Source: Fidelibacterota bacterium MT.SAG.2
Lineage (GTDB): Bacteria > Fidelibacterota > SORT01
Direction: 5' to 3'
Assembly (NCBI GenBank): GCA_004402915.1
Contig: SORU01000005.1
Coordinates: 7,559 to 71,558 of the forward strand
DNA length: 64,000 bases
A program made the translations under genes and the position numbers. The notes beneath the pieces are model-generated. The model saw only the letters and a list, made by a program, of their open reading frames with translations. It was not told the DNA's origin and ran no database searches. This document shows positions 1 to 64,000 of this stretch, in pieces. Every line of letters starts with the position of its first letter. The stretch's first letter is position 1.

Positions 1-158
1 AAAGCATGCTTGAATTGTACGAATTGAATAAGTTTTAAGCGGATAGTTAGGTAAACTCCTGTGCCGACAAGAAGCACTATTGTAAACCAGGGCTGTACTT
101 CGGCGCTCCCCCAAATATAAGCATTGATGTTGTCTAAAAAGTTTTGAAGTTTATGCAT
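1..158 (-). CDS. sodium:alanine (AGCS family) symporter, N-terminal fragment running off the window
   Basis: Minus-strand ATG at 158-156 is preceded by AGGAGA. The translation MHKLQNFLDNINAYIWGSAEVQPWFTIVLLVGTGVYLTIRLKLIQFVQFKHA resembles the N-termini of alanine/glycine:cation symporters. Confidence 0.55.
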   Translation of the reverse strand, partial: MHKLQNFLDNINAYIWGSAEVQPWFTIVLLVGTGVYLTIRLKLIQFVQFKHA

Positions 159-435
159 TCATTCTCCTATAAAATGTCCTAACAGTGCTGTCGCCTTTAA
201 ATAATTATCTGTATCCAAGTCAGGTTACAAAGGCTGTTTAATCACAAAATCTATCAGCCTTGAAGAACAGGATTATAGTCATTTAATTGAATTTTGTCAA
301 GGTAATTTGTTTTTGAGATTTTAGCCAAATGATTATTTCCATTTGTTTTAGATTCTTCTGATAAATATATTCATCCCGTTGAATCAAAGCGAATGCATGA
401 AGAATTAAAATGAATTGAATTAAGGATCTTAGACT

Positions 436-795
436 ATGAAACTGTTTGTAAAGAATCTGTCATTAGACGTCACTGCAGATCAACTCTTGGAAGCTTTTGA
501 AGAACATGGCTGGGTGGACTCGGTCGATATAATAAAAAACGGGAATACGGGCGAATCATTGGGTTTCGGATTTGTGGTGATGTCGACTTCCGCAGATGCT
601 CAAAAGGCAGTGACAGGTTTAAACGGGAAAGAGCTATTCGGAAGTATTATTGAAGTCACAGAAGATCGAAGGGACCGGAGTGAACGACGTGAGTTCGAGG
701 AACGCCGGAGTTCTAAACCGAGGAGAAAACTCTCTGACAGACGTGCTGATCATTCCAACAGACGGGATGAGGAAAACAGAAGGCACGATCTATAG
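436..795 (+). CDS. RRM-type RNA-binding protein with Arg-rich (D/E)RR repeat tail
   Basis: RNP2 LFVKNL and RNP1 LGFGFVVM motifs are present. The C-terminal 45 aa carry RR dipeptides spaced about every 6 residues. Confidence 0.85.
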   Translation: MKLFVKNLSLDVTADQLLEAFEEHGWVDSVDIIKNGNTGESLGFGFVVMSTSADAQKAVTGLNGKELFGSIIEVTEDRRDRSERREFEERRSSKPRRKLSDRRADHSNRRDEENRRHDL

Positions 796-1073
796 TGAGT
801 TTTGTCAGTGGTAATTCCGTAATCACACAAATTTAGTTCAAATAATATGCGTTCGAAGGCTCTAAAACCAAAAACATTGTTTTTACCTGTTCGTAAAAAT
901 CTATACGAAGTTCAATAGTTCAATATTTTGTTCTATTTTTTGCCCCGATGATATTTGAGCCGAATCTCCTTAGTTTTGCATTTACAGTCTAAAGCAATGT
1001 CAAATCAATAGAGTTATTCGAGTTGAATTTGGAATATATTAACACTACCTTTTTAGTCTCAATATAGGAGAGA

Positions 1074-1838
1074 ATGAAGCCTTTGAATAGTCATAAAACT
1101 TGGTCAGATAAGATGCATCGGGTAATTATCTCAGTGATTTTATCCCAGCTGATTTCAATTACCATTTTGTTAAACAGCGCTTCTGCGGACGATTCAAAAA
1201 AAGATTCTAAGCCTCCACCCAATGTCGTCATGCAGTATATATTTGATGACCGCGATTTCAATTCTCTTGCGGTATATGTAAGTACGTTACGCTTCCCGTT
1301 GGGAATATCCGTCTGGGGATTCACTGAGGTCAATGCGGATCAGGATGATGCTGTTCACAGGTTCGATCTGACACGCACATTTTCCGAGTTTCGCTTCTCT
1401 CACAACGGATTGGGCGATATACTGAACGTCAAAGGGCTTGTTGCGCAGATAGAATACAACGATATAACGCCGCGAGCAGGTCAACTACTCCGTTTTGGAA
1501 TTGCTTACAGACATAATCTGAAGATCCCTCAATTGGGGAGTGTCGGCGGATTGAGCGGTTGGCTTCAATGGCGAGCCCACCCTTATCAGACAGGCGGAAG
1601 TGGGGGACAGGCAAGCCTAATCTATTTCCTGCCTTTTCACAAGAAAGCATTCATCAGCGGCTGGCTCGACCTGAATTATTCTGAAAAATTTAGACGTAAG
1701 TGGGTGTTTGGACCGTTCTTGAATCTGAAGATAGGTGAACGAAGTTGGCTTGTCTTGCGTTACAATTACAATGGTATCGAGGATGCGATAGGATTGGATG
1801 GAACGGGTTGGGGCTTAGGCTTGAGAGTGGATTTTTAA
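1074..1838 (+). CDS. hypothetical secreted protein, possible outer-membrane beta-barrel
   Basis: It has an N-terminal hydrophobic signal-like segment, alternating aromatic/Gly-rich segments and a C-terminal ...GLGLRVDF ending in Phe. No family was recognised. Confidence 0.3.
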   Translation: MKPLNSHKTWSDKMHRVIISVILSQLISITILLNSASADDSKKDSKPPPNVVMQYIFDDRDFNSLAVYVSTLRFPLGISVWGFTEVNADQDDAVHRFDLTRTFSEFRFSHNGLGDILNVKGLVAQIEYNDITPRAGQLLRFGIAYRHNLKIPQLGSVGGLSGWLQWRAHPYQTGGSGGQASLIYFLPFHKKAFISGWLDLNYSEKFRRKWVFGPFLNLKIGERSWLVLRYNYNGIEDAIGLDGTGWGLGLRVDF

Positions 1839-1863
1839 TTACAACCAATGAAAGGAAATACCG

Positions 1864-2382
1864 ATGATTAGTTTGAATCTAACGCTGCTGCCGATATTAA
1901 TGATGTTTCTATTTCTATCGGATAAGCCGAAAGTAGGCGAACCCGCTCCGAATTTCAGTGGGCTGTCGACAGGAGGTAAGACCATCACTTTAGATGATTA
2001 CAAGGGGAGATGGGTGATACTATATTTCTATCCGAAAGCGTTCACACACGGTTGCACAATTGAGTCGTGCGGATTGAGGGATAATTATGCAGAACTGACA
2101 AAACTTAACGCAGAGGTGATAGGAGTAAGTTTTGACGACATAGAAAAACAGGAAGAATTTAAAAAAGCAAATGAACTGCCGTTCGACCTCATAAGCGATA
2201 AGGATAAATCTATTGCGAAAAGTTATGATACAGTCGGTCTTATGAATTTATATGCAAAACGCAAAACCTTTCTCATCGATCCCGAAGGTAAGCTTGCATA
2301 TATATTCGATAAGGTAGATACAGCGACGCACCCGCAGGATATAATCGATGTGTTAGCCGGAATCATAAAGGCTTCCGATTGA
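1864..2382 (+). CDS. peroxiredoxin (AhpC/TSA family, Bcp-like) with signal/TM segment
   Basis: The FYPKAFTHGCTIESC active-site context is typical of thiol peroxidases. Confidence 0.85.
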   Translation: MISLNLTLLPILMMFLFLSDKPKVGEPAPNFSGLSTGGKTITLDDYKGRWVILYFYPKAFTHGCTIESCGLRDNYAELTKLNAEVIGVSFDDIEKQEEFKKANELPFDLISDKDKSIAKSYDTVGLMNLYAKRKTFLIDPEGKLAYIFDKVDTATHPQDIIDVLAGIIKASD

Positions 2383-2390
2383 CGCTTGAA

Positions 2391-2561
2391 ATGAGAACAA
2401 AGTGTGAAAAATGTAACAGGCATTTGGCCAAAGATGCCAATGCATGTATTTGTACGTATGAATGTGCATTCTGAGCTGAATGTTCTGATGAGATGAATCA
2501 TGTTTGTCCAAACTGCTCGGGAGAACTTGTCAAACGGCCGAGAATGTTCTCCGCAGATTAG
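2391..2561 (+). CDS. DUF1272-like Cys-rich small protein, candidate selenoprotein (in-frame TGA at 2472-2474)
   Basis: ATG 2391 to TAG 2559-2561 reads MRTKCEKCNRHLAKDANACICTYECAF[TGA]AECSDEMNHVCPNCSGELVKRPRMFSAD. The pattern CxxC...IC.YEC.F(C/U)xxC...CPNC.GEL..RP.R matches my recollection of DUF1272. The TGA sits on a conserved Cys position, and selA/selB are in the window. Confidence 0.55.
2482..2526 (+). promoter_or_regulatory. candidate bacterial SECIS stem-loop downstream of UGA 2472
   Basis: This is a hand fold. Pairings are 2482-2486/2522-2526, 2489-2492/2516-2519 and 2499-2500/2514-2515, then a bulged U2501, then 2502-2505/2510-2513, closing on the apical loop GUCC. The bulged U and the G/U in the loop recall the E. 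coli fdhF SECIS layout. Confidence 0.35.
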
Positions 2562-2889
2562 ATTAAACGTTGAAGTCTGAATTATTTTTGTAGTAATAAT
2601 GAGCTTGTAAAAAACGAGAGCAGTCGTAATATTATTATTACAATTTCATAATGTAATTTCAAAGTTTGAGTTCAACTATGAGTTTAGTAAGAGCTATGAA
2701 TCTTACGTAATAATAATTCTCTTGTATTTAGCAATAGCCTAATTAAATTGAATCTATTCTAACTGTGAATAAAGAGATTTCTTTATTCCCTTAAAAAAGA
2801 ACGTCATAGCCCTTCGTACATTCTATAGGATTGAAAGAAACTGGCAATAGATTGAAGTCTAACATAAATAGCCTGCAGGAGACCAACAG

Positions 2890-4006
2890 ATGAATTTACA
2901 AAAGTCTATTCCTGGCTTTTTGATTTCAGTGCTACTTTTCTATAACGTCGCATCTCCTTTCTCATTTCCGGACGATAGAATTGTGATTGCGGTTGTGGAC
3001 TTCAAAAACACCGGTCAAGATGAGAGTTATAATTTCCTCGAAGAAACCATTTCTGAGGCTATCATAACAAAACTTGCTAAGGGCGGAAACTTTGAAATAG
3101 TCGAGAGATCTCGGCTTAAGGAAGCATTGAAGGAAATGGAACTTGGTATGACCGGATTATTGGATGAACAAACCGCTGTCGAAGTTGGAAGAGCTGTCGG
3201 GGCGAACGCGATCTTACTGGGGAGCTTCGTTTCAATCGGAAACGTTATTCGTATTAACGCCCGTCTTACTAGACGTAGAAACGAGCAGAATAATCAATGC
3301 AGAAATTGTGCAAGGCAGTGTAGGGAAAGAAATTTTTAATCTCATGGACAAATTGGCCGATTTGATCGAGGCACAGCTCCTTGGTGAAACTGAACCGATT
3401 GTGCAGGATCGACCGATTCCAGTAGAGGCACAGCTCCTTGGTGAAGCTAAACCGATTGTGCAGGATCGACCGATTCCAGTAAAGGCTGAGAAGAAAATTG
3501 ATTCATGGTTTTTTCGTATAGCAGTTGGCGCAGCTAATAACATTTATCCTGAAGAACTCCAGGACGTACTGGATGAATTGGAGGATATACCCGATATTAA
3601 CAAAATATCATTTAATTTTGATTTCAGTCTTTACCGATCATTGTCGGATCGAAAGACAATGATCGGATTTACATACAACGGATCGGGTGATGCCTATGAA
3701 TTTAAGGGTGATGAATTGAATTTCTATCAATATCTCTTCGGGATTAGCCTGATACACTATCCTGGGAATATAATTGGCAATGGATTATATGTTCGCGGGG
3801 ATTTGGGGACAGCATTTTTGATATTTGATAGTAGTTTTGGAAATGCAGAACAAAGCGAGAACGGATTCGGATACCAATTGGGCGCAGGCTATTCCTTACC
3901 CACGGCGATAGGGATAGAGTTTGATGCGATGCTAAGCTATGGTGGTAAAAAAATTGAAGACAAAGATTATTCAGTGGTTTTATTCAATTTTGGGGTTTCG
4001 TTCTAG
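2890..4006 (+). pseudogene. CsgG/LpoB-like lipoprotein domain fused to a C-terminal beta-barrel-like region, interrupted by a +1 frameshift near 3268
   Basis: ORF 2890-3339 ends ...LLGSFVSIGNVIRINARL. The family-typical continuation LDVETSRIINAEIVQGS is found in the +1 frame of ORF 3164-4006. The junction reads gcc cgt ctt a cta gac. The C-terminus ends in FNFGVSF. Confidence 0.6.
3368..3481 (+). repeat. 2 x 57-bp in-frame tandem duplication (EAQLLGE[TA][EK]PIVQDRPIPV[EK])
   Basis: Copies at 3368-3424 and 3425-3481 differ at only a few bases. Confidence 0.9.
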
Positions 4007-4022
4007 CAGATTTTCTAAAAGT

Positions 4023-4066
4023 AAAAAGGCAACAGGAATAGCCTGCTGCCTTTTACTTATTTTTTA
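4023..4066. terminator. bidirectional rho-independent terminator between convergent genes
   Basis: The stem AAAAGGCAACAGG/CCTGCTGCCTTTT is flanked by A-runs upstream and T-runs downstream. It lies between the stop at 4006 (+) and the stop at 4079 (-). Confidence 0.6.
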
Positions 4067-4078
4067 TAAAGAGTTAAG

Positions 4079-4948
4079 TTAGCCTAAATAAGCCTTCAAC
4101 TTACTGCTGCGCGACTTATGTCTTAACCTTAAAATCGCTTTTTCCTTAATCTGCCGTACACGCTCGCGTGTAAGATGAAACTCTTCACCGATTTCGTTAA
4201 GCGTAAGAGGATATTCCCTCTCTATGCCGAAATACATCCTGATGACTTCCTGCTCTCTCTCCTTTAGCGTGTCGAGCGCTTGCTGAATTTCGTTCTTGAG
4301 CGATTCAAACATCAATTCATCGTCCGGAGGAGCTTGACCTGAGTCTTCTACAACGTCGATAAGTGAATTTTCTTCACCGCTTCTGAAAGGAGCATCAAGA
4401 GAGTTGTGCCGTTTCGACATCATAATTGTGTCGGAAACTTCTTCCGGTGTCATTTCAAGTTTTTCCGCTATCTCCGCTTCATTCGGAGGCCGTTGAAATC
4501 CCTGCTCAAGCCCTTCGGCAGCTTTTGCTACCTTCGATATCGTTCCGACTCTGTTGAGGGGAAGCCGCACGATCCTTGAATGCTCCGCCAGTGCCTGCAG
4601 GATTGACTGCCTTATCCACCATACGGCATAGGATATGAACTTGAAACCGCGAGTTTCATCGAACCGCTCCGCCGCTTTGATAAGACCGACATTACCTTCA
4701 TTTATCAGGTCTGTCAGCGGTAAACCCTGACCCTGATAGTTTTTCGCGACGCTTACGACAAAACGCAGATTTGCTTCGGTCAACTTCTTCAATGCATTCA
4801 GCGCTTTTGCCGGGTTGTTCCCCTTGATTATCACTGCGAGTTTCACTTCATCGGACGGTTTGAGAGGTTCGTATTTGCCGATCTCCTCCAAATACTTGGA
4901 GAGTGACCTGTTTGCATCCATTCCGATTCTTTTAAGACTATTTGCCAT
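4079..4948 (-). CDS. rpoD: RNA polymerase primary-type sigma-70 factor (short FCB-type RpoD/SigA)
   Basis: Region 2 ([13 protein letters not shown]) and region 4.2 ([23 protein letters not shown]) are present. The 289-aa length is typical of Bacteroidota-like primary sigma factors. Confidence 0.8.
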
Positions 4949-5172
4949 TTATAATACCCTATTTAATTTAAATTTTGCCCGCAAATTTAGAAGATGAAAT
5001 CAATCAGATCTCGCATTTATAAATCTTTCCCGTTCACAGCCTTTAAACATAACAATTTTATCGGCGAATAGCAAGAAATTATCACTATTCCGGCTTGAAT
5101 AATTTAAATATTTTATTTGTGATGTTTTAGGCTTAGTTATTCCCAAATCAGATTCAAATATAAATTGTTTAT

Positions 5173-5218
5173 AGCGCAAGGAAAGTGAGCCGACCTAACG
5201 CACAAAAAACGACAATAT
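5173..5218 (+). repeat. accessory-region repeat, copy 1 (degenerate core)
   Basis: AGCGCAAGGAAAGTGAGCCGACCTAACGCACAAAAAACGACAATATC aligns to the core GTGGCGAAAATGAGCCAACCTAAACGTCACAAAACAACATCAAAC. Confidence 0.55.
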
Positions 5219-5429
5219 CTTTTAAATGGGATAAAAAGTAGGAACGGGTATATGACCTAATAGTGTAAAGAAGAGAAGCAATACAATTCTTGGTTGACAC
5301 CACTTGCTTCTCTTCTTTTGAAGATGTTGTTGAGGTAACTATAATATATAATGATCATTCCGCACTGCGGTGATACTGATCACAAGTCTAAATAATTTGA
5401 AATCGAGAGGGAAGGAATAAATTCTTAAC

Positions 5430-5876
5430 TTACACTCTTCTTTCAGAAATTGCACGACGATCGGAAGACAATCTTCTTGTAATTATCAGCCTTCTCCCCA
5501 ATTCAACTCTTCTTTCTGAGTTGAACCGTTCGTTATATGCATAACTCACTGATTTTACACGCCGATCGGAAGCGATACGTCTATCTTCGTTGTTCCTCCG
5601 TTCTTCCGAAGAACGCCTTTCGTCAATATTCCTCCGGTCATCTTCTTCCCTCACAACACTGAGTTTTAACGCTTTGCCAAAAAGGACGACACCATTGACA
5701 TTTTGTATCATATCAAGCGCCTCAAGCCTGTTGGGTGCTTCTACAAACCCTCCCGGTTGACCGCTAATATTATCGTTTTTTATAGTTAGCGATTCTACTT
5801 CACCCCACAACTCAAACAATTTTATCAGATCATTGTTTGCGACAGAGTGAGTCAGATTTTCAACAAATATCTTCAT
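5430..5876 (-). CDS. RRM-type RNA-binding protein with long hexad (D/E)RR repeat tail
   Basis: The likely start MKIFVENL (ATG 5876) is preceded by AAGGGA. An RRM fold is followed by DDRR-NIDERR-SSEERR-NNEDRR-IASDRR...VELGRR-LIITRR-LSSDRR-AISERR. Confidence 0.8.
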   Translation of the reverse strand: MKIFVENLTHSVANNDLIKLFELWGEVESLTIKNDNISGQPGGFVEAPNRLEALDMIQNVNGVVLFGKALKLSVVREEDDRRNIDERRSSEERRNNEDRRIASDRRVKSVSYAYNERFNSERRVELGRRLIITRRLSSDRRAISERRV

Positions 5877-6212
5877 TGCATTCCCTTTTGGTATTAAATA
5901 CACAAACTACTTGCCAGCTCAAACCTGTTGAACTGAAAAACTCTTACATCATATACACTATTTACTCGTTTAATATAATATGATCTATATGCCCTGTCAA
6001 GGAGATTTCTATGAATTATGAAAAAAAAGTAATTATTATATATAAAAATCTGATAACACATTGTTATTATGTATGTTACAGAAATAGTTTATAAGTATGC
6101 TACTATCGAGAAAATCCACGATTTTATTAGATAAGAAGTGATTGGTTCTCTATATTAAGATTTTCGCATAATAAAAGATGTTCAACAATCAAATATTGGA
6201 GAGGAATAAATC

Positions 6213-6713
6213 TTGAATAAAATGATCATATTGGTCTTTTCGTTTTCACTGATTGCCTGTCAGGCGTCTGCTATAAACACACTCACGGAACGGGTTGAAT
6301 CCGAACAAACTGAACCCGTATTGACAGACGGCTATGATGCACTTCTTGCCGCAGAATTGGGCGCCGATGATTATGGTATGTCTCAATACGTTATGGCATT
6401 TCTGAAAGCCGGACCGAACCGTTCGCAGGATTCGTTAGCTCAAATAGAATTGCAGGCGGGTCATATGGCAAATATCCAGCGGCTGCAAAAAATGGGAAAG
6501 CTGGTATTAGCGGGACCGTTTTTGGATGATGGGGATCTGAAAGGAATCTTTATTTTTGCGGCCGAGAGTGTGGAGGAAGCTGAAGAATTGATAACGACTG
6601 ATCCGGCGATCATCTCGGGCAGACTTGTGATGGAGATGCATCCATGGTACGGTTCTGCCGCAGTCAAGCAAATATCGAATATTCATAAAAAGGTACAAAA
6701 GATTCAATTTTGA
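6213..6713 (+). CDS. YciI-like domain protein with lipoprotein-type signal
   Basis: A lipobox LIAC is present. YVMAFLKAGPN...GKLVLAGPF...GIFIF...EEAEELITTDPA...HPW matches the YCII-related pattern. Confidence 0.7.
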   Translation: MNKMIILVFSFSLIACQASAINTLTERVESEQTEPVLTDGYDALLAAELGADDYGMSQYVMAFLKAGPNRSQDSLAQIELQAGHMANIQRLQKMGKLVLAGPFLDDGDLKGIFIFAAESVEEAEELITTDPAIISGRLVMEMHPWYGSAAVKQISNIHKKVQKIQF

Positions 6714-6723
6714 TTATTTTAAT

Positions 6724-6768
6724 GTGGCGAAGCTGAGCCGACTCAATTGTCACATAACAACATTAATC
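6724..6768 (+). repeat. accessory-region repeat, copy 2 (core only)
   Basis: The sequence is GTGGCGAAGCTGAGCCGACTCAATTGTCACATAACAACATTAATC. It starts 10 nt after the YciI-like stop. Confidence 0.7.
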
Positions 6769-6788
6769 GGCTCTAAAAGGGATTATAA

Positions 6789-7574
6789 ATGATCGATTCG
6801 TGCAGACTCTGTGGAAGTAAAAACTTCTATCTCTACTATACTCTTGGCAATGACCAACAATTTAGATATTATAGATGCAGGGAATGTGATCTCGTTAATT
6901 ACGATTTGGAAGGAGGTTTAGACCAGGAACAATACGCTGAAGAATTTATTGATCCGGCTGACGGGAACCATATTATCAACATTCATCAGGACGACACATA
7001 CGATTTTCTTAAAAAGAATATCCACTCAAAAGGTAGAATATTTGAAATCGGCTGCGGAAACGGCCGGGTTCTTTATTTGGCAAGAGAAGATGGCTGGGAG
7101 GTCAAGGGACTGGAGCTGTCTGAGTTTCTCGCTGAAAAGGTCACAAAAAGATTGAATATGGAAATCGAAGTGGCAAATTTTTTAGAACTGAATCCTGACC
7201 CGAACGATAAACATGATCTCATAATTCTGAGACATGTCCTCGAACATCTTATCGACCCGCTGATTGCTATGGATAAAATCAGTAACCTTCTGAAACCTGA
7301 AGGAAAAGTGTTGATGGAATTTCCAAACATACAGGGAATTGATCTTCGGGTAAAACGCCTCTTATCAAAAATGGGGAGAAGGAAAAAATTCGCTGAAGAT
7401 TTCGTTCCCGGTCATGTGAATGAGTATTCAAAACGATCATATAAAAATCTTTTAACAAAAACCGGATTCACTCTGCTCAAATGGGAAACATATTCATCGA
7501 ATCCGCGTAAAAATTTCATATTCAATAGAATCCATATCGGAAACAAGGCGAGAGCGCTGATCCAAAAGGTCTGA
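6789..7574 (+). CDS. class I SAM-dependent methyltransferase with N-terminal CxxC...CxxC zinc ribbon
   Basis: The motif I context is EIGCGNGRVL. CRLCGS...CRECD lies at the N-terminus. Confidence 0.75.
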   Translation: MIDSCRLCGSKNFYLYYTLGNDQQFRYYRCRECDLVNYDLEGGLDQEQYAEEFIDPADGNHIINIHQDDTYDFLKKNIHSKGRIFEIGCGNGRVLYLAREDGWEVKGLELSEFLAEKVTKRLNMEIEVANFLELNPDPNDKHDLIILRHVLEHLIDPLIAMDKISNLLKPEGKVLMEFPNIQGIDLRVKRLLSKMGRRKKFAEDFVPGHVNEYSKRSYKNLLTKTGFTLLKWETYSSNPRKNFIFNRIHIGNKARALIQKV

Positions 7575-7624
7575 TATTGCCATACTGATAATGGAGGGGC
7601 TGGTAATGGATGATCGAATTTTGT

Positions 7625-7748
7625 CCGGCGAAAATGAACCTACCCGAACGTCGAAAGACAAAATCAAACAACACTAATCAACAAATGGAAAAATCCTTGA
7701 TAAATGGTGCTGAATCAAAGGTTTTGGCTCTATTGCATTGTAGCGGTG
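7625..7748 (+). repeat. accessory-region repeat, copy 3 (full length, includes tRNA-3'-end-like TGTAGCGG)
   Basis: CCGGCGAAAATGAACCTACCCGAACGTCGAAAGACAAAATCAAACAACACTAATCAACAAATGGAAAAATCCTTGATAAATGGTGCTGAATCAAAGGTTTTGGCTCTATTGCATTGTAGCGGTG aligns along its whole length with 9987-10120. Confidence 0.8.
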
Positions 7749-8059
7749 AAATGTTGAATTATCGTGATTCTATTATATCACATGGAATTCCAAAGCCACA
7801 ATTAATTCTTCAAGTCATTTCTTGGCTTGATAAACAAGCAATCTATGAGTAAATTTCTCGCACTGATCATAAAAGGAGCATACAATGTTAGTGCGTGACC
7901 TCATGACTCAATACCCTGACGGAGCTTGGGAGGCAAAACAAATCATCAGTATTAACCATCCAAGCGGAAATAAGATTACTCTGCGCCCAGGAATTAAAAT
8001 GAATCCAGGATTTATGGCGATGGGATTTGATATAATTGAACTTCTTGATATAGAACTCG

Positions 8060-8326
8060 ATGAAAAAGATTCCCAAAATCCAATGTGATTTTATGACATT
8101 TAATGAAATAGAGGGGAGACCAAAGGCGACATTGCACTCTTTTAGCCACACATTTAATAACACTTTAAGAGATTTAGGGCTCGGAATCGAAGATCGTCAG
8201 ATTCTACTTGCGCACTCATCGAATCAAATGACGAAAGTCTATACTCATCCTAACTTTGATTTAGTTTTGGAATATGTTAATAGGATGCCGAATCCCCAAG
8301 TTGGTAACACATTAATTCAGCGCTAA
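8060..8326 (+). pseudogene. tyrosine recombinase/integrase, C-terminal fragment only (decayed)
   Basis: ATLHSFSHTFNNTLRDLGLGIEDRQILLAHSSNQMTKVYTH matches the HxxRHTF...LLGHSS...YTH catalytic box. The box Arg is replaced by Ser and the whole N-terminal part is missing. The upstream ORF 7885-8088 is in another frame. Confidence 0.65.
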
Positions 8327-8710
8327 GATAACTTCTGATCTTTTTATTTCAAAGATTGCGTCTTCCGCCATAGATCGGACATTCTCGTTCCTGTCGTACC
8401 TTCCGGAAAATTTGAGTGCGTCCAAAGCATTTATATTGCCAAGCTGAGCGAGCGCGACCGCTGCTGAAAAGCGCGCAAAATCATTAACGTCTTTCTTAAG
8501 CATTCTGATCAACGGTTTCAGAGCCTTTTGTTCGCCGTTTTGAGCCAATATTTGTGCAGTGCTTACTCTCATACCGAGATTTTCAGATCGAAGCGTTTTT
8601 ATAAGCCAGATGGTCTCGTGTTTTTCTGCCGCATAAGGGTAAACAGCTCCCGTTATCATTCCTACCGCCAGCAATGTAAGTATAGCTTTTGTAACTGTTC
8701 TGCGTTTCAT
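8312..8710 (-). CDS. HEAT-repeat protein with signal peptide
   Basis: An N-terminal hydrophobic segment is followed by HEAT/PBS-lyase-like repeats (VRVSTAQILAQNG..., ARFSAAVALAQLGNINALDAL). Confidence 0.6.
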   Translation of the reverse strand: MKRRTVTKAILTLLAVGMITGAVYPYAAEKHETIWLIKTLRSENLGMRVSTAQILAQNGEQKALKPLIRMLKKDVNDFARFSAAVALAQLGNINALDALKFSGRYDRNENVRSMAEDAIFEIKRSEVILALN

Positions 8711-8871
8711 ATCACTTCTCCGTTCTCATCTAAATTTCGTGTCTGTTCTCCTTGAATATATAGACGTCTTTCTACCGAAAATTGTTGCATTATGAGGGAG
8801 AATATTAGCGCATGAAACCATTTAAGCTTGGGGCATTATAGATTACTCTATGCAGGCATTGAATTTACAGT

Positions 8872-8980
8872 GTGGCGAAAATGAGCCAACCTAATCGTCA
8901 CAAAACAACATCAAACAGCGCTTCTCTACAAAAGTAAAATCCTTGACTGCATTTGTGAAGTCAAGGACTTTAGTTCGATA
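8872..8980 (+). repeat. accessory-region repeat, copy 4 (core plus hairpin tail)
   Basis: The core is GTGGCGAAAATGAGCCAACCTAATCGTCACAAAACAACATCAAAC. It is followed by AAAATCCTTGAC...GTCAAGGACTTTAGTTCGATA, which contains a 7-bp perfect stem at 8941-8947/8961-8967. Confidence 0.8.
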
Positions 8981-8998
8981 CTAAAAAGTATGGCGCTT

Positions 8999-9223
8999 CT
9001 AAATCGTCATGGGTTTTAGCATACCATCCAATTGAGTTCTTAGCTCGGGGGTGTTCTCATGACCATGGACATCAATGGCGTGTTGAACGCTTGCTGTTAC
9101 GAGGTCTTCTCTTTGATCAACAGGGGACATCAGAACAAGCTTGCATCCCATTTCGCTAGGTAAGTCGCCGCAATTTGCTACTAACCATTCACCTTTAACA
9201 TTGAGTGTTTCTTCGATGCTCAT
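8999..9223 (-). CDS. DUF1059-like small metal-binding protein
   Basis: The 74-aa protein shows the pattern CGD...GC...ED.V....QHAIDVHGH typical of DUF1059. Confidence 0.55.
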   Translation of the reverse strand: MSIEETLNVKGEWLVANCGDLPSEMGCKLVLMSPVDQREDLVTASVQHAIDVHGHENTPELRTQLDGMLKPMTI

Positions 9224-9384
9224 TTGTTTCCTCCAAGTTATACATTTAATTACGAATCAATTATAAAGCATTTTAAAATACTTTAAAGGGTTTGCCGAGT
9301 CAAGAATTTAATTATTACCAATTATCTATTCTAATTATAAAGCTAAAATCCTCGTGGTTTCTAATTTCGATGAATTACATTAGT

Positions 9385-9429
9385 GTGGCGAAAATGAGTC
9401 AACTTAAACGTTACGAAACAACATCAAAC
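9385..9429 (+). repeat. accessory-region repeat, copy 5 (core; degenerate tail to about 9500)
   Basis: The sequence is GTGGCGAAAATGAGTCAACTTAAACGTTACGAAACAACATCAAAC. Confidence 0.8.
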
Positions 9430-9566
9430 AGCACTATTACGGAATGAATAATTGATAAGTGGAAATATATAAGGTTTTTGGTGAATTCTAAAATCTTATT
9501 GTGTATCATATTGAGTGTTCAATGCATAAGGGCCGTGCAATATTACTCTAATTGAGGAGGTTAGTT

Positions 9567-9935
9567 ATGGAAAATATGATTACTTGGTTCGAAATTCCGG
9601 CAAAAGATTTCAACAGGGCAACGAATTTTTATAGAAATATATTAAGTATAGAAATTGAAGAACTTGATTTAGGGAATTTAAAAATGGGATTACTGCCGAA
9701 TGATGGCAAAAATGTTTCGGGCGCAATTGTAAAATACGAAAGTTATGAACCGAGAGACCAAGGTGTCTTGATATACCTAAATGGTAAAGATGATCTGAAC
9801 GATATGCTTTCCAAAGTTGAAGGAGAAGGCGGCAAAATAATTATGGATAAGAGACAAATTAGCGATGAATTTGGTTATATGGCATTATTTATGGATACCG
9901 AAGGCAATAGGATAGCTCTTCATTCCCACAATTAA
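9567..9935 (+). CDS. VOC family (glyoxalase/bleomycin-resistance fold) protein
   Basis: ATG 9567 lies 6 nt after GAGGAGG. ITWFEIPAKDFNRATNFY...GNRIALHS is typical of small VOC proteins. Confidence 0.7.
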   Translation: MENMITWFEIPAKDFNRATNFYRNILSIEIEELDLGNLKMGLLPNDGKNVSGAIVKYESYEPRDQGVLIYLNGKDDLNDMLSKVEGEGGKIIMDKRQISDEFGYMALFMDTEGNRIALHSHN

Positions 9936-9986
9936 TAAAAAGTAGATTAACCAAACTTTCATGGCCACTCTTCAATAATTCAAAGG

Positions 9987-10112
9987 GTGGCGAAAATGAG
10001 CCAACCTAAACGTCACAAAACAACATCAAACGACACGAAACAACACTAATCGACAATTAGAAAAATCCCCGATTTCTTAAGTGAAATCAAGGACTTTGGC
10101 TCTATATCTTTG
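9987..10112 (+). repeat. accessory-region repeat, copy 6 (full length, abuts the tRNA 3' end)
   Basis: The core GTGGCGAAAATGAGCCAACCTAAACGTCACAAAACAACATCAAAC is followed by an internal sub-repeat (GACACGAAACAACACTAATC) and the tail AAAATCCCCGATTTCTTAAGTGAAATCAAGGACTTTGGCTCTATATCTT. Confidence 0.85.
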
Positions 10113-10186
<74 letters not shown>

Positions 10187-10279
10187 ATCATCGGGTGGCA
10201 TTATACTATCCTCTCTTTTTAGTGTCAAGCTCTGAATACTCAATAGTCGAATAATCGTCATAAAAATCGAGTAAAAAAG

Positions 10280-10900
10280 CTATCTGAACAGAACGTTGCC
10301 GCCTGAGGCATCTACGACAGCGGATCTGAACTTATCGACTTCGCTCAATCGAACTGAAACCGTCACTAACGCTTTGCCGTCTTCATGATCCTGCCGGACT
10401 TCCGCCTTAAATCTCGACGCAACCCGTAAAACATTGTTTAGCAACGGATAGTCGATCAACAGGGTCAGATCTTCTCTGATAGTCTCTTCGATGATAGTGC
10501 CGCTGCCTTTGGCAGTCTCGATCAGCAGCTTCACGCATCCGCCGTAAGCGCGAATGAGTCCTCCGACACCAAGTTTCGTTCCGCCGAAATAGCGTGTGAC
10601 GATAACTATAAGGTTTGTCAGTTCAGCTCCTTCAATAACAGAAAGCATCGGCGCGCCCGCCGAGCCTGACGGTTCACCGTCATCGCCCGAAAGCCCTATG
10701 ATCTTATCACCATGACCGACACGATATGCCCAGCAATTATGTGTGGCATCATGATACTTTTTTTTGATCTTCTCGAGATTCATCTTTGCTTCCTGTTCAT
10801 CTTGAACGTGGAAGGCAGATCCGATGAATTTGGAGCCTTTTTCTTTCAGAAGGGAGCTCGCATCACCCTTTATTGTGAGAAAAGTGTCAACTTCGGACAT
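10280..10900 (-). CDS. yigZ: YigZ/IMPACT family protein
   Basis: HNCWAYRVG...DDGEPSGSAGAPML...VTRYFGGTKLGVGGLIRAYG is the UPF0029 signature. Confidence 0.85.
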   Translation of the reverse strand: MSEVDTFLTIKGDASSLLKEKGSKFIGSAFHVQDEQEAKMNLEKIKKKYHDATHNCWAYRVGHGDKIIGLSGDDGEPSGSAGAPMLSVIEGAELTNLIVIVTRYFGGTKLGVGGLIRAYGGCVKLLIETAKGSGTIIEETIREDLTLLIDYPLLNNVLRVASRFKAEVRQDHEDGKALVTVSVRLSEVDKFRSAVVDASGGNVLFR

Positions 10901-10909
10901 TTTTATTGT

Positions 10910-12631
10910 TTATCTGAGCAATGTAAATTTGCCGCTGATCTTGACGCCGTCACCCGTTATTTGATAAAGATATATGCCACTTGAAAGTCTGATGTCAGGA
11001 GAGTATGTGAGTGAATTAACCCCCTGTGAAAGCATGCCTAACTCTTCTCGATACACTGTTCTGCCGAGCAGATCGTAAACTATGAAAAAGCCCGAGTTAA
11101 TGGCGGCGGTAATCTCATAACTAATATTGATAGTTGTGTTATCAGCATCATATTCCAATGGATTAGGATATAAAGCAATTACAGAATCAGGAGGAATGCT
11201 GGTTATGCGAACACTTATACTGTATCTTTCCCGTCCCTCGTCGCTGATCTTAAACGAACCATTGGCAGCAGCGATGATTAAACCCGAAGAAGAGCTGACG
11301 TTCGCGGCATTAGTTGAAACCCCGGACGGAAGTGATATAATTAGCGGGGGTTGGGCAGTCATGGTGGATCCCCAAACTTCCTGTTTGTTATTCGCTGAAA
11401 ATGTGGCTTTAATATCTAAAGAACGAGTCGGCGTAAATCGATACAACCTAAATGCGAGCTGATCTAACCCGATCAAAGGCGGGATATCAATTGCATCGGA
11501 TAAGAAAGTGTCGACTTCCGCAACTAATGTAGAGCCGGGATAAAGAAAAGCTTCTTCGAAAAAGACTCCATTGATGCTTCTTGAACCTGTGAACCAGGTC
11601 CACAGCGCGAATTTTCCGAAAGCGGCTTTAAGACCGTCGGTTGTTTCAACGTCGAGTTTTAATGCCATATCGATCGATGTTGTTGCGGAATTATCTACTA
11701 TAAATTCCCAAATTGATCTCATTATGCCGATATTATAATTCTCTTCAAGAAACTTACCGAAAATCGCCGCCGAAAAGCCATTTGAGCTGAATAATGACCT
11801 GCTTGTTGTTCTGTAATAGCTACCGATGTAATTCACATAGTCGTTTACCTCATCGTAGCCAACATCCTCGAACCAGGTCGAAGCAAGCTCAAAAAACCAT
11901 CGATCTTGAGATCTGAAATTATATGCGAGCTGAACGGAATGAAAATACTCATGAACCGCCGTTACGCGCATTCCATCAAGTCCGCGCGAAAAATAGCTAC
12001 TCTCGACATAATCATTGTCCATCATTATATATGAGGTATTGACCGTATCTTCGAATTGATCAGAAACAATAAAACCATAAAATTGACCGGATAGTTGCTG
12101 TATATAAACATCTTGTTCCGGTTCTTCGACTGAATCGACAGCAGGTTCGCGATATCCGAGCGAATCGATGAGCAGATGGCGCGCCCATTCGTAAGCAAGA
12201 CCTGATTCGTGGATCCAATCAGGAACTGTTTTCCCAAGAGTATAATTCAGTTCCACCGCATGTGTCCCGGTCGTGTCGTAATGAATAATAAAATTGCCAC
12301 TCTCTGTTTTGTAAGACGCCTGAGTCAGAGGTCTTGGCTCATGATCCAAAAAGGCCGCTTTTTCAAGGGAGTTGAGCCGGCTAATTATCTCTGCACGCAC
12401 AGGAAACATACATTTTATCGCCATCTCATCCTGTTCCGATTGATATTCTCCTGCTCGCAAGCGTTGATAGAGCGATCTTAGATCAGCCGCATATTCATGC
12501 TCACTCAATTCATTTTCGAGATATCGTTCGCGTAATTTGGTATAAGCATCCTGAGCGAAGAGCGTAGAGGGGCTCAGAAACAATGCCATAAGCAATGTTA
12601 TATTCATGAGAAAGCGTTGTATAAATATCAC
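10910..12631 (-). CDS. secreted putative zinc metalloprotease (HEYFH) with T9SS C-terminal sorting domain
   Basis: It has a signal peptide, the HExxH motif VTAVHEYFHSVQ, and a C-terminal LYPNP...VYDLLGRTV...SSGIYLYQI...KFTLLR sorting-domain pattern. Confidence 0.6.
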   Translation of the reverse strand: MIFIQRFLMNITLLMALFLSPSTLFAQDAYTKLRERYLENELSEHEYAADLRSLYQRLRAGEYQSEQDEMAIKCMFPVRAEIISRLNSLEKAAFLDHEPRPLTQASYKTESGNFIIHYDTTGTHAVELNYTLGKTVPDWIHESGLAYEWARHLLIDSLGYREPAVDSVEEPEQDVYIQQLSGQFYGFIVSDQFEDTVNTSYIMMDNDYVESSYFSRGLDGMRVTAVHEYFHSVQLAYNFRSQDRWFFELASTWFEDVGYDEVNDYVNYIGSYYRTTSRSLFSSNGFSAAIFGKFLEENYNIGIMRSIWEFIVDNSATTSIDMALKLDVETTDGLKAAFGKFALWTWFTGSRSINGVFFEEAFLYPGSTLVAEVDTFLSDAIDIPPLIGLDQLAFRLYRFTPTRSLDIKATFSANNKQEVWGSTMTAQPPLIISLPSGVSTNAANVSSSSGLIIAAANGSFKISDEGRERYSISVRITSIPPDSVIALYPNPLEYDADNTTINISYEITAAINSGFFIVYDLLGRTVYREELGMLSQGVNSLTYSPDIRLSSGIYLYQITGDGVKISGKFTLLR

Positions 12632-12638
12632 TGCAGAT

Positions 12639-14060
12639 TTACTCGGTGTAAAGAGTTATGACTCGTAATATTCCGGCGGAGCATACTTTACAGAACTGAT
12701 CGGGGTTCCGCGTAAACATTATACAATCTGCCTCCGGTCTGTATAATCCTTTGCCTCTATACATTGCGCCCTCGAATGCTCCGACCTTCCCAAAGTATTT
12801 TTCCGATCTGAGCATCGGTTCGGTGATGTTTTTCACCTCCCGGAAGAGCTTTTCCATATCGCTTTCCGAAGCGCCCTTTGCTCGCATCTCTGTCCGTTTT
12901 TTCTGGTATTCATACGATGCCTTATCGTATTGTTCTTGATTCCACGGTGTCGGAATCGGAGTAGATTCAGCTGTATACTTTTTCCACTTCAAATTTTCAG
13001 GGTCGATAAGCGCGGTTGCATTCGGTTCCCAAGGTTCCACGCCGGGAGCATTGAAATCTTCATACGCTACCGAGGATGTATAGTATTCATCCGCGAGCCC
13101 CGCGAACGAATGCCCGAATTCATGCACAAAAACATAAGCCGCCGGTTCCGTGTCTGAGCTCGTCGTAGCGTAAAGGTTAAATATTCCGCCGCCGCCGTAT
13201 TTACGTGTGTTAGCGACCATCATAATTGCATCGTATGGAGCGTTTGCGGCGATCTCCCTTATTGCTTCATTCTCGAATGAAAGTACGTAGCGGTCTGAAT
13301 CGAAAGCGTTGAAACTCAATCCGAGAGGTGTATTGACCCAGAAATGCATTCGTGGATTACTTATGCCGGATCTGTCAGAAGCGATGTCGATTGCCCTAAC
13401 GTTAAAATTTTTCTTTTGAGACTTGAACGGTTCAGTATCGAAAAGAACCCCGACTAATTTCTTCACATCGGAATGAAACTTCTTTTTTTCTTTTGACGTG
13501 TAACCGTCACCGAGAATTAAAATATCTACTTTATTCTCGATCTTACCATTCTCAAACAGAGTCCAAACTTTTCCATATTCATGCAAAGGTGAGCGGTCTA
13601 TGAATCGACTTTTCGGGTCTATAACGGTTGAATATATTTCGCTGAATGAGCCGTTGTTAAGTCGTTTTTTCAATACGAGTTGAACCTTATCTTTCGGCTC
13701 CGGGAAACGCTGCGATTCATGAATGGATTTCCAAACACCGCGCCGTGCTTCTCTTGTGGTCTCCCATTCGCCGTATATGCTTGCAAAACCGCGGGAGTAG
13801 ATAACCCGATTTGTTTTAAGATCGATCACTTCAAATAAATACTTACCGAGGTTCGTATCGTCTATGAGCTTTATCCTTCCGCCGGGCCATTTCCCTTCCA
13901 ACCGAATCTTATCCAGACTGATGTGTTCTTCGGATGAAACACCGCTGTGATAGTAGTCGAAGCGCAAAGTGCTGCCTGTAAAGAGCTTATCGAAATCTCC
14001 GGCTGATGCCGTAGAAAAAAACAATAGTAGCAATAAAACTCTATTCATATAGTTCTCCAA
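12639..14060 (-). CDS. M64 family (IgA-peptidase-like) metallopeptidase
   Basis: ILILGDGYT and VHEFGHSFAGLADEYY motifs are present, along with a signal peptide. Confidence 0.75.
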   Translation of the reverse strand: MENYMNRVLLLLLFFSTASAGDFDKLFTGSTLRFDYYHSGVSSEEHISLDKIRLEGKWPGGRIKLIDDTNLGKYLFEVIDLKTNRVIYSRGFASIYGEWETTREARRGVWKSIHESQRFPEPKDKVQLVLKKRLNNGSFSEIYSTVIDPKSRFIDRSPLHEYGKVWTLFENGKIENKVDILILGDGYTSKEKKKFHSDVKKLVGVLFDTEPFKSQKKNFNVRAIDIASDRSGISNPRMHFWVNTPLGLSFNAFDSDRYVLSFENEAIREIAANAPYDAIMMVANTRKYGGGGIFNLYATTSSDTEPAAYVFVHEFGHSFAGLADEYYTSSVAYEDFNAPGVEPWEPNATALIDPENLKWKKYTAESTPIPTPWNQEQYDKASYEYQKKRTEMRAKGASESDMEKLFREVKNITEPMLRSEKYFGKVGAFEGAMYRGKGLYRPEADCIMFTRNPDQFCKVCSAGILRVITLYTE

Positions 14061-14113
14061 AACATGATTTTAATGGCGTGAAGTTAATCACGAATATGTA
14101 CTTAGTCAAATAA

Positions 14114-14800
14114 ATGATTTTCGAATTATCACTCAATTGGTTGCGGAGCAATGAAAAGAACTGTAAGTTAAACTATGTCGTTCGTCAGCATGGAAGTAAA
14201 AGGAGAAGACCGATCAAGAAATTTATAATTCAGATCAGTCCGTTTTTCCTGATCATAGGAGCTCTACTACAAGGATGCGGTTCTGACAGAGTCATTGTTC
14301 AACTGAATACCGAGTTAGGGAATATCACGTTAGAGATTTATGAAAAAGAGGCTCCGCTGACGGCATCAAACTTCCTGAGATATGTCGATGAGGGATTATT
14401 TAAGGACGCTATGTTTTACAGGGTCGTAACCAAAAGAAATCAGCCTCAAAACGATATTAAGATCGAAGTCATTCAGGGAGGTCTTTTTACGGAAGAAAAG
14501 ATGTATGAACCGATAGCGCATGAGACGACAGAAGAGACGGGGATACTACATAAGGATGGAGTTATCTCGATGGCGAGGAATGAACCGGGAACGGCAACTT
14601 CGGAGTTCTTCATTTGCGTTGGTGACCAACCGGAGCTGGATTTCGGCGGGAAGCGCAATCCTGACGGTCAAGGTTTTGCCGCTTTCGGCAAAGTTATTGA
14701 AGGAATGGATGTAGTCAGAGAGATACAACAACAACCTGAAATAGAACAGATGTTAAATCATCAGGTTCATATACTAAACATAAGTCGAAAGAGTTTATAA
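14114..14800 (+). CDS. cyclophilin-type peptidyl-prolyl cis-trans isomerase (lipoprotein-like); start uncertain
   Basis: GVISMARNEPGTATSEFFICVGDQPELDF...FGKVIEGMDVV is present. The leader ends in LLQGCGS. The first 30 codons of the called ORF are doubtful. Confidence 0.8.
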   Translation: MIFELSLNWLRSNEKNCKLNYVVRQHGSKRRRPIKKFIIQISPFFLIIGALLQGCGSDRVIVQLNTELGNITLEIYEKEAPLTASNFLRYVDEGLFKDAMFYRVVTKRNQPQNDIKIEVIQGGLFTEEKMYEPIAHETTEETGILHKDGVISMARNEPGTATSEFFICVGDQPELDFGGKRNPDGQGFAAFGKVIEGMDVVREIQQQPEIEQMLNHQVHILNISRKSL

Positions 14801-15014
14801 CGTTTTTTATGTGGTAGAACCCGATAAAATCAAGACTATAAATATTTAAATATTACTGTATCTTAAAGTAAGAAATTGATTAGATTAACTCCTTGTTGAA
14901 ATTAAAACGAAATTGATTAAATGGGGGCTATAAAAGACTTGGGAAATGAAGGACAAGAAGTAAGCTTTTTGTTAGCAACTATGAATAGAGTGACTAAATC
15001 ATGGGGATTAATAA

Positions 15015-16037
15015 ATGGCGATTAAAATCGGTATTAACGGCTTTGGAAGAATAGGGCGATCAGTATTACGGGCTGCTAAGCTCATCCGTAAATCAGACTT
15101 CGATTTTGTGGCGATAAACGATCTTACCGACGCGGAAAAACTTTCTACGGTTCTGAAATACGATTCAGTACACGGTACATATCCGGGCGAGATCAGCATA
15201 AGTAACGGCAATCTTTCCGTTGACGGCGATATTATAAAAATGGTATCTGAGCGGAACCCTGCAGATCTGCCTTGGGGAGAACTTGAAGTTGACTTTGTCA
15301 TCGAGGCTACAGGATTATTCAGGGAGCGGAAGCAATTAGAAGGACACTTAAACGCAGGGGCTAAAAAGGTTATTCTGACCGTGCCGCCAAAAGATGATAT
15401 TGATGCTACGATAGTTCTTGGAGTGAATGACGATACTCTGACGGGAGAGGAGAAAATAATTTCCAACGCATCTTGCACAACCAATTGTGCTGCGACAGTT
15501 ACAAAGGTTATACATGAAGCATTCGATATCAAAAGAGGTTATCTGAGTACCATTCATGCATATACTATGGATCAAAAGCTTCTTGATTATCCTCACAAGG
15601 ATATGAGAAGAGCAAGAGCGGCGTCGTTATCGATCATACCTACATCCACAGGAGCGGCTAAAACTTTAGGTGTTGTTCTCCCGAGCCTTGCAGGCAAGGT
15701 AGACGGCATGTCATTTAGAGTGCCGATACCTGATGGTTCAATAGTCGATCTGATTTTTGAGGTTAATAAACCCACTACGGTTGAAGAGATCAACAGAGTA
15801 ATGAAGGAAGCAACTGAAAATGATATGATGGGTTACATAGAATACACCGAGGATCCGATAGTGTCAGTAGATATAAAAGGGAATATTCATTCCGCTATAT
15901 TCGATTCTCAACTCACCCGGGCGATGGATCCCAATTTTATTAAGGTGTCAGCCTGGTATGATAATGAAATGGGTTATGCTTGCAGGGTCGTAGATCTTAT
16001 TTCAAAAATTAGTGAACTTTCCGGAGCAGCTTCCTAA
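15015..16037 (+). CDS. gap: type I glyceraldehyde-3-phosphate dehydrogenase
   Basis: The N-terminus is INGFGRIGR and the active site is SNASCTTNC. Confidence 0.95.
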   Translation: MAIKIGINGFGRIGRSVLRAAKLIRKSDFDFVAINDLTDAEKLSTVLKYDSVHGTYPGEISISNGNLSVDGDIIKMVSERNPADLPWGELEVDFVIEATGLFRERKQLEGHLNAGAKKVILTVPPKDDIDATIVLGVNDDTLTGEEKIISNASCTTNCAATVTKVIHEAFDIKRGYLSTIHAYTMDQKLLDYPHKDMRRARAASLSIIPTSTGAAKTLGVVLPSLAGKVDGMSFRVPIPDGSIVDLIFEVNKPTTVEEINRVMKEATENDMMGYIEYTEDPIVSVDIKGNIHSAIFDSQLTRAMDPNFIKVSAWYDNEMGYACRVVDLISKISELSGAAS

Positions 16038-16873
16038 TTTCTGGCGCGAAGTATGGTTCGTCCTTCAACAATACCATTTCTATCAATCAACGCTTTGCTT
16101 ACCCACGTATTTTCAGGACCGAGAAAGGGGAGTAACTGATCATCGAGGTATATTGCAACGGATCTGGTTTTACTAATTCTCAAAGAAAATTGTTCGTAGC
16201 CTTCCCAAGTATGTTCTTCACCAAGTCGCTGGAATGTGATGTCATCGGCATCCGTAACTTCGCCGTCGGTTTTAACTACTACCCGAACTCTGAGGCTATC
16301 CATGGAGATGATCCTCAAACTCAACAACGGAGTAAATTCATTGTCAATTTCGAAATTAACGGCGGAATCTGAATCGATGGCAGCTATAGCAATAGAAGTG
16401 TCGATAATTGCAGGGTCCACACTGCCGTTTTCCAAAGCAGTAGATTCTCCACCGTTGGTTTTACCTGTTGAAGTATCCTCTATCGAGCAAAATTTCACCG
16501 ATAATAGTAAGAGAATAAATATTGTAGCTCCTCCGAATAATAAGGTTACGGATTTCTTTTTTGGTTTTTCCTCAGAATCACCATTTTGTTCTCCTTCGGC
16601 AAGTTCCCTGCGTGCTCTTCTTTTTTCTTTCGGTAATTCCTCGGCGGAGCGGAATAACCTATATCGTCTTGCTGTATCATCGGGATCAATACCTATTTCC
16701 TTGGCATAAGCTTTGATAAATAATACAATATACGGATCAGGTAAAAGATCATATTCCCCGGATTCTATGGCGTGTAAATACTGGGGATTAATTTTTGTGA
16801 CACTCGAAATATCTTCAATCGAGAGACCGCGTGCAAGCCTGCTTTCGCGTAATTCTTCGTAAAAATTTGTCAT
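16034..16873 (-). CDS. RodZ-like helix-turn-helix membrane protein
   Basis: An N-terminal HTH (LRESRLARGLSIEDISSVTKINPQYLHAIESGEY) is followed by a charged linker, a TM segment and a C-terminal DUF4115-like domain. Confidence 0.65.
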   Translation of the reverse strand: MTNFYEELRESRLARGLSIEDISSVTKINPQYLHAIESGEYDLLPDPYIVLFIKAYAKEIGIDPDDTARRYRLFRSAEELPKEKRRARRELAEGEQNGDSEEKPKKKSVTLLFGGATIFILLLLSVKFCSIEDTSTGKTNGGESTALENGSVDPAIIDTSIAIAAIDSDSAVNFEIDNEFTPLLSLRIISMDSLRVRVVVKTDGEVTDADDITFQRLGEEHTWEGYEQFSLRISKTRSVAIYLDDQLLPFLGPENTWVSKALIDRNGIVEGRTILRARN

Positions 16874-16990
16874 AAAAACGATTGCTCCGTCTGTAATTGG
16901 TGAATATTACTTAAGTTGTTATTGAGAGTCAAATATAAAATGGAAAACAAGATAAGATTGGTAATAAAATATAGAGGAAACTGCTGAAGA

Positions 16991-19153
16991 ATGAATGGAC
17001 TGCTGAACATTGCCTTACACTGGAATTTTCATCAACCGCAGTACGCCGATCCGGAAGACAGAGCTAATTCACAGCCGTGGGTAAGACTACATGCTGTTAG
17101 AGAGTATTTGGACTTGGGTTTGATTATGCAGAAGTTTCCAAATGTAAAATCTACCATTACAATGTCATCCTGCCTTATAGACCAGCTGCAACAATATGAA
17201 AATGGTTTTGAAGACAGCTTTCTCTCACTGTTAAAATTGAATCCTCAAGATATGAACGAAGAGATAAAATCCGCATTTCTTCCAAAAATATTCGATATTT
17301 ATGCCTCCGATTCCATGTTGGAGAAGGCGGAATGGTCAAAAGTTTATGAAACATGGAATAAAAGAGTGAAGAACGTAGGATTGGAAAAAGCAGCTAATTT
17401 GACTACAGGCCAAGAAATTCTTGATATTCAAACCTTATTTCTTCTCGGATGGAGCGGGAATAGCTTGTTGAATTCAGCTGAACTCGAGAAAATAATAATA
17501 AAGGAGAGTGGATTCACTGTCGAAGAGAAGATAGTTGTTCTTAATCTTCATGAACAATTGCTACCTAAGATTATTCCCCTGTATAAGGAGCTTGCTTCAA
17601 CGGAACAAGTGGAATTGTCAATTTCGCCTTACTACCATCCGATACTTCCTCTTTTGATAGATAATGATTACGGGAAGATAGCAGATCGATATTGTGAAGA
17701 GTCTTCTTTACATTTTGAATTTCCGTCTGATGCCGAGAAACAGGTGCGAGATGCGTTTAAATTACATGAAAAAGTATTTGAGGAGAAGCCGTTAGGAATG
17801 CTGCCCCCGGAAGGTTCAGTATGCTTCGAAGTCATTGAACTTTGTTCCCGTGAGGGTATCAAATGGCTGACCACCGATGAGCAGGTATTACTCCGGTCAG
17901 TTGAAGGAGACTTGGATGCAGAAATGAAATTCCGTGCATATAATATTGAAGGGATTGAGAACTCCCCGGCGGTCTTTTTCAGATGTCAGGAACTTTCGGA
18001 ATCTATTGCTGCGGAATATTTTGATATCAGTCCTAAATCAGCTGTCGATGATTTATTCAACAAATTCGCTATAATTAGAGATTCCATATCAGGGGATCAT
18101 AAAAAATATATTGTTCCAATTCTGCTCAATGTCGAAAACAGCTGGGAATTCTTTCCGGAGAACGGCATTCCGTTTCTCAATGAATTGTACTCCCGTCTCA
18201 GCGATTCTGAAATGGTCAGGACGGTCACGATGAAGGACTATCTTGAAGAAGCAGGGGAACTCCCTGTCATCTACAATATCCAGCCGGGTTCTATAGTCGA
18301 TGGTAATTTCAATAGTTGGATAGGTCAGGAACAGAAAAATAGAGCGTGGGACGTGCTTACCGAGGCAAGGAAAGCATTAGAGAAAGCAGGTGAGCGGGAT
18401 GATGTTAAAAAAGAACCGTTCAAAGGACGATATGAAGCCGCATATCGGAACATTCTCGCTTCGGAAGGCAGCGATTGGTTTTGGTGGTATGGAAAGAGAA
18501 GATCCTTGCCTCGAGGCAGGCTATTTGATGAACTATACCGGTCACATCTCATAAAAGTATATAGCTATCTTAATTTGTCTATTCCCGAAGAGCTGCTTAA
18601 ACCATTGGATTATTATGTTGAAGAGGGGGCAGCAGCGCCGGAGGCAATGCTGACTCCGGATGTGGATGGAAAAGAAACGGAAGCCGGTGAGTGGGATGCT
18701 GCCGGTTATTGGTATTTGGAGGAAGTTGCAGGAAGGCAGGCGGAATATATATTTAGCGGAGTGAAATACGGCTTTGATAAAGAGAATCTGTATCTCCGGC
18801 TTGACGGCGATTCCGGATTATTAAGATCCACAGAAGAGAAAGTTGCCTTAGATATCTGCATTGTGAAACCCGTCGAGGCTGTGATAACGGTTTCGTTGAC
18901 AGACCAATTAGAGATCATAAAATATAAATCTCAAGGAGTGACGAGGGATATTACAGGTGGAGAAATGAACCTTCAGGATCTGATAGAAGTCAAGCTGCCG
19001 CTTAGCGAGATAGGCTTAGGGATGAATGAAAAATTTTATTTTTTTGTAAGATTAACCTTCGAAGGAAAAGAACTTGAGCGGCTTCCAAAACAGGGTGTTA
19101 TCAAAACAGTTACTCCTTCAGAGGAAAGAAAAACCAAGAGATGGTACCATTAG
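16991..19153 (+). CDS. glycoside hydrolase family 57 protein (alpha-glucan acting)
   Basis: The N-terminal LHWNFHQPQY...VRLHAVREY and the overall 720-aa architecture are typical of GH57. Confidence 0.7.
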   Translation: MNGLLNIALHWNFHQPQYADPEDRANSQPWVRLHAVREYLDLGLIMQKFPNVKSTITMSSCLIDQLQQYENGFEDSFLSLLKLNPQDMNEEIKSAFLPKIFDIYASDSMLEKAEWSKVYETWNKRVKNVGLEKAANLTTGQEILDIQTLFLLGWSGNSLLNSAELEKIIIKESGFTVEEKIVVLNLHEQLLPKIIPLYKELASTEQVELSISPYYHPILPLLIDNDYGKIADRYCEESSLHFEFPSDAEKQVRDAFKLHEKVFEEKPLGMLPPEGSVCFEVIELCSREGIKWLTTDEQVLLRSVEGDLDAEMKFRAYNIEGIENSPAVFFRCQELSESIAAEYFDISPKSAVDDLFNKFAIIRDSISGDHKKYIVPILLNVENSWEFFPENGIPFLNELYSRLSDSEMVRTVTMKDYLEEAGELPVIYNIQPGSIVDGNFNSWIGQEQKNRAWDVLTEARKALEKAGERDDVKKEPFKGRYEAAYRNILASEGSDWFWWYGKRRSLPRGRLFDELYRSHLIKVYSYLNLSIPEELLKPLDYYVEEGAAAPEAMLTPDVDGKETEAGEWDAAGYWYLEEVAGRQAEYIFSGVKYGFDKENLYLRLDGDSGLLRSTEEKVALDICIVKPVEAVITVSLTDQLEIIKYKSQGVTRDITGGEMNLQDLIEVKLPLSEIGLGMNEKFYFFVRLTFEGKELERLPKQGVIKTVTPSEERKTKRWYH

Positions 19154-19600
19154 GCGCGTGAATAGGTAAAGTAAACTTTAATCTCAACTTTTGATATATT
19201 CGGAATGTCAAAGGAGATGTTAGTCTCAGGGTTGAAGGGATTCGGAACATTTAGGTTTAGTGAAAATCCCTCCGGTACGTTTCCTGAACCCTTACGAGTT
19301 ATTTTGAAAGGTCCACAAACTCCCAAAAACCCAGTGATTGCGCTTTTATTTGAAAATGGAGAAAGCTTGTTACCATCATCCTTTGCTTTTAACTTGTAAA
19401 AAAAGTATAGGAGCTTCCCTCCGCATCAACGCTGCAATCAACCCAACTTGTGACATTCTTGCCTAAAGTTGCAACAAGCGAACCATTCCTGTAAATCTTA
19501 TACTCTTTTAGATCAGGAATATCCAATCGATCCCAGCAGAACTGAAATAAAGAAAATAAGTTATTTTTAACCCACTTTTCACGATGGTCGAACCTGAAAC
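19150..19600 (-). pseudogene. decayed FN3-like plus truncated T9SS C-terminal-domain gene remnant
   Basis: On the minus strand one frame reads ...DLKEYKIYRNGSLVATLGKNVTSWVDCSVDAEGSSYTFFTS*. After a shift inside a T-run it continues KAKDDGNKLSPFSNKSAIT...[41 protein letters not shown]. The sorting domain is cut off after its first third. Confidence 0.55.
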
Positions 19601-19608
19601 GGCTCTTG

Positions 19609-20211
19609 TTAATTCAGGTTTAACGATTTTATGTTTTTTGGATTCGTCATTGCTTTATAAAAAAGCGTAAGAGGGAAGCCCATAACGTTTTCGTAGGAAC
19701 CTTCGATCTTTTTCACGAATACGGCGGTTTTATCCTGAATTCCGTAAGCGCCCGCTTTATCGAATGGTTTGTCGATTGAAATGTATCTTTTTATTTCCTC
19801 GTCAGATTGCTCTTTAAAAAATACTTTAGTCGTTTCTACAGCTGAAATATAACGTTCTTCAGGAGTCGAATAGACACAAAACGCGGTGATTACACTGTGC
19901 ATTTTGCCGCTGAGTTTACGCAGCATTCTGAATGCGTCAGCCGGATCAGCCGGTTTACCTAAAACCTCTTCATCCAATACCACTACAGTATCAGCGCCGA
20001 CGATGATGCCGTCTTCTATCTTTTCTGAAACGCTTTTTGCCTTGAGTTCCGCAAACGATTTGATATTCTCTTCAGTGGAGAGTGAAGCATCAAAGACTTC
20101 CGGCAATGTAGATGGAATTACCTCCGGATGCAGTCCGAGCTGTTCAAGGAGTTTTAGTCTTCTCGGCGATTGAGACGCGAGAATAAGTCTTCTGCTGAAA
20201 TTCAGAATCAA
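19609..20211 (-). CDS. maf: Maf family nucleoside triphosphate pyrophosphatase
   Basis: LILASQSPRR..LL...G and GAYGIQ motifs are present. Confidence 0.9.
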   Translation of the reverse strand: MILNFSRRLILASQSPRRLKLLEQLGLHPEVIPSTLPEVFDASLSTEENIKSFAELKAKSVSEKIEDGIIVGADTVVVLDEEVLGKPADPADAFRMLRKLSGKMHSVITAFCVYSTPEERYISAVETTKVFFKEQSDEEIKRYISIDKPFDKAGAYGIQDKTAVFVKKIEGSYENVMGFPLTLFYKAMTNPKNIKSLNLN

Positions 20212-20477
20212 GTAACGTATTCTGCGGAATATTTCCTGATACTGCGGAGAAGCTCTTTTTCGGTGACTTTATTTTTAAATTCTAAGTTCCCGTCGATCTC
20301 AATAACAGGAATCTCAATACCGTATTTCATCATCAGGTCGTCACTTTGAGTAATATCAACGGTTTCAAGCGTGAATTTTAATTTTTTCGCTGCTCGTTTC
20401 ACGATTTCCAATGCAACATCGCAGAGATGACAATTCTCTTTTGTGTAGAATCTCAGGAGTGGATAATGTTTTGTCAT
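20208..20477 (-). CDS. glutaredoxin-like (DUF836/thioredoxin fold) protein
   Basis: The 89-aa protein has the CxxC context YTKENCHLCD. Confidence 0.65.
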   Translation of the reverse strand: MTKHYPLLRFYTKENCHLCDVALEIVKRAAKKLKFTLETVDITQSDDLMMKYGIEIPVIEIDGNLEFKNKVTEKELLRSIRKYSAEYVT

Positions 20478-23400
20478 CTGGCGATAGCGAGTTTTTCGAG
20501 TACTTCTTGCCAGTTGCCCGTTTGCGATGATTTGGCTCTGAGCCTGTAAATGTATACACCGTTGGCGATCCGGTCGCGTACCTCATCGGTGCCGTCCCAT
20601 CTGATCGATTGAAAGCCTACTGAAACGGCGGAATAATCCTGAATCTTCCTTATCAATCTGCCTGCAACGGTGTAAATGCTTATCTCCACAACATCGGCGG
20701 GATGAGTCAGGTAAAAGGTGAAATCCGTTGATACAGTCATAGGATTCGGGTAATTATAGACTCGTTCGATGGCGAGCTCTTCGCTTGATGAAATGTTGAA
20801 GACAACAGTCTCTTCAGTAAAATTATTGTAACTGTCCCAGGCTTTGACTGTAACGGAATGTTCGCCCTTATCAAGAGGGGGCATAGGATATCTTAAAGTA
20901 CCTTTTTGATAGCTGTCGATGTCATACTCGAAAAATTGAGTAACGTTAAATTTAGAATTAAGTTCGTTGTCAATTGTCAGCGTGATCTTGTGACCGACCT
21001 CTTCGGCGAGATTGATGCCGTTATCATCATTTATGATAACTTCCAATGTAGCATCTGGAGGAATGATGTCACCCGAGCGGAAATATAATTCCTCGAATCC
21101 TATTGCGATGTCGGGACCTAAATCATCACTGCTTACATTCGCTGTGCCATCGTATTCAATTCCGTTTAGAGAACCGGCGCCGTCCATACCCGTCTTTTCA
21201 TCCCACCAATAAACAATGCCCCTTCCGCTGCTGCCACCGTAATTAATATCTCGTGGTACGATAAAGGTACTCGAGAAACTATCCCCGACTGCGCTAACAG
21301 GTCCGCTGAAAATACGGGAGCCGGGCAGCTTGTATTTTACCGAACCGGTAATGCCGTTATGAGTTTCACTGCGAGTCACCGGAACCACCGAATCGAAGAT
21401 ATTGACAGCCACGGAGACCGTGGCGGAAGAAAGTTTATCACCATTCTCGTCAAGAATTTTTCCTGAAATACTTGCTTTGCCGAGAGCTTGCAGCGTACGC
21501 GGATCAGTTTCATTCACAATAGCCCTGCCTTTGGGCAGCGTTACTCTCATCGTAGGATCACCGAGGTAGTGATATTTCTGGTCGTTGCTCGCTTCACCGT
21601 GTGCAATTTTACCTGACAGTAAAGCTGTTCCGATTCGAGTAGTGTTGCTGGAAAATGGATGGTCGGGAAGCAATTTTCTGAAAAAGTGTACGGTTATTCG
21701 TTTATTAGCGCCTGAATAAACCAATCTTGAAGCCGCAAACATTCCGATTGCGCCGTTTTGCTTCTGCACGAGCAGGTCCTCAGCCATCGATTGAATGTTG
21801 GGATCGTCGTAACGTCCGAATTCGCAGGTTCCTGCCACCCATACCGGCAGTTTCATTCCTGTATCGATGATGTTCAGGTCTCTGTCGCTGGAGAGTAGTC
21901 GCTCCTGAGCGAGAACCGTAGGTCCGCCATGACCGATATACACAAGAAAAGAAGTACCTCTATTCAGTTGTTCGAGGAGAGCTTGTGTGGCATCAGGTTT
22001 TCTAACGCCGAAAACGGCCGCATCCGTATCAACTTTGTATTCGGTCAGATATATTTTGCGTATATCGCTGGTTTGCGGAAAAAATCCTACTATTATTTCT
22101 GATTGACCTATATGCTCTGTTTCGGCGCCACTTGAGGGTCTGAAAAGATCGTCAGCCACTATTGTCAAGGTATTCTTCCAATTACCGAAAATAGGTTCAC
22201 TTTCGTAAAGAATTAGTTTTTCGACATAATTTTCCGCATCTTCGGCAGTTCTTGCGACAATTCTGCCCATAGCGAGATCGGCGATTATATCATTTCCGGA
22301 AATGAACGCGAAGTGATCGTCCGCCGCACGCGAATTTATATAACTTATGTGGTTACCTAAAGTCGTAGTGTCGTCAATAAGTTGATACGTCATAACAAAA
22401 GTTGTTGATTCCCCTGTAATGTTACGGTAATCATAATCGCCATCCCCGAATAGCAAAGCAAAACTTGGTTTGGGTTCGTTCCAATTTTCATATGCATGCT
22501 TGAAGAAGTAACGAAGAGCCATCGGATCGGTCTGACCCGCTGAAAACTCAAGTATGATATCGTCAATATCATATACGGTCGTATTAAGCCTGTCTTTCGG
22601 AGCTGCTTCAGACATCCTGTATGTTGCAAGACGATCTGCCGACTCACGAAAATCTTTGTGCGTAACTATGATATATTCCGCCTGTGTGTTGGTTATTCTT
22701 GCCTTGGGAGTGTCAAAACTTTCAACTTTTCCAATCTCGTAAACGCTTAGATAATTTGAAGCAGCAGAGAGATAATATTCGGATGGCACCGAGTCGCTCA
22801 TCTTTTCCTGCCAGATTATGTTTGTAGCCGTAAGCTCGGAGGGAATCACCCTGTAAGTCGATTCGAGATCGGTCACGTTATATATTTCCACATCGGTCGA
22901 GCTGAATCCCGAAGCGATGAATGAAATTAAGCCGGATTTACCGGGACTAAAAAAATGCAGCTTGTCCGACTCGGCTTTCAATTCTCTTTTATAGCGTATT
23001 TCAAGCCAGTCATAATATACTTTTGACGGTGAATCGGCTCCTTCCCACTCTAAGGTGAAGTTGTTCACGCCTGAAGAGAGAAAGTCTGCAATCATGGTTT
23101 TTTTGACAACATTAGTACTGTATTTGCTTACAGATTTAGAAACTAAGATCGACTTGCTACCGAGCTTTAGACTGAGTCTGCCTCCGAATTTGCTATCTTC
23201 AACTCCGCTTCGCAGGCGTAAACGGAAGTTTACTTGCTCGTTGGTTATCAGATCGTTAAGCGTAAGGGGAAGTTGACTGACAGCCGTCCTGCCGGAAAGA
23301 CTTACACCGAAGAATCCTGTTCCCGTTCTTAGGAAATTAATAATATCCTCTTCGTGGTGTAGATATGCGTCGTATTGCGAAATAGAACTGTCCGGACTGA

Positions 23401-24520
23401 TTGAGGATGTTGATACAGATTGCATTTCCAATCCAGGCGAACTGCCTGACGGCGCAACATTCAGCCAATAAGCAGAGAAAGATGAATACGGATTTTGTGA
23501 ATAATGAATATGGTCTTTCGATTTATTGTATTCCCATCCTGAAGATCCTTTGCCGTAAAAAACTATTTCCTCTCCCGAATCAAATATTCCGTTAGGATTG
23601 GAGTCTTTCCGCCATAAAGGAATTTCTTTGAGGTTGGGAGTGACTTCAGCGCCTATTTTACCATCCATAACTCTACCCTCGAAAAAGGGTGAGAATAGTT
23701 TGATACGCTCAAAGTCTATACCTGTAATGTTCACACCAAATGATTCTAATTCCTCAGTAGTTATTTTATAAATGCCATCTTCAAAAAGGCTTATCTTATA
23801 CCAATCACCGGGTCCGGAAGAGCTGCTTTTACTGAATGAACGTATAGCTTTATGCTTCTTAAGCCATTTTTTTGATTGTTTGAAATTAAGCAGTGCGGAA
23901 CCGTAAAGCTCATTTTCGGCAGCGGATAAGATTTGAGGAGATTTGTCTTTGCTTTTACCGCCGAAAGAAATATCAACAGAGATTTCATTATAAAGATCCA
24001 GACCTCCCGAACTCTTTGAAACTTCATAGGGAATTATAATAACTTTATATATTTTTTGTTGACGAAAATAACCGGCATTCTGCAATTGTACGCTTTTTAT
24101 CTTGAGGTCAGAATATGAAGAAAGATCATTGTTGTCGAACATGAGAAAAGGAATACCATTCACCCTCTTGATAGTGTTCGGAATTCGAACGAGTTCACCT
24201 GAAAGAAAACGCCCGCCCTTTTTTGTGATATTCGTGATAGCCGGAGTAGCATCTTCGGGAACGCCGAACGTGAAAACAGCCGCAGGCAGCGCAGGCTCTC
24301 CCGGTTTTCCAAGAATAGTCGTTGCTTCGTTAAAAGAGAGCTCTATCCTTCCCGAGTTATCTTTGTTGCTTTTGAAATCAGGCCTGATGGTGATGGAAAT
24401 TCCATTGTCCGTGGAGACAATGTTCAGGCGTTTTAGTTCCGATTTCGGGGTAAGAAACGGCTCAACTCCGGTTTTTGGACTGATTTGCAGCAGTGTAAAA
24501 AGTAGAAGTGGTATAATCAT
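20474..24520 (-). CDS. porU: C25 (gingipain-like) cysteine peptidase, probable T9SS sortase PorU
   Basis: The 1348-aa protein has a signal peptide and a central region with VYIGHGGP and VWVAGTCEFGRYDDP (His/Cys dyad context). Its C-terminal beta-sandwich resembles a T9SS sorting domain (NYPNPMTV...GVYIYRLRAK). Confidence 0.55.
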   Translation of the reverse strand: MIIPLLLFTLLQISPKTGVEPFLTPKSELKRLNIVSTDNGISITIRPDFKSNKDNSGRIELSFNEATTILGKPGEPALPAAVFTFGVPEDATPAITNITKKGGRFLSGELVRIPNTIKRVNGIPFLMFDNNDLSSYSDLKIKSVQLQNAGYFRQQKIYKVIIIPYEVSKSSGGLDLYNEISVDISFGGKSKDKSPQILSAAENELYGSALLNFKQSKKWLKKHKAIRSFSKSSSSGPGDWYKISLFEDGIYKITTEELESFGVNITGIDFERIKLFSPFFEGRVMDGKIGAEVTPNLKEIPLWRKDSNPNGIFDSGEEIVFYGKGSSGWEYNKSKDHIHYSQNPYSSFSAYWLNVAPSGSSPGLEMQSVSTSSISPDSSISQYDAYLHHEEDIINFLRTGTGFFGVSLSGRTAVSQLPLTLNDLITNEQVNFRLRLRSGVEDSKFGGRLSLKLGSKSILVSKSVSKYSTNVVKKTMIADFLSSGVNNFTLEWEGADSPSKVYYDWLEIRYKRELKAESDKLHFFSPGKSGLISFIASGFSSTDVEIYNVTDLESTYRVIPSELTATNIIWQEKMSDSVPSEYYLSAASNYLSVYEIGKVESFDTPKARITNTQAEYIIVTHKDFRESADRLATYRMSEAAPKDRLNTTVYDIDDIILEFSAGQTDPMALRYFFKHAYENWNEPKPSFALLFGDGDYDYRNITGESTTFVMTYQLIDDTTTLGNHISYINSRAADDHFAFISGNDIIADLAMGRIVARTAEDAENYVEKLILYESEPIFGNWKNTLTIVADDLFRPSSGAETEHIGQSEIIVGFFPQTSDIRKIYLTEYKVDTDAAVFGVRKPDATQALLEQLNRGTSFLVYIGHGGPTVLAQERLLSSDRDLNIIDTGMKLPVWVAGTCEFGRYDDPNIQSMAEDLLVQKQNGAIGMFAASRLVYSGANKRITVHFFRKLLPDHPFSSNTTRIGTALLSGKIAHGEASNDQKYHYLGDPTMRVTLPKGRAIVNETDPRTLQALGKASISGKILDENGDKLSSATVSVAVNIFDSVVPVTRSETHNGITGSVKYKLPGSRIFSGPVSAVGDSFSSTFIVPRDINYGGSSGRGIVYWWDEKTGMDGAGSLNGIEYDGTANVSSDDLGPDIAIGFEELYFRSGDIIPPDATLEVIINDDNGINLAEEVGHKITLTIDNELNSKFNVTQFFEYDIDSYQKGTLRYPMPPLDKGEHSVTVKAWDSYNNFTEETVVFNISSSEELAIERVYNYPNPMTVSTDFTFYLTHPADVVEISIYTVAGRLIRKIQDYSAVSVGFQSIRWDGTDEVRDRIANGVYIYRLRAKSSQTGNWQEVLEKLAIAR

Positions 24521-24833
24521 ACTGCCTCAATGAGGAAATAATTAGCCAAATAATAAACCGAACGCATGATTTGCCGTTCGGTGTGCTCCGAATAACGCAA
24601 CAAAAACATCTAACCCTCCAACTTAAGTTCTTCGTTTAGATAAAATTCTGTAGCGTTTTTTCTGTATACCCTCAATTTAGCGGGACTAATATATCTTAAT
24701 GGTTTTACTTTGTCAAGTTCATTTAGTTCCATAGCCGCTTCAATTCCTTAAGTGTGATTGTAAAATGTAAATATTAACCCTTCCTAATTTATGTAATGTG
24801 GTTTACATTAAATCACTGAATAAGATTATTAAT

Positions 24834-25403
24834 ATGACCAAAAATTTAAAGGATTTTGAGACTGTGGAAAATTTAATAAAAGAATTGCTCTTGAAGTTGG
24901 GCGAAGATCCCGATAGAGAAGGACTGCTGAAAACTCCTTCAAGAGTGGCAAAATCTTTGAATTATTTGACTAAAGGATATAACGAGAGCGTAGAGGAAGT
25001 AGTTAACGGAGCGCTGTTTAACGAGGATTTAGACGAAATGGTTATAATCCGGGATATAGATATTTTCAGCATGTGTGAGCATCACATGCTTCCATTCTTC
25101 GGGAAATGTCATGTAGCCTATCTTCCAAATAAAAAAATTATAGGTCTAAGCAAAATTCCGAGGATTGTAGAGATTTTCGCCCGTCGGTTACAAGTACAGG
25201 AGCGCCTGACCACCCAAATAGCAGAAGCGATAAACAATTCCGTAAAACCTCATGGAGTCGCTGTAACAATAGAAGCAACACATCTTTGTACTGTTATGCG
25301 GGGAGTTGAAAAACAAAATACTGTGGCGATAACGAGTGCTATGCTCGGAAAATTCAAGACCGATTCAAAATCAAGATCGGAATTCCTTTCAATGATTCAG
25401 TGA
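24834..25403 (+). CDS. folE: GTP cyclohydrolase I (FolE)
   Basis: The CEHHMLPF motif is present. The start is taken at MTKNLKDF, 12 codons inside the called ORF, giving a typical 189 aa. Confidence 0.9.
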
Positions 25404-25412
25404 GCCTTTTGA

Positions 25413-26129
25413 GTGATCGATTTGGCAGATGAAACTTTAATCCGGGAAGAGTGGACTGCTGTTGACTCGACGGCGGAGCTGCGGATTCTCTTCAGTGGAG
25501 GGATTGAAAGCGCAGTCCTCATGGGAGAAGCGATCGAAGCAGGTATGGAACCAATTCCGGTTTATGTTGCAACCGGTACGAGATGGGAGAAAACAGAGCT
25601 GAAATCGGCAAATATCTACCTCGAGACATTAGAAGTCGGATTATCGGATAAAATGTTAATTCGTAAATATATTCCGGGTGATGATGAAAAGCATTGGGCA
25701 TATAACAAAGGCGGCTACCCCCTCGCGGAAGATGACGTTCAAACATTAGAAATTTCCGGAAGAAATGAAACTTTATTAAGAGAAGCCGTACGTTTTGGGG
25801 AAGATGACCGAAAGTTGATCCTCGTTATAGGAACCACAGCGGATAATCATTTTAAGGACGGAGATCGTCAGTATTTTGACATGATGGAGACCACGCTTTC
25901 AGCACAACGGCGTTCAAGAGTGACCATATTGACTCCGTTGAAGGGGCTTACGAAGAGTGACGTAATTAAAAGAGGAAAGCGTTTTCCGCTTGGTTTGACG
26001 CTGTCATGTGTTGCTCCGCTTGACGGAAAAGCATGTGGTGTATGTATAAAATGTGCTTCAAGAGCTGCCGCATTCTTGGCGGCAGAAGTAATAGATAAAT
26101 ATGAAATGGAGGAATTGAATGAATCTTAA
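25413..26129 (+). CDS. divergent QueC-like PP-loop ATPase (7-cyano-7-deazaguanine synthase family)
   Basis: It has the PP-loop variant FSGGIES, GRNETLL, and the C-terminal zinc cluster SCV...CGVCIKCASRAAAF, in the same order as QueC. Confidence 0.55.
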   Translation: MIDLADETLIREEWTAVDSTAELRILFSGGIESAVLMGEAIEAGMEPIPVYVATGTRWEKTELKSANIYLETLEVGLSDKMLIRKYIPGDDEKHWAYNKGGYPLAEDDVQTLEISGRNETLLREAVRFGEDDRKLILVIGTTADNHFKDGDRQYFDMMETTLSAQRRSRVTILTPLKGLTKSDVIKRGKRFPLGLTLSCVAPLDGKACGVCIKCASRAAAFLAAEVIDKYEMEELNES

Positions 26130-26574
26130 GGTTGGAGATAAAGCGCCCGGTTTCAGTTTAAGGGATCAAAATGGAAATAGTGTTTCCCTTGACGGCTATT
26201 TAGGAAAGAAAGTTATAGTTTTTTTCTACCCAAAGGATGATACTCCCGGATGTACTGTCGAAGTATGCAATTTCCGGGATGATTTTGAGTTATACGAGGA
26301 AAAGAATGCCGTACTCTTGGGAATTAGCAAAGATGGGGAGGAATCTCACAAAAAATTCATAAGTAAATTCAATCTACCCTTCACACTTTTATGTGATGAA
26401 GACCATGCTGTTGTTGAGGCATATGGCGCGTGGGGTGAAAAAAGCATGTATGGAAGAAAATATATGGGGATCGTCCGGACTACGGTCGTGGTGGATGCCG
26501 AAGGCAATGTAGAGCAGATTTATGAAAAAGTTAAACCAAAGGATCATAGTAAAGAGTTGCTCGGAGTGCTCTGA
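26119..26574 (+). CDS. bcp: thioredoxin-dependent thiol peroxidase Bcp
   Basis: FFYPKDDTPGCTVEVC is present. Confidence 0.9.
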   Translation: MNLKVGDKAPGFSLRDQNGNSVSLDGYLGKKVIVFFYPKDDTPGCTVEVCNFRDDFELYEEKNAVLLGISKDGEESHKKFISKFNLPFTLLCDEDHAVVEAYGAWGEKSMYGRKYMGIVRTTVVVDAEGNVEQIYEKVKPKDHSKELLGVL

Positions 26575-26654
26575 TTTATTATTGCACGACAAAAAATCCC
26601 TTGCAAGAAGTTAAGAATAATAGTAAATTTCTTGGCTTAAAATGAGTTGAGGAA

Positions 26655-27992
26655 ATGTTTGAACAACTGAGTGAAAGATTCGCTGAAATAACGAAAAATC
26701 TTCGAGGCATGGGGAAGATAACGGAGAAAAACGTCTCCGAAACCTTAAGGTCAGTGCGTCGCACATTGCTCGAAGCAGATGTAAATTACAAGATAGCCAA
26801 AGAATTCACTGAATCTATTAAGTTGAAAGCTATGGGCGATAAAGTTCTTAAGTCTATTTCTCCGGGTCAGCAATTCGTGAAAATTATACACAGTGAACTC
26901 GTTGAACTCATGGGTGGCGCCTCGGTAAAGGAACCGGAACTAAAGGGAAAGATACCTCACATCGTCATGGTAGTTGGGTTGCAAGGCTCGGGGAAGACCA
27001 CTTTTGTGGCTAAATATGCCAATCGATTGATGAAATCAGGTAGAAAACCGTTGTTGGTAGCGGCAGATGTATATCGGCCTGCGGCGGTAGAACAGCTCAG
27101 TCAACTTGCGAAACAAATCGGCGCGGAACTGTTTTCGAATAAAGGGGATTCACCGTTAAAACTTTCAAAAGATGCCGTTAAACAAGCGCTAAAAGATAAC
27201 TTGGATGTCGTAATAATTGACACTGCAGGAAGGCTTCAGATCGATTCTTCAATGATGGAAGAACTTCGTCAAATAAAAGACAGCGTTAAGCCGGAACTGA
27301 TTTTATTTGTGGCTGACGGCATGAGTGGACAAGACGCGGTAAACGCGGCAAGCGAGTTTGCAGCACAGGTAGATTTTGACGGAGTTGTTCTGACAAAACT
27401 TGACGGTGATGCGCGCGGCGGCGCGGCTCTCTCAATTCGTGCGGCGACAAATAAACCGATAGTTTACGCAAGCATGGGTGAGTCAATAGATACGCTCGAA
27501 CTTTTCCATCCCGACAGGATGGCGGGTAGAATTCTCGGAATGGGCGATGTAGTGACTCTTGTTGAAAAGGCGCAGTCCGTCGTTGATGAAGAGAGCGCCA
27601 AGAGAATGGAAGAGAAGCTGATAAAGCAAACTTTCACTCTCGAAGATTTTCTCGAACAGCTCGACGCTATAAAGAAAATGGGTCCGATGCAGGATATTTT
27701 GGGTATGATCCCGGGAATAGGAAATAAAATGAAAGATGTCCAGGTTGATGATCGCGCATTGGCAAGAACGGAAGCGATAATCTTATCAATGACCCCGGCT
27801 GAACGGAATAAACCCGGTTTGATAGACGGAAGCAGGCGAAAAAGAATTTCAAAGGGAAGCGGTACCTCGTTGAATGAAGTGAATAAAGTATTAAAACAAT
27901 TTAATCAAATGCAAAAAATGATGAAGATGGTCGGGTCAGGGAAAATGCCCCGCGGTATGGGAATTCCCGGTCAGGCGATGTATTCAAGATAA
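26655..27992 (+). CDS. ffh: signal recognition particle protein Ffh
   Basis: GLQGSGKTT, DTAGR and KLDGDARGGAALS motifs are present, with a Met-rich C-terminus. Confidence 0.95.
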   Translation: MFEQLSERFAEITKNLRGMGKITEKNVSETLRSVRRTLLEADVNYKIAKEFTESIKLKAMGDKVLKSISPGQQFVKIIHSELVELMGGASVKEPELKGKIPHIVMVVGLQGSGKTTFVAKYANRLMKSGRKPLLVAADVYRPAAVEQLSQLAKQIGAELFSNKGDSPLKLSKDAVKQALKDNLDVVIIDTAGRLQIDSSMMEELRQIKDSVKPELILFVADGMSGQDAVNAASEFAAQVDFDGVVLTKLDGDARGGAALSIRAATNKPIVYASMGESIDTLELFHPDRMAGRILGMGDVVTLVEKAQSVVDEESAKRMEEKLIKQTFTLEDFLEQLDAIKKMGPMQDILGMIPGIGNKMKDVQVDDRALARTEAIILSMTPAERNKPGLIDGSRRKRISKGSGTSLNEVNKVLKQFNQMQKMMKMVGSGKMPRGMGIPGQAMYSR

Positions 27993-28012
27993 TTTTAATA
28001 AGGAGAAAATAA

Positions 28013-29146
28013 TTGGCAGTTAGGTTGCGATTAAGAAGAACCGGAAAGAAAAAACAAGCGCACTACCGTTTGGTAGCGGCGGATTCACGATCCAAAAGAG
28101 ACGGCAGATTTTTAGAAACTCTCGGGCATTATAACCCTCGATTGGATCCTCCTGTTGCCGTAGTCAAAGAGGATAGAATCTATTACTGGATCGATAAGGG
28201 CGCCGAGATGACTGAGGCTTTCCGTGGAATTATGAAGAATCAAGGGCTTCTTCTTAAGTTCAATCTGATGAAGAAAGGCGCCTCTGAGACCGAAATAAAT
28301 GAAGAGATGCAAAAATGGGCTATGTCTCATGAGCTGCGAGTTCAGAAGAGAAGGGCAAGAATATCCAAGAAGAAGAAGCAGAAAGCCAAGATGGAAGCTG
28401 ATGCAGTCGATACAGCAGAGGAGACTCCTGTTGTAGATGAGGGAGCGGAAGTCGCTGCAGAAGCAGCTCCCGCAGAAGAAGCTCCCGTAGAGGAAAAGGC
28501 GGAAGATAAACCCGCAGAAGAAGCTCCCGTAGAGGAGACGACGGAAGATAAACCTGCAGAGGATGCTCCCGCAGAGGAGAAGTCTGAGGAAAAGGCGGAA
28601 GATAAACCCGCAGAAGAAGCTCCCGCAGAGGAGAAGTCCGAGGAAAAGGCGGAAGATAAACCTGTCGAAGAAGCTCCGGCGGAGGAGAAAGCTGAGGAGA
28701 AAGCCGAAGAGAAACCTGTAGAAGAAGCTCCCGTTGAGGAGAAGTCTGAGGAAAAAGCGGAAGATAAACCCGCAGAAGAAGCTCCCGTTGAGGAGAAGTC
28801 TGAGGAAAAGGAGGAAGAAAAACCTGCCGAAGAAACTCCTGAGAGGGAGACAGCCGAAGACAAACCCGCCGAAGAGGTTCCCGCAGAGGAGAAGTCTGAG
28901 GAAAAGGCGGAAGATAAACCCGCGGAAGAGGCTCCTGCAGATGAAACTCCTGTAGAAGAGGCTAAGGATAAAGAAGAAAAACCTAAACCTAAAAAAGCAG
29001 CAGCTAAGAAAAAGCCGGCTGCTAAAAAGAAGACCGAACCGGAATCGAAGAAGGAAACAGAGAAGAAACCTAAGAAGAAAGCCGAAGAGAAACCTAAGAA
29101 GGCGACAGCTGAGAAAACCAAAAAGAAAGATGAAGGCGAAAAATAA
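28013..29146 (+). CDS. rpsP: 30S ribosomal protein bS16 with a roughly 290-aa repetitive acidic/lysine-rich C-terminal extension
   Basis: The N-terminus MAVRLRLRRTGKKKQAHYRLVAADSRSKRDGRFLETLGHYNP is canonical S16. The rest is AEDKPAEEAP(A/V)EEKSEEK repeats followed by a K/A/P-rich tail. Confidence 0.9.
   Translation: MAVRLRLRRTGKKKQAHYRLVAADSRSKRDGRFLETLGHYNPRLDPPVAVVKEDRIYYWIDKGAEMTEAFRGIMKNQGLLLKFNLMKKGASETEINEEMQKWAMSHELRVQKRRARISKKKKQKAKMEADAVDTAEETPVVDEGAEVAAEAAPAEEAPVEEKAEDKPAEEAPVEETTEDKPAEDAPAEEKSEEKAEDKPAEEAPAEEKSEEKAEDKPVEEAPAEEKAEEKAEEKPVEEAPVEEKSEEKAEDKPAEEAPVEEKSEEKEEEKPAEETPERETAEDKPAEEVPAEEKSEEKAEDKPAEEAPADETPVEEAKDKEEKPKPKKAAAKKKPAAKKKTEPESKKETEKKPKKKAEEKPKKATAEKTKKKDEGEK
28441..28960 (+). 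repeat. in-frame tandem repeats, 54-bp (18-aa) period, about 9 units
   Basis: GCGGAAGATAAACCCGCAGAAGAAGCTCCCG(C/T)AGAGGAGAAGTCTGAGGAAAAG recurs with small variations and a few shorter units. Confidence 0.9.
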
Positions 29147-29149
29147 GAA

Positions 29150-29701
29150 ATGACAGCTGAAATAATAAAGGGTTCAGATAATTTTATCTATGATCCCGAC
29201 ATGAAATATGTCGGTACTATTCAGGGAGCAAAAGGAATGAGCGGAGAGATGAAAGTAAATCTTCTCACTGCGCATCCTTCGCACCTTGCCAGTCTCGAAA
29301 GCATCTATCTGAAGATAGACGATTCCGGATCGATACTTTATACGATAGATAAAGCAAGATGGGATGGCTCAAGATTCACACTGAAGTTGCACGGAGTAGA
29401 TGATCGAAATACCGCTGAAGCTCTGCGTGGAGCTAAGATCATGATTCCGGAGGAAGCGTCATATAAAGTCGGCGAAGATGAATACTTTATAGAAGACCTG
29501 GTCGGAATGAACGTGGTGGATAAGAGCGGTACGAATCTCGGCAGGATCACGGATGTACTCAACTATCCCGCTCATGATGTATACGTTGTTTCAAAGGGCG
29601 ATGAAGAAATTCTAATTCCGGCGGTTCACGAGTACGTTCAGGAAGTCAATATGAACACCGGAACAGTAATGATAACTACGATAGAAGGTTTGAAAAACTG
29701 A
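29150..29701 (+). CDS. rimM: 16S rRNA processing protein RimM
   Basis: Its position is between rpsP and trmD, and the sequence has RimM/PRC-barrel-like features (GEMKV...). Confidence 0.85.
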   Translation: MTAEIIKGSDNFIYDPDMKYVGTIQGAKGMSGEMKVNLLTAHPSHLASLESIYLKIDDSGSILYTIDKARWDGSRFTLKLHGVDDRNTAEALRGAKIMIPEEASYKVGEDEYFIEDLVGMNVVDKSGTNLGRITDVLNYPAHDVYVVSKGDEEILIPAVHEYVQEVNMNTGTVMITTIEGLKN

Positions 29702-29706
29702 TTGCC

Positions 29707-30396
29707 GTGAAGATCAACATTATAACACCGTTCCCGGAAATTATTGAAGGAGCTCTATCCGCGAGTATTCTTGGAAGGGCTGTGAAAAACGGCATAGTGG
29801 AATATAATATTATCAACCTTCGTGAGTACGGGGAGGGTCCGCATAAGAAGCTCGATGACCATCCATTTAGCGGCGGTCCGGGGATGGTAATGATGGCAGG
29901 TCCGATCTTTGAAGCATTTGAAAAGGAGCTATCTGACAGCGACACTGAAAAACGAGTGATTCTCCCCACACCTGTCGGCGTTAAATACGATCAGAAATTA
30001 GCGGAGGAGCTCTCTAAAGAAAAGGAATTGGTTTTCATCTGCGGACATTATAAAGGTGTCGATGAAAGAGTAGTCGATTCACTCGTAACCGATGAAATTT
30101 CAATAGGTGATTATGTATTGACCGGAGGAGAGATACCAAGTCTCGCAATAATCGATTCCATCGTCAGGCTTCTCGAGGGGGCGATAAGCGATCCCGAATC
30201 GGCGGAGACCGATTCATTTTCGCATCCGTTATTGGATGTTCCTCATTATACCCGCCCTGCTAATTTCAGGGGAATGGAAGTTCCTGAAATACTACTGTCG
30301 GGCGATCACAAAAAAATAGAAATTTGGAAGAACGAGTTAAGGCTTAAAAGAACGAAAGAGCGAAGAGCAGATATTTTAACTGAGAATAAAGGTTAA
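29707..30396 (+). CDS. trmD: tRNA (guanine37-N1)-methyltransferase TrmD
   Basis: MKINIITPFPEI... and GGEIPSLAIIDSIVRLL are present, in conserved operon context. Confidence 0.93.
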   Translation: MKINIITPFPEIIEGALSASILGRAVKNGIVEYNIINLREYGEGPHKKLDDHPFSGGPGMVMMAGPIFEAFEKELSDSDTEKRVILPTPVGVKYDQKLAEELSKEKELVFICGHYKGVDERVVDSLVTDEISIGDYVLTGGEIPSLAIIDSIVRLLEGAISDPESAETDSFSHPLLDVPHYTRPANFRGMEVPEILLSGDHKKIEIWKNELRLKRTKERRADILTENKG

Positions 30397-30423
30397 TTCG
30401 ATTCAGAATTGGAGAGTTGAGAA

Positions 30424-30771
30424 ATGAATAAAGTTCAAGAATACGGCAAAACGCAAATGAAGGATGAAATATTGGATTTTCGGGCGGGCGACACGCTGTC
30501 CGTAGATGTGAGGATACGTGAAGCGGGCAAGGAGCGAACTCAGAAATTTGAGGGAGTTGTAATACAGATAAGAGGCGTTGGAGCGGATAAAACATTCACT
30601 ATTCGTAAGGTTTCTCAGGGTGTAGGCGTAGAAAGGATATTCCCTATTCACTCTCCGAGTATCTTAGGCATGAAAAAGATCAAGGCGGGTAAGGTCAGAA
30701 GGTCAAAGATCTTTTATTTGAGAAAATTACGCGGAAAAGCAGCCCGTATTGCGGAAAAACGCGAAAATTGA
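30424..30771 (+). CDS. rplS: 50S ribosomal protein bL19
   Basis: FRAGDTLSVDVRIREAGKERTQKFEGVVI is present, in operon context. Confidence 0.95.
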   Translation: MNKVQEYGKTQMKDEILDFRAGDTLSVDVRIREAGKERTQKFEGVVIQIRGVGADKTFTIRKVSQGVGVERIFPIHSPSILGMKKIKAGKVRRSKIFYLRKLRGKAARIAEKREN

Positions 30772-30815
30772 TTTAAGAAAGAGAACAGCTTATCAAAAAG
30801 CGGTTTTAGTCAAAT

Positions 30816-30857
30816 TCGCCGTCCCGTATGAATGATTATAGGGCGGCGATTTTTTTT
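30816..30857 (+). terminator. rho-independent terminator after rplS
   Basis: The stem TCGCCGTCCC/GGGCGGCGA is followed by T8. It overlaps the first codons of the called ORF 30832, which argues for the later start at 30868. Confidence 0.7.
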
Positions 30858-30867
30858 GCATAAATAT

Positions 30868-32082
30868 ATGAAAACACTGATTGAGGATATAGAAGTGAAC
30901 GATAAAAAACTAAATCCGGGTGAACGCAGAGCGCTCATTTTTGCCTCAACCGGACATGCCCTTGTTCATTCGTTCATGTTGATATTGCCGGCAGTTCTGA
31001 TACCTATCATGAACGAATTCAGTATCAGCGCAACGGAAGTCGGATTTATCGGAACACTCTCATACCTTATGTTCGGTTTGGGAGCGATTCCCTCAGGCTG
31101 GCTCACCGATAAATACGGTTCCCGCGGGCTTGTTGTAATTTGCTTGATCGGTTCGGGAGCCTCATCTCTGTTTATCGGGTTTTCAACCGGTTTGGCAATG
31201 CTTTACGGAGGTATGATATCATTAGGTCTTTTCACGAGCATCTATCATCCAGCCGGGCTTGCGATGATCTCAAGAAGGATAAGAAATATTCCGAGAGCGC
31301 TTGGGTATCACGGTATATTCGGGAATGTCGGACTCGCGGGAGCGCCTGTGGTATCAGGTCTGATCGCGAGCTATGGGGAGTGGAGGGATGCATATCTGCT
31401 CTTCGGTACAATCTCGCTTCTGATCGGAATTTATTTTTATCTAAAGCCGTTGACCAAAGGAAAATTGGAGGAAAATGAGGCTAACCACAGAGAAGGAGGA
31501 ACTCTTTTTCCCGAGTTGATCATTTTTTATCTCTCGTCGATCATCTTCGGCTTTGTATACAGAGGAACGCTTACATTCATGCCTTATCTCTTTACTCATA
31601 AGGTGACTCTGTGGGAAGGATTGGACCCGATAGCTGTGGGGGGAATGGTGACGACCGCCGCTCTTCTCACGGGGATGTTCGGGCAGTGGTTAGGCGGCAG
31701 AGCAGCAGAGAGATATTCTCTGACTTTGACTCTCATTCCGCTCTGGACGATAGTCTCGATTTCTCTTATGTTCATGGGTATGACGGCTCAATATTTACTT
31801 GTGATATCGGCGTTCATATTTACCATATTTATCTTTGGCGGTCAGCCTGTAGGCAACACCCTGCTGGCTAGCTACAGCTCGCTGAAAAGCAGAGGGAAGG
31901 GTTATGGGATGAACATCGCCATCGGATTCGGGATCGGTTCGTTTTCTGCAACGTTGAGCGGTTACATAGCTGAAAAATATGGAATCGGTGAAGTATTCAT
32001 ATTTCTGAGTATTATTATGATCCCCGGAATTCTATTGGCGTTCTGGATGCATCTGCTCGGCAGGAAAAGAGCAGCTATTTAA
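30868..32082 (+). CDS. MFS transporter
   Basis: There are about 12 predicted hydrophobic helices and the MFS-like loop GWLTDKYGSRG. The start is moved to MKTLIEDIE, downstream of the terminator. Confidence 0.75.
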   Translation: MKTLIEDIEVNDKKLNPGERRALIFASTGHALVHSFMLILPAVLIPIMNEFSISATEVGFIGTLSYLMFGLGAIPSGWLTDKYGSRGLVVICLIGSGASSLFIGFSTGLAMLYGGMISLGLFTSIYHPAGLAMISRRIRNIPRALGYHGIFGNVGLAGAPVVSGLIASYGEWRDAYLLFGTISLLIGIYFYLKPLTKGKLEENEANHREGGTLFPELIIFYLSSIIFGFVYRGTLTFMPYLFTHKVTLWEGLDPIAVGGMVTTAALLTGMFGQWLGGRAAERYSLTLTLIPLWTIVSISLMFMGMTAQYLLVISAFIFTIFIFGGQPVGNTLLASYSSLKSRGKGYGMNIAIGFGIGSFSATLSGYIAEKYGIGEVFIFLSIIMIPGILLAFWMHLLGRKRAAI

Positions 32083-32731
32083 TTAAGATCATCTTTCGCG
32101 TCTGAATAAATTCATCCGCAGTCAGCCGATAAAAATACACACCGCTCGCTAAATTGGACGCATTCCATTCAATAGAATGACTGCCTGCCGGCTGGATGCC
32201 TTCAATTAAACTCTCAACTTCTCTACCATGAATATCATAGATCAAAAGCGAAACACGACTCGCATTAGATAGAGTGAAACTGATCGTTGTAGAAGGATTG
32301 AATGGATTCGGATAATTTGGATATAAGTTGAAAGATCGGGAAAAAGCTTCCTCATCCTCTACTGTTACTACACCCCTTATGGAAAAATTCTCGCTGGTGC
32401 CAGTATAGCCTTCACCGACGTTATCCATGTAAATTCTTATTCTGCCCTCATCGATAGTCAGCTGGGGAACAACCCATTGATAGCTCCGTTCCGGAATGTC
32501 AATATCCAACTTAATTTTCTCCCATGTAATTCCGCCATCCGGAGAGAAAAATAAATCCCAATTATTCTGTGGATGTGGTACTACTAAAGTCCATTCTATC
32601 GTCAGAGTATCCCCTACGACAAAGACTTCCCCGCCAGCGGGGAAATTGAGGGCGACGTGCGCATTTGCCTTGCTTGATAGCAGCAACACTATTACTACAG
32701 AGAATGATCCTATAATTGATTTAAATTTCAT
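32075..32731 (-). CDS. small secreted protein with T9SS C-terminal sorting domain
   Basis: It has a signal peptide and the C-terminal YPNYPNPFNPSTTISFTL...IYDIHGREV...ASGVYFYRLTA...KMILIK. Confidence 0.7.
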   Translation of the reverse strand: MKFKSIIGSFSVVIVLLLSSKANAHVALNFPAGGEVFVVGDTLTIEWTLVVPHPQNNWDLFFSPDGGITWEKIKLDIDIPERSYQWVVPQLTIDEGRIRIYMDNVGEGYTGTSENFSIRGVVTVEDEEAFSRSFNLYPNYPNPFNPSTTISFTLSNASRVSLLIYDIHGREVESLIEGIQPAGSHSIEWNASNLASGVYFYRLTADEFIQTRKMILIK

Positions 32732-32863
32732 AGCAAATTAATCCTACTTTTCTATCACTCCAAGTTACGGTATGATTTTAAGGATACAATCAGTTTTTTA
32801 AAATAACTGTAATTACACTTCGATGCGAGGCAGGTTTCAGACTGGCCGCATAACATAACAGAG

Positions 32864-33073
32864 TTATTTAATCAAGATCATCCTCATGGTCTTGCTAAAG
32901 TCGCCTGAAGTCAGTTTATAAAAATAGAGTCCTGATGGTACGGAAGAGGCATTCCATTCTACGATATGATGACCCGCATCTTGTCGCTTATTAACCAGCT
33001 CCGTTACTGATTCTCCCAGCCGGCTTTTGTATAAATACGGATTGTCAACGGTTAAGTTGTGTAACTCTCTTGA
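32864..33073 (-). pseudogene. orphan T9SS C-terminal sorting-domain remnant
   Basis: The minus strand has an open frame of only 69 codons with no start codon: SRELHNLTVDNPYLYKSRLGESVTELVNKRQDAGHHIVEWNASSVPSGLYFYKLTSGDFSKTMRMILIK*. It parallels the C-terminus of the neighbouring gene 32075-32731. Confidence 0.6.
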
Positions 33074-33128
33074 CTAATCTCAAGATTCTGTATATCTTAA
33101 AGATTAGATAATACTATATTTAGTGCGA

Positions 33129-33194
33129 GTCAGCGCTTGCCCTGACCGCGCGAATTAATTATCGTTAGGTAATGGCGTCAGGACAAGCCCCGAC
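33129..33194. repeat. long imperfect palindrome upstream of selA
   Basis: GTCAGCGCTTGCCCTGAC (33129-33146) and GTCAGGACAAGCCCCGAC (33177-33194) pair at 15 of 18 positions. The 30-nt centre contains AATTAATT. Confidence 0.6.
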
Positions 33195-33232
33195 TGCCAC
33201 GTAAAGATGCAATCAGTGCTAAAAGAGCTCAT

Positions 33233-34648
33233 ATGACAGAGAGAAAAGAGATTCAAGAGGAACTAAAATCGCTGCCGTCAGTGGACGCGCTCCTGTTGCG
33301 CCCTGAATTGAAGAATATCGCTCTCCCGCATGAGCTGGTATTATCCGCATTAAGGGCATCATTGGAGGAAGAGCGGCAGTTGATACTGAACGGAGAGAGG
33401 AATGGAGAATTTTCAAAAGAAGAGACGGCTCAACGGCTGGCAGAATCCGTTTCAAAGAAACTCCATCAGGATTTCCTGCCGAGTATGAAAAAAGTCATAA
33501 ACGCCACAGGTATAATACTGCACACTAATTTAGGCAGGGCGCCTCTATCCAATTCGGTGCTGAAAAAAATGAATGAAATTTCAGGAGGTTATACGAATCT
33601 TGAAATTAGTTTGGAAACCGGAAAGCGCTTCAACAGGGATCAGCACATCGAGGAGTTGTTAAAAGCGCTGACAGGGGCAGAGTCCGTAGCCATCGTAAAT
33701 AACAATGCCGCCGCTGTTCTTTTAGCTATTAACACTTTCGCATATAAAAAGGAGTGTATAGTTTCGCGGGGACAGTTGGTCGAAATAGGCGGTTCGTTCC
33801 GGATGCCTGATGTGATGGAACGAGCAGGTACAAAAATGGTTGAAATAGGCACCACGAACCGCACGCACATGAAAGATTTCGAGAATGCGATCAGTGAAAA
33901 CAGCGGAGCAATCATACTCGTTCATACGAGCAATTATAAGATTTCAGGATTCACAAAATTCCCTGAACACAAAGAGATAGTGGAGCTAGCGCATAAACAT
34001 TCCATACCCGTGATATTCGATTTGGGAAGCGGCGCTTTGACGGATCTGACGCGATTCGGACTCCCAGGAGGGGAACTCGTGTCTGAAGTTGTGAAGACTG
34101 GGATAGATTTAGTGACATTTTCGGGAGATAAACTTTTAGGTGGTCCTCAGTCCGGCTTGCTTGTAGGTTCAAAGACCGTAATTGATAAGTGTAAAGAAAA
34201 TCCTCTGATGCGTGTCTTGCGGTGCGATAAAGTGACATTGACCGCAATGGAGGAAACACTGAAACTTTTTGCCGAACCGGAGCAACTTTCGGAAACACAT
34301 GCAGCCTATTCCCTTTTCTCAACACCATTGGAAGAGTTGAAAAAAAGGGCGGAAAATGCCGTCGTCAACTTAAACAAAAAGAGTGATGAATATTCGATTG
34401 AGATCAGAGAGGTAACCGGCGAGGCGGGAAGCGGATCGCTGCCCGTTGCAGAACTTGCGAGTATTGCGATCTGTCTTAAAAGTGAAACTGACAGTGTCGA
34501 AGCGCTGTCGAGGAAATTCAGATCGTTAGAAACTCCGATTATCGGATATATCAAAAATGACACATTTTTTCTTGATATGAGAGCACTGTTTGAAGAGGAG
34601 TTGAAACTCTTCTCCGACTCGATCCATGAGGTTATCGGTTCCGAATGA
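33233..34648 (+). CDS. selA: L-seryl-tRNA(Sec) selenium transferase SelA
   Basis: The PLP-lysine context is FSGDKLLGGPQSG. The N-terminus LPSVDALL and the 471-aa length are typical. Confidence 0.9.
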   Translation: MTERKEIQEELKSLPSVDALLLRPELKNIALPHELVLSALRASLEEERQLILNGERNGEFSKEETAQRLAESVSKKLHQDFLPSMKKVINATGIILHTNLGRAPLSNSVLKKMNEISGGYTNLEISLETGKRFNRDQHIEELLKALTGAESVAIVNNNAAAVLLAINTFAYKKECIVSRGQLVEIGGSFRMPDVMERAGTKMVEIGTTNRTHMKDFENAISENSGAIILVHTSNYKISGFTKFPEHKEIVELAHKHSIPVIFDLGSGALTDLTRFGLPGGELVSEVVKTGIDLVTFSGDKLLGGPQSGLLVGSKTVIDKCKENPLMRVLRCDKVTLTAMEETLKLFAEPEQLSETHAAYSLFSTPLEELKKRAENAVVNLNKKSDEYSIEIREVTGEAGSGSLPVAELASIAICLKSETDSVEALSRKFRSLETPIIGYIKNDTFFLDMRALFEEELKLFSDSIHEVIGSE

Positions 34649-36513
34649 GTCATGTGGTCATAGGCACAGCAGGGCACATCGATCATGGTAAAACCGCTCT
34701 CGTAAAGGCTCTGACGGGAAAAGACACGGATAGTCTGCCCGAAGAGAAATCAAGAGGCGTAACTATCGATATAGGATTTGCGTTTCTCGGTGATAACGCT
34801 ACGATTATCGATGTACCGGGGCATGAGCGATTTATAAAGAACATGGTCACCGGCGTTTCTACAATTTCATACGTGATGCTCGTTATAGCTGCCGATGACG
34901 GTGTGATGCCTCAAACGAGAGAGCATCTCGATATTTTGAGCTTGCTCGGGGTAGAGGATGGCATGATAGTCATCAACAAAATTGATCTTGTTGAAGAGAG
35001 CTGGCTTGATATGGTTATCGAGGACGTCAAAAAATTGACAAAGGGAACCTTTTTGGAAAACGCATCGATCTTCAAGGCATCCGCCATTAAGGGAGATGGG
35101 ATAGAAAAAATAAAAGAGACGTTGATCGCTGTGATCGCCGATAGAAAAGAGAAGGTTGACAAGGGGTATTTTCGTCTGCCTGTAGACCGCTCATTTTCGG
35201 TAAAGGGATTCGGAACTGTCGTAACGGGAACCGTAGTTTCGGGCTCGGTTCAGAAGGGAGACAGCGTGGAAATTCTACCCGGCGGGATCGAGGCAAAAAT
35301 TCGGGGAATACAGCAGCACAATGAAGAGACAGCCGGAGCAAAATTGGGAGAAAGAGCCGCGCTGAATTTAAGCGGAGTAAGCACGGAAGATGTGATCAGG
35401 GGGAGCCATATAGCGGCAAAAAATTACCTTAATTCAACCATGATTTTCGAGGCAAATTTGAATCTCCTCGGCACCGCGCCGAAGCCGCTTTCGAGCCGAA
35501 CCAGAGTCCGTCTTCATCTCGGAACGGGAGAAGTAATGGGCAGGATTTCACTCTTAGGCTCAGCTGAAATCGAACCGGGTGGAAACGGATTTGTCCAGGT
35601 TTTTCTCGAAAAAGAAGTTCCGGTAGCGGTCAAGGATAAATTCATTATACGAAGGTATTCGCCTCCGCTGACGATAGGCGGCGGAGTTGTTTTAAAGCTG
35701 TCAAAATCGAGATATAAACCGAAAGATAGAGAGATATACGAGTTACTTAAAGTAATAAATGAAGAGAATGACGTTGACACAGCAAAGATGCTGATTTCAA
35801 GAAAAAACGGTAACGGAATAGATGAACAGGAGTTAGGCGTCGAACTCGGGATAGCATCGGAAAAAGCTCTGAATTTGCTGAAGGAACTTGAAAAGTCATC
35901 TCTCATATTGGCGATCGGTCAGGGAATCAACATGCGGTGGTACGGCGCTGATTCGCTGACTGAATTGAAAGAATCTATCGTCTCCAAGATAGCCAGGTTT
36001 TTCGAGGAAAATCCCGTTTCAGTCGGAATAAAACTCTCCGAAATAAAGGAACTGTTAGAGTGCTCTTCCCAAGCCTTCGATTTCATAATTGAAAATCTGT
36101 CAGACGAAAAAAAGATTTCAAAATCCGGAGCATTGATCACTCTGAGAGGGGGTGAAAGCAGCGATACTGAAGAGGTCGAAGAGGCGATAACGTCGCTGCG
36201 ATACAGCGCCGCAACTTCGTCGGAATTAGCGAAGAATCTTGGCAAAGAAAACAAGGAGATCTATCAGCTTATCAAACGCCTGATTCAGGACGAGAAAGTG
36301 ATCAGACTTGATGGAGATTTATTTATTCACACAACTCTGATAGAAGAATTAATAGCAGAGATCGAAAAGCATTTCGAAAAGAGCGGAGAACTAAGCGTTT
36401 CAGATCTGAAAGATATTACAGGTGTATCCAGAAAATACGCGATACCGCTACTGCTCTATCTCGATGAAAACAGCGTCACAAGGAGAGAGGGAAATGTGAG
36501 GGTCAAAGCCTGA
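34645..36513 (+). CDS. selB: selenocysteine-specific translation elongation factor SelB
   Basis: G motifs [16 protein letters not shown] and NKIDL are present, with a long winged-helix C-terminal extension. The ATGA overlap with selA supports operon linkage. Confidence 0.9.
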
Positions 36514-36514
36514 G

Positions 36515-39130
36515 ATGACGACAAAAGCGAAAGATGAGCTTACACCTCTCATGAAGCAATATTGGAAGATAAAAGCATCGAACCCCGATTCAATTCTGCT
36601 TTACCGGATGGGTGATTTTTATGAGACGTTCGCCGAAGATGCGAAAATTACGTCAAAAATTCTTGGAATAACTCTCACCGCTCGCGGAAAAGACGAAAAA
36701 GGCTCGAAAATTGCCTTAGCGGGTTTTCCCTGGCATTCTCTCGACACATATCTGCATAAATTAGTGAAAAGCGGCTACAAAGTGGCGATTTGCGAACAGG
36801 TGGAAGATCCTTCTCTATCCAAAGGGATCGTAAAAAGGGAGGTGGTTGAGATCGTTACGCCCGGCACGACGCTTTCCGATAAGATGCTTGAGGACGGGAA
36901 GAACAATTATATAGCCTCGATCTGCATAATTGACAATGAGGTCGGACTCTCATGGGCGGATGCTTCTACGGGCGCGTTTTCGGTTTCTGAAACAGACAAG
37001 ATGTCTCTGAATGAACGGTTGAGGTCGATTGATCCTTCAGAGATCCTGATACAACAGACGGACGGCGAGGGAGATGAGAATTTTCTGAACGGGATGTCGG
37101 CGATGGTGACGTCATTGGAAGATTGGATATTTTCGACGGATTATGCATATGAGCAGCTGACGGAGCAATTTAAAACGAAGAATCTCAAAGGATTCGGAAT
37201 TGAAGATCTGACGGTGGGCGTAAAGAGCGCCGGAGCTCTTCTTCATTACCTCGAACAGAATCATAAAGAGAGTTTGAGGCACTTTACGACAATTTCCGCT
37301 CACAACGAAGATTCCTTTATGGGATTGGATCAAACTACCGTCAGGAATTTAGAACTATTTGAACCGATGATGAGCGGCGCACAGCAGAGTTCTCTGTTAG
37401 ACGTTATAAATCGAACGAAAACGGCGATGGGTTCCCGGCTGTTACGTAATTGGCTCCGCAGTCCGCTCACTGAAATTAGCGACATAGAGAAACGGTTGGA
37501 GGTAGTGGACTTTTTTTCAGAGGAAAGCAATCTGAGGGATGAACTGAGAGCGCGCCTCGGAAATTTGAATGACATAGAGCGGCTGCTTTCAAGACTATCC
37601 TCCGGACGGGCATTGCCGAGGGACCTCGTTGCATTGAAACAGAGCCTGGCGCATATTCCGGAGCTCAAATTGCTGCTCAATTCCGTTAAGAACAAGGAAG
37701 TCAAAGCTTTGATCTCTCAATCGACCGATCTGAGCGAGCTGACCGGACTGATAAAATCCGCATTGAATGACGAACCACCGGCAACGAAAACAGACGGCGG
37801 ATATATCAGAGACGGTTATGACGAAGAATTAGATCAGCTTCGTTCTATCTCGTCATCTGGAAAGGAATGGATTGCCTCAATGCAGGCAAAGGAGAGGAAG
37901 CGGCTCGGAATTCCTTCGCTGAAGATAGGTTTTAACAAGGTCTTCGGTTACTATCTTGAAGTAACGAAAACGCACATAAGCAAGGTACCTGAGGATTTCA
38001 TAAGGAAGCAGACCCTTGTAAACACCGAGCGGTATATAACGCCTGAACTCAAAGAATATGAAGAGAAGGTTCTCGGTGCCGAGGAAAAGATAAAAGCGTT
38101 AGAGCTGAAACTTTTCGATAAAGTCCTTGATAAGGTATTGGATTCGGCGGGCGAGATTCAGTGGAATGCCGATGTTATAGCCAGGCTTGACGTTCTTTCG
38201 ACGTTCGGTCTGACGGCGGAGAGCGAAAATTGGACTCGTCCCGTTTTTGAGGATTCGACTCGTATCAGCATCAAAGACGGCAGGCACCCCGTTGTTGAAG
38301 ATCTACTGCCGCCGGGAGAGTCGTTCGTTCCGAATGACCTTGAAACCGACTGCCGTGACAGGCAGATACACCTCGTTACAGGACCGAACATGGCGGGTAA
38401 ATCGACTTATCTCCGACAGATAGCGATGATAGTTCTCCTCGCTCAGATAGGGAGTTTTGTTCCTGCGAGTAAATTGAAAATGGGAATAGTGGACAAGCTT
38501 TTCACTCGGGTAGGCGCATCGGATAACCTCGCCGGTGGTGAGAGTACCTTCTTAGTCGAGATGAACGAAACTGCGAATATACTCAATAACGCGACGGAGA
38601 GAAGTCTGATACTGTTGGACGAGATCGGGAGGGGAACAAGCACGTACGACGGTCTTTCGATAGCGTGGTCAGTGACCGAATATCTGCATAATAATCCGAA
38701 AGTAGCCGCCAAGACGCTTTTTGCCACTCATTATCATGAATTAGCGGAACTTGCGGAGCTGCTTCCGAGGGTTCATAATCTAAATGTAGCGGTAAAGGAG
38801 TACGGAGATAAAATTGTCTTTTTACGAAAAATAATTCCGGGAAGCTCCGACCATAGTTACGGAATTCAGGTGGCGCAGCTGGCAGGACTCCCCCGCTCCG
38901 TGATAGAAAGAGCTAAGGAAGTCCTCTGGGCATTGGAAACGCAATACTCTTCGCTGCAGAAACGGCGTGTGAAAAAAGAGAGTGTTTCCGAATATCAAAT
39001 AGGTATATTTGATGAGAAGGAAGCCAAGCTTAAAGAGGAACTTAAAAAGATCGACATTAACAGCATGACCCCGTTGGAAGCTATGGCGAAGCTGGACGAA
39101 CTTAAAAAAAAATGGGGATTGGAGAATTAA
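36515..39130 (+). CDS. mutS: DNA mismatch repair protein MutS
   Basis: TPLMKQYW, GPNMAGKSTYLRQ and DEIGRGTSTYDG motifs are present. Confidence 0.95.
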   Translation: MTTKAKDELTPLMKQYWKIKASNPDSILLYRMGDFYETFAEDAKITSKILGITLTARGKDEKGSKIALAGFPWHSLDTYLHKLVKSGYKVAICEQVEDPSLSKGIVKREVVEIVTPGTTLSDKMLEDGKNNYIASICIIDNEVGLSWADASTGAFSVSETDKMSLNERLRSIDPSEILIQQTDGEGDENFLNGMSAMVTSLEDWIFSTDYAYEQLTEQFKTKNLKGFGIEDLTVGVKSAGALLHYLEQNHKESLRHFTTISAHNEDSFMGLDQTTVRNLELFEPMMSGAQQSSLLDVINRTKTAMGSRLLRNWLRSPLTEISDIEKRLEVVDFFSEESNLRDELRARLGNLNDIERLLSRLSSGRALPRDLVALKQSLAHIPELKLLLNSVKNKEVKALISQSTDLSELTGLIKSALNDEPPATKTDGGYIRDGYDEELDQLRSISSSGKEWIASMQAKERKRLGIPSLKIGFNKVFGYYLEVTKTHISKVPEDFIRKQTLVNTERYITPELKEYEEKVLGAEEKIKALELKLFDKVLDKVLDSAGEIQWNADVIARLDVLSTFGLTAESENWTRPVFEDSTRISIKDGRHPVVEDLLPPGESFVPNDLETDCRDRQIHLVTGPNMAGKSTYLRQIAMIVLLAQIGSFVPASKLKMGIVDKLFTRVGASDNLAGGESTFLVEMNETANILNNATERSLILLDEIGRGTSTYDGLSIAWSVTEYLHNNPKVAAKTLFATHYHELAELAELLPRVHNLNVAVKEYGDKIVFLRKIIPGSSDHSYGIQVAQLAGLPRSVIERAKEVLWALETQYSSLQKRRVKKESVSEYQIGIFDEKEAKLKEELKKIDINSMTPLEAMAKLDELKKKWGLEN

Positions 39131-39162
39131 CCGGGAACCCGGATAGGGTTTGAATCGTAAAA

Positions 39163-40257
39163 TTGGCAACAAGTATGGTTATATTTAAAAAGAAAATTCG
39201 AATGTTTGTACTGCTCTTATCGGTAGTTTTCAGCTCTCAATCTCTGTTTGCTCAAAGCATCGCGAAATACGCCGGCGAGTTTATTTCTACAGGTGTGGGC
39301 GCGCGTGCGCTCGGGATGGGCAGCGCATTCGTCAGTGTTGTGGATGACGTAACGGCCGGTTACTGGAATGCCGCGGGTTTGGCTTCTATAGATTATCAAC
39401 AGGCGTCAGTTATGCATTCCGAACGATTTGCGGGAATAGTAAGCTATGATTACGCCGCTTATGCCCGTCCTTATGCCAATGACAGAGCCATCAGTTTCAG
39501 CATGATACGACTCGGAGTCGAGGGGATCCCGAATACGACCAACGCTCTATTGGATTACGGAACAGACGGCATTCCCGGAACAGACGATCCTGACGGCACG
39601 GAAGGGAACGGTCAACTTGATTTCGGAGAACGGTTAGACGAAGACGCCATAACAAAATTCAGCGATTCCGAGTGGGCATTCTATCTTTCTTACGGCAGAC
39701 AGCTGAACGAGCGATTCGCCTACGGCGGCAGCGTTAAATTCTTACGCAAAGCTTTTGCTAATCACTCCGCCAACGGAATCGGATTCGATGTCGCAATGAA
39801 ATATCGTTTCAGGGATAGATGGTTCATCGGCGCGAACTTGCAGGACGTTACCACCACTCTGCTTGCATGGGACACCGGAACCAAAGAACTCATCTCTCCA
39901 ACACTGCGTTCGGGAATCTCCACTATAGTAAAACTGCCCTTTTCTGAAGCATGGCTGATGCCGAGCATAGAATTCGTGACCCGTACAGACGGTGACAGGT
40001 CGTTTTCTTCTGATGGAATCGGACTCGGAACGTCGTTTACTTCCTTCACTTTCGGAGGGGAACTCCACGTGAATGACCGTTTGATACTTCGGGCAGGACG
40101 AGGGGAGGTCGAACCGTTCAGCGCGGGTATCGGTATCAAGGTCAGGGGGGCGACGGTTGATTATTCGTTCGGCTCCGTCGGCTCGCAGGAAAATCTCGGC
40201 GATACACATCGTGTATCTCTCTTGGTTGATTTTAATTCGGGACTTTGGATAGAGTAA
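39163..40257 (+). CDS. PorV/PorQ-like outer-membrane beta-barrel protein
   Basis: After the signal peptide comes GVGARALGMGSAFVSVVDDVTAGYWNAAGLAS, as in PorV/PorQ (FadL-like) family N-termini. Confidence 0.5.
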   Translation: MATSMVIFKKKIRMFVLLLSVVFSSQSLFAQSIAKYAGEFISTGVGARALGMGSAFVSVVDDVTAGYWNAAGLASIDYQQASVMHSERFAGIVSYDYAAYARPYANDRAISFSMIRLGVEGIPNTTNALLDYGTDGIPGTDDPDGTEGNGQLDFGERLDEDAITKFSDSEWAFYLSYGRQLNERFAYGGSVKFLRKAFANHSANGIGFDVAMKYRFRDRWFIGANLQDVTTTLLAWDTGTKELISPTLRSGISTIVKLPFSEAWLMPSIEFVTRTDGDRSFSSDGIGLGTSFTSFTFGGELHVNDRLILRAGRGEVEPFSAGIGIKVRGATVDYSFGSVGSQENLGDTHRVSLLVDFNSGLWIE

Positions 40258-40269
40258 CCTTTTTTCTTT

Positions 40270-40810
40270 TGTGTCGGTTGGAGCTTGTGCCAAAGACACA
40301 TCACAGAAGCTTTGAACGAACCTCATTGTCATTGCGCATCCGCCAGTTGGCGAATGCGGCAATCTCAAAACTTCCTGTAGCAACAATTACGAGATTACCA
40401 CGTCATCAGCCGGTTGGCTGATTTCTCGTAATGACGATAGTTTAATACTCTTGACACACCCCGTCATTTTGATAAATCAAAATGCCACCCCTCGTGATAG
40501 TAGGGAATATTTTATCCCCTCCTTTTCAAGGAGGGGAAACGCGCAAGCGTGGGGTGGTTTATTATTGAGTGCTGTCAGGGCTCCAAGGGAGTTTCTTTTA
40601 CACAAGCGATAACCTATACTACAATCATCTCCCCTTGAGGGGAGTGTCCGTCAACAGACGGACGAGGGGTGTAACCGTTCTGTGCGCAAAATATAAAAGA
40701 AAATACTGATCACACCCTTTCCCGATAAATCGGGATGACACCTGTGGTAATGTCACCCTCAAGGGAGCCTGCCCGGCATCGGTCTGGCGGGGAGGTTTTG
40801 AATCCCACCC
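40270..40810. repeat. cluster of at least 10 short GC-rich hairpins in recurring modules (REP/MITE-like or structured RNA)
   Basis: Hairpins lie at 40270-40300, 40335-40358, 40405-40422, 40465-40484, 40516-40536, 40539-40550 (GCAA loop), 40629-40644, 40646-40663, 40720-40735 and 40768-40794. There is no credible ORF. Confidence 0.75.
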
Positions 40811-40934
40811 TTGTAAATGAGGAGAATGAGTCAGGTTTGCAGCTTACTCTATGGCTTGACAGTTGGCATTGGCGTAAATAACTTATGCTAAGTAAATTTT
40901 CAATAACGTTACATTTAGCTCAGAGGGAAAAGTC

Positions 40935-43004
40935 ATGAAAAGATTTAAAGTAGTAATAATGCTTCTGCTTGCGGGGGCGGCAGTGACAGCGGGATGCACC
41001 AAGAAGGAATCGGGCGATACAAGTACAAATGGCGAGAGAAAATATTTTTTGGAGAAGGTTCGTAACGTAATGGTGGTACAGGTTTATGCGGACGGGTTTA
41101 AAGACTTGACGTTGAAGGAAAAGATGCTGGCGTGGCACCTGTATAGGTCGGGGATAGCGGGTCGCGACATCTATTACGATCAAAATCACAAGCACGCATT
41201 GCAGATCCGGAATATTCTTGAAGCGATAGTTGAGAATCCCGAAGGAATTGATGAAAAAGTGTATAGCGGAATTCTTGAATACACAAAGCTTTTCTGGATA
41301 AATAACTGTCAATATGACGCGGATAAATCGAGGAAGTTCATTCCGAACGTAAGTTATATCAACTTCTCAAAAGCGGCGTCTATCGCCGAGACAAACGGAG
41401 CTGATTTCGGTTTGGAAGAAGGTGAAGACCTTGACGAGGTTTTGAGCTATTTAAGACCATATATTTTTGACAGGGATTTTGAACCTATCAAGACCAATAA
41501 GAATCCTGAAGAGGGAAAAGATATGCTGGCTGAGAGCGCCGTGAATTTCTATGATGGCGTAACGTTAGCGGACTTTGAAGGATTTGAGGAGAAGAACTCG
41601 TTGAATTCCAAAGTCGTTGTGGAAAACGGAGAGCTGAGAGAGCTCGTATATAGAGCAGGCGGAGACGGGATAGAGCCGGGAATGTACGCCGAAGAGCTCG
41701 AAGCGTCTGCGAGAGAATTGGAGGAAGCGGCTGAATATGCCGAACCGGATCAGGCGAATGTTCTTAGACTGCTTGCCAAGTATTTCCGGACGGGCGATTT
41801 AGAAGATTTTCGGACGTATAACATCGCATGGGTTCAAAACGGCACAAAAATTGATATAATAAACGGCTTTATAGAAGTATATAATGATCCTCGCGGGCAG
41901 AAGGGTTACTATGAGGCAATGCTCGAATTAGTGGATGAAGAAAATACGAGTATGTTGAGGGCATTCGCGGAAAACGCTTTGTATTTTGAACAAAAGGCTC
42001 CCTGGGCTGATGAATACAAACGCGCCGTGATAAGCGCTCCTATAGCAAATGTAGTCTATGCTCTGTTGGGAGCAGGCGCTGCCGGTCCGAAGAGTCCCCG
42101 CGGAATCAACCTCCCGAATGAGCAGGCAATAAGGGAGGAGTATGGCTCCAAAAGTGTTGTGCTGGGGAATGTTGTCATAGCAAGGCATGTAGCCAGCGCC
42201 ACTGCGAAGATGGAAGAGTTTGCCGTCTCAGATGAGATGAGGGCGAGAGCTAAAAAATTCGGTGGATTGATCTTCGATTTAGAAGTTGCGATGCACGAGG
42301 TGGTTGGTCATGCTTCAGGCAAAAAAGCCGCTGATCTTGAAGGCGATCCGGCGGATTATATCAAAGAATATTATTCTACATTGGAAGAAGCGCGGGCTGA
42401 ACTCGTGGCGCTCTGGAATTTCTTTGACCCAAAATTAGTTGAAATGGGAGTCGCTCCCTCAACGGAAGTCGGAAAAGCCGGTTATGATGCTTACGCGATG
42501 GGGGCTCTCACAAATCTCAGGAAAGTTCCTGAAGGCGATCAGTTCGAGGAAGACCATGACCGCGCTACGCACTTGATAGTTGAATACGTCAGGCGAAACA
42601 CATCCGGCATCGAGCTGAAGAAAATTGACGGGAAAACTTATTTCGAGGTCGTTGACTACGATGAGATGCATCGTGGTATTGGGGAAATTCTTTCCAAATT
42701 GATGGAGATAAAGGCGACGGGCGACTATGAAGGCGCGAAAGCTATAATCTCCGAATATGGTATAAAGATAGATACCGAGCTCAGAGATGAGATATTGGAA
42801 CGGTCACTTGCAATAGGCATTTCAGATTTCGATGTGGTTGTGTATCCAAGACTGACACCTCTCTATGGAGCTGAAGGCTCTATAATAGATATAGATATCT
42901 CATATCCGATGGATCTGAAGACTCAGATGCTTGATTTTAAGCATTTCTTTGATGAAGAGGAAAAGGATGAAGAAGTTGATACCCAAGAAGTTGTAATTAA
43001 ATAG
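40935..43004 (+). CDS. dipeptidyl-peptidase III-like M49 metallopeptidase (lipoprotein)
   Basis: The signal ends in TAGC. Zinc motifs HEVVGH (HExxGH) and EEARAE (EExRAE) define M49. Confidence 0.8.
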   Translation: MKRFKVVIMLLLAGAAVTAGCTKKESGDTSTNGERKYFLEKVRNVMVVQVYADGFKDLTLKEKMLAWHLYRSGIAGRDIYYDQNHKHALQIRNILEAIVENPEGIDEKVYSGILEYTKLFWINNCQYDADKSRKFIPNVSYINFSKAASIAETNGADFGLEEGEDLDEVLSYLRPYIFDRDFEPIKTNKNPEEGKDMLAESAVNFYDGVTLADFEGFEEKNSLNSKVVVENGELRELVYRAGGDGIEPGMYAEELEASARELEEAAEYAEPDQANVLRLLAKYFRTGDLEDFRTYNIAWVQNGTKIDIINGFIEVYNDPRGQKGYYEAMLELVDEENTSMLRAFAENALYFEQKAPWADEYKRAVISAPIANVVYALLGAGAAGPKSPRGINLPNEQAIREEYGSKSVVLGNVVIARHVASATAKMEEFAVSDEMRARAKKFGGLIFDLEVAMHEVVGHASGKKAADLEGDPADYIKEYYSTLEEARAELVALWNFFDPKLVEMGVAPSTEVGKAGYDAYAMGALTNLRKVPEGDQFEEDHDRATHLIVEYVRRNTSGIELKKIDGKTYFEVVDYDEMHRGIGEILSKLMEIKATGDYEGAKAIISEYGIKIDTELRDEILERSLAIGISDFDVVVYPRLTPLYGAEGSIIDIDISYPMDLKTQMLDFKHFFDEEEKDEEVDTQEVVIK

Positions 43005-43030
43005 TTTCGTTTATAAGAATTTTAGTTCTG

Positions 43031-43060
43031 AAAGGGCGGGTTATCAACCTGCCCTTTTTT
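43031..43060 (+). terminator. rho-independent terminator after the M49 peptidase gene
   Basis: The stem AAAGGGCGGG...CCTGCCCTTT is followed by a T-run. Confidence 0.6.
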
Positions 43061-44718
43061 CATAATCCCGGTTTCACCATAATTGATTTTTCGTTCTTGA
43101 TGTGCACCGTTCCGGGCGGTCCCCCTCTCTTCTTCCAAACGTATTTGCACAAAGTGTATATAACAGGCGCTATTCCGGAGTGTTTCTGCTTGCTGTGCCG
43201 CGCGGCAAGTTGAGCCGCGAATACGATGACATCGCGTGGAAACGGGATACCTTTTTTCAGCGCAGGAACTACGACATGGGATCCTTGCGCCCCCTGCACA
43301 TGAAGCCAAAGATCGTTTTTCTTTCCTATCTTAAAAGTCAGTTTATCGTTGTCTTTGGCGCTTTTGCCTACATACGCGGTATAGCCTTGGGGAGCATCGA
43401 ATTCACGGTAAGGGAGAGAGGGGGCGTCTTGTTTTTGCCTGTTAGAGCGAATCGCAGGAAGCCGTTTTTTAAGAAAATTCTTCTCAAACAAGTCCCATTC
43501 TTTAAGAGTGTTAACAGATTCGAGCTTCTCCACCAATTCGGTAAGTTCGGGAATCGTTTTTTCTCCCGCACTGATAGCCCGGAGAAGTTTTTTTTCTCCC
43601 GAATGCGCAGATTTTGCTTTTTTGTAATAGTATTGGGCGTTTGAAGCAGGTGAGAGGTTGTTATTGAGTTTGACGACCATTTCATTTCCATCAAAATCTG
43701 ATAGGGATATTTCTGTCATCCCTGTTTTGATATTATGGAGGTTAGACATCAGAACATCGCCGATCTTGTGCCAATCTTGCCGCTCTTTTAGTCTGATGAG
43801 ATCTGTCTTTTGTTTTTTTGTCCGTTCACGCAGTGAGTTCAATTTGAGCCGTAAGGATTTTCGGGTTTCCGTCTTTTTCGCTGACAAAGTAGTGTAAGAG
43901 TTTTGCAATATTATGAATTCAGCCACGGCATCATTTGCCGAGTCAAATGAGATATGCCGGACTCCGTCCAAATGTTCAGGTCTGAAGAGTGTCAGTAGAG
44001 GAGGAGAGGTTCTATAAACTGTCAGTTCCGGCGAAGAGATGGCGGCAGTGACTTTTTTATAAGCCTTCCAAATCCTTTTTATTGACCCGTCGTCGATCTC
44101 ATGGCTTTTGTGGTCATAGGAAAAATCAGAAAGAAATGCAATTTCACGGGCGGAAGTCTGGTCTAATGAATGGAAGGAGTTTCGCAGCGCCCTTGACAGT
44201 TTGACGGATGGATTACTCCTGAAGCTTTGCTTCAGAATCGATGAATTTGTTATCTGAGTTCTTTTTAGAGGCGGAAATTCTTTTTCATAGTTTCGTCCTT
44301 TCAATTTCGAGGAACTTTTAAAACTGTCTATGATCTCATTTTCATCATTCAAAAGCAGAGCGTTCGGCTGGTATCCGAACAGAACAAATTTTAATGAAAC
44401 ACCATCTTCAAAAATCAGCGATAACTCCCGATTTGTCAGAGATGATTTAATTGATAGTAGTTCCAAGCCATTCAATCCTTTAAAGAGCTCCACGACCTGC
44501 TTTCTTTTCGGCTTGAAATCTCCTTCCTTAAAATAGAGGTAAGGCTCGTTTTTGGCGGCATTGAAGAAGAGTGTGTTAGGCTCTTTTTTACCGAATATTA
44601 TCAAAAGTTCGCTCTTACGGAAAGTGAATCCGGCATGGAATTTTTTCCCGCTGAGCGCAGAGTCAAAATTTTCTGCGAGAAGGTTTAATATTTTCAGGTC
44701 AGTCAGCATAATATTCAA
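43060..44718 (-). CDS. NFACT/RqcH-like ribosome quality-control protein (FbpA N-terminal plus DUF814)
   Basis: The 552-aa protein has the C-terminal DLWLHVQGAQGSHVVV (NFACT-R/DUF814) motif and a coiled-coil middle. Confidence 0.7.
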   Translation of the reverse strand: MNIMLTDLKILNLLAENFDSALSGKKFHAGFTFRKSELLIIFGKKEPNTLFFNAAKNEPYLYFKEGDFKPKRKQVVELFKGLNGLELLSIKSSLTNRELSLIFEDGVSLKFVLFGYQPNALLLNDENEIIDSFKSSSKLKGRNYEKEFPPLKRTQITNSSILKQSFRSNPSVKLSRALRNSFHSLDQTSAREIAFLSDFSYDHKSHEIDDGSIKRIWKAYKKVTAAISSPELTVYRTSPPLLTLFRPEHLDGVRHISFDSANDAVAEFIILQNSYTTLSAKKTETRKSLRLKLNSLRERTKKQKTDLIRLKERQDWHKIGDVLMSNLHNIKTGMTEISLSDFDGNEMVVKLNNNLSPASNAQYYYKKAKSAHSGEKKLLRAISAGEKTIPELTELVEKLESVNTLKEWDLFEKNFLKKRLPAIRSNRQKQDAPSLPYREFDAPQGYTAYVGKSAKDNDKLTFKIGKKNDLWLHVQGAQGSHVVVPALKKGIPFPRDVIVFAAQLAARHSKQKHSGIAPVIYTLCKYVWKKRGGPPGTVHIKNEKSIMVKPGL

Positions 44719-44871
44719 GTCAATTAACAGGTCTGAATTTAAGGTAAACCAACCATTTATAACAACAAGATTGATATTGACAATCCTATAAATATACTAT
44801 ATCTTTCTATGCTTAGAATAAAATGGATGAGAATGCCCTTTAGAGGCTGAAAATTAAGGATTTAAGGTAGG

Positions 44872-45744
44872 ATGTTGCAAAGTATGACAGGATTCGGAAG
44901 AGGCGAGGCAATGGGTGAAAAGTGCGTCGTATCGGTCGAATTACGCTCTGTGAATAACCGTTATTGCGATGTGATCATGCGGAATAATAAAGGATATATG
45001 GCGTGGGACGAGGAGATCAAAAAACAGATACAAAAACGGCTTAAACGAGGAAAGATATTTTGTAATTTGCATATTGAAGAAAGCAAGTCCAACGGCGATC
45101 TTTCAAAGTTGGATTCAGAAGCTGTAAAAAACTATGCAACCCTTCTTGGGGAGATAAAGAAACACGCCGGGATAGAAGAACCTATAAAACTCAGTCACCT
45201 TCTTGGGAATAACAATATTTTCGTTCAACCGAGTAAAGACGATATTGAAGAGCTGAAGAAATTAGCCTTTGAGGCTCTTGAGGTTGCGATCACTGAATTA
45301 ACAGGGATGAGAAACGGAGAGGGAGAGAAACTCTCCTCGGATATAGTCGAGAGGGTGTCGGATGTGCAGAAAAGAGTCGACGAAATTGGACAATTATCGG
45401 AAAACAATTCCTCGAAGCAGTTCGAGAAATTGAAGCAGCGTGTGGATGAACTGCTTCGTGAACGGATAGAGCCGGGGAAATTAGATTATGAGCTTGCGGT
45501 CCTGTCGGACAAGCTTGATATCACTGAGGAATGCGTGCGCTTAAAGAGTCACATTAAACAGTTCCTAACGTATATTGAGATTGATGAACCTGTGGGAAAA
45601 CGTCTTGATTTTTTGCTTCAGGAAATGAACAGGGAATCGAATACTATCGCATCGAAAAGTAATGAAAACGGGATTGCTCACATAGTTGTTGAAATGAAGA
45701 ATCAGATAGAATCTATGCGTGAGCAGGTTCAAAACGTAATTTAA
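44872..45744 (+). CDS. yicC: YicC family stress-induced protein
   Basis: The MLQSMTGFGRGE N-terminus and the C-terminal DUF1732-like EMNRE.NT motif are present. Confidence 0.9.
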   Translation: MLQSMTGFGRGEAMGEKCVVSVELRSVNNRYCDVIMRNNKGYMAWDEEIKKQIQKRLKRGKIFCNLHIEESKSNGDLSKLDSEAVKNYATLLGEIKKHAGIEEPIKLSHLLGNNNIFVQPSKDDIEELKKLAFEALEVAITELTGMRNGEGEKLSSDIVERVSDVQKRVDEIGQLSENNSSKQFEKLKQRVDELLRERIEPGKLDYELAVLSDKLDITEECVRLKSHIKQFLTYIEIDEPVGKRLDFLLQEMNRESNTIASKSNENGIAHIVVEMKNQIESMREQVQNVI

Positions 45745-45777
45745 ACAAGGAAGTACGACATTAGCAGAGGTATTCTT

Positions 45778-46323
45778 GTGGTAGTATGCGCACCATCCGG
45801 TTCAGGAAAGACGTCGATATGCAGGGCATATATGCGTAGAGACGACCGCGCGAAGTATTCGGTATCCTTGACCACCCGTCCTCCAAGAGCCGGTGAGATT
45901 CACGGAGAAGACTATAAGTTTGTAACCGATCAAGAATTTACCGAAGCGATAGAAAGAGATGAATTTGTTGAGTATGAGAAGGTTCACGATTGGATGTACG
46001 GCACTCCTAAAACTGAAATTGAAGATGCCATTGCTAATGGAGAAACCTTACTCATCGATATCGACGTAAAAGGAGGGATAGAGATAAAATCGAAATATCC
46101 TGAGGACACACTCACGATCTTTATTAAGCCGCCATCTATAGAAGAATTGAAGAAACGGCTTCGGGGTCGCGGAAGTGAATCTGAAAAAAAGATTGAAAGG
46201 CGGTTGGAACGGTATGAGCTCGAGCTGTCAAAGGCGAACAATTTTGATACAATTATTAAAAATGATGATTTCGGAGAAGCTGTTGATCAGTTTTCTGAAG
46301 CAATAAATGCTCAAGGAGGTTAA
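45778..46323 (+). CDS. gmk: guanylate kinase
   Basis: The P-loop is APSGSGKTS and TTRPPR is present. The in-frame upstream codons (ISRGIL) also look Gmk-like but contain no ATG/GTG/TTG. Confidence 0.9.
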   Translation: MVVCAPSGSGKTSICRAYMRRDDRAKYSVSLTTRPPRAGEIHGEDYKFVTDQEFTEAIERDEFVEYEKVHDWMYGTPKTEIEDAIANGETLLIDIDVKGGIEIKSKYPEDTLTIFIKPPSIEELKKRLRGRGSESEKKIERRLERYELELSKANNFDTIIKNDDFGEAVDQFSEAINAQGG

Positions 46324-46328
46324 AACAA

Positions 46329-46667
46329 ATGGGTTTAGAGACAATTAAATTGAAAGAGTTGGAAGGTAAGGCAAAAAATATTTACGAGGCGATAGTCGTA
46401 ATGGCAAAACGGGCGCGTCATCTTAATAATAAGAGACTTGCCGATAAAGAAGAGATAATGGATGGCAATGATGAAACGGAGGAGTTCATACCGGAACCGA
46501 TCGTGCCTACCAATACGGAAAGAGAAGTCAAAGTCGCTACAATAGCGTTAGATGAGTTCCTTGCAGGTGAGGTTGAATTTAGTTACGTAGAGCCGATGCC
46601 GATGGAAGGCGAAAAATTACCGACGGAATCTGACGGTGAAGAAGAAGGCTCCAAAAAAGCGGAATAA
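46329..46667 (+). CDS. rpoZ: DNA-directed RNA polymerase subunit omega
   Basis: NIYEAIVVMAKRARHLN is present, and the position after gmk is conserved. Confidence 0.8.
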   Translation: MGLETIKLKELEGKAKNIYEAIVVMAKRARHLNNKRLADKEEIMDGNDETEEFIPEPIVPTNTEREVKVATIALDEFLAGEVEFSYVEPMPMEGEKLPTESDGEEEGSKKAE

Positions 46668-47874
46668 CGCCTTGAAGTTCAAAGGACAAAAAATAATGCT
46701 TGGTATTACCGGTGGAATCGCTATATACAAATCGGCATCTCTTTTAAGAGAGCTGACATTCGAGCATGGAGCGGATGTACAGGTTATTATGACCGACTCC
46801 GCTTTGAAATTCATGTCCCCTTTGATTTTTGAAACTTTCAGCGGTAAGCCGGTTTGGACGAGCATGTTCAGCGACAAAGAGATGGTTGGTGTCAGGCATG
46901 TAGAGATTTCCAAATGGGCTGATGCCGTTCTTATATCTCCGGCGACAGCAAATATAATCGGGAAGGCTGCTAACGGAATAGCGGATGATCTTCTCTCAAC
47001 AGTTATTAGCGGTGCCGGAACAAAAACAATTTTCGCCGCTGCTATGGAAACGGGAATGTATGAAAATCCCATAATGCAACAAAATATTAAACGCCTGAAA
47101 GATGCAGGATTCGGATTTATAGACCCTGAATCGGGACCGCTTGCCTCGGGAGAAAGCGGTGTAGGTAGATTAGCGGAGAGTCGTGTGATAGTTCATTCAC
47201 TTCTTACCCATCTGAAATCAGGCAGATTAAGAGGCAAAAAGATACTTGTTTCAGCGGGACCTACAAGAGAATGGATAGATCCGGTTCGTTTTATTTCAAA
47301 TCCCTCTACTGGCAGAATGGGGTTCTCATTGGCGGAAGCCGCCTCAGCGGAAGGAGCGGATGTCATAGTGATCAGCGGACCAACTGAAGTAGCAAGCCCG
47401 GTGGGAGCGGAACTGATAAAAGTCTCGACCGCCGAAGAGATGAAAAATGCGATAGTCGAAAAGTTCGCGGAGAGCGATGCACTCGTTATGTCCGCCGCGG
47501 TCGGAGATTATACTTATCCGGAAGCGGGCAGCGAGAAATTGAAGAAAAACGGCAGTGACCTCAGGCTGAATCTGAAAAGAACCGATGATATACTTAAAGC
47601 TATAAGTGGTGATAAGGGTGATAAGGTCATAGTCGGCTTCAGCGTTGAGACCGAAAACATAATTGAAAATTCAAAGCTGAAACTTCATGAAAAATCTATG
47701 GATTTTATAGTTGTGAACAATCCTAAGGAAAATGGAGCGGCGTTCGGTCATGACACGAACAAAGTTTCGATAATCGATCGAAAGGGAAGTGTAGAAGAGT
47801 TGGAATTGATGAGCAAGGGTGAACTCTCGACTCTGATTATAGACAAGGTATCAAAATTACTTAGCGGGAGTTAA
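46636..47874 (+). CDS. coaBC: bifunctional phosphopantothenoylcysteine decarboxylase/synthetase CoaBC
   Basis: FKGQKIMLGITGGIAIYK and the ...ISNPSTGRMG motifs are present. Confidence 0.92.
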   Translation: MKKKAPKKRNNALKFKGQKIMLGITGGIAIYKSASLLRELTFEHGADVQVIMTDSALKFMSPLIFETFSGKPVWTSMFSDKEMVGVRHVEISKWADAVLISPATANIIGKAANGIADDLLSTVISGAGTKTIFAAAMETGMYENPIMQQNIKRLKDAGFGFIDPESGPLASGESGVGRLAESRVIVHSLLTHLKSGRLRGKKILVSAGPTREWIDPVRFISNPSTGRMGFSLAEAASAEGADVIVISGPTEVASPVGAELIKVSTAEEMKNAIVEKFAESDALVMSAAVGDYTYPEAGSEKLKKNGSDLRLNLKRTDDILKAISGDKGDKVIVGFSVETENIIENSKLKLHEKSMDFIVVNNPKENGAAFGHDTNKVSIIDRKGSVEELELMSKGELSTLIIDKVSKLLSGS

Positions 47875-47877
47875 TTC

Positions 47878-48576
47878 TTGGAAGATCCGTTTGAAGCGAG
47901 CGCGGCAGCTTATCTAAGACAGCAGGCTGAGATATATGGAATGGAATTGCCTTTAGACGGCAAACTTCTCAAGAATCCACCTTCTAACGGAAATAAAGCA
48001 ACTTCAAAAGATCTTGAATCATTTTATAACGAAATAAAAGAATGCCAACTTTGCCCTCTCGGAACCACGCGGACTAAATTCGTATTCGGAGTGGGCAATC
48101 CCAACGCAGACCTGATGCTCATCGGAGAAGCTCCGGGCAGAAATGAAGACTTGCAGGGCGAACCGTTCGTAGGCAGAGCAGGTCAATTGTTAGATAAGAT
48201 CTTGGCAGCTATCAAACTTTCGCGTGAAGAAGTTTACATTGCAAACGTTCTGAAATGCAGACCGCCTAACAACCGCGACCCCTTAAAATCTGAATCCGAC
48301 ACTTGCCAACCTTACCTAAAACAGCAGATAGAGCTAATTAAACCTAAATTGATATTGGCTCTCGGGCGAGTTTCAGGAGCATGGTTATTAGGAGAAGATC
48401 TTGCTTTGAAGGATATGCGCAACAAATCTTATATATACAACGGTATTGAAATGATGGTAACTTATCATCCGGCGGCGCTCTTGCGTAATCCGAATTGGAA
48501 GAGACCTTGTTGGGAGGATATGCAAAAGGTAAGAGACCGGATTTTGGCGCTGACACAACCACAGGGACTTGTGTAA
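47878..48576 (+). CDS. uracil-DNA glycosylase, family 4
   Basis: CQLCPL...[32 protein letters not shown] is present. Confidence 0.88.
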
Positions 48577-49956
48577 ATGACTGATTCAAAAAATCTTAAC
48601 GAGAGAATTCCACCACATTCGAGGGAAGCTGAGGAATCGGTACTCGGAGCTATGATGATGAGTAAAGAAGCGACATTCAAAGCTTTCGAGAAATTATGGG
48701 ATGCTTCTATCTTCTACTTCGACATCCATAGATATATTTTTGAGGCAATGAGAGATCTTTTTAACGATGCACTACCGATCGACCAGATCACCGTTTCAGA
48801 CAAATTAAAACAGCAGGATCGCTTGGAAAAAGTAGGTGGGACCTATTATGTCACAGGTTTATTGGATAGCACACCTTCTGTTTCCAACGTCAACTTCCAT
48901 ATAAACATTATTATTGCAAAAGCTCTGCTTCGTCAACTTATCTCGCTCGGAGTGACAATGACCACGGACGGTTATAACGATTCAAAGAGCGCCACCGATC
49001 TCATAGAACTCTATGAACAAAAGATATATCAGTTGACCGAGGGCAGATGGGAGAGCTCTTTCAGACCTATAGAACCGATCATCAATGAAACGATGGAACG
49101 TATAGATAAATTAGCGAATATTAAAGGCAATCTGTCAGGAATTCCTACAGGATATACCGACCTTGATAAAAAAACGGCAGGATTTCAGGATACCAACTTG
49201 ATCATTATAGCAGCGCGACCGTCGATGGGGAAAACGGCTCTTGCTCTTTCGATGGCAAAAAATATGGCTCTTGTTTCAAATAAGTCTGTAGGGTTTTTCA
49301 GCCTTGAGATGTCGGCGCAGGAGATAGCATTACGTTTGCTATGCATGGAAGCGAAAGTAAGTTCACATGATGTGATGATGAATAAAATTTCCGACCAGCA
49401 GCGTCAGCTCCTCACAAGCGCAAGCAGCAAACTTTTCAAATCACCTATCTTCATAGATGATACTCCCGGCATAAGCCCCTTGGAATTACGGGCTAAGGCA
49501 AGGAGGCTGAAATCAGAACATGATATAGGAATATTTTTTGTGGATTATCTTCAACTTATGTCAGGTGTCGGAAATACGGAAAACCGACAGCAGGAAATTT
49601 CTATGATCTCCCGATCGTTGAAGGCGACTGCTAAGGAACTCAATGTTCCCATAGTGGCGCTTTCTCAACTCTCCAGGGCACCTGAACAGAGAGGAGCAAA
49701 AGACAGGAGACCCCAACTCTCTGATCTTAGGGAGAGCGGCGCATTGGAACAAGATGCGGATGTTGTGTTGTTCATATATCGGGAGGATATGTATGAACGT
49801 TATGAAGAGGGATATCAACAACAGAAGGAAGACACCGCGGAGATCATTATCGGGAAGCAGCGTAACGGACCTACCGGAACTATATATCTCACTTTCCTGA
49901 GTGAATACGCGCGGTTTGAAAATAGGAGTATGGATCTCGCACCATCTCCTTATTAA
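48577..49956 (+). CDS. dnaB: replicative DNA helicase DnaB
   Basis: PPHSREAEESVLG, ARPSMGKTA and SQLSR motifs are present. Confidence 0.95.
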   Translation: MTDSKNLNERIPPHSREAEESVLGAMMMSKEATFKAFEKLWDASIFYFDIHRYIFEAMRDLFNDALPIDQITVSDKLKQQDRLEKVGGTYYVTGLLDSTPSVSNVNFHINIIIAKALLRQLISLGVTMTTDGYNDSKSATDLIELYEQKIYQLTEGRWESSFRPIEPIINETMERIDKLANIKGNLSGIPTGYTDLDKKTAGFQDTNLIIIAARPSMGKTALALSMAKNMALVSNKSVGFFSLEMSAQEIALRLLCMEAKVSSHDVMMNKISDQQRQLLTSASSKLFKSPIFIDDTPGISPLELRAKARRLKSEHDIGIFFVDYLQLMSGVGNTENRQQEISMISRSLKATAKELNVPIVALSQLSRAPEQRGAKDRRPQLSDLRESGALEQDADVVLFIYREDMYERYEEGYQQQKEDTAEIIIGKQRNGPTGTIYLTFLSEYARFENRSMDLAPSPY

Positions 49957-49968
49957 GGCAATCTTATT

Positions 49969-52149
49969 ATGATACAGGTGTTTGAAGCGATAGAAAAACG
50001 GATTAAACCGAAATATCCGAGAAAATTCCGTAAACTTCTCAATAGCACCGCCTATACAATAAGCTCTGAGGATCAAGAATTTCTGTGGAACGCTTATACC
50101 TTTGCCCGCAGAGCGCATAAGGGACAATTACGCCTTTCGGGTGAGCCTTACTTCGAGCATTGTTATCAAACCGCTCTGAATCTCGCTAAAATGAATATGG
50201 ACAAGGTCACACTTGCCGGCGGTTTGCTGCATGACGTATTAGAGGATGCCGAGGTAACCATTGAAGATATAACTGAGGAGTTTGGTGATGAAGTCAGCCT
50301 TCTGGTAAAAGGTGTCACCAAAATTTCCGAATTGGATTATAAGAGCAGTGAGGAGAAACAAGCAGGGAACTTCAGAAAGTTACTCTTTTCCGTTATAGAA
50401 GATATAAGAGTTATACTGATAAAATTTGCGGATAGGCTTCATAACATGAATACTCTCGAATATCTTCCCGAATCCAAAGCTAAGCGTATCGCGCTTGAAA
50501 CTCGTGATATTTATGCGCCGCTTGCGCACAGGCTCGGAATGGGTAAGGTGAAATGGGAGCTTGAAGATCTCGCGCTGAAAGCGTTAGATCCGGAAGCATA
50601 TAAAAGCATAGATAAAAAGGTAAAAGATAGACGCGGCGAAAGGGAGCGTTACATACAGAAGGTTGCAAAACCGCTCAAAGTCAAACTCAAACAGGAAAAT
50701 ATCAAAGCGGAGATCTCCGGCAGACCTAAACATTTTTACAGCATCCATGGGAAGATGGCACGCCGTCAAAAACCGTTTGAGGAGATATACGATCTTTTTG
50801 CGATAAGGATCATAGTAGATTCGGTATCTGAGTGTTATGCCACCTTGGGTTTTGTCCATTCGATGCATAAACCGGTCGCTGAAAGGTTTAAGGATTTCAT
50901 AGCTATCCCGAAGGCTAACGGATATCAATCGATCCATACTACCATAGTCGGACCGGGTGGAAGGATGGTGGAAGTACAAATTCGTACACATGAGATGGAT
51001 CGAACCGCTGAGGACGGTATAGCGGCTCATTGGCGCTATAAAGAGGGCAAGGGTGAAGAGGAGGATCTCGATCAATACATGAACTGGTTGAAAGAACTCA
51101 TTGAAACACTTCAGAGCGATGATAGTGACCCGTCCGAATTTTTAACCTCCCTGAAGATAGATCTTTTTAAAGATGAGATCTTTGCTTTCACTCCCAAGGG
51201 AGAACTGATTCAATTACCTATCGGCTCCACTCCTGTGGATTTCGCCTATGCAGTACATACGGAGGTTGGTAATCACTGTATAGGAGCAAAAGTCAGCGGA
51301 AAGATGGTACCTCTCAACACTCAACTTTCCAGCGGTGATTCGGTTGAGATTTTGACCAGTGATTCTCAAACACCTAATCCAGCTCACCTTAAGTTCGTTA
51401 AAACGGGAAAGGCGAGATCAAGGATCAAACGCTGGGAAAAAATGGAACGGCGCGAGCAAGCTGTCAAGCTTGGAAGAGAGATAATTGAAAAGCAGTTCAA
51501 GCGGAAGAAAATACCGAAAATAAATAAAAAACTCGAACAAGTATTGGAGTCAACGAAATTCACATCTTTAGAAGAACTTTACTCCGCTGTCGGTTTAGGC
51601 AATTTTGCCATAGAAAAACTGTTGAATATAGTTCTTCCTCCCGAAATCAAAGAGAAGCATAAAACTAAAGAGAAGAGTAAAAAGAGTTTTTTCGAGCTGG
51701 CGCGCAGGCGCGTAAAAGGGGTTAGAGTTCAGGGTATAGACAACATCATGATAAATTTCGGAAAATGTTGTCAACCGATCCCCGGTGATGAGATAGTCGG
51801 TTTTATTACGAAAGGAAAAGGCGTAATCATACATCGTGTCGATTGTAAGGATTCAGCACACCTCTTCAGTTCTCAGGAAAGGACGATCGAAGTAGAATGG
51901 GATACGGGTAAGAAGGATGAATTTCTTGTCCGTTTACAGATACAAGCGAGGGAAAGGAAGCATTTCTTGCGTGATCTGACAGAAAGCATATCCACTACAA
52001 ACACGAATATACTCAGTCTTGATTTAGAGGTTATGGATGAAATAGCAAGCGTGAAATTGTTAGTGCAGGTGAAGGATTTAAAACATTTTAACAACGTACG
52101 CAAAAAAATAGGCGATATATCTGGAATTATTGGAGTTGAAAGGGGATAA
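49969..52149 (+). CDS. bifunctional (p)ppGpp synthetase/hydrolase, RelA/SpoT family
   Basis: An HD domain (LLHDVLED), a synthetase domain (YQSIHT), and TGS and ACT regions are present in 726 aa. Confidence 0.93.
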   Translation: MIQVFEAIEKRIKPKYPRKFRKLLNSTAYTISSEDQEFLWNAYTFARRAHKGQLRLSGEPYFEHCYQTALNLAKMNMDKVTLAGGLLHDVLEDAEVTIEDITEEFGDEVSLLVKGVTKISELDYKSSEEKQAGNFRKLLFSVIEDIRVILIKFADRLHNMNTLEYLPESKAKRIALETRDIYAPLAHRLGMGKVKWELEDLALKALDPEAYKSIDKKVKDRRGERERYIQKVAKPLKVKLKQENIKAEISGRPKHFYSIHGKMARRQKPFEEIYDLFAIRIIVDSVSECYATLGFVHSMHKPVAERFKDFIAIPKANGYQSIHTTIVGPGGRMVEVQIRTHEMDRTAEDGIAAHWRYKEGKGEEEDLDQYMNWLKELIETLQSDDSDPSEFLTSLKIDLFKDEIFAFTPKGELIQLPIGSTPVDFAYAVHTEVGNHCIGAKVSGKMVPLNTQLSSGDSVEILTSDSQTPNPAHLKFVKTGKARSRIKRWEKMERREQAVKLGREIIEKQFKRKKIPKINKKLEQVLESTKFTSLEELYSAVGLGNFAIEKLLNIVLPPEIKEKHKTKEKSKKSFFELARRRVKGVRVQGIDNIMINFGKCCQPIPGDEIVGFITKGKGVIIHRVDCKDSAHLFSSQERTIEVEWDTGKKDEFLVRLQIQARERKHFLRDLTESISTTNTNILSLDLEVMDEIASVKLLVQVKDLKHFNNVRKKIGDISGIIGVERG

Positions 52150-52228
52150 TTTAGAGCTTGAAGCTGATGAACTTGTTATTTATCTTAAACTTACATATAA
52201 ATGCAATAATTATAATAAGGAATGAGCG

Positions 52229-52552
52229 ATGAGTTCAATTACCTATACCAAGAGGGATGTCGCCAGAAGCACTGCGAGGAAGCTCGGGTTAAAGATTTAC
52301 ATGGTCGAGGAAATTGTTGATGGTGTATTTACGACACTGAGAGAAATGATGAGTAAGGATGTGCCGTCCATCAGAATTGAGGTAAGGAATTTCGGAGTTT
52401 TTGAAGTGAAACCTACTAAGGCAAAACCTAAAGCAAGAAATCCCAGAACTAATGAAATAATTCATGTTCCTCCAAGAAGAAAGACTCACTTCAGACCCGG
52501 TAAATTACTGAAAACATCCCTAAGGAAGCCCTTAGATACATTACAAGGCTAA
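52229..52552 (+). CDS. HU/IHF family DNA-binding protein
   Basis: The 107-aa protein contains FGVFEVKPTKAKPKARNPRTNEIIHVPPRRKTHFRPG, the beta-arm pattern. Confidence 0.8.
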   Translation: MSSITYTKRDVARSTARKLGLKIYMVEEIVDGVFTTLREMMSKDVPSIRIEVRNFGVFEVKPTKAKPKARNPRTNEIIHVPPRRKTHFRPGKLLKTSLRKPLDTLQG

Positions 52553-52613
52553 CCCGCATCGTTCTATTCAGCTCTTCGTACTACTCGGTCGGAGCGCCTG
52601 CGAAACACACATT

Positions 52614-53051
52614 TTGAGAGACCCGGGAAGAATTTTAAGTATAGATTATGGCGAAAAGAGGGTAGGACTTGCCATAACAGACCCTCTGGCTATAACGGCA
52701 CGCGGATTCCAAACGCTTATCAATAAGGATAGAATAGGAATTCTAACAGCTCTCGTTGATATAATCAGTTCAAATGAGATAAAAAAAATTGTCATAGGTA
52801 TTCCTTATTCGTTAGATGGCTCGATCGGGCAAATGGCGGAAAGAGTAAAGAAATTCAGCGAGGAACTTTCGACCAAAACTGATGTTGAAATTGAGGAGTG
52901 GCCGGAGGAGTACTCTTCGGAAGACGCAAAAATAGAATTAAGAAAATTAGGCGTTGATTTCAGGAAAGATAAGGGAAAAGTGGATAGGATGGCTGCGGCG
53001 TTGATATTGCGTTCATATTTGAACGCTCAACCGTTGACGGAGTCGCTTTAG
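52614..53051 (+). CDS. ruvX: Holliday junction resolvase-like RuvX/YqgF
   Basis: ILSIDYGEKRVGLAITD and the C-terminal AAALILRSYL are present. The start codon is TTG. Confidence 0.88.
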   Translation: MRDPGRILSIDYGEKRVGLAITDPLAITARGFQTLINKDRIGILTALVDIISSNEIKKIVIGIPYSLDGSIGQMAERVKKFSEELSTKTDVEIEEWPEEYSSEDAKIELRKLGVDFRKDKGKVDRMAAALILRSYLNAQPLTESL

Positions 53052-53058
53052 ACACATC

Positions 53059-54624
53059 ATGGCGGAGACTCTTCCATCCGATCCAGAACAAAATAAGCAG
53101 GAAAAACGGATAGATTTCGCATTATTGGGGTTCTATGCGTTGCTGTTCGGAGCGGCGTTTCCACCCTTTAATCACGGTTATTTTGCATGGATAGCGTTTA
53201 TCCCTTATCTATTCTTTCTTGAGAGAAATCTTGGAAATAATAATTTCAAAAGAAATTTTGCCGCCGGTTTTCTGTTTAATCTTATCATAATCTACTGGAT
53301 CGGGCTAAACTCGGGAGCCATGATGCCGATAGCGGTTTTGACGCTCTTCGGCTCTCTGATAGTGCTCGCTCTCTGGTTCTCTTTATTCGGGTGGGTAATC
53401 GCACGAATTTGGAAGAGATGGGGGGAGAAAACCATTTGGGCTGTTCCTTTTATCTGGGTTGGGATTGAGTTCATACGGAGTCATGGCTCGCTTGCATTTC
53501 CATGGACCATGGTTGCAAACACTCAAACTTATTATATTTCGCTTATACAGATTTCAGCGATAACGGGTGCGTGGGGCGTATCATTGTTCGTTATGTTTGC
53601 TAACGTCTTGGGTTACAAGGCTCTGAAATCCATCAGCACGCCTAAAAAAGCGACAGGTTTTGCGGTAGCGGCAATTGTAACAATTGTGCTTCCATGGACT
53701 TACGGAATTATTGTGTTGGACGGAGCGGACGAGCACCTTGCGAGCATCGATAACAGGATCAGTGTCAGCATAGTTCAGCCGAATCTCGACCCGAAAGTAA
53801 AGTGGGATAGATCAAAAAGAGATAACGTTTACAGACTTTACGGGGACATGCATTATAAAGCGGGAGAGAGTGAACCGGATCTTATTATTTGGCCTGAAAC
53901 AGCCACCCCCGCTTATCTTCGATCCAACCGGGACGGAAGATTCGATCAGGTTCTTTCATTTGTCGATTCGATTAAGGTACCGCTGTTGACCGGGACTCTG
54001 GATTACAAATACATTGATGATATAAAGTTCAAAAAGTACAACTCATCATTTCTCCTGCTTCCCGGTTCAAGGGAGATCGAAAGGTATCATAAGATGCGTC
54101 TTGTTCCCTTTGCTGAAAAAGTGCCGTTCGAGGATCGGTTTCCGATTTTATCGAACATCGACCTTGGACAGGCAAATTTTTCAAGTGGAGAAGAGTATAA
54201 AGTATTTGACGTAAAAGGGAAGAAATTTTCGGTACAAATATGCTTTGAATCCACATTCCCTTCTCTCAGCAGGAATTTCGTTAATAACGGGGCAGAGATG
54301 TTGATAATAATTACCAATGACGCATGGTTCGGCAATTCGTCTCAACCTTATCAACATGCTCAGATAGCTGTCATGAGGGCGGTGGAGAACCGCCGCGCCA
54401 TAGCGAGAAGCGCAAATACCGGTGTATCTGAACTCATAGGACCGTATGGCCGAATAATAAAATCGCTCCCTTTCAATGAGAGAGGCATTATCTCAGGCGT
54501 GATTCCACTGATGACAGAAAAAACGTTCTATGTCAGATATGGTGATTATTTGGGTTGGATAACCGCGGCATTCACTCTTTTGCTGTTCGGATTTACCTGG
54601 ATAAAAGATTCAAAGAATGAATAA
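53059..54624 (+). CDS. lnt: apolipoprotein N-acyltransferase
   Basis: N-terminal TM helices are followed by a CN-hydrolase domain with the ICFESTFP catalytic Cys context. Confidence 0.9.
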   Translation: MAETLPSDPEQNKQEKRIDFALLGFYALLFGAAFPPFNHGYFAWIAFIPYLFFLERNLGNNNFKRNFAAGFLFNLIIIYWIGLNSGAMMPIAVLTLFGSLIVLALWFSLFGWVIARIWKRWGEKTIWAVPFIWVGIEFIRSHGSLAFPWTMVANTQTYYISLIQISAITGAWGVSLFVMFANVLGYKALKSISTPKKATGFAVAAIVTIVLPWTYGIIVLDGADEHLASIDNRISVSIVQPNLDPKVKWDRSKRDNVYRLYGDMHYKAGESEPDLIIWPETATPAYLRSNRDGRFDQVLSFVDSIKVPLLTGTLDYKYIDDIKFKKYNSSFLLLPGSREIERYHKMRLVPFAEKVPFEDRFPILSNIDLGQANFSSGEEYKVFDVKGKKFSVQICFESTFPSLSRNFVNNGAEMLIIITNDAWFGNSSQPYQHAQIAVMRAVENRRAIARSANTGVSELIGPYGRIIKSLPFNERGIISGVIPLMTEKTFYVRYGDYLGWITAAFTLLLFGFTWIKDSKNE

Positions 54625-55219
54625 ACAGAATATCAATATTTTATTGTTTGCGATACTCTTTCCAATTGCGATCTTATCAGCCCAAAGAACGATTCCGAGT
54701 AACATGTCGTTTGCAAACGAATCTATCAAAAAATCCCTGAAAGAATTGAATATATCTGAAGAACTTCATTCCAATAAATCGTATCACATTCAGAGATCGA
54801 AGTCAGACAACCTTTCAGCCTTTCTGTCAGATGTAGTTTCCGAATATTTGGAAGAGGGTGGACATAAAACTGTTTTTAACGGTCATGGTGATAATCCGGA
54901 GACTGATTTACTGATACGGATAATTGAACCGATACTCGACTTGGACGTTAAAGGTGGTAAAAGAACAGTTGCCGGGGAGTTTACTATTTTGTTATATTCG
55001 GTTGAAGCGGGCGAAATAAATTGGGGAAAGGAGTATTCGGTGATAATTGCAGCGGAAGACAATGTCGGTGAGAAGAGCGCACAATATTTAAATAGCATGG
55101 CTCCGGGGTTTCTCCGTATAGAAAAAAAAGCTGTTTTTTCCGGTAAAAAATTAGAAAAAGTTCTCGCGCTGACTGTCGCGGGAATCATTACATATTTGTT
55201 TTATTCAATAAGGGGATAA
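54617..55219 (+). CDS. hypothetical protein (signal peptide, C-terminal TM helix)
   Basis: The ORF overlaps the lnt stop. No family was recognised. Confidence 0.4.
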   Translation: MNKQNINILLFAILFPIAILSAQRTIPSNMSFANESIKKSLKELNISEELHSNKSYHIQRSKSDNLSAFLSDVVSEYLEEGGHKTVFNGHGDNPETDLLIRIIEPILDLDVKGGKRTVAGEFTILLYSVEAGEINWGKEYSVIIAAEDNVGEKSAQYLNSMAPGFLRIEKKAVFSGKKLEKVLALTVAGIITYLFYSIRG

Positions 55220-55223
55220 GAGA

Positions 55224-55976
55224 TTGAGGATAGTTGGTCATTCACTTTTGATTTTCAGTGTTCAGCTCGGATTGGGAGTTTCGGACTTATCCGGTTCCGA
55301 GAGAGTAATTGAATCTCGTATACCCATAGGATTTCTTCAGGAGGTAAGCAACAGCGTCAGGGTTCAACATCAATCAGAGCTGTTGAATCCACCGGTTGCC
55401 GGTCGGTTCGTTCCGCAAAACGGTGCAGCCCGGATATCAAAACGGAAGGCGATCTTTATGTCGATGCTGTTACCCGGATTGGGAGAACGTTCAGTAGGGA
55501 GTTACCGATCGGCAAAACTGTTTTACAGTAGTGAATCGAGTCTATGGTTCTCTCTATTTATATTTCAAAAAAGGAAAGAATGGAAAAGAGAGGATTACCA
55601 AACCTATGCAGCCGCGAGAGCGGGTGTGAATAATGAAGGAAAGAACGACCAATTTTATTCCGACGTAAGTAATTTTTCCGATGTAGACGAATTCAATGCT
55701 GCCATCCGAAGAAGCAGAGAACCGGAAAGCGTTTATAACGGCGCCGATGAACGGTGGAGTTGGGGCACCGAAGAGGAGAGACTGAAATTCAAATCATTGA
55801 AATTAGAGAGTGACAATGCGGGTCAAAATATAAAACGAATTATCGGAGCAATGCTCGTCAACAGAATATTTAGCGTAATGAATACGATCTATCGCTATAA
55901 TAAGTTGGAATCACCAGCCACTTTGAGCTTGGATATTGGAAATTTCACCGAACTGTCGTTGACAGCTAAATTCTGA
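55224..55976 (+). CDS. hypothetical membrane-associated protein
   Basis: The ORF follows the previous gene by 4 nt and has a hydrophobic stretch, MSMLLPGLGER...LWFSLFIF. No family was recognised. Confidence 0.4.
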   Translation: MRIVGHSLLIFSVQLGLGVSDLSGSERVIESRIPIGFLQEVSNSVRVQHQSELLNPPVAGRFVPQNGAARISKRKAIFMSMLLPGLGERSVGSYRSAKLFYSSESSLWFSLFIFQKRKEWKREDYQTYAAARAGVNNEGKNDQFYSDVSNFSDVDEFNAAIRRSREPESVYNGADERWSWGTEEERLKFKSLKLESDNAGQNIKRIIGAMLVNRIFSVMNTIYRYNKLESPATLSLDIGNFTELSLTAKF

Positions 55977-57021
55977 TCTTCCCGCCTGACAAAATAACTT
56001 TTTCATCTATAGTAACTTTAGGCCGTAGTAAAATTCCGTCAAGATGGCTTCCGACATCACAAGTTCCTCCCATGGTAAGATTATTTCCGAGCGCTATGTG
56101 AACGGTTCCAAGTATCTTTTCATCTTCTAACACTTTCCCGGTCAATTTTGCCTTGGGATTGGTTCCGATGCCGAACTCGGCGATATTGCGCCCCATTTTG
56201 CCGAACGGAGCAAGTAGCTTTCGAAGCAGTCGGGCTTCTCTGTTACCAAGTATTTTCGTTACGAAACCTTTGGAAACATACATCTTGATGGGTTTCTTAA
56301 TGATGCCGGATTGACCCATTGAGCCGTCTACGACTAGAATTCCCTCGGCGCTGCCTTCAACCGGCGCAAGAAATGCCTCGCCCGCCGGAATATTGCATGT
56401 CATCCCGGGTTCGGTTACGAAGCCTGTATCGGCAATCCCCTTTTTCCCTTTTATGGTCAGTCGAAGGTCTGTCCCCGCAGGGGTTGTAATATGAACATTG
56501 CTTCCGATAGTGAGAATATCAGTCATCTTATTGGTTATTCGCGCCATTTTTTGCATATCGACATTACCTGCCCGGGCAAGCATCTCCTCTGTGACTCCCG
56601 GAAGAGTTATGGTTCTCGCACCCCTTTTGCTGGCAGCTCTGCGAGCGTTGGTATGGGTCAATGATTTCGAAGTCGGACAGATCAGTACATCGACGTCTTT
56701 CATAAGTTTTGCAATCACTTCAGGAGGTTCCTCTCCGTCGGTCTTACCGGGGATGATATCAACGAGCATTGATTGAGCTTTTAGTTTTTGAGCTTTTTCA
56801 TGAAACATTATACCGATATGCCTCTTGTGAACATCAGTAATTACGAGCACTGTTTCACCCTTTTTAACGGCAAGAGAACTACGTAAAGCAGTATCGATTG
56901 CGTCTGATAATTTTTTCAACTTCTTCCCTACTAAATGAATTCGTTTCGCTTCGCTAAAATTAGAATAGATAACCAACTGATTATGGGGAAGAAAGTCAAG
57001 GGATATTTCTCTGACCCACAT
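55966..57021 (-). CDS. M29 family aminopeptidase (PepS/AmpS-like)
   Basis: NIPAGEAFLAPV...EFGIGTNP...LEDEKILGTVHIALGNN is present. Confidence 0.75.
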   Translation of the reverse strand: MWVREISLDFLPHNQLVIYSNFSEAKRIHLVGKKLKKLSDAIDTALRSSLAVKKGETVLVITDVHKRHIGIMFHEKAQKLKAQSMLVDIIPGKTDGEEPPEVIAKLMKDVDVLICPTSKSLTHTNARRAASKRGARTITLPGVTEEMLARAGNVDMQKMARITNKMTDILTIGSNVHITTPAGTDLRLTIKGKKGIADTGFVTEPGMTCNIPAGEAFLAPVEGSAEGILVVDGSMGQSGIIKKPIKMYVSKGFVTKILGNREARLLRKLLAPFGKMGRNIAEFGIGTNPKAKLTGKVLEDEKILGTVHIALGNNLTMGGTCDVGSHLDGILLRPKVTIDEKVILSGGKIRI

Positions 57022-57077
57022 GGTAAATCAAGAGATTTGTGAAAATTTTGAACTGAGCGTGGGTATAAAAACCTGAA

Positions 57078-57893
57078 TTGACTTTAATGTCAAACAGCTT
57101 AACTTATAAACCAATTGGCGTATTTAAATTAAATATATTTGATTTTACGAGGATCATTCAATCGGTTCACATGGCTCTTGACCCACGAGTAAGAACACTT
57201 CTGTTTTTCTGTCTTCTCCTGCTTGCGATGGATAGTAGTATAGCAGCAATATTGACGGGGGTAATGTTTTTAGCAGCGCTATTGGGCATAGAGCCTCATG
57301 GATATAATCGTTTTTGGAACAGTTCAAGGTATTTTTTGATGCTCGTGCCGCTGACTTTCGGATTTCATCTACTTCTTGCTACTGATATATTTGGAACAGC
57401 TCAATCGATATCTCTTAATGAAGCAATAGAAAAAGCTCTGTTTTTCACAAGCAGGGTAGGATTGCTGGTCTCTGCCGGCGCTTATTTCTCGATGTCCGTT
57501 GATCCGGCTAGCTTAACTGAATCACTACGGGAATTCGTAACACCGATAGGGAAAATCGGGATATCGATAGAACGGTTGTTACTGGTTTTCTTGCTGACAC
57601 TTTCATTCGCTCCGATTATTTCTGAACAAGCGACACGCATCAAAGAGGCGCAGATCGCAAGGGGAATATCGACCGGGAGCAATTTATTCAGCCGCATTTC
57701 AAAGACGTTACCGACACTGATTCCGCTCTTCACTCTCAGTCTGAACAGAGCGGAACGGTTGGCATTGATTCTTGACTCGCGCGGATACAACGCTCCCGTC
57801 AAAAGAACAAGTTTAAAAAAATTTAGGTTCACGAAGAGCGATTATTTCGTGTCTGTCTTATCAATAGCGATTACCTTGTTTGTGATAATTTGA
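57078..57893 (+). CDS. energy-coupling factor transporter transmembrane component EcfT/CbiQ family
   Basis: It is a multi-TM protein with the conserved coupling-helix context RIKEAQIARGIS. The start may be at MALDPRV (57171). Confidence 0.65.
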   Translation: MTLMSNSLTYKPIGVFKLNIFDFTRIIQSVHMALDPRVRTLLFFCLLLLAMDSSIAAILTGVMFLAALLGIEPHGYNRFWNSSRYFLMLVPLTFGFHLLLATDIFGTAQSISLNEAIEKALFFTSRVGLLVSAGAYFSMSVDPASLTESLREFVTPIGKIGISIERLLLVFLLTLSFAPIISEQATRIKEAQIARGISTGSNLFSRISKTLPTLIPLFTLSLNRAERLALILDSRGYNAPVKRTSLKKFRFTKSDYFVSVLSIAITLFVII

Positions 57894-57894
57894 T

Positions 57895-58638
57895 ATGAGA
57901 AATATCAAGATCCTTATCGAGTACGACGGGACTAACTATAAAGGGTGGCAGATACAATCAAACGCAAAATCGGTGCAGGGTGAACTGACGAAAGCACTCC
58001 GGTCCCTGATCGGCAGCAAAGTGACGCTGACCGGCGCAGGCAGGACCGACAGCGGTGTACACGCGATGGGTCAAGTGGCGAATTTTAGAACAGAGTCTGA
58101 AATATCCGCAAGAAAATTTATGGAAGGGTTGAACGGCACGCTCCCAAAAGACATACGGATATTGCATTCTATAGAAGTGGAAGAGGATTTTCACTCACGC
58201 CGGGATGCTTTAGAACGACAGTACCATTACAAGGTAATTAAACGGGAGTCTGCTCTTGCGCGATTTTATGCTTACGGTCCGGGTTATGATCTGAGTCTGC
58301 AGGATATGGTTACAGCTGCGAAAATTATTAAGGCAAACACTGATTTTAGCTCATTTTGTAATACGAGATCTGAAACGGAAAATAAAAAATGTAAGATACG
58401 GAAATCTGAATGGCGTGAAAATGGTGATTATATGTATTATACTATAGCAGCGGATCGATTTATTTATAATATGGTCAGATCATTGGTGGGGACGATGATA
58501 GAGGTTGGGAGGGGAAAGATAACTGTGGAGCAATTTGAAGAGATATTTGACAAATCGGATAGGAGCGCGGCAGGACCTAACGCTCCCGCTCATGGATTAT
58601 ATCTCGAAAAAGTAGTCTATGCGGAGAACTTTAATTGA
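57895..58638 (+). CDS. truA: tRNA pseudouridine(38-40) synthase TruA
   Basis: YDGTNYKGWQIQ and GAGRTDSGVHA motifs are present. Confidence 0.93.
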   Translation: MRNIKILIEYDGTNYKGWQIQSNAKSVQGELTKALRSLIGSKVTLTGAGRTDSGVHAMGQVANFRTESEISARKFMEGLNGTLPKDIRILHSIEVEEDFHSRRDALERQYHYKVIKRESALARFYAYGPGYDLSLQDMVTAAKIIKANTDFSSFCNTRSETENKKCKIRKSEWRENGDYMYYTIAADRFIYNMVRSLVGTMIEVGRGKITVEQFEEIFDKSDRSAAGPNAPAHGLYLEKVVYAENFN

Positions 58639-58650
58639 TAAAGGAGCAGT

Positions 58651-59295
58651 ATGAAAATATTTTTGGACACAGCAAATGTTGACGAGATCAAAGAAGGCGC
58701 TTCGTGGGGCATTGTAGATGGAGTTACGACCAATCCGTCACTTATTGCAAAAGAGGGCAGGGATTTTGAAACCGTGATTAAGGAAATTTGTGAAATAGTT
58801 GACGGTCCTGTGAACGCAGAAGTAGTTGGATTGAAAACTGATGAAATGATAGCCGAAGGCAGAAAACTTCGAGAGCTTCACGAAAACATCTGCGTAAAAA
58901 TCCCGATGACCGTTGACGGGATCAAGGCGGTCAAAGTACTCAGCGGAGAGGGAACAATGACAAACGTAACTCTTATTTTTTCCTCCTTACAAGCTCTTCT
59001 CGCGGCAAAAGCGGGGGCGACGTTCGTAAGCCCTTTTGTCGGCAGAATTGATGACATGGCTATGCCGGGTATGGACTTAATTGCTGATATTTCACAGATT
59101 TACGATAATTATGGATACGAAACTGAGATCATTGTAGCCAGCATTCGCAATCCTCTTCATGTAGTTGACACAGCTCTTTATGGAGCGCATATAGCAACAC
59201 TGCCGATGAAAGTATTGCATCAGATGGCTAAACATCCATTGACGGACAGAGGTATAGAGCAATTTCTTAAAGATTGGGAGTCGATGAAATCATAG
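58651..59295 (+). CDS. fructose-6-phosphate aldolase / short transaldolase
   Basis: [13 protein letters not shown]...GVTTNPSL and the Schiff-base context KIPMT are present in 214 aa. Confidence 0.9.
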
Positions 59296-60422
59296 AGAAA
59301 AGTTTATATAAATTTGTAGTTATCGCTCAATTGTCGATAATGTTTGCAGCGCCGGAGATCGTTGCGCAGAATAAAGAAGAAATTAATGCTGTTATTTACA
59401 ACGGCAGGCGAAATATCATTACTGAGACTGTCGCAAAAAGCAGTCCAGCGGTAGCGGGGATAAATGCGATTCAAATCCGCGAATATTCACGAACCCCGTT
59501 TGCGAATGATCCGATATGGTCTCTTCTCTTTCCGGACAGAGTTTTCAAGCAGCGCGTGAAAAGCCTCGGTTCCGGGTTCCTCATTACTTCGGATGGTTTC
59601 GTATTGACCAATTCACATGTAATAGAAAATGCCGTAGAGGTTGTAGTGACACTTTCGGATGGAACCGATCATGAAGCCGAGATAGTAGGGGTGGACAGAA
59701 CATCTGATATAGCTCTGTTGAAGCTAAAGGGAAAAGACTTCCCATTCTTAGAGTTTGGCAATTCGGACGATATAATCATAGCCGAGTGGGTGATAGCTTT
59801 AGGTAATCCCTTCGGTTTATTCGATATCAGTAAAAAACCGACTGCAACAGTCGGAGTCATCTCAGGTTTGAACCTGGATTTTGGACAACAGGAATCCGGC
59901 AGAGTATATCAGGATATGATTCAAACAGATGCCTCCATAAACTCGGGTAACAGCGGAGGACCCCTTCTCAATGCCATAGGAGAAGTGATAGGAATAAACA
60001 CGTTCATCTTCACGGGCAGCAGATATTCTGAGGGTTCGATAGGAATCGGTTTTGCTATCCCCATCAACAGGGCAATATCCGTTTACAAGGAGCTCAAGAA
60101 ATACGGTAAAGTCGACAGGAGTTTTTGGACTGGAATGGATGTCCGGGATCTGAATCGTCTTGTGGCGAAACATCTTGATTTGGAAACAGAAAAAGGTGTA
60201 CTGATTACAAATGTTGAAAAGAAGAGCCCGGCAGACAAAGCGGGCTTGATGGTGGGCGATATCATCATAGAAGTAAACGGAGAGGAAGTGATAAATGATG
60301 ATGATATCTTTAAGATAATAGAGGAAAATTTCCTCCGTGCAGGCGATACGTTGATTATGCTCATCAGACGCGGTAACTCTGAAAGGACGTTAAGGATGAT
60401 TTTAGGAAAACCGAACAGGTAG
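59274..60422 (+). CDS. HtrA/DegS-like trypsin-family serine protease with one PDZ domain
   Basis: The catalytic contexts are TNSHV, DIALLKL and GNSGGPL. A C-terminal PDZ domain ([13 protein letters not shown]) is present. Confidence 0.88.
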
Positions 60423-60428
60423 AGATAG

Positions 60429-61724
60429 TTGATCCCGCGATATACACCTGAAAAGATTGGAAATATCTGGACGGAAGAACAAAAATTCCGCTCATGGCTT
60501 GAAGTGGAAGCAACCGTTGCCGAAGTACAGTCAGAAAGAGGAATGATTCCGGCAGCTGCGGCAAAAGCTATTCGGGAAAAAGGTGATTTCAGTGTGGAAC
60601 GAATCGAAGAGATAGAGGAAGAGGTAAACCATGATGTGATTGCGTTTTTGACAAATGTCGCTGAATACGTCGGAAAAGAAGCCGGATATATGCACTTCGG
60701 AATGACCTCTTCGGACCTGCTGGATACGTCTTTAGCAATGAGGATGAAGGAAGCGGGTGAATTGGTCGCCGAAGAACTTGAGAATCTTGAAGAAGTTCTT
60801 TCAAAAAGAGCGGTAGAGCATAAGAATTCCATCATGATAGGCAGAACTCACGGAATCCATGCCGAGTTGATAACATTCGGACTTAAACTCTCTATCTGGG
60901 TAGAAGAGATCCGCAGACATCGCAAGCGATGGTCGGAAGTGGTTAAGGAGATTGCTACAGGTAAAATCTCGGGCGCAGTAGGTACGTATTCTCATCTTGA
61001 ACCTGATATAGAAATTGAAGTGTGCAAACGTCTCGGATTGAAGGCGGCGCCCGTCTCAAACCAGATAATTCAGAGAGACAGGCATGCAAATTATATGACG
61101 TCTTTGGCGCTCATCGCATCAAGTCTCGAAAAGTTCAGCGTGGAGATACGTCATCTTCAACGAACGGAAGTAAGGGAAGCTCAGGAGTATTTCAGCAAAG
61201 GTCAGAAAGGCTCATCGGCAATGCCCCATAAAAGGAATCCGATACTCTCCGAAAGGATTGCCGGCATGGCTCGGCTTGTCAGAGGGAATGCGATTGCGGC
61301 GATGGAGAATGTTGCGCTCTGGCATGAAAGGGACATCTCTCATTCATCTGTAGAGAGAGTGATCATCCCGGATTCGACGATAATAGTGGTATATTGCTTA
61401 CAAAAGTTCAGCTCGTTGATGGAGAAGTTAGTGGTGAACTCTGAACGAATGATTGAAAATATTGATCAATCCTATGGTTTGATATATTCGGGCGCAATAT
61501 TACTCAGATTGGTTGAAAAGAATATTACGAGAGAAGAGGCTTATGAAATTGTACAGCGAACGGCGATGAAGGCATGGAATGAAAAGATAGATTTTAAGGA
61601 ATGTCTGCTCGATGATGGAGAGGTCACGGCTCTTCTCAGCGGCGAAGAGATTGATAAATGTTTTAAACCTGAGGAAAATCTCAAGCAGGTAGATGGTATT
61701 TTTAAACGGTTAAATTTAGTATGA
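60429..61724 (+). CDS. purB: adenylosuccinate lyase
   Basis: The signature GSSAMPHKRNP is present in 431 aa. Confidence 0.95.
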   Translation: MIPRYTPEKIGNIWTEEQKFRSWLEVEATVAEVQSERGMIPAAAAKAIREKGDFSVERIEEIEEEVNHDVIAFLTNVAEYVGKEAGYMHFGMTSSDLLDTSLAMRMKEAGELVAEELENLEEVLSKRAVEHKNSIMIGRTHGIHAELITFGLKLSIWVEEIRRHRKRWSEVVKEIATGKISGAVGTYSHLEPDIEIEVCKRLGLKAAPVSNQIIQRDRHANYMTSLALIASSLEKFSVEIRHLQRTEVREAQEYFSKGQKGSSAMPHKRNPILSERIAGMARLVRGNAIAAMENVALWHERDISHSSVERVIIPDSTIIVVYCLQKFSSLMEKLVVNSERMIENIDQSYGLIYSGAILLRLVEKNITREEAYEIVQRTAMKAWNEKIDFKECLLDDGEVTALLSGEEIDKCFKPEENLKQVDGIFKRLNLV

Positions 61725-61738
61725 TCCGGAGGAATTAA

Positions 61739-62443
61739 ATGGATAAGAAAAAACTATTATACGAGGGAAAAGCAAAGAAGATATATTCGACTAATGATGA
61801 GGATTTAGTGATTCAGGATTTTAAAGATTCCGCTACAGCGGGTGATGGAGCCAAAAAGGGGACAATAAAAGGAAAGGGCGCCATCAACAATCAGCTTTCG
61901 GCATTTTTGTTTGATTACCTTCGAAGTCACGGAATTCAAACTCATTTCGAAAAGAAACTCAGTAAGACATCTATGTTGGTAAAAAAACTCGAGATGTTTA
62001 AGATTGAGGTAGTGATGAGGAATATCGCCGCGGGGAGTATGGTTAAAAAATACGGCATAGAAGAGGGTACGGAATTAAAACAGCCGGTATTGGAGTTTTA
62101 CCTCAAAGATGATTCCCTGCATGATCCAATGATAAGTAATGAACACGCAGTTGCTTTCGGATTGGCAAGCACGGATGAAGTAGCCGAGATCAGCAGGTAT
62201 GCGAAGAAGATAAACGTTGTACTCAAGGATTTTCTCTTTAGAAGAGACTTGCTTTTAGTCGATTTCAAGCTGGAGTTCGGAACACAGAATAAAGTCATCT
62301 ATTTAGGTGACGAGATATCACCGGACACATGCCGTTTTTGGGATGTGGAGACGAAGAAAAAACTTGATAAGGATCGTTTCCGACAAGACCTTGGAGGCGT
62401 GGAAAGCGCCTACAAGGAGATTCTGAAAAGAGTACTTGGATAG
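61739..62443 (+). CDS. purC: phosphoribosylaminoimidazole-succinocarboxamide synthase
   Basis: LLYEGKAKKIY...LVDFKLEFG is present. Confidence 0.93.
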   Translation: MDKKKLLYEGKAKKIYSTNDEDLVIQDFKDSATAGDGAKKGTIKGKGAINNQLSAFLFDYLRSHGIQTHFEKKLSKTSMLVKKLEMFKIEVVMRNIAAGSMVKKYGIEEGTELKQPVLEFYLKDDSLHDPMISNEHAVAFGLASTDEVAEISRYAKKINVVLKDFLFRRDLLLVDFKLEFGTQNKVIYLGDEISPDTCRFWDVETKKKLDKDRFRQDLGGVESAYKEILKRVLG

Positions 62444-62457
62444 GGAAGCGTTTTAGA

Positions 62458-63111
62458 TTGGCTTCAGATGGCATACCATTCGTAGCGGCGGCGGGAATTA
62501 TCCTGATAGCGTTAGGGTTCGCCGCCTCAATAACGGGAAACGGGTTTCTCTGGGGATTGACATATACCGAAGCATTACTGCTTATCTTCATAGTTTTTTT
62601 CTTCCGTGATCCTGATAGGATAATTCCCAATGGCGATAACCTTGTGCTCTCGGTCGGTGACGGAAAGGTGGTCGTCATCAAAGAGGTGAATTTCCCGGAG
62701 CTTTCCGAAGAAAATTTTATACAGGTTTCGGTATTTCTGTCGGTATTCAACGTTCATGTGAATCGGGTGCCTGTCTCGGGTACGATTCATGAGGTTAAGT
62801 ATTTTCCCGGCAAATTCCTCGCCGCCTGGAACGAAAAGGCATCGTTGGATAACGAGCAATCTCTCATTTCGGTTGACACTGGCGGGAAAAGGATATATTT
62901 TAAACAGATAGCCGGATTGATCGCGCGTAGAATAGTGTATGATCTTAAACCGGGTCAAACTGTGGAAGCGGGGGACAGATTCGGGCTGATACGGTTTGGA
63001 AGCAGGGTCGATATCCTATTACCGTTGGACGCGGAGATCTCCGTAAAACTTGGGGATGCGGTAAAAGGGGGAGAAACAGTTATAGGAGTTCTAAACAATG
63101 AAGCTGACTAA
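62458..63111 (+). CDS. psd: phosphatidylserine decarboxylase proenzyme (short, membrane-anchored type)
   Basis: The FGSRVD self-cleavage motif and two N-terminal TM helices are present. Confidence 0.85.
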   Translation: MASDGIPFVAAAGIILIALGFAASITGNGFLWGLTYTEALLLIFIVFFFRDPDRIIPNGDNLVLSVGDGKVVVIKEVNFPELSEENFIQVSVFLSVFNVHVNRVPVSGTIHEVKYFPGKFLAAWNEKASLDNEQSLISVDTGGKRIYFKQIAGLIARRIVYDLKPGQTVEAGDRFGLIRFGSRVDILLPLDAEISVKLGDAVKGGETVIGVLNNEAD

Positions 63112-63829
63112 AGCGGTGGTTCCAAGCGTATTCACCGTAATGAATCTCATCAGCGGCTATCTTGCAATCCTGCTGATAGTCAACGGTAAGCTCTTGGCTG
63201 CTTCTTATCTGATACTTCTTGCTGCTTTTTTTGACGCTTTTGACGGAAAGATAGCGCGAAAGATCAACAAACCTTCAAAATTCGGACTCGAGTTTGATTC
63301 ACTTGCTGATATTACCTCTTTTGGAGTCGCCCCAAGCGTATTGATATACAAGGCTTTTTCAGGTGAATGGGTGGTTGTAGGAGCTTTAATAGCTTTCCTG
63401 CCGTTACTTTTCGCGGGAATAAGATTGGCACGATATAATATTCATTCCGAGGAACAGAAGGGTCGCTTCATCGGACTTCCCGCTCCTTCCATGGCGACAA
63501 TTCTCGCAGGATTCGTTCTCTTCTATCTTGAGATTCCCTATAATATCGGCGCATTAAGATTTGTTCTGCCGTTAGTGTTCGGGCTTTCATTTCTGATGGT
63601 GAGCTCGATGCCTTTTTATAAGTTTCCCAATATTTCACTTAAAAATAACGGGAAACCGAATCTGTTATTATATTTCTTTTTACTCTCATTGGTCCTTATG
63701 TTCCTATTCAAAGGCTTGGTCATTTTCCCTGTTGTTTTTCTCTTTTTAATGTTCAACGTAATCCGATGGGCTTTCACATACGGAAAAGACGAAGATTCAG
63801 AAATGGCTAATAACGGTTTAAGGGAATAA
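63098..63829 (+). CDS. pssA: CDP-diacylglycerol--serine O-phosphatidyltransferase
   Basis: The CDP-alcohol phosphatidyltransferase motif DAFDGKIARK...GLEFDSLADI is present. Confidence 0.88.
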   Translation: MKLTKAVVPSVFTVMNLISGYLAILLIVNGKLLAASYLILLAAFFDAFDGKIARKINKPSKFGLEFDSLADITSFGVAPSVLIYKAFSGEWVVVGALIAFLPLLFAGIRLARYNIHSEEQKGRFIGLPAPSMATILAGFVLFYLEIPYNIGALRFVLPLVFGLSFLMVSSMPFYKFPNISLKNNGKPNLLLYFFLLSLVLMFLFKGLVIFPVVFLFLMFNVIRWAFTYGKDEDSEMANNGLRE

Positions 63830-63835
63830 GGGGGA

Positions 63836-64000
63836 ATGATAAGAGCTGAGGTTATCGTCACACTGAAAGACGGTATTTTGGATCCCCAAGGAAAAACCAT
63901 CACGGGAGCGCTCGGCGGTATTGGAATTGAGGGGATAAAAGAAATCGGCACGGGTAAGTACTTCCATCTCCGGTTCAATACCAACAACTTGGAAAAGGCA
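63836..64000 (+). CDS. purS: phosphoribosylformylglycinamidine synthase subunit PurS (3' end beyond window)
   Basis: ATG 63836 follows AAGGGGG. The translation MIRAEVIVTLKDGILDPQGKTITGALGGIGIEGIKEIGTGKYFHLRF is typical PurS. Confidence 0.85.
   Translation, partial: MIRAEVIVTLKDGILDPQGKTITGALGGIGIEGIKEIGTGKYFHLRFNTNNLEKA

Follow-up and report, generated by a model that had tools for sequence, protein, structure and literature searches.

An in-frame TGA at an invariant cysteine of a Marinimicrobia DUF1272 gene: probably a young nonsense allele, less likely a nascent selenoprotein

A small DUF1272 gene, located immediately after a peroxiredoxin gene in the window analyzed here (the whole stretch of DNA, 64 kb in length), carries an in-frame TGA at the codon for an invariant cysteine. 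The central inference of the sequence-only reading was that this TGA encodes selenocysteine (Sec). That inference is not refuted, but neither is it the best supported, since the hairpin proposed as a SECIS element is non-discriminating, the TGA is recent, and the gene is being lost in the clade. Our assessment is that the TGA, a single transversion away from TGC, is probably, though by no means securely, an ordinary nonsense mutation, and that the DUF1272 gene would be dispensable in this Marinimicrobia lineage. Four observations point toward decay: the TGA is derived and very recent, the gene has repeatedly been deleted, a sister allele lacks another invariant Cys, and omega is near 1; the SECIS-like hairpin, conservation downstream of the TGA and the existence of TGA-bearing homologues are uninformative as between Sec and a young nonsense allele.

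The reading frame originally described (2391-2561, forward strand) runs from an ATG to a TAG as a single frame with one internal TGA, and translates as MRTKCEKCNRHLAKDANACICTYECAF before the TGA and as AECSDEMNHVCPNCSGELVKRPRMFSAD between it and the terminal stop; the list of open reading frames for the locus contains just a 31-residue piece (2379-2474). The frame and its single TGA stand, but the start is probably the upstream TTG (Table 1) rather than the ATG at 2391, giving the family-typical N-terminus (M)TLEM. An N-terminus of the form xTLEM is common to the orthologues P0001-P0006, L031, L032 and L034, and the TTG overlaps the stop codon of the peroxiredoxin gene by 4 nt (TTGA), an overlap also present in orthologues.

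The assignment to DUF1272 (Pfam PF06906, small eight-Cys proteins of unknown function) is well founded, in that the read-through product, with U replaced by C, scores 77.1 bits (gathering threshold 25.3), and the halves before and after the TGA, taken alone, score 33.3 and 35.8 bits, respectively, each above the same cutoff. The latter value also bears out the claim that family-typical sequence is conserved beyond the TGA, where the encoded residues include AECSDEMNHVCPNCSGELVK and HVCPNCSGELVK. The frame has the signature of PF06906 members, i.e. CxxC...IC.[YF]EC.F[C]xxC...CPNC.GEL..RP with an N-terminal xLEM. In an alignment of 122 DUF1272 sequences eight Cys residues are conserved in the pattern CxxC, C, C, CxxC, CxxC, seven of them being strictly invariant. 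Compared with family members, the product of the present frame has seven of the eight, the sixth invariant Cys being replaced by the TGA, and one extra, non-conserved Cys, at position 23 counted from the TTG start. The residue aligned with the TGA is Cys in 121 of the 122 members and Arg in one, confirming that the TGA falls on the first Cys of the FCxxC motif. The gene thus has an in-frame TGA aligned with a Cys of its homologues and DUF1272 homology on both flanks, a combination used as a criterion for selenoprotein genes. No NCBIfam model matched the read-through product, and an exact look-up of the 31-residue N-terminal fragment in a gene-call index returned no record.

Table 1. Positions and assignments of features in the window
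Feature	Coordinates	Strand	Remarks
Peroxiredoxin, BCP/PrxQ type (AhpC-TSA)	1864..2382	+	Pfam AhpC-TSA, 135.8 bits
DUF1272 frame with one TGA	2379..2561	+	probable start TTG 2379; stop TAG 2559-2561
In-frame TGA at invariant Cys, first Cys of FCxxC	2472..2474	+	derived from TGC, as judged from syntenic relatives
Intra-coding hairpin	2482..2526	+	apical part 2499-2515, CA-U-GUUU[GUCC]AAAC-UG; formally fits bSECIS model
selA, L-seryl-tRNA(Sec) selenium transferase	33233..34648	+	TIGR00474, 553.8 bits (cutoff 267.9)
selB, Sec-specific elongation factor	34645..36513	+	TIGR00475, 364.6 bits (cutoff 242.25)

The peroxiredoxin scores 121.6 bits with the NCBIfam model for thioredoxin-dependent thiol peroxidase, under its equivalog cutoff of 140, and over 160 aa its protein is 100% identical to the peroxiredoxin of the uncultured Ca. 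Marinimicrobia bacterium MT.SAG.2, the MT.SAG.3 protein being 96% identical. The gene order at the locus, i.e. RRM protein, 25x-aa protein, AhpC peroxiredoxin, DUF1272 and sigma-70, is conserved. No terminator-like site was found between or after the peroxiredoxin and DUF1272 genes, and promoter-like matches were at chance level. The proposal that DUF1272 is coupled to the peroxiredoxin is upheld, the coupling being through the TTGA overlap. The gene at 2890-4006, a neighbor of the DUF1272 locus, is broken by a frameshift.

The window also encodes SelA and SelB, as was first reported, both scoring far above their equivalog cutoffs. Searches of the whole 64-kb window with Rfam and ARAGORN gave one tRNA-Met, and neither a tRNA-Sec nor a member of a SECIS family. 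TGA ends 20 of the 65 long open reading frames in the window, which therefore uses the standard code. A second TGA-interrupted gene was sought in the window in order to learn the SECIS style of the organism; no credible one was found.

Other occurrences of the TGA were obtained by scanning one genome per GTDB species and the JGI metagenome contigs with a degenerate DNA pattern, I-C-x-[FY]-E-C-x-[FY]-TGA-x-x-C, which gave 22 hits, 6 of which are real DUF1272 genes. Among the six, L021 (SMUY01404612.1) shares the TGA and is almost identical to the window allele, from which it differs in its 3' tail and downstream context. A further contig (L025, ERZ27267426), reached via its peroxiredoxin, has the same TGA. 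These two contigs come from independent metagenome assemblies, and each has differences from the window elsewhere in its sequence. Besides the TGA, no further lesion is present in the window allele, in L021 or in the covered part of L025.

The history of the TGA can be traced in relatives picked by close homology of their peroxiredoxins, for which the syntenic locus was fetched and the region after the peroxiredoxin read. The deepest of these (L031, L032/L033 and L034; peroxiredoxin proteins ~77-81% identical to that of the window) have an intact Cys form of DUF1272, with TGT or TGC at the critical codon. In L030 (84%) codons ~5-24 of DUF1272 are deleted, CADC has become CADR and CPNC has become CPDC, with TGC at the critical codon; L028/L029 (85%) have the same deletion junction as L030 with more of the gene lost, the L028 relic having TGC. 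A separate deletion in L026/L027 (88-90%) leaves a stub, LTLGMKIER followed by a stop, and in MT.SAG.3 (L024; peroxiredoxin protein 96%) about eight DUF1272 codons are followed by ~300 nt of unrelated sequence. Nearer relatives thus record at least three independent events of deletion or replacement that destroyed the gene (L024; L026/L027; L030 with L028/L029). The nearest Cys-form relative, L001 (~97% nucleotide identity), is full-length with TGC at the critical codon, but has Phe in place of the second Cys in the first CxxC (C8F). Within this syntenic series the TGA is limited to the window, L021 and L025, the peroxiredoxins of which are 98-100% identical to that of the window. Since the critical codon is TGC or TGT in L001, L030, the L028 relic, L031, L032/L033 and L034, the ancestral codon was TGC, and the syntenic comparison indicates that the TGA is derived from it by a recent single transversion, confined to a shallow Marinimicrobia clade of MT.SAG.2-like strains. 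With respect to what is usually looked for in a pseudogene, the locus has a derived premature stop compared with intact orthologues, and the deletions or replacements, the C8F change and the omega contrast given below are independent evidence that the gene is dispensable or under relaxed constraint in the lineage; additional inactivating lesions in the same allele are absent.

Rates of substitution were estimated by the Nei-Gojobori method. When the window clade is compared with the intact outgroups, the dN/dS of DUF1272 is 0.07-0.15, similar to that of the peroxiredoxin (0.08-0.10), from which it follows that DUF1272 has been a functional gene during most of its past. Between the window and L001, DUF1272 has 1 synonymous and 4 non-synonymous differences in addition to TGA/TGC (omega about 0.95), compared with 11 synonymous and 5 non-synonymous differences in the peroxiredoxin (omega 0.12), a contrast that involves very few substitutions (Fisher p = 0.056). 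This suggests, on the basis of small counts, that constraint on DUF1272 may be relaxed in the shallow clade.

The three TGA strains are identical in DUF1272 over all 137 nt common to them, the window and L021 differing by one synonymous change in the core and at four positions in the tail plus stop codon, whereas the fourfold sites of their peroxiredoxins differ by 4-10%. The near-zero divergence of DUF1272 was considered as a sign of purifying selection and rejected, because the segment shares recent ancestry via recombination, as is apparent from L025. The latter is a recombinant, having an L001-like peroxiredoxin (6 differences in 519) and the DUF1272 allele of the window, and the 1.95 kb upstream also has mosaic site patterns. 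From these patterns, it appears that the DUF1272 segment has been exchanged recently between strains. A sharp drop in identity past the stop codon, when the window is compared with L001, was likewise set aside as a sign of coding constraint; about 1.5 kb of additional sequence is present in the window at this point, so that the drop marks a rearrangement breakpoint.

The sequence-only reading also proposed a SECIS-compatible stem-loop starting shortly after the TGA. Such a hairpin exists and meets the published model, but comparison with controls leaves it with little value as evidence. It comprises GUUCU/AGAAC, a UGAG/CUC(G/A) helix, CA/UG, a bulged U, GUUU/AAAC and a GUCC loop, and is the minimum-free-energy fold of the L021 sister allele. 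The bSECIS model requires an apical loop of 3-9 nt with a G in its first two positions, an upper stem of 4-16 bp, a UGA-to-loop distance of 16-37 nt and an energy of at most -7.5 kcal/mol (PMC13188914); our own implementation of it recovers the E. coli fdhF element, used as a positive control. The window passes at -8.1 kcal/mol, with G-U at positions 1-2 of the GUCC loop and a spacing of 31 nt. In its architecture (a bulged U and a 4-nt loop starting with GU) the hairpin resembles the SECIS of E. coli fdhF, and its distance from the UGA is within the 16-37 nt permitted by the model.

Among the other TGA forms, L021 (-9.5) and L019 pass, L007 passes nominally (-12.3), and L009/L016 and L023 fail. 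Among the Cys forms, L001 passes at -10.8 with the same hairpin as the window, L031 (-9.6) and L034 (-9.3) pass, and L032 fails. The model is thus passed by three of four Cys-form orthologues versus three of five TGA lineages, i.e. there is no enrichment in TGA forms. Of 400 synonymous recodings of the window peptide, 88 (22%) pass and 76 are as good as the real sequence. No folding stability beyond that of dinucleotide shuffles was found (z = +0.5 to +0.8), and minimum-free-energy folding of the post-TGA region gave no signal in any TGA lineage (z -0.7 to +1.2). Because Cys forms and recodings pass too and the z-scores are positive, the hairpin appears to have been inherited as a by-product of the codons for HVCPNCSGEL; it is not TGA-specific and has almost no evidential weight.

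The deeper relatives have a complete protein with all eight Cys, its translation being coupled to that of the peroxiredoxin, and purifying selection acted on the gene along the long branch to these relatives. In nearer lineages DUF1272 has repeatedly been lost or broken, and would have become expendable. In the window strain the ribosome would stop at the TGA, giving a fragment of at most 31 residues with four of the eight invariant Cys ligands, which is predicted to be non-functional. The sequence after the TGA would still be protein-like only since the lesion is young, and recombination may have carried the TGA allele from one strain background to another. A nonsense allele of recent origin would likewise retain conserved sequence past the TGA, and such conservation hence does not separate the readings. 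The nonsense reading is further supported by the hairpin of the TGA-bearing window allele being weaker (-8.1) than that of the Cys-form L001 (-10.8), by L019, which shows that nonsense at this codon arises as background, and by the frameshift in the neighboring gene at 2890-4006. The window allele shares with ordinary young pseudogenes the TGC to TGA stop, deletions in sisters, loss of another invariant Cys in the nearest Cys-form relative and an omega of about 1; it differs from them in being free of a second lesion and in having a host with SelA and SelB, so that recoding might rescue it.

The alternative, that the gene encodes a genuine selenoprotein, is in our view possible but rather unlikely. 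It supposes a very recent Cys-to-Sec conversion in DUF1272, with the pre-existing hairpin being usable by the Marinimicrobia SelB as a SECIS. The product would be a full-length 60-residue protein with a UxxC motif, perhaps forming a redox-sensitive zinc site that works with the co-translated peroxiredoxin, and the predicted Sec-containing peptide would be ECAFUAECSDEMNHVCPNCSGELVK. Several of the results above count for this proposal and against nonsense: the TGA lies exactly on the invariant Cys of a CxxC, the classic signature of Sec/Cys pairs, between flanks that both score as DUF1272; SelA and SelB are present and intact; the TGA allele is free of a second lesion in three assemblies and occurs on different peroxiredoxin backgrounds, one of them recombinant, so that it may have spread as a useful allele; and the hairpin is fdhF-like and within range. 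Against it, the Cys form already had the hairpin, which in the window TGA allele is weaker than in L001, Cys forms pass the model as often as TGA forms, the gene is lost throughout the clade, and the window lacks a second selenoprotein gene by which the SECIS type could be calibrated.

The TGA occurs at the same DUF1272 codon in four other lineages, i.e. L007, L009/L016, L019 and L023. Otherwise intact TGA forms are present in a Sideroxydans MAG (L007, with its nominal SECIS pass), in a Bacteriovorax stolpii MAG (L009, identical to the metagenome contig L016), and in L023, which is without a model-compliant hairpin; their post-TGA parts score 31-36 bits on DUF1272, and they are counted in favor of Sec. 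L019 has two frameshifts in addition to the TGA and is, by inspection, a pseudogene. Of these other TGA lineages, two have no SECIS-like hairpin and one is the frameshifted pseudogene, which counts against Sec. Neither a peroxiredoxin nor sel genes were found in the neighborhoods of L007, L009 and L023; the link with the peroxiredoxin is therefore specific to the Marinimicrobia clade. The supplement of a 2016 comparative study has no entries for Bacteriovorax or Sideroxydans.

The size of the family is relevant to how such cases are weighed. Clusters of DUF1272 at 90% identity number at least 8000, and at 50% identity there are 1548 representatives with E <= 0.001. By a rough estimate from pseudogene frequencies, about 1 in 10,000 gene copies would have a stop at any one given pre-stop codon. 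At that rate, and in so large a family, a handful of nonsense cases would be expected by itself.

The role of the affected Cys also bears on the proposal. Searches by sequence gave no solved structure matching DUF1272, the hits being weak ones to zinc-ribbon and RING proteins only. The intact orthologue P0002 was modeled with AlphaFold2 (pLDDT 82.8), and the model aligns with RING/ZZ-type cross-brace two-zinc domains and with small zinc proteins associated with ribosomes (e.g. chain 9fhl_a), one of which belongs to the 30S subunit of Saccharolobus, with TM values of 0.54-0.67 that are not significant (best E = 0.03). The four Cys pairs of DUF1272 are spaced as in RING/ZZ cross-brace domains, to which no sequence relationship was found. 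On the basis of the model, the Cys at the TGA position is probably a structural ligand in a putative zinc site, rather than a redox Cys, which counts against Sec. If the fold is a cross-brace, this Cys would pair with the first CxxC within one Zn(Cys)4 site, and the Cys to Phe change in L001 would affect the same site as the TGA.

With regard to precedent, a 2026 review lists 119 prokaryotic selenoprotein families with Pfam or NCBIfam accessions in its Table 1, and DUF1272 is absent from that table (PMC13188914), despite the very large surveys made, which counts against Sec. Among the papers and supplements searched, no selenoprotein paper mentions 'DUF1272' or 'PF06906'. The earlier suggestion that DUF1272 is not among the described selenoprotein families thus agrees with the catalogues and papers searched. 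Where a family has few Sec members among numerous Cys homologues, change usually runs from Cys to Sec, and redox motifs of the UxxC/CxxU type are present in most of these families (PMC1794560); both points favor the Sec reading. Selenoprotein genes are often lost in sister genomes (PMC1794560), so gene loss in relatives is not decisive alone. It is also recognized in the selenoprotein literature that searches based on Sec/Cys pairs have a relatively high false-positive rate. The natural comparison set consists of predicted bacterial Cys-to-Sec CxxC selenoproteins, some of which are small and metal-binding, e.g. the 'dual CXXC motif small protein' (NF041197), HMA-type UxxC and CYCXC families (Table 1, PMC13188914). 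Like these, the present gene has a TGA/Cys pair, a host that probably decodes Sec, abundant Cys homologues and a model-compliant hairpin; unlike them it has no NCBIfam hit, its hairpin is not TGA-specific, its TGA is very young and its relatives are losing the gene.

It may be instead that the TGA is a tolerated leaky stop, an improbable reading in which low-level near-cognate read-through (inserting Trp or Cys) would sustain a crippled gene, transitional to loss or to Sec capture. UGA is the leakiest stop codon in bacteria, the frame past the TGA is intact in three assemblies, and the overlap with the peroxiredoxin gene would couple translation of DUF1272 to it; however, specific sequence support is lacking, TGA acts as a normal stop at the ends of many long open reading frames of the window, and the youth of the mutation explains the intact downstream frame equally well. 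An artefact of sequencing or assembly carries a negligible probability, since, although the window is from a single-cell amplified genome (MT.SAG.2) and the adjacent gene has a frameshift, the same TGA in the independent L021 and L025 assemblies excludes a sequencing error.

If the TGA does encode Sec, DUF1272 would be one more family beside the approximately 119 selenoprotein families that are known or predicted in prokaryotes, and the protein would have Sec in the probable zinc site of a RING/ZZ-like two-zinc domain, as a natural Sec-for-Cys substitution. The locus would then represent the earliest stage of a Cys-to-Sec transition, a new selenoprotein family at birth in a deep-sea Marinimicrobia population. 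If, as we think probable, the TGA is a nonsense mutation, the locus would be a cautionary case, in that it combines the features by which new selenoproteins are usually called (a TGA/Cys pair with conserved flanks, a model-compliant SECIS, TGA-bearing homologues and a host that probably decodes Sec), yet dense sampling of close relatives shows a gene that is being lost, and controls with Cys forms show that the SECIS model is non-discriminating for this coding sequence.

The two overlapping reading frames that follow the DUF1272 gene appear, from their translations, to be a single lipoprotein gene broken by a +1 frameshift near position 3262, where '...VIRINARL' runs on as 'LDVETSRIINAE...'. 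The protein stitched across the junction matches CsgG with 54.8 bits. It also matches LpoB and FlgO, in alignments that run across the junction. The ~1.5-kb segment carrying this gene is missing in L001, the locus of the nearest full-length Cys-form relative, in L021, a metagenome contig with the TGA allele of the window, and in the other relatives examined, in all of which sigma-70 is the immediate 3' neighbour of DUF1272 or of what remains of it. The synteny of the plus-strand RRM protein with the peroxiredoxin locus is kept in all relatives; the tails of the two RRM proteins are of the type RRDRSERREFEERRSS....

Features of the window outside the DUF1272 gene
Feature	Position	Strand	Description
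ORFs 2890-3339 and 3164-4006	2890-4006		Apparent CsgG/LpoB/FlgO-like lipoprotein gene, frameshift-split
selA, selB, mutS	33233-39130		Adjoining genes
RRM-domain protein	436-795	+	Long Arg/Glu/Asp/Ser-rich tail
RRM-domain protein	5430-5903	-	Long Arg/Glu/Asp/Ser-rich tail
218-aa protein	32075-32731	-	Putative C-terminal sorting tail, judged by eye

The C terminus of the 218-aa protein looks as if it may be a type IX secretion sorting tail, which would fit the Marinimicrobia assignment. A compact selA-selB-mutS arrangement is suggested by the 4-nt overlap between selA and selB and by the start of mutS 2 nt past the selB stop; no tRNA-Sec was found near these genes.

The L001 allele (5001-5180), the sole full-length Cys-form DUF1272 close to the window, carries TTT instead of TGT in the first CxxC, so that Phe stands in place of its second Cys, a position that is also family-invariant. 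Arg replaces Cys at the TGA position (ECTFRAEC) in one family member, P0106, the only such case among 122; its codon, if CGA or AGA, would be one step from TGA. At the MT.SAG.3 locus (L024 2484-2800, SORT01000001.1) the first eight DUF1272 codons are followed by ~300 nt of unrelated sequence with a repeat-like motif (TCGTCATTGCGAGCGAAGCG), and this replacement sequence is possibly a small mobile element or a repetitive one.

In the upstream 1.95 kb, comparison of L025, a second metagenome contig, with the window, L021 and L001 gives strongly mosaic site patterns, and L025 combines an L001-like peroxiredoxin with the TGA allele of DUF1272 found in the window. These patterns, together with that combination, indicate that homologous recombination is frequent in this deep-sea Marinimicrobia population.

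Follow-up and report, generated by a model that had tools for sequence, protein, structure and literature searches.

A probable BIME-like mosaic of CGTC-type palindromic DNA repeats between a porV/porQ-family ORF and an M49-family peptidase gene

In the GTAG-tagged REP, BIME and REPIN-RAYT systems of Enterobacteria and Pseudomonas, the RAYT (Y1/HUH) gene is typically flanked by the repeats, and the dRS3 elements of Neisseria have been linked to phage or IS integration. A superfamily of REPs tagged by CGTC was defined by Di Nocera, De Gregorio & Rocco (2013, BMC Genomics 14:522, PMC3733652). According to the text of that paper, its members carry an unpaired CGTC (or TGTC/CCTC) head and an unpaired tail, mostly CCA, together with a stem of 8-9 bp that usually opens with A-T pairs and a loop of 4-5 nt. 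As described there, they form mostly inverted dimers, and clusters in some species, and their hosts comprise Proteobacteria, Chlorobi, Bacteroidetes, Spirochaetes, and Thermotogae. Additionally, the paper's text lists Neisseria dRS3/Correia and Rickettsia palindromic elements as CGTC-family repeats, and reports no dedicated transposase known for the class. RepRanger (2025) added nothing on CGTC mobilization.

Here, we describe a 677-nt spacer (40258-40934) in a 64-kb stretch of DNA, called the window below. The spacer separates a 364-aa porV/porQ-family ORF from an M49-family peptidase gene, with MutS upstream of this pair and an NFACT-family gene downstream. The nearest genomic relatives of the peptidase are on Marinimicrobia (Neomarinimicrobiota) MAG and SAG contigs, at 94% and 88% identity. 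With a probability of roughly 0.8, we read the spacer as a BIME-like mosaic of REP-type palindromic DNA repeats from two co-occurring CGTC-tagged families. Its repeat-bearing part, referred to as the island, is a junk-like or mobile DNA cluster and not an RNA gene. The features are given below, with scores from a covariance model (R1) built from 35 units and run over the whole window with filters off.

39163-40257, plus strand: porV/porQ-family ORF of 364 aa, homologues named PorV/PorQ family, no Pfam match; stop codon at 40255-40257
40258-40326, no strand: post-porV spacer with no repeat module and no covariance-model match; 40258-40317 folded as ssDNA gives z = -0.9
40327-40366, plus strand: unit A1, a CGTC-type REP of the GTCATTGCG...GCAATC family, from sequence and fold
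40386-40436, minus strand: unit A2, a CGTC-type REP, from inverted repeat, fold, and minus-strand pattern match
40401-40425, plus strand: nested CGTC-tagged hairpin in the A2 loop, with CGTC head, perfect 7-bp hairpin ATCAGCC-GGTT-GGCTGAT, and TTC tail
40452-40509, plus strand: unit B1, a forward copy; R1 35.1 bits, E = 9e-9
40512-40560, minus strand: unit C1, an inverted diverged copy; R1 weak, 6.5 bits, E = 2.1
40561-40624, no strand: unstructured inter-module spacer; 40563-40621 folded as ssDNA gives z = +1.2
40625-40674, minus strand: unit C2, an inverted singlet; R1 36.4 bits, E = 4e-9
40708-40752, plus strand: unit B3, a degenerate forward copy with a perfect 7-bp hairpin; R1 weak, 8.1 bits, E = 0.72
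40753-40812, minus strand: possible decayed inverted partner of B3, no covariance-model match; 40705-40815 folds with z = -3.4
40855-40934, plus strand: conserved promoter-like and leader region of the M49 gene, outside the repeat cluster
40935-43004, plus strand: M49-family peptidase gene

Perfect hairpins were concentrated in the island. Specifically, a scan of the whole 64 kb for stems of at least 7 bp with loops of 2-9 returned 47 hairpins, six of which lay within 40405-40735, against 0.44 expected in 677 nt (Poisson P = 6.8e-6). The hairpins that the earlier note had listed were all present where it had placed them. Its description of a GC-rich island in an AT-rich background was not borne out, since GC was 0.44-0.51 within the spacer and 0.42-0.56 in the flanking genes, and the composition was therefore not distinct. 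No coding frame was found in the island, in which the longest ORF had at most 58 aa and which was missing from relatives. When folded as RNA and compared with dinucleotide shuffles, the whole spacer gave z = -5.4 on the plus strand and -7.8 on the minus strand, and the four module blocks folded as ssDNA gave z from -3.3 to -5.6. Such a stable fold on both strands would favor non-coding RNA encoded in the spacer, either one large structured molecule or several small ones, with the hairpins as helices. We consider this reading highly improbable, and the stretches between modules, which folded no better than shuffles, already speak against it.

In the main family, the unit reads (A)ACACACCCC-GTC-(hairpin of free sequence, stem 4-12 bp)-N-CCA-CCCCTC-loop-GAGGGG-AAT and spans 45-60 nt. 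Among metagenome copies, the loop of the second, constant hairpin was mostly TCAA, TCGA, or TTnnTA, and the loops of the variable hairpin were often 3 nt; the constant CCCCTC/GAGGGG hairpin was usually followed by AAUU or AUUU. The reverse complement of this unit has a C-rich/G-rich hairpin, a second hairpin, and GGGGTG(TGT), which is the composition that had been set apart as module type C. Types B and C are thus one element on opposite strands rather than separate modules, R1 matching both orientations, and a B-C pair is an inverted, tail-to-tail dimer. The pairing of CCACCCC with GGGGTGG, proposed as a larger stem enclosing two hairpins, was recovered in the minimum-energy fold and is explained by the outer ACACACCCC/GGGGTGTGT ends of such a dimer.

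Main-family units in the island were arranged as a single tail-to-tail dimer, an inverted singlet, and a decayed dimer. The first of these was formed by B1, which reads ACACACCCC-GTC-(CATTTTGAT-AA-ATCAAAATG)-CCA-CCCCTC...GGG-AAT with a degenerate second hairpin, and by C1, with constant hairpin CCCCTCCTT/AAGGAGGGG, variable hairpin ACGC-GCAA-GCGT, and head GGGGTGG. The architecture of C1 was identical to that of inverted partners in loci L089, L117, L153, and L160, and was kept with an altered loop in L002. On its own strand, the singlet C2 reads ACACCCCTCGTC-(CGTCTGTTGACG)-GACA-CTCCCC-TCAA-GGGGAG, and a nearly identical unit was present in L001 (3632-3681), with compensatory T>G/A>C changes in the variable stem and with different module order and neighbors. 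B3 reads CACACCC-TT-(TCCCGAT-AA-ATCGGGA)-TGACACC, and the sequence that follows it (CCCTCAAGGG, then GCCTGCCCGGCATCGGTCTGGC, then GGGGAGG) is tentatively taken as its decayed inverted partner. Outside the island, no further copy was found in the window by motif searches, repeat finding, or R1 with filters off, and the 64 kb thus held one cluster only.

The second family (type A) has the form (C/T)GTC-ATTGCG...GCAAT-CTC and was present in two copies in the island, one of which carried a nested CGTC hairpin. In A1, which reads TGTC-ATTGCG...GCAAT-CTC, a long imperfect stem (ATTGCGCATCCGCCA/TGGCGAATGCGGCAAT) lies between a TGTC head and a CTC tail. In A2, a CGTC head was followed by a 9-bp stem (ATTACGAGA/TCTCGTAAT) opening with A-T pairs, and the loop held the nested hairpin in opposite orientation. 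A homologue of A2 was located in L001 at about 3536-3590, where the equivalent of the nested hairpin (CGTC-GTCCCGAAGCTTCGGGAC-TCC) had a different stem and the same architecture. The GTCATTGCG...GCAATC pattern occurred in 16 copies in 13 metagenome loci bearing the main family (among the matches listed) and once in L001, with 0 copies in 687 kb of control loci.

CGTC-type heads, each followed by a stem, were thus present in both families of the window: CCCCGTC in B1, CTCGTC in C2 (minus strand), TGTC in A1, CGTC in A2 (minus strand), and ACGTC in the nested hairpin. The tails were GCCA in B1, ACA in C2, and CTC/TGT in A1/A2, and units in L001 and L002 also had an N-CCA tail. The first pair of the variable stem was A-T or T-A in 87 of 146 sequences.

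Comparison of syntenic relatives showed that the island turns over as modules. Two loci sharing the SelB-MutS-PorV-M49-NFACT synteny lacked the island altogether, namely L081 (PorV 91% identical), with a spacer of 162 bp, and L083 (PorV 78% identical), with one of 114 bp. In L002 the corresponding length was 559 bp, and in L001/L082 it was 792 bp with a different module order. In the alignment of the syntenic spacers, whole modules were present, absent, or reordered, and collinear conserved sequence was not seen; beyond 40580, the inter-module sequence of the window was wholly unlike that of L002. Both the absence of the island from relatives with PorV this similar and the unlike module orders of the window and L001 argue against the RNA reading introduced above.

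The region before the M49 gene (40855-40934) behaved differently from the modules, in that its promoter-like blocks were invariant in the window, L001, and L002 and were kept in the island-less L081. It comprises CTTGACAGTTG, TAACTT 17 nt after the TTGACA hexamer, and then AGAGGGAAAAGTC before the ATG at 40935, and it would act as the promoter of the peptidase gene. The position of the cluster between the end of porV and this conserved block is what a co-opted function would lead one to expect, with the repeats serving as an insulator, a bidirectional terminator, or an mRNA 3′-end stabilizer between the two genes. We regard this explanation as improbable; close relatives manage without the island.

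A second spacer gave the one filled/empty comparison. L001 had a composite of island modules, of roughly 216 bp, between the M49 and NFACT genes, where the window, L002, and L081 were empty (55 bp, with a terminator-like hairpin only). The insertion is flanked by similar 10-mers (TTTCCTGTAA and TTTTCTATAA), which, like the 9-bp terminal inverted repeat of the dimers (ACACACCCC...GGGGTGTGT), would suit a classical MITE graveyard, that is, deletion derivatives of a DDE-type IS with terminal inverted repeats and target-site duplications. However, this single case overlaps the T-tract of the terminator, and no consistent target duplication emerged.

Beyond these relatives, the main family was widely dispersed. 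The block CACACCCCGTC-(hairpin)-CCACCCCTC was common to the window, L001, and L002, and the exact pattern CACACCCCGTC-N12-42-CCACCCCTC taken from it, which B1 fits, was scanned against metagenome contigs. Matches were returned in at least 120 metagenome stretches, with 2-4 matches on several contigs, and 110 distinct main-family units were present among the matches listed. The GTC and CCA of most metagenome units were imposed by this search pattern, and R1 matches outside it included variants without GTC (CCCCGCC and CCCCGGC). Among the matches listed, R1 found 193 copies (E < 0.01) across 610 kb of metagenome loci, the densest of which were L125 (10 copies in 14.7 kb) and L140 (8 in 14 kb). 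In the Marinimicrobia relatives, it found the expected island copies and one extra in L001, and in 687 kb of unrelated control loci (L004-L080, mostly Acidobacteriota) it found nothing better than E = 0.99.

In the case of the hosts, proteins on the termite-gut contigs L125, L140, L170, and L200 were identical to those of an NCBI MAG labelled Firmicutes/Bacillota bacterium, and proteins of L153 and L160 matched a Candidatus Cloacimonetes MAG. With the Marinimicrobia window included, the main-family unit therefore occurs under three phylum-level labels (Marinimicrobia, Cloacimonadota, and Bacillota), and the samples that contain it come from many environments. More than 20 identical bases of the two-hairpin unit were kept across Marinimicrobia, Cloacimonadota, and the Bacillota-labelled MAG. 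Among 2.9 M viral contigs there were 3 pattern matches, 2 of them true units, and because it is almost absent from such contigs the unit is not phage-borne.

Copies were mostly intergenic, with 134 of 169 lying outside crude ORF calls, and 108 of the best 150 were singlets. The pairs comprised 11 tail-to-tail and 6 head-to-head arrangements versus 7 head-to-tail, such that inverted dimers outnumbered direct pairs. Dispersed, multi-copy families of intergenic palindromes, found singly and as inverted dimers and differing from one close relative to the next, are what a BIME/REP-like cluster entails, and this one of the candidates put forward in the earlier note is upheld. Its MITE graveyard is compatible with the data only weakly: the inverted termini are there in the dimers, and most copies are singlets that lack them. 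Moreover, units of 45-60 nt are below typical MITE size, copies within one genome were heterogeneous and showed compensatory stem changes, and no IS parent was seen in 120 loci, all of which lead us to judge MITE derivation unlikely. The copies within a genome fell into several subtypes and were not near-identical; such diversity speaks against recent bursts, and each copy could be under selection.

The remaining observations in favor of an RNA are that the variable hairpin covaries strongly and that some loops are GNRA- or UNCG-like on one strand. Across 149 aligned copies, the variable stem was 92% paired, with all 5 pairs covarying through all four Watson-Crick types, and sliding controls dropped to about 50% paired; the constant hairpin had a few compensatory changes, from C-G to U-A. 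The pairing itself was almost exclusively Watson-Crick, G-U or U-G occupying 9 of about 650 cells in the variable stem. In its first four pairs, 4 G-U stood beside 21 other mismatches, which is the 2-in-12 share expected by chance, so that G-U was no commoner than any other mismatch. Orientation relative to flanking genes was unbiased, whether all copies (52 vs 52 and 58 vs 54) or singlets alone (27 vs 33 and 29 vs 36) were counted, and both orientations occurred inside the island. Near Watson-Crick-only pairing together with random orientation points to a constraint that acts on a palindrome or hairpin in the DNA, or equally on the two strands, and not on a one-strand transcript.

Rfam was searched at the gathering threshold with the window and 8 repeat-rich loci, and at relaxed E-values with the island and L117; only noise was returned, such as scores of 14 bits for the Whalefall-1 hairpin and 12.6 bits for Chlorobi-1. 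A large multi-hairpin RNA had been among the earlier candidates, and with the island missing at the orthologous site, stems that avoid G-U, random orientation, and no match in Rfam, it is already largely refuted. Separately, a hammerhead-like reading of L117 (CTGATGA...GTC) was rejected, as there was no stem II between the core blocks and the motif was absent from other copies. A literature search with the exact unit sequences gave nothing relevant.

The orientation data bear equally on the co-option explanation. REPs have been proposed to terminate transcription or stabilize transcripts in other bacteria, by the text of PMC3733652, and here the constant hairpin is usually followed by AAUU or AUUU, such that the second hairpin with AAUUUU could terminate in some copies. 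However, orientation to the upstream gene was random, singlets included, and a terminator scan of the island found none. As a general explanation, a terminator or attenuator role for the constant hairpin is ruled out by this random orientation; at this locus, a side-effect as terminator or insulator is improbable and unsupported, and would at best be secondary and leave the family unexplained.

Returning to the mosaic of CGTC-type REPs, its origin can be pictured by analogy with the REP/REPIN-RAYT and IS200/IS605 systems. The units would be non-autonomous DNA elements, recognized as ssDNA hairpins by a trans-acting enzyme encoded elsewhere. Copying would target permissive sites that lie after a terminator and ahead of the next promoter, frequently beside or inside earlier copies, with local duplication, deletion, and decay following insertion. 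With regard to the enzyme, an all-vs-all comparison of 604 ORFs from 120 loci found no neighbor protein family recurring near copies in more than 7 loci. Likewise, phmmer searches of six-frame ORFs from about 870 kb with two Pfam-confirmed Y1_Tnp seeds, which are a weak test for divergent RAYTs, gave no match to an IS200-like Y1 transposase. We tentatively entertain, as a rather unlikely option, that the two-hairpin unit is the recognition module of a horizontally spreading ssDNA enzyme, the 'missing transposase' of CGTC REPs. If so, its sharp signature would make the enzyme discoverable by gene-element co-occurrence across genomes.

As a feature, the island is of an ordinary kind. Recognizing it as a mosaic of REP-type DNA palindromes removes a tempting candidate for a large structured RNA, and its moderate interest lies in an unusually conserved cross-phylum CGTC-REP family. 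Being able to identify repeats of this kind is practically useful, because they fragment assemblies, give rise to spurious ORFs, and pass for RNA motifs in comparative screens. A sharply defined repeat family is now documented with a covariance model in poorly studied uncultured lineages, from the deep sea to the termite gut, and the cross-phylum sequence conservation of its main family provides a handle on the spread of CGTC-type REPs.

Among described systems, the GTAG REP/BIME and REPIN-RAYT repeats share with the island short extragenic palindromes, inverted doublets that fold into a larger hairpin, mosaics of several types in one spacer, presence/absence between relatives, and a hairpin constraint at the DNA level. 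In contrast to them, the heads here are CGTC or TGTC, and no unit had GTAG at the foot of the stem, so that, going by the tag, this is not a GTAG/RAYT REPIN system. Searches of the window and loci with the IS200 seeds also gave no RAYT (Y1/HUH) gene close to any copy. Moreover, stem sequences differ far more among the copies of one genome than they do within REPIN populations, and unlike the lineage-specific REPINs, the sequence flanking the hairpins is common to several phylum-level labels. In the case of Neisseria dRS3/Correia, the text of PMC3733652 places most copies in large intergenic mosaics where other repeats are interspersed among them, as here; the sequence families and hosts of dRS3 and the Rickettsia palindromic elements are unlike those of the island.

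The closest likeness is to the CGTC superfamily. By the text of PMC3733652, the two share a CGTC/TGTC head 5′ of a hairpin, a short unpaired CCA-like tail, and the habit of occurring as singlets, inverted dimers, and clusters, mostly intergenic and with no linked transposase. Additionally, A2 exactly fits the 9-bp stem with first A-T pairs (ATTACGAGA) described in that text, and several phyla are involved in both, the published set including the Chlorobi/Bacteroidetes group. These common traits, namely the head, the hairpin, the tail, the tendency to form dimers and clusters, and the absence of a linked transposase, are why we class the island as a BIME-like mosaic of CGTC-type REPs. Set against the same text, the stems here are 4-12 bp with loops often of 3 nt, rather than 8-9 bp and 4-5 nt, and tail-to-tail dimers are no rarer than head-to-head ones. 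The main family also adds a ACACACCC leader and a nearly invariant second hairpin (CCCCTC-loop-GAGGGG-AAT), a combination whose description was not found in the searchable literature, and the hosts here are Marinimicrobia, Cloacimonadota, and a Bacillota-labelled MAG, in place of those listed in the paper's text (PMC3733652). The main family, which is in neither Rfam nor the searchable literature, is an unusually sequence-conserved, cross-phylum family of CGTC REPs.

A third hairpin family, with the pattern GGTCAGG-N4-6-CCTGACTCGCAC, was observed solely in the Marinimicrobia relatives, with no copy in the window or in the 120 metagenome loci. Its copies, together with a composite block in one of these relatives (L001), were located as follows:

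L001, 3315-3340, 3603-3627 and 6130-6155: copies of the third hairpin family
L002, 3517-3534 and 3556-3580: copies of the third hairpin family
L081, about 5147-5170: remnant of the third hairpin family
L001, 6095-6320: composite block of ~216 bp, comprising a D hairpin, a main-family unit and a type-A-like unit

The insertion site of the composite block lies 3′ of the terminator of the M49 peptidase gene, and on either side of the block are two similar 10-mers, TTTCCTGTAA and TTTTCTATAA, which may represent a target duplication. The single-cell assembly that includes L002 also contained, on SORT01000044 (L003), another M49 peptidase gene with 66% identity, which had a different gene context and lacked any hairpin island. 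This gene is either a paralogue or derives from a second genome within the assembly.

Two metagenome contigs showed the following arrangements of main-family units:

L116 (marine), 60-600 and 2316-2900: composite repeat of ~360 bp containing the main-family unit
L117, 1-440, at the contig end: at least 8 main-family units within 440 bp

The four copies of the L116 composite formed two tandem pairs separated by one gene. The L117 array included short units without the variable hairpin (CCCCTC-TTGA-GAGGGG-ACCAA-GGGGTGTGT).

Further repeats were found within the window itself:

3368-3481, plus strand, within ORF 3164-4006: tandem duplication of a 57-nt unit in a coding region, 96% identity
28394-29095, plus strand, within ORF 28013-29146: coding tandem repeat with 42/54-nt periods
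5166-5220, 6714-6768, 7615-7669, 8862-8916, 9375-9429 and 9977-10031, plus strand: six direct copies of a ~45-55-nt repeat
7666-7746 and 10038-10118: pair of ~80-nt stretches, 82-86% identity, 2372 nt apart

GAG, GAA and AAG codons are numerous in the 28394-29095 repeat (Glu/Lys/Ala/Pro-rich). The six direct copies (consensus GTGGCGAAAATGAGCCAACCTAAACGTCACAAAACAACATCAAAC), separate from the hairpin-island repeats, occupy a gene-poor region of small ORFs adjoining a tRNA gene (10113-10186, minus strand), and may constitute a common promoter or leader, or a further repeat family. The second ~80-nt stretch abuts this tRNA gene, and the pair may have arisen by duplication of a tRNA flank, or may be a repeat resembling an attachment site.
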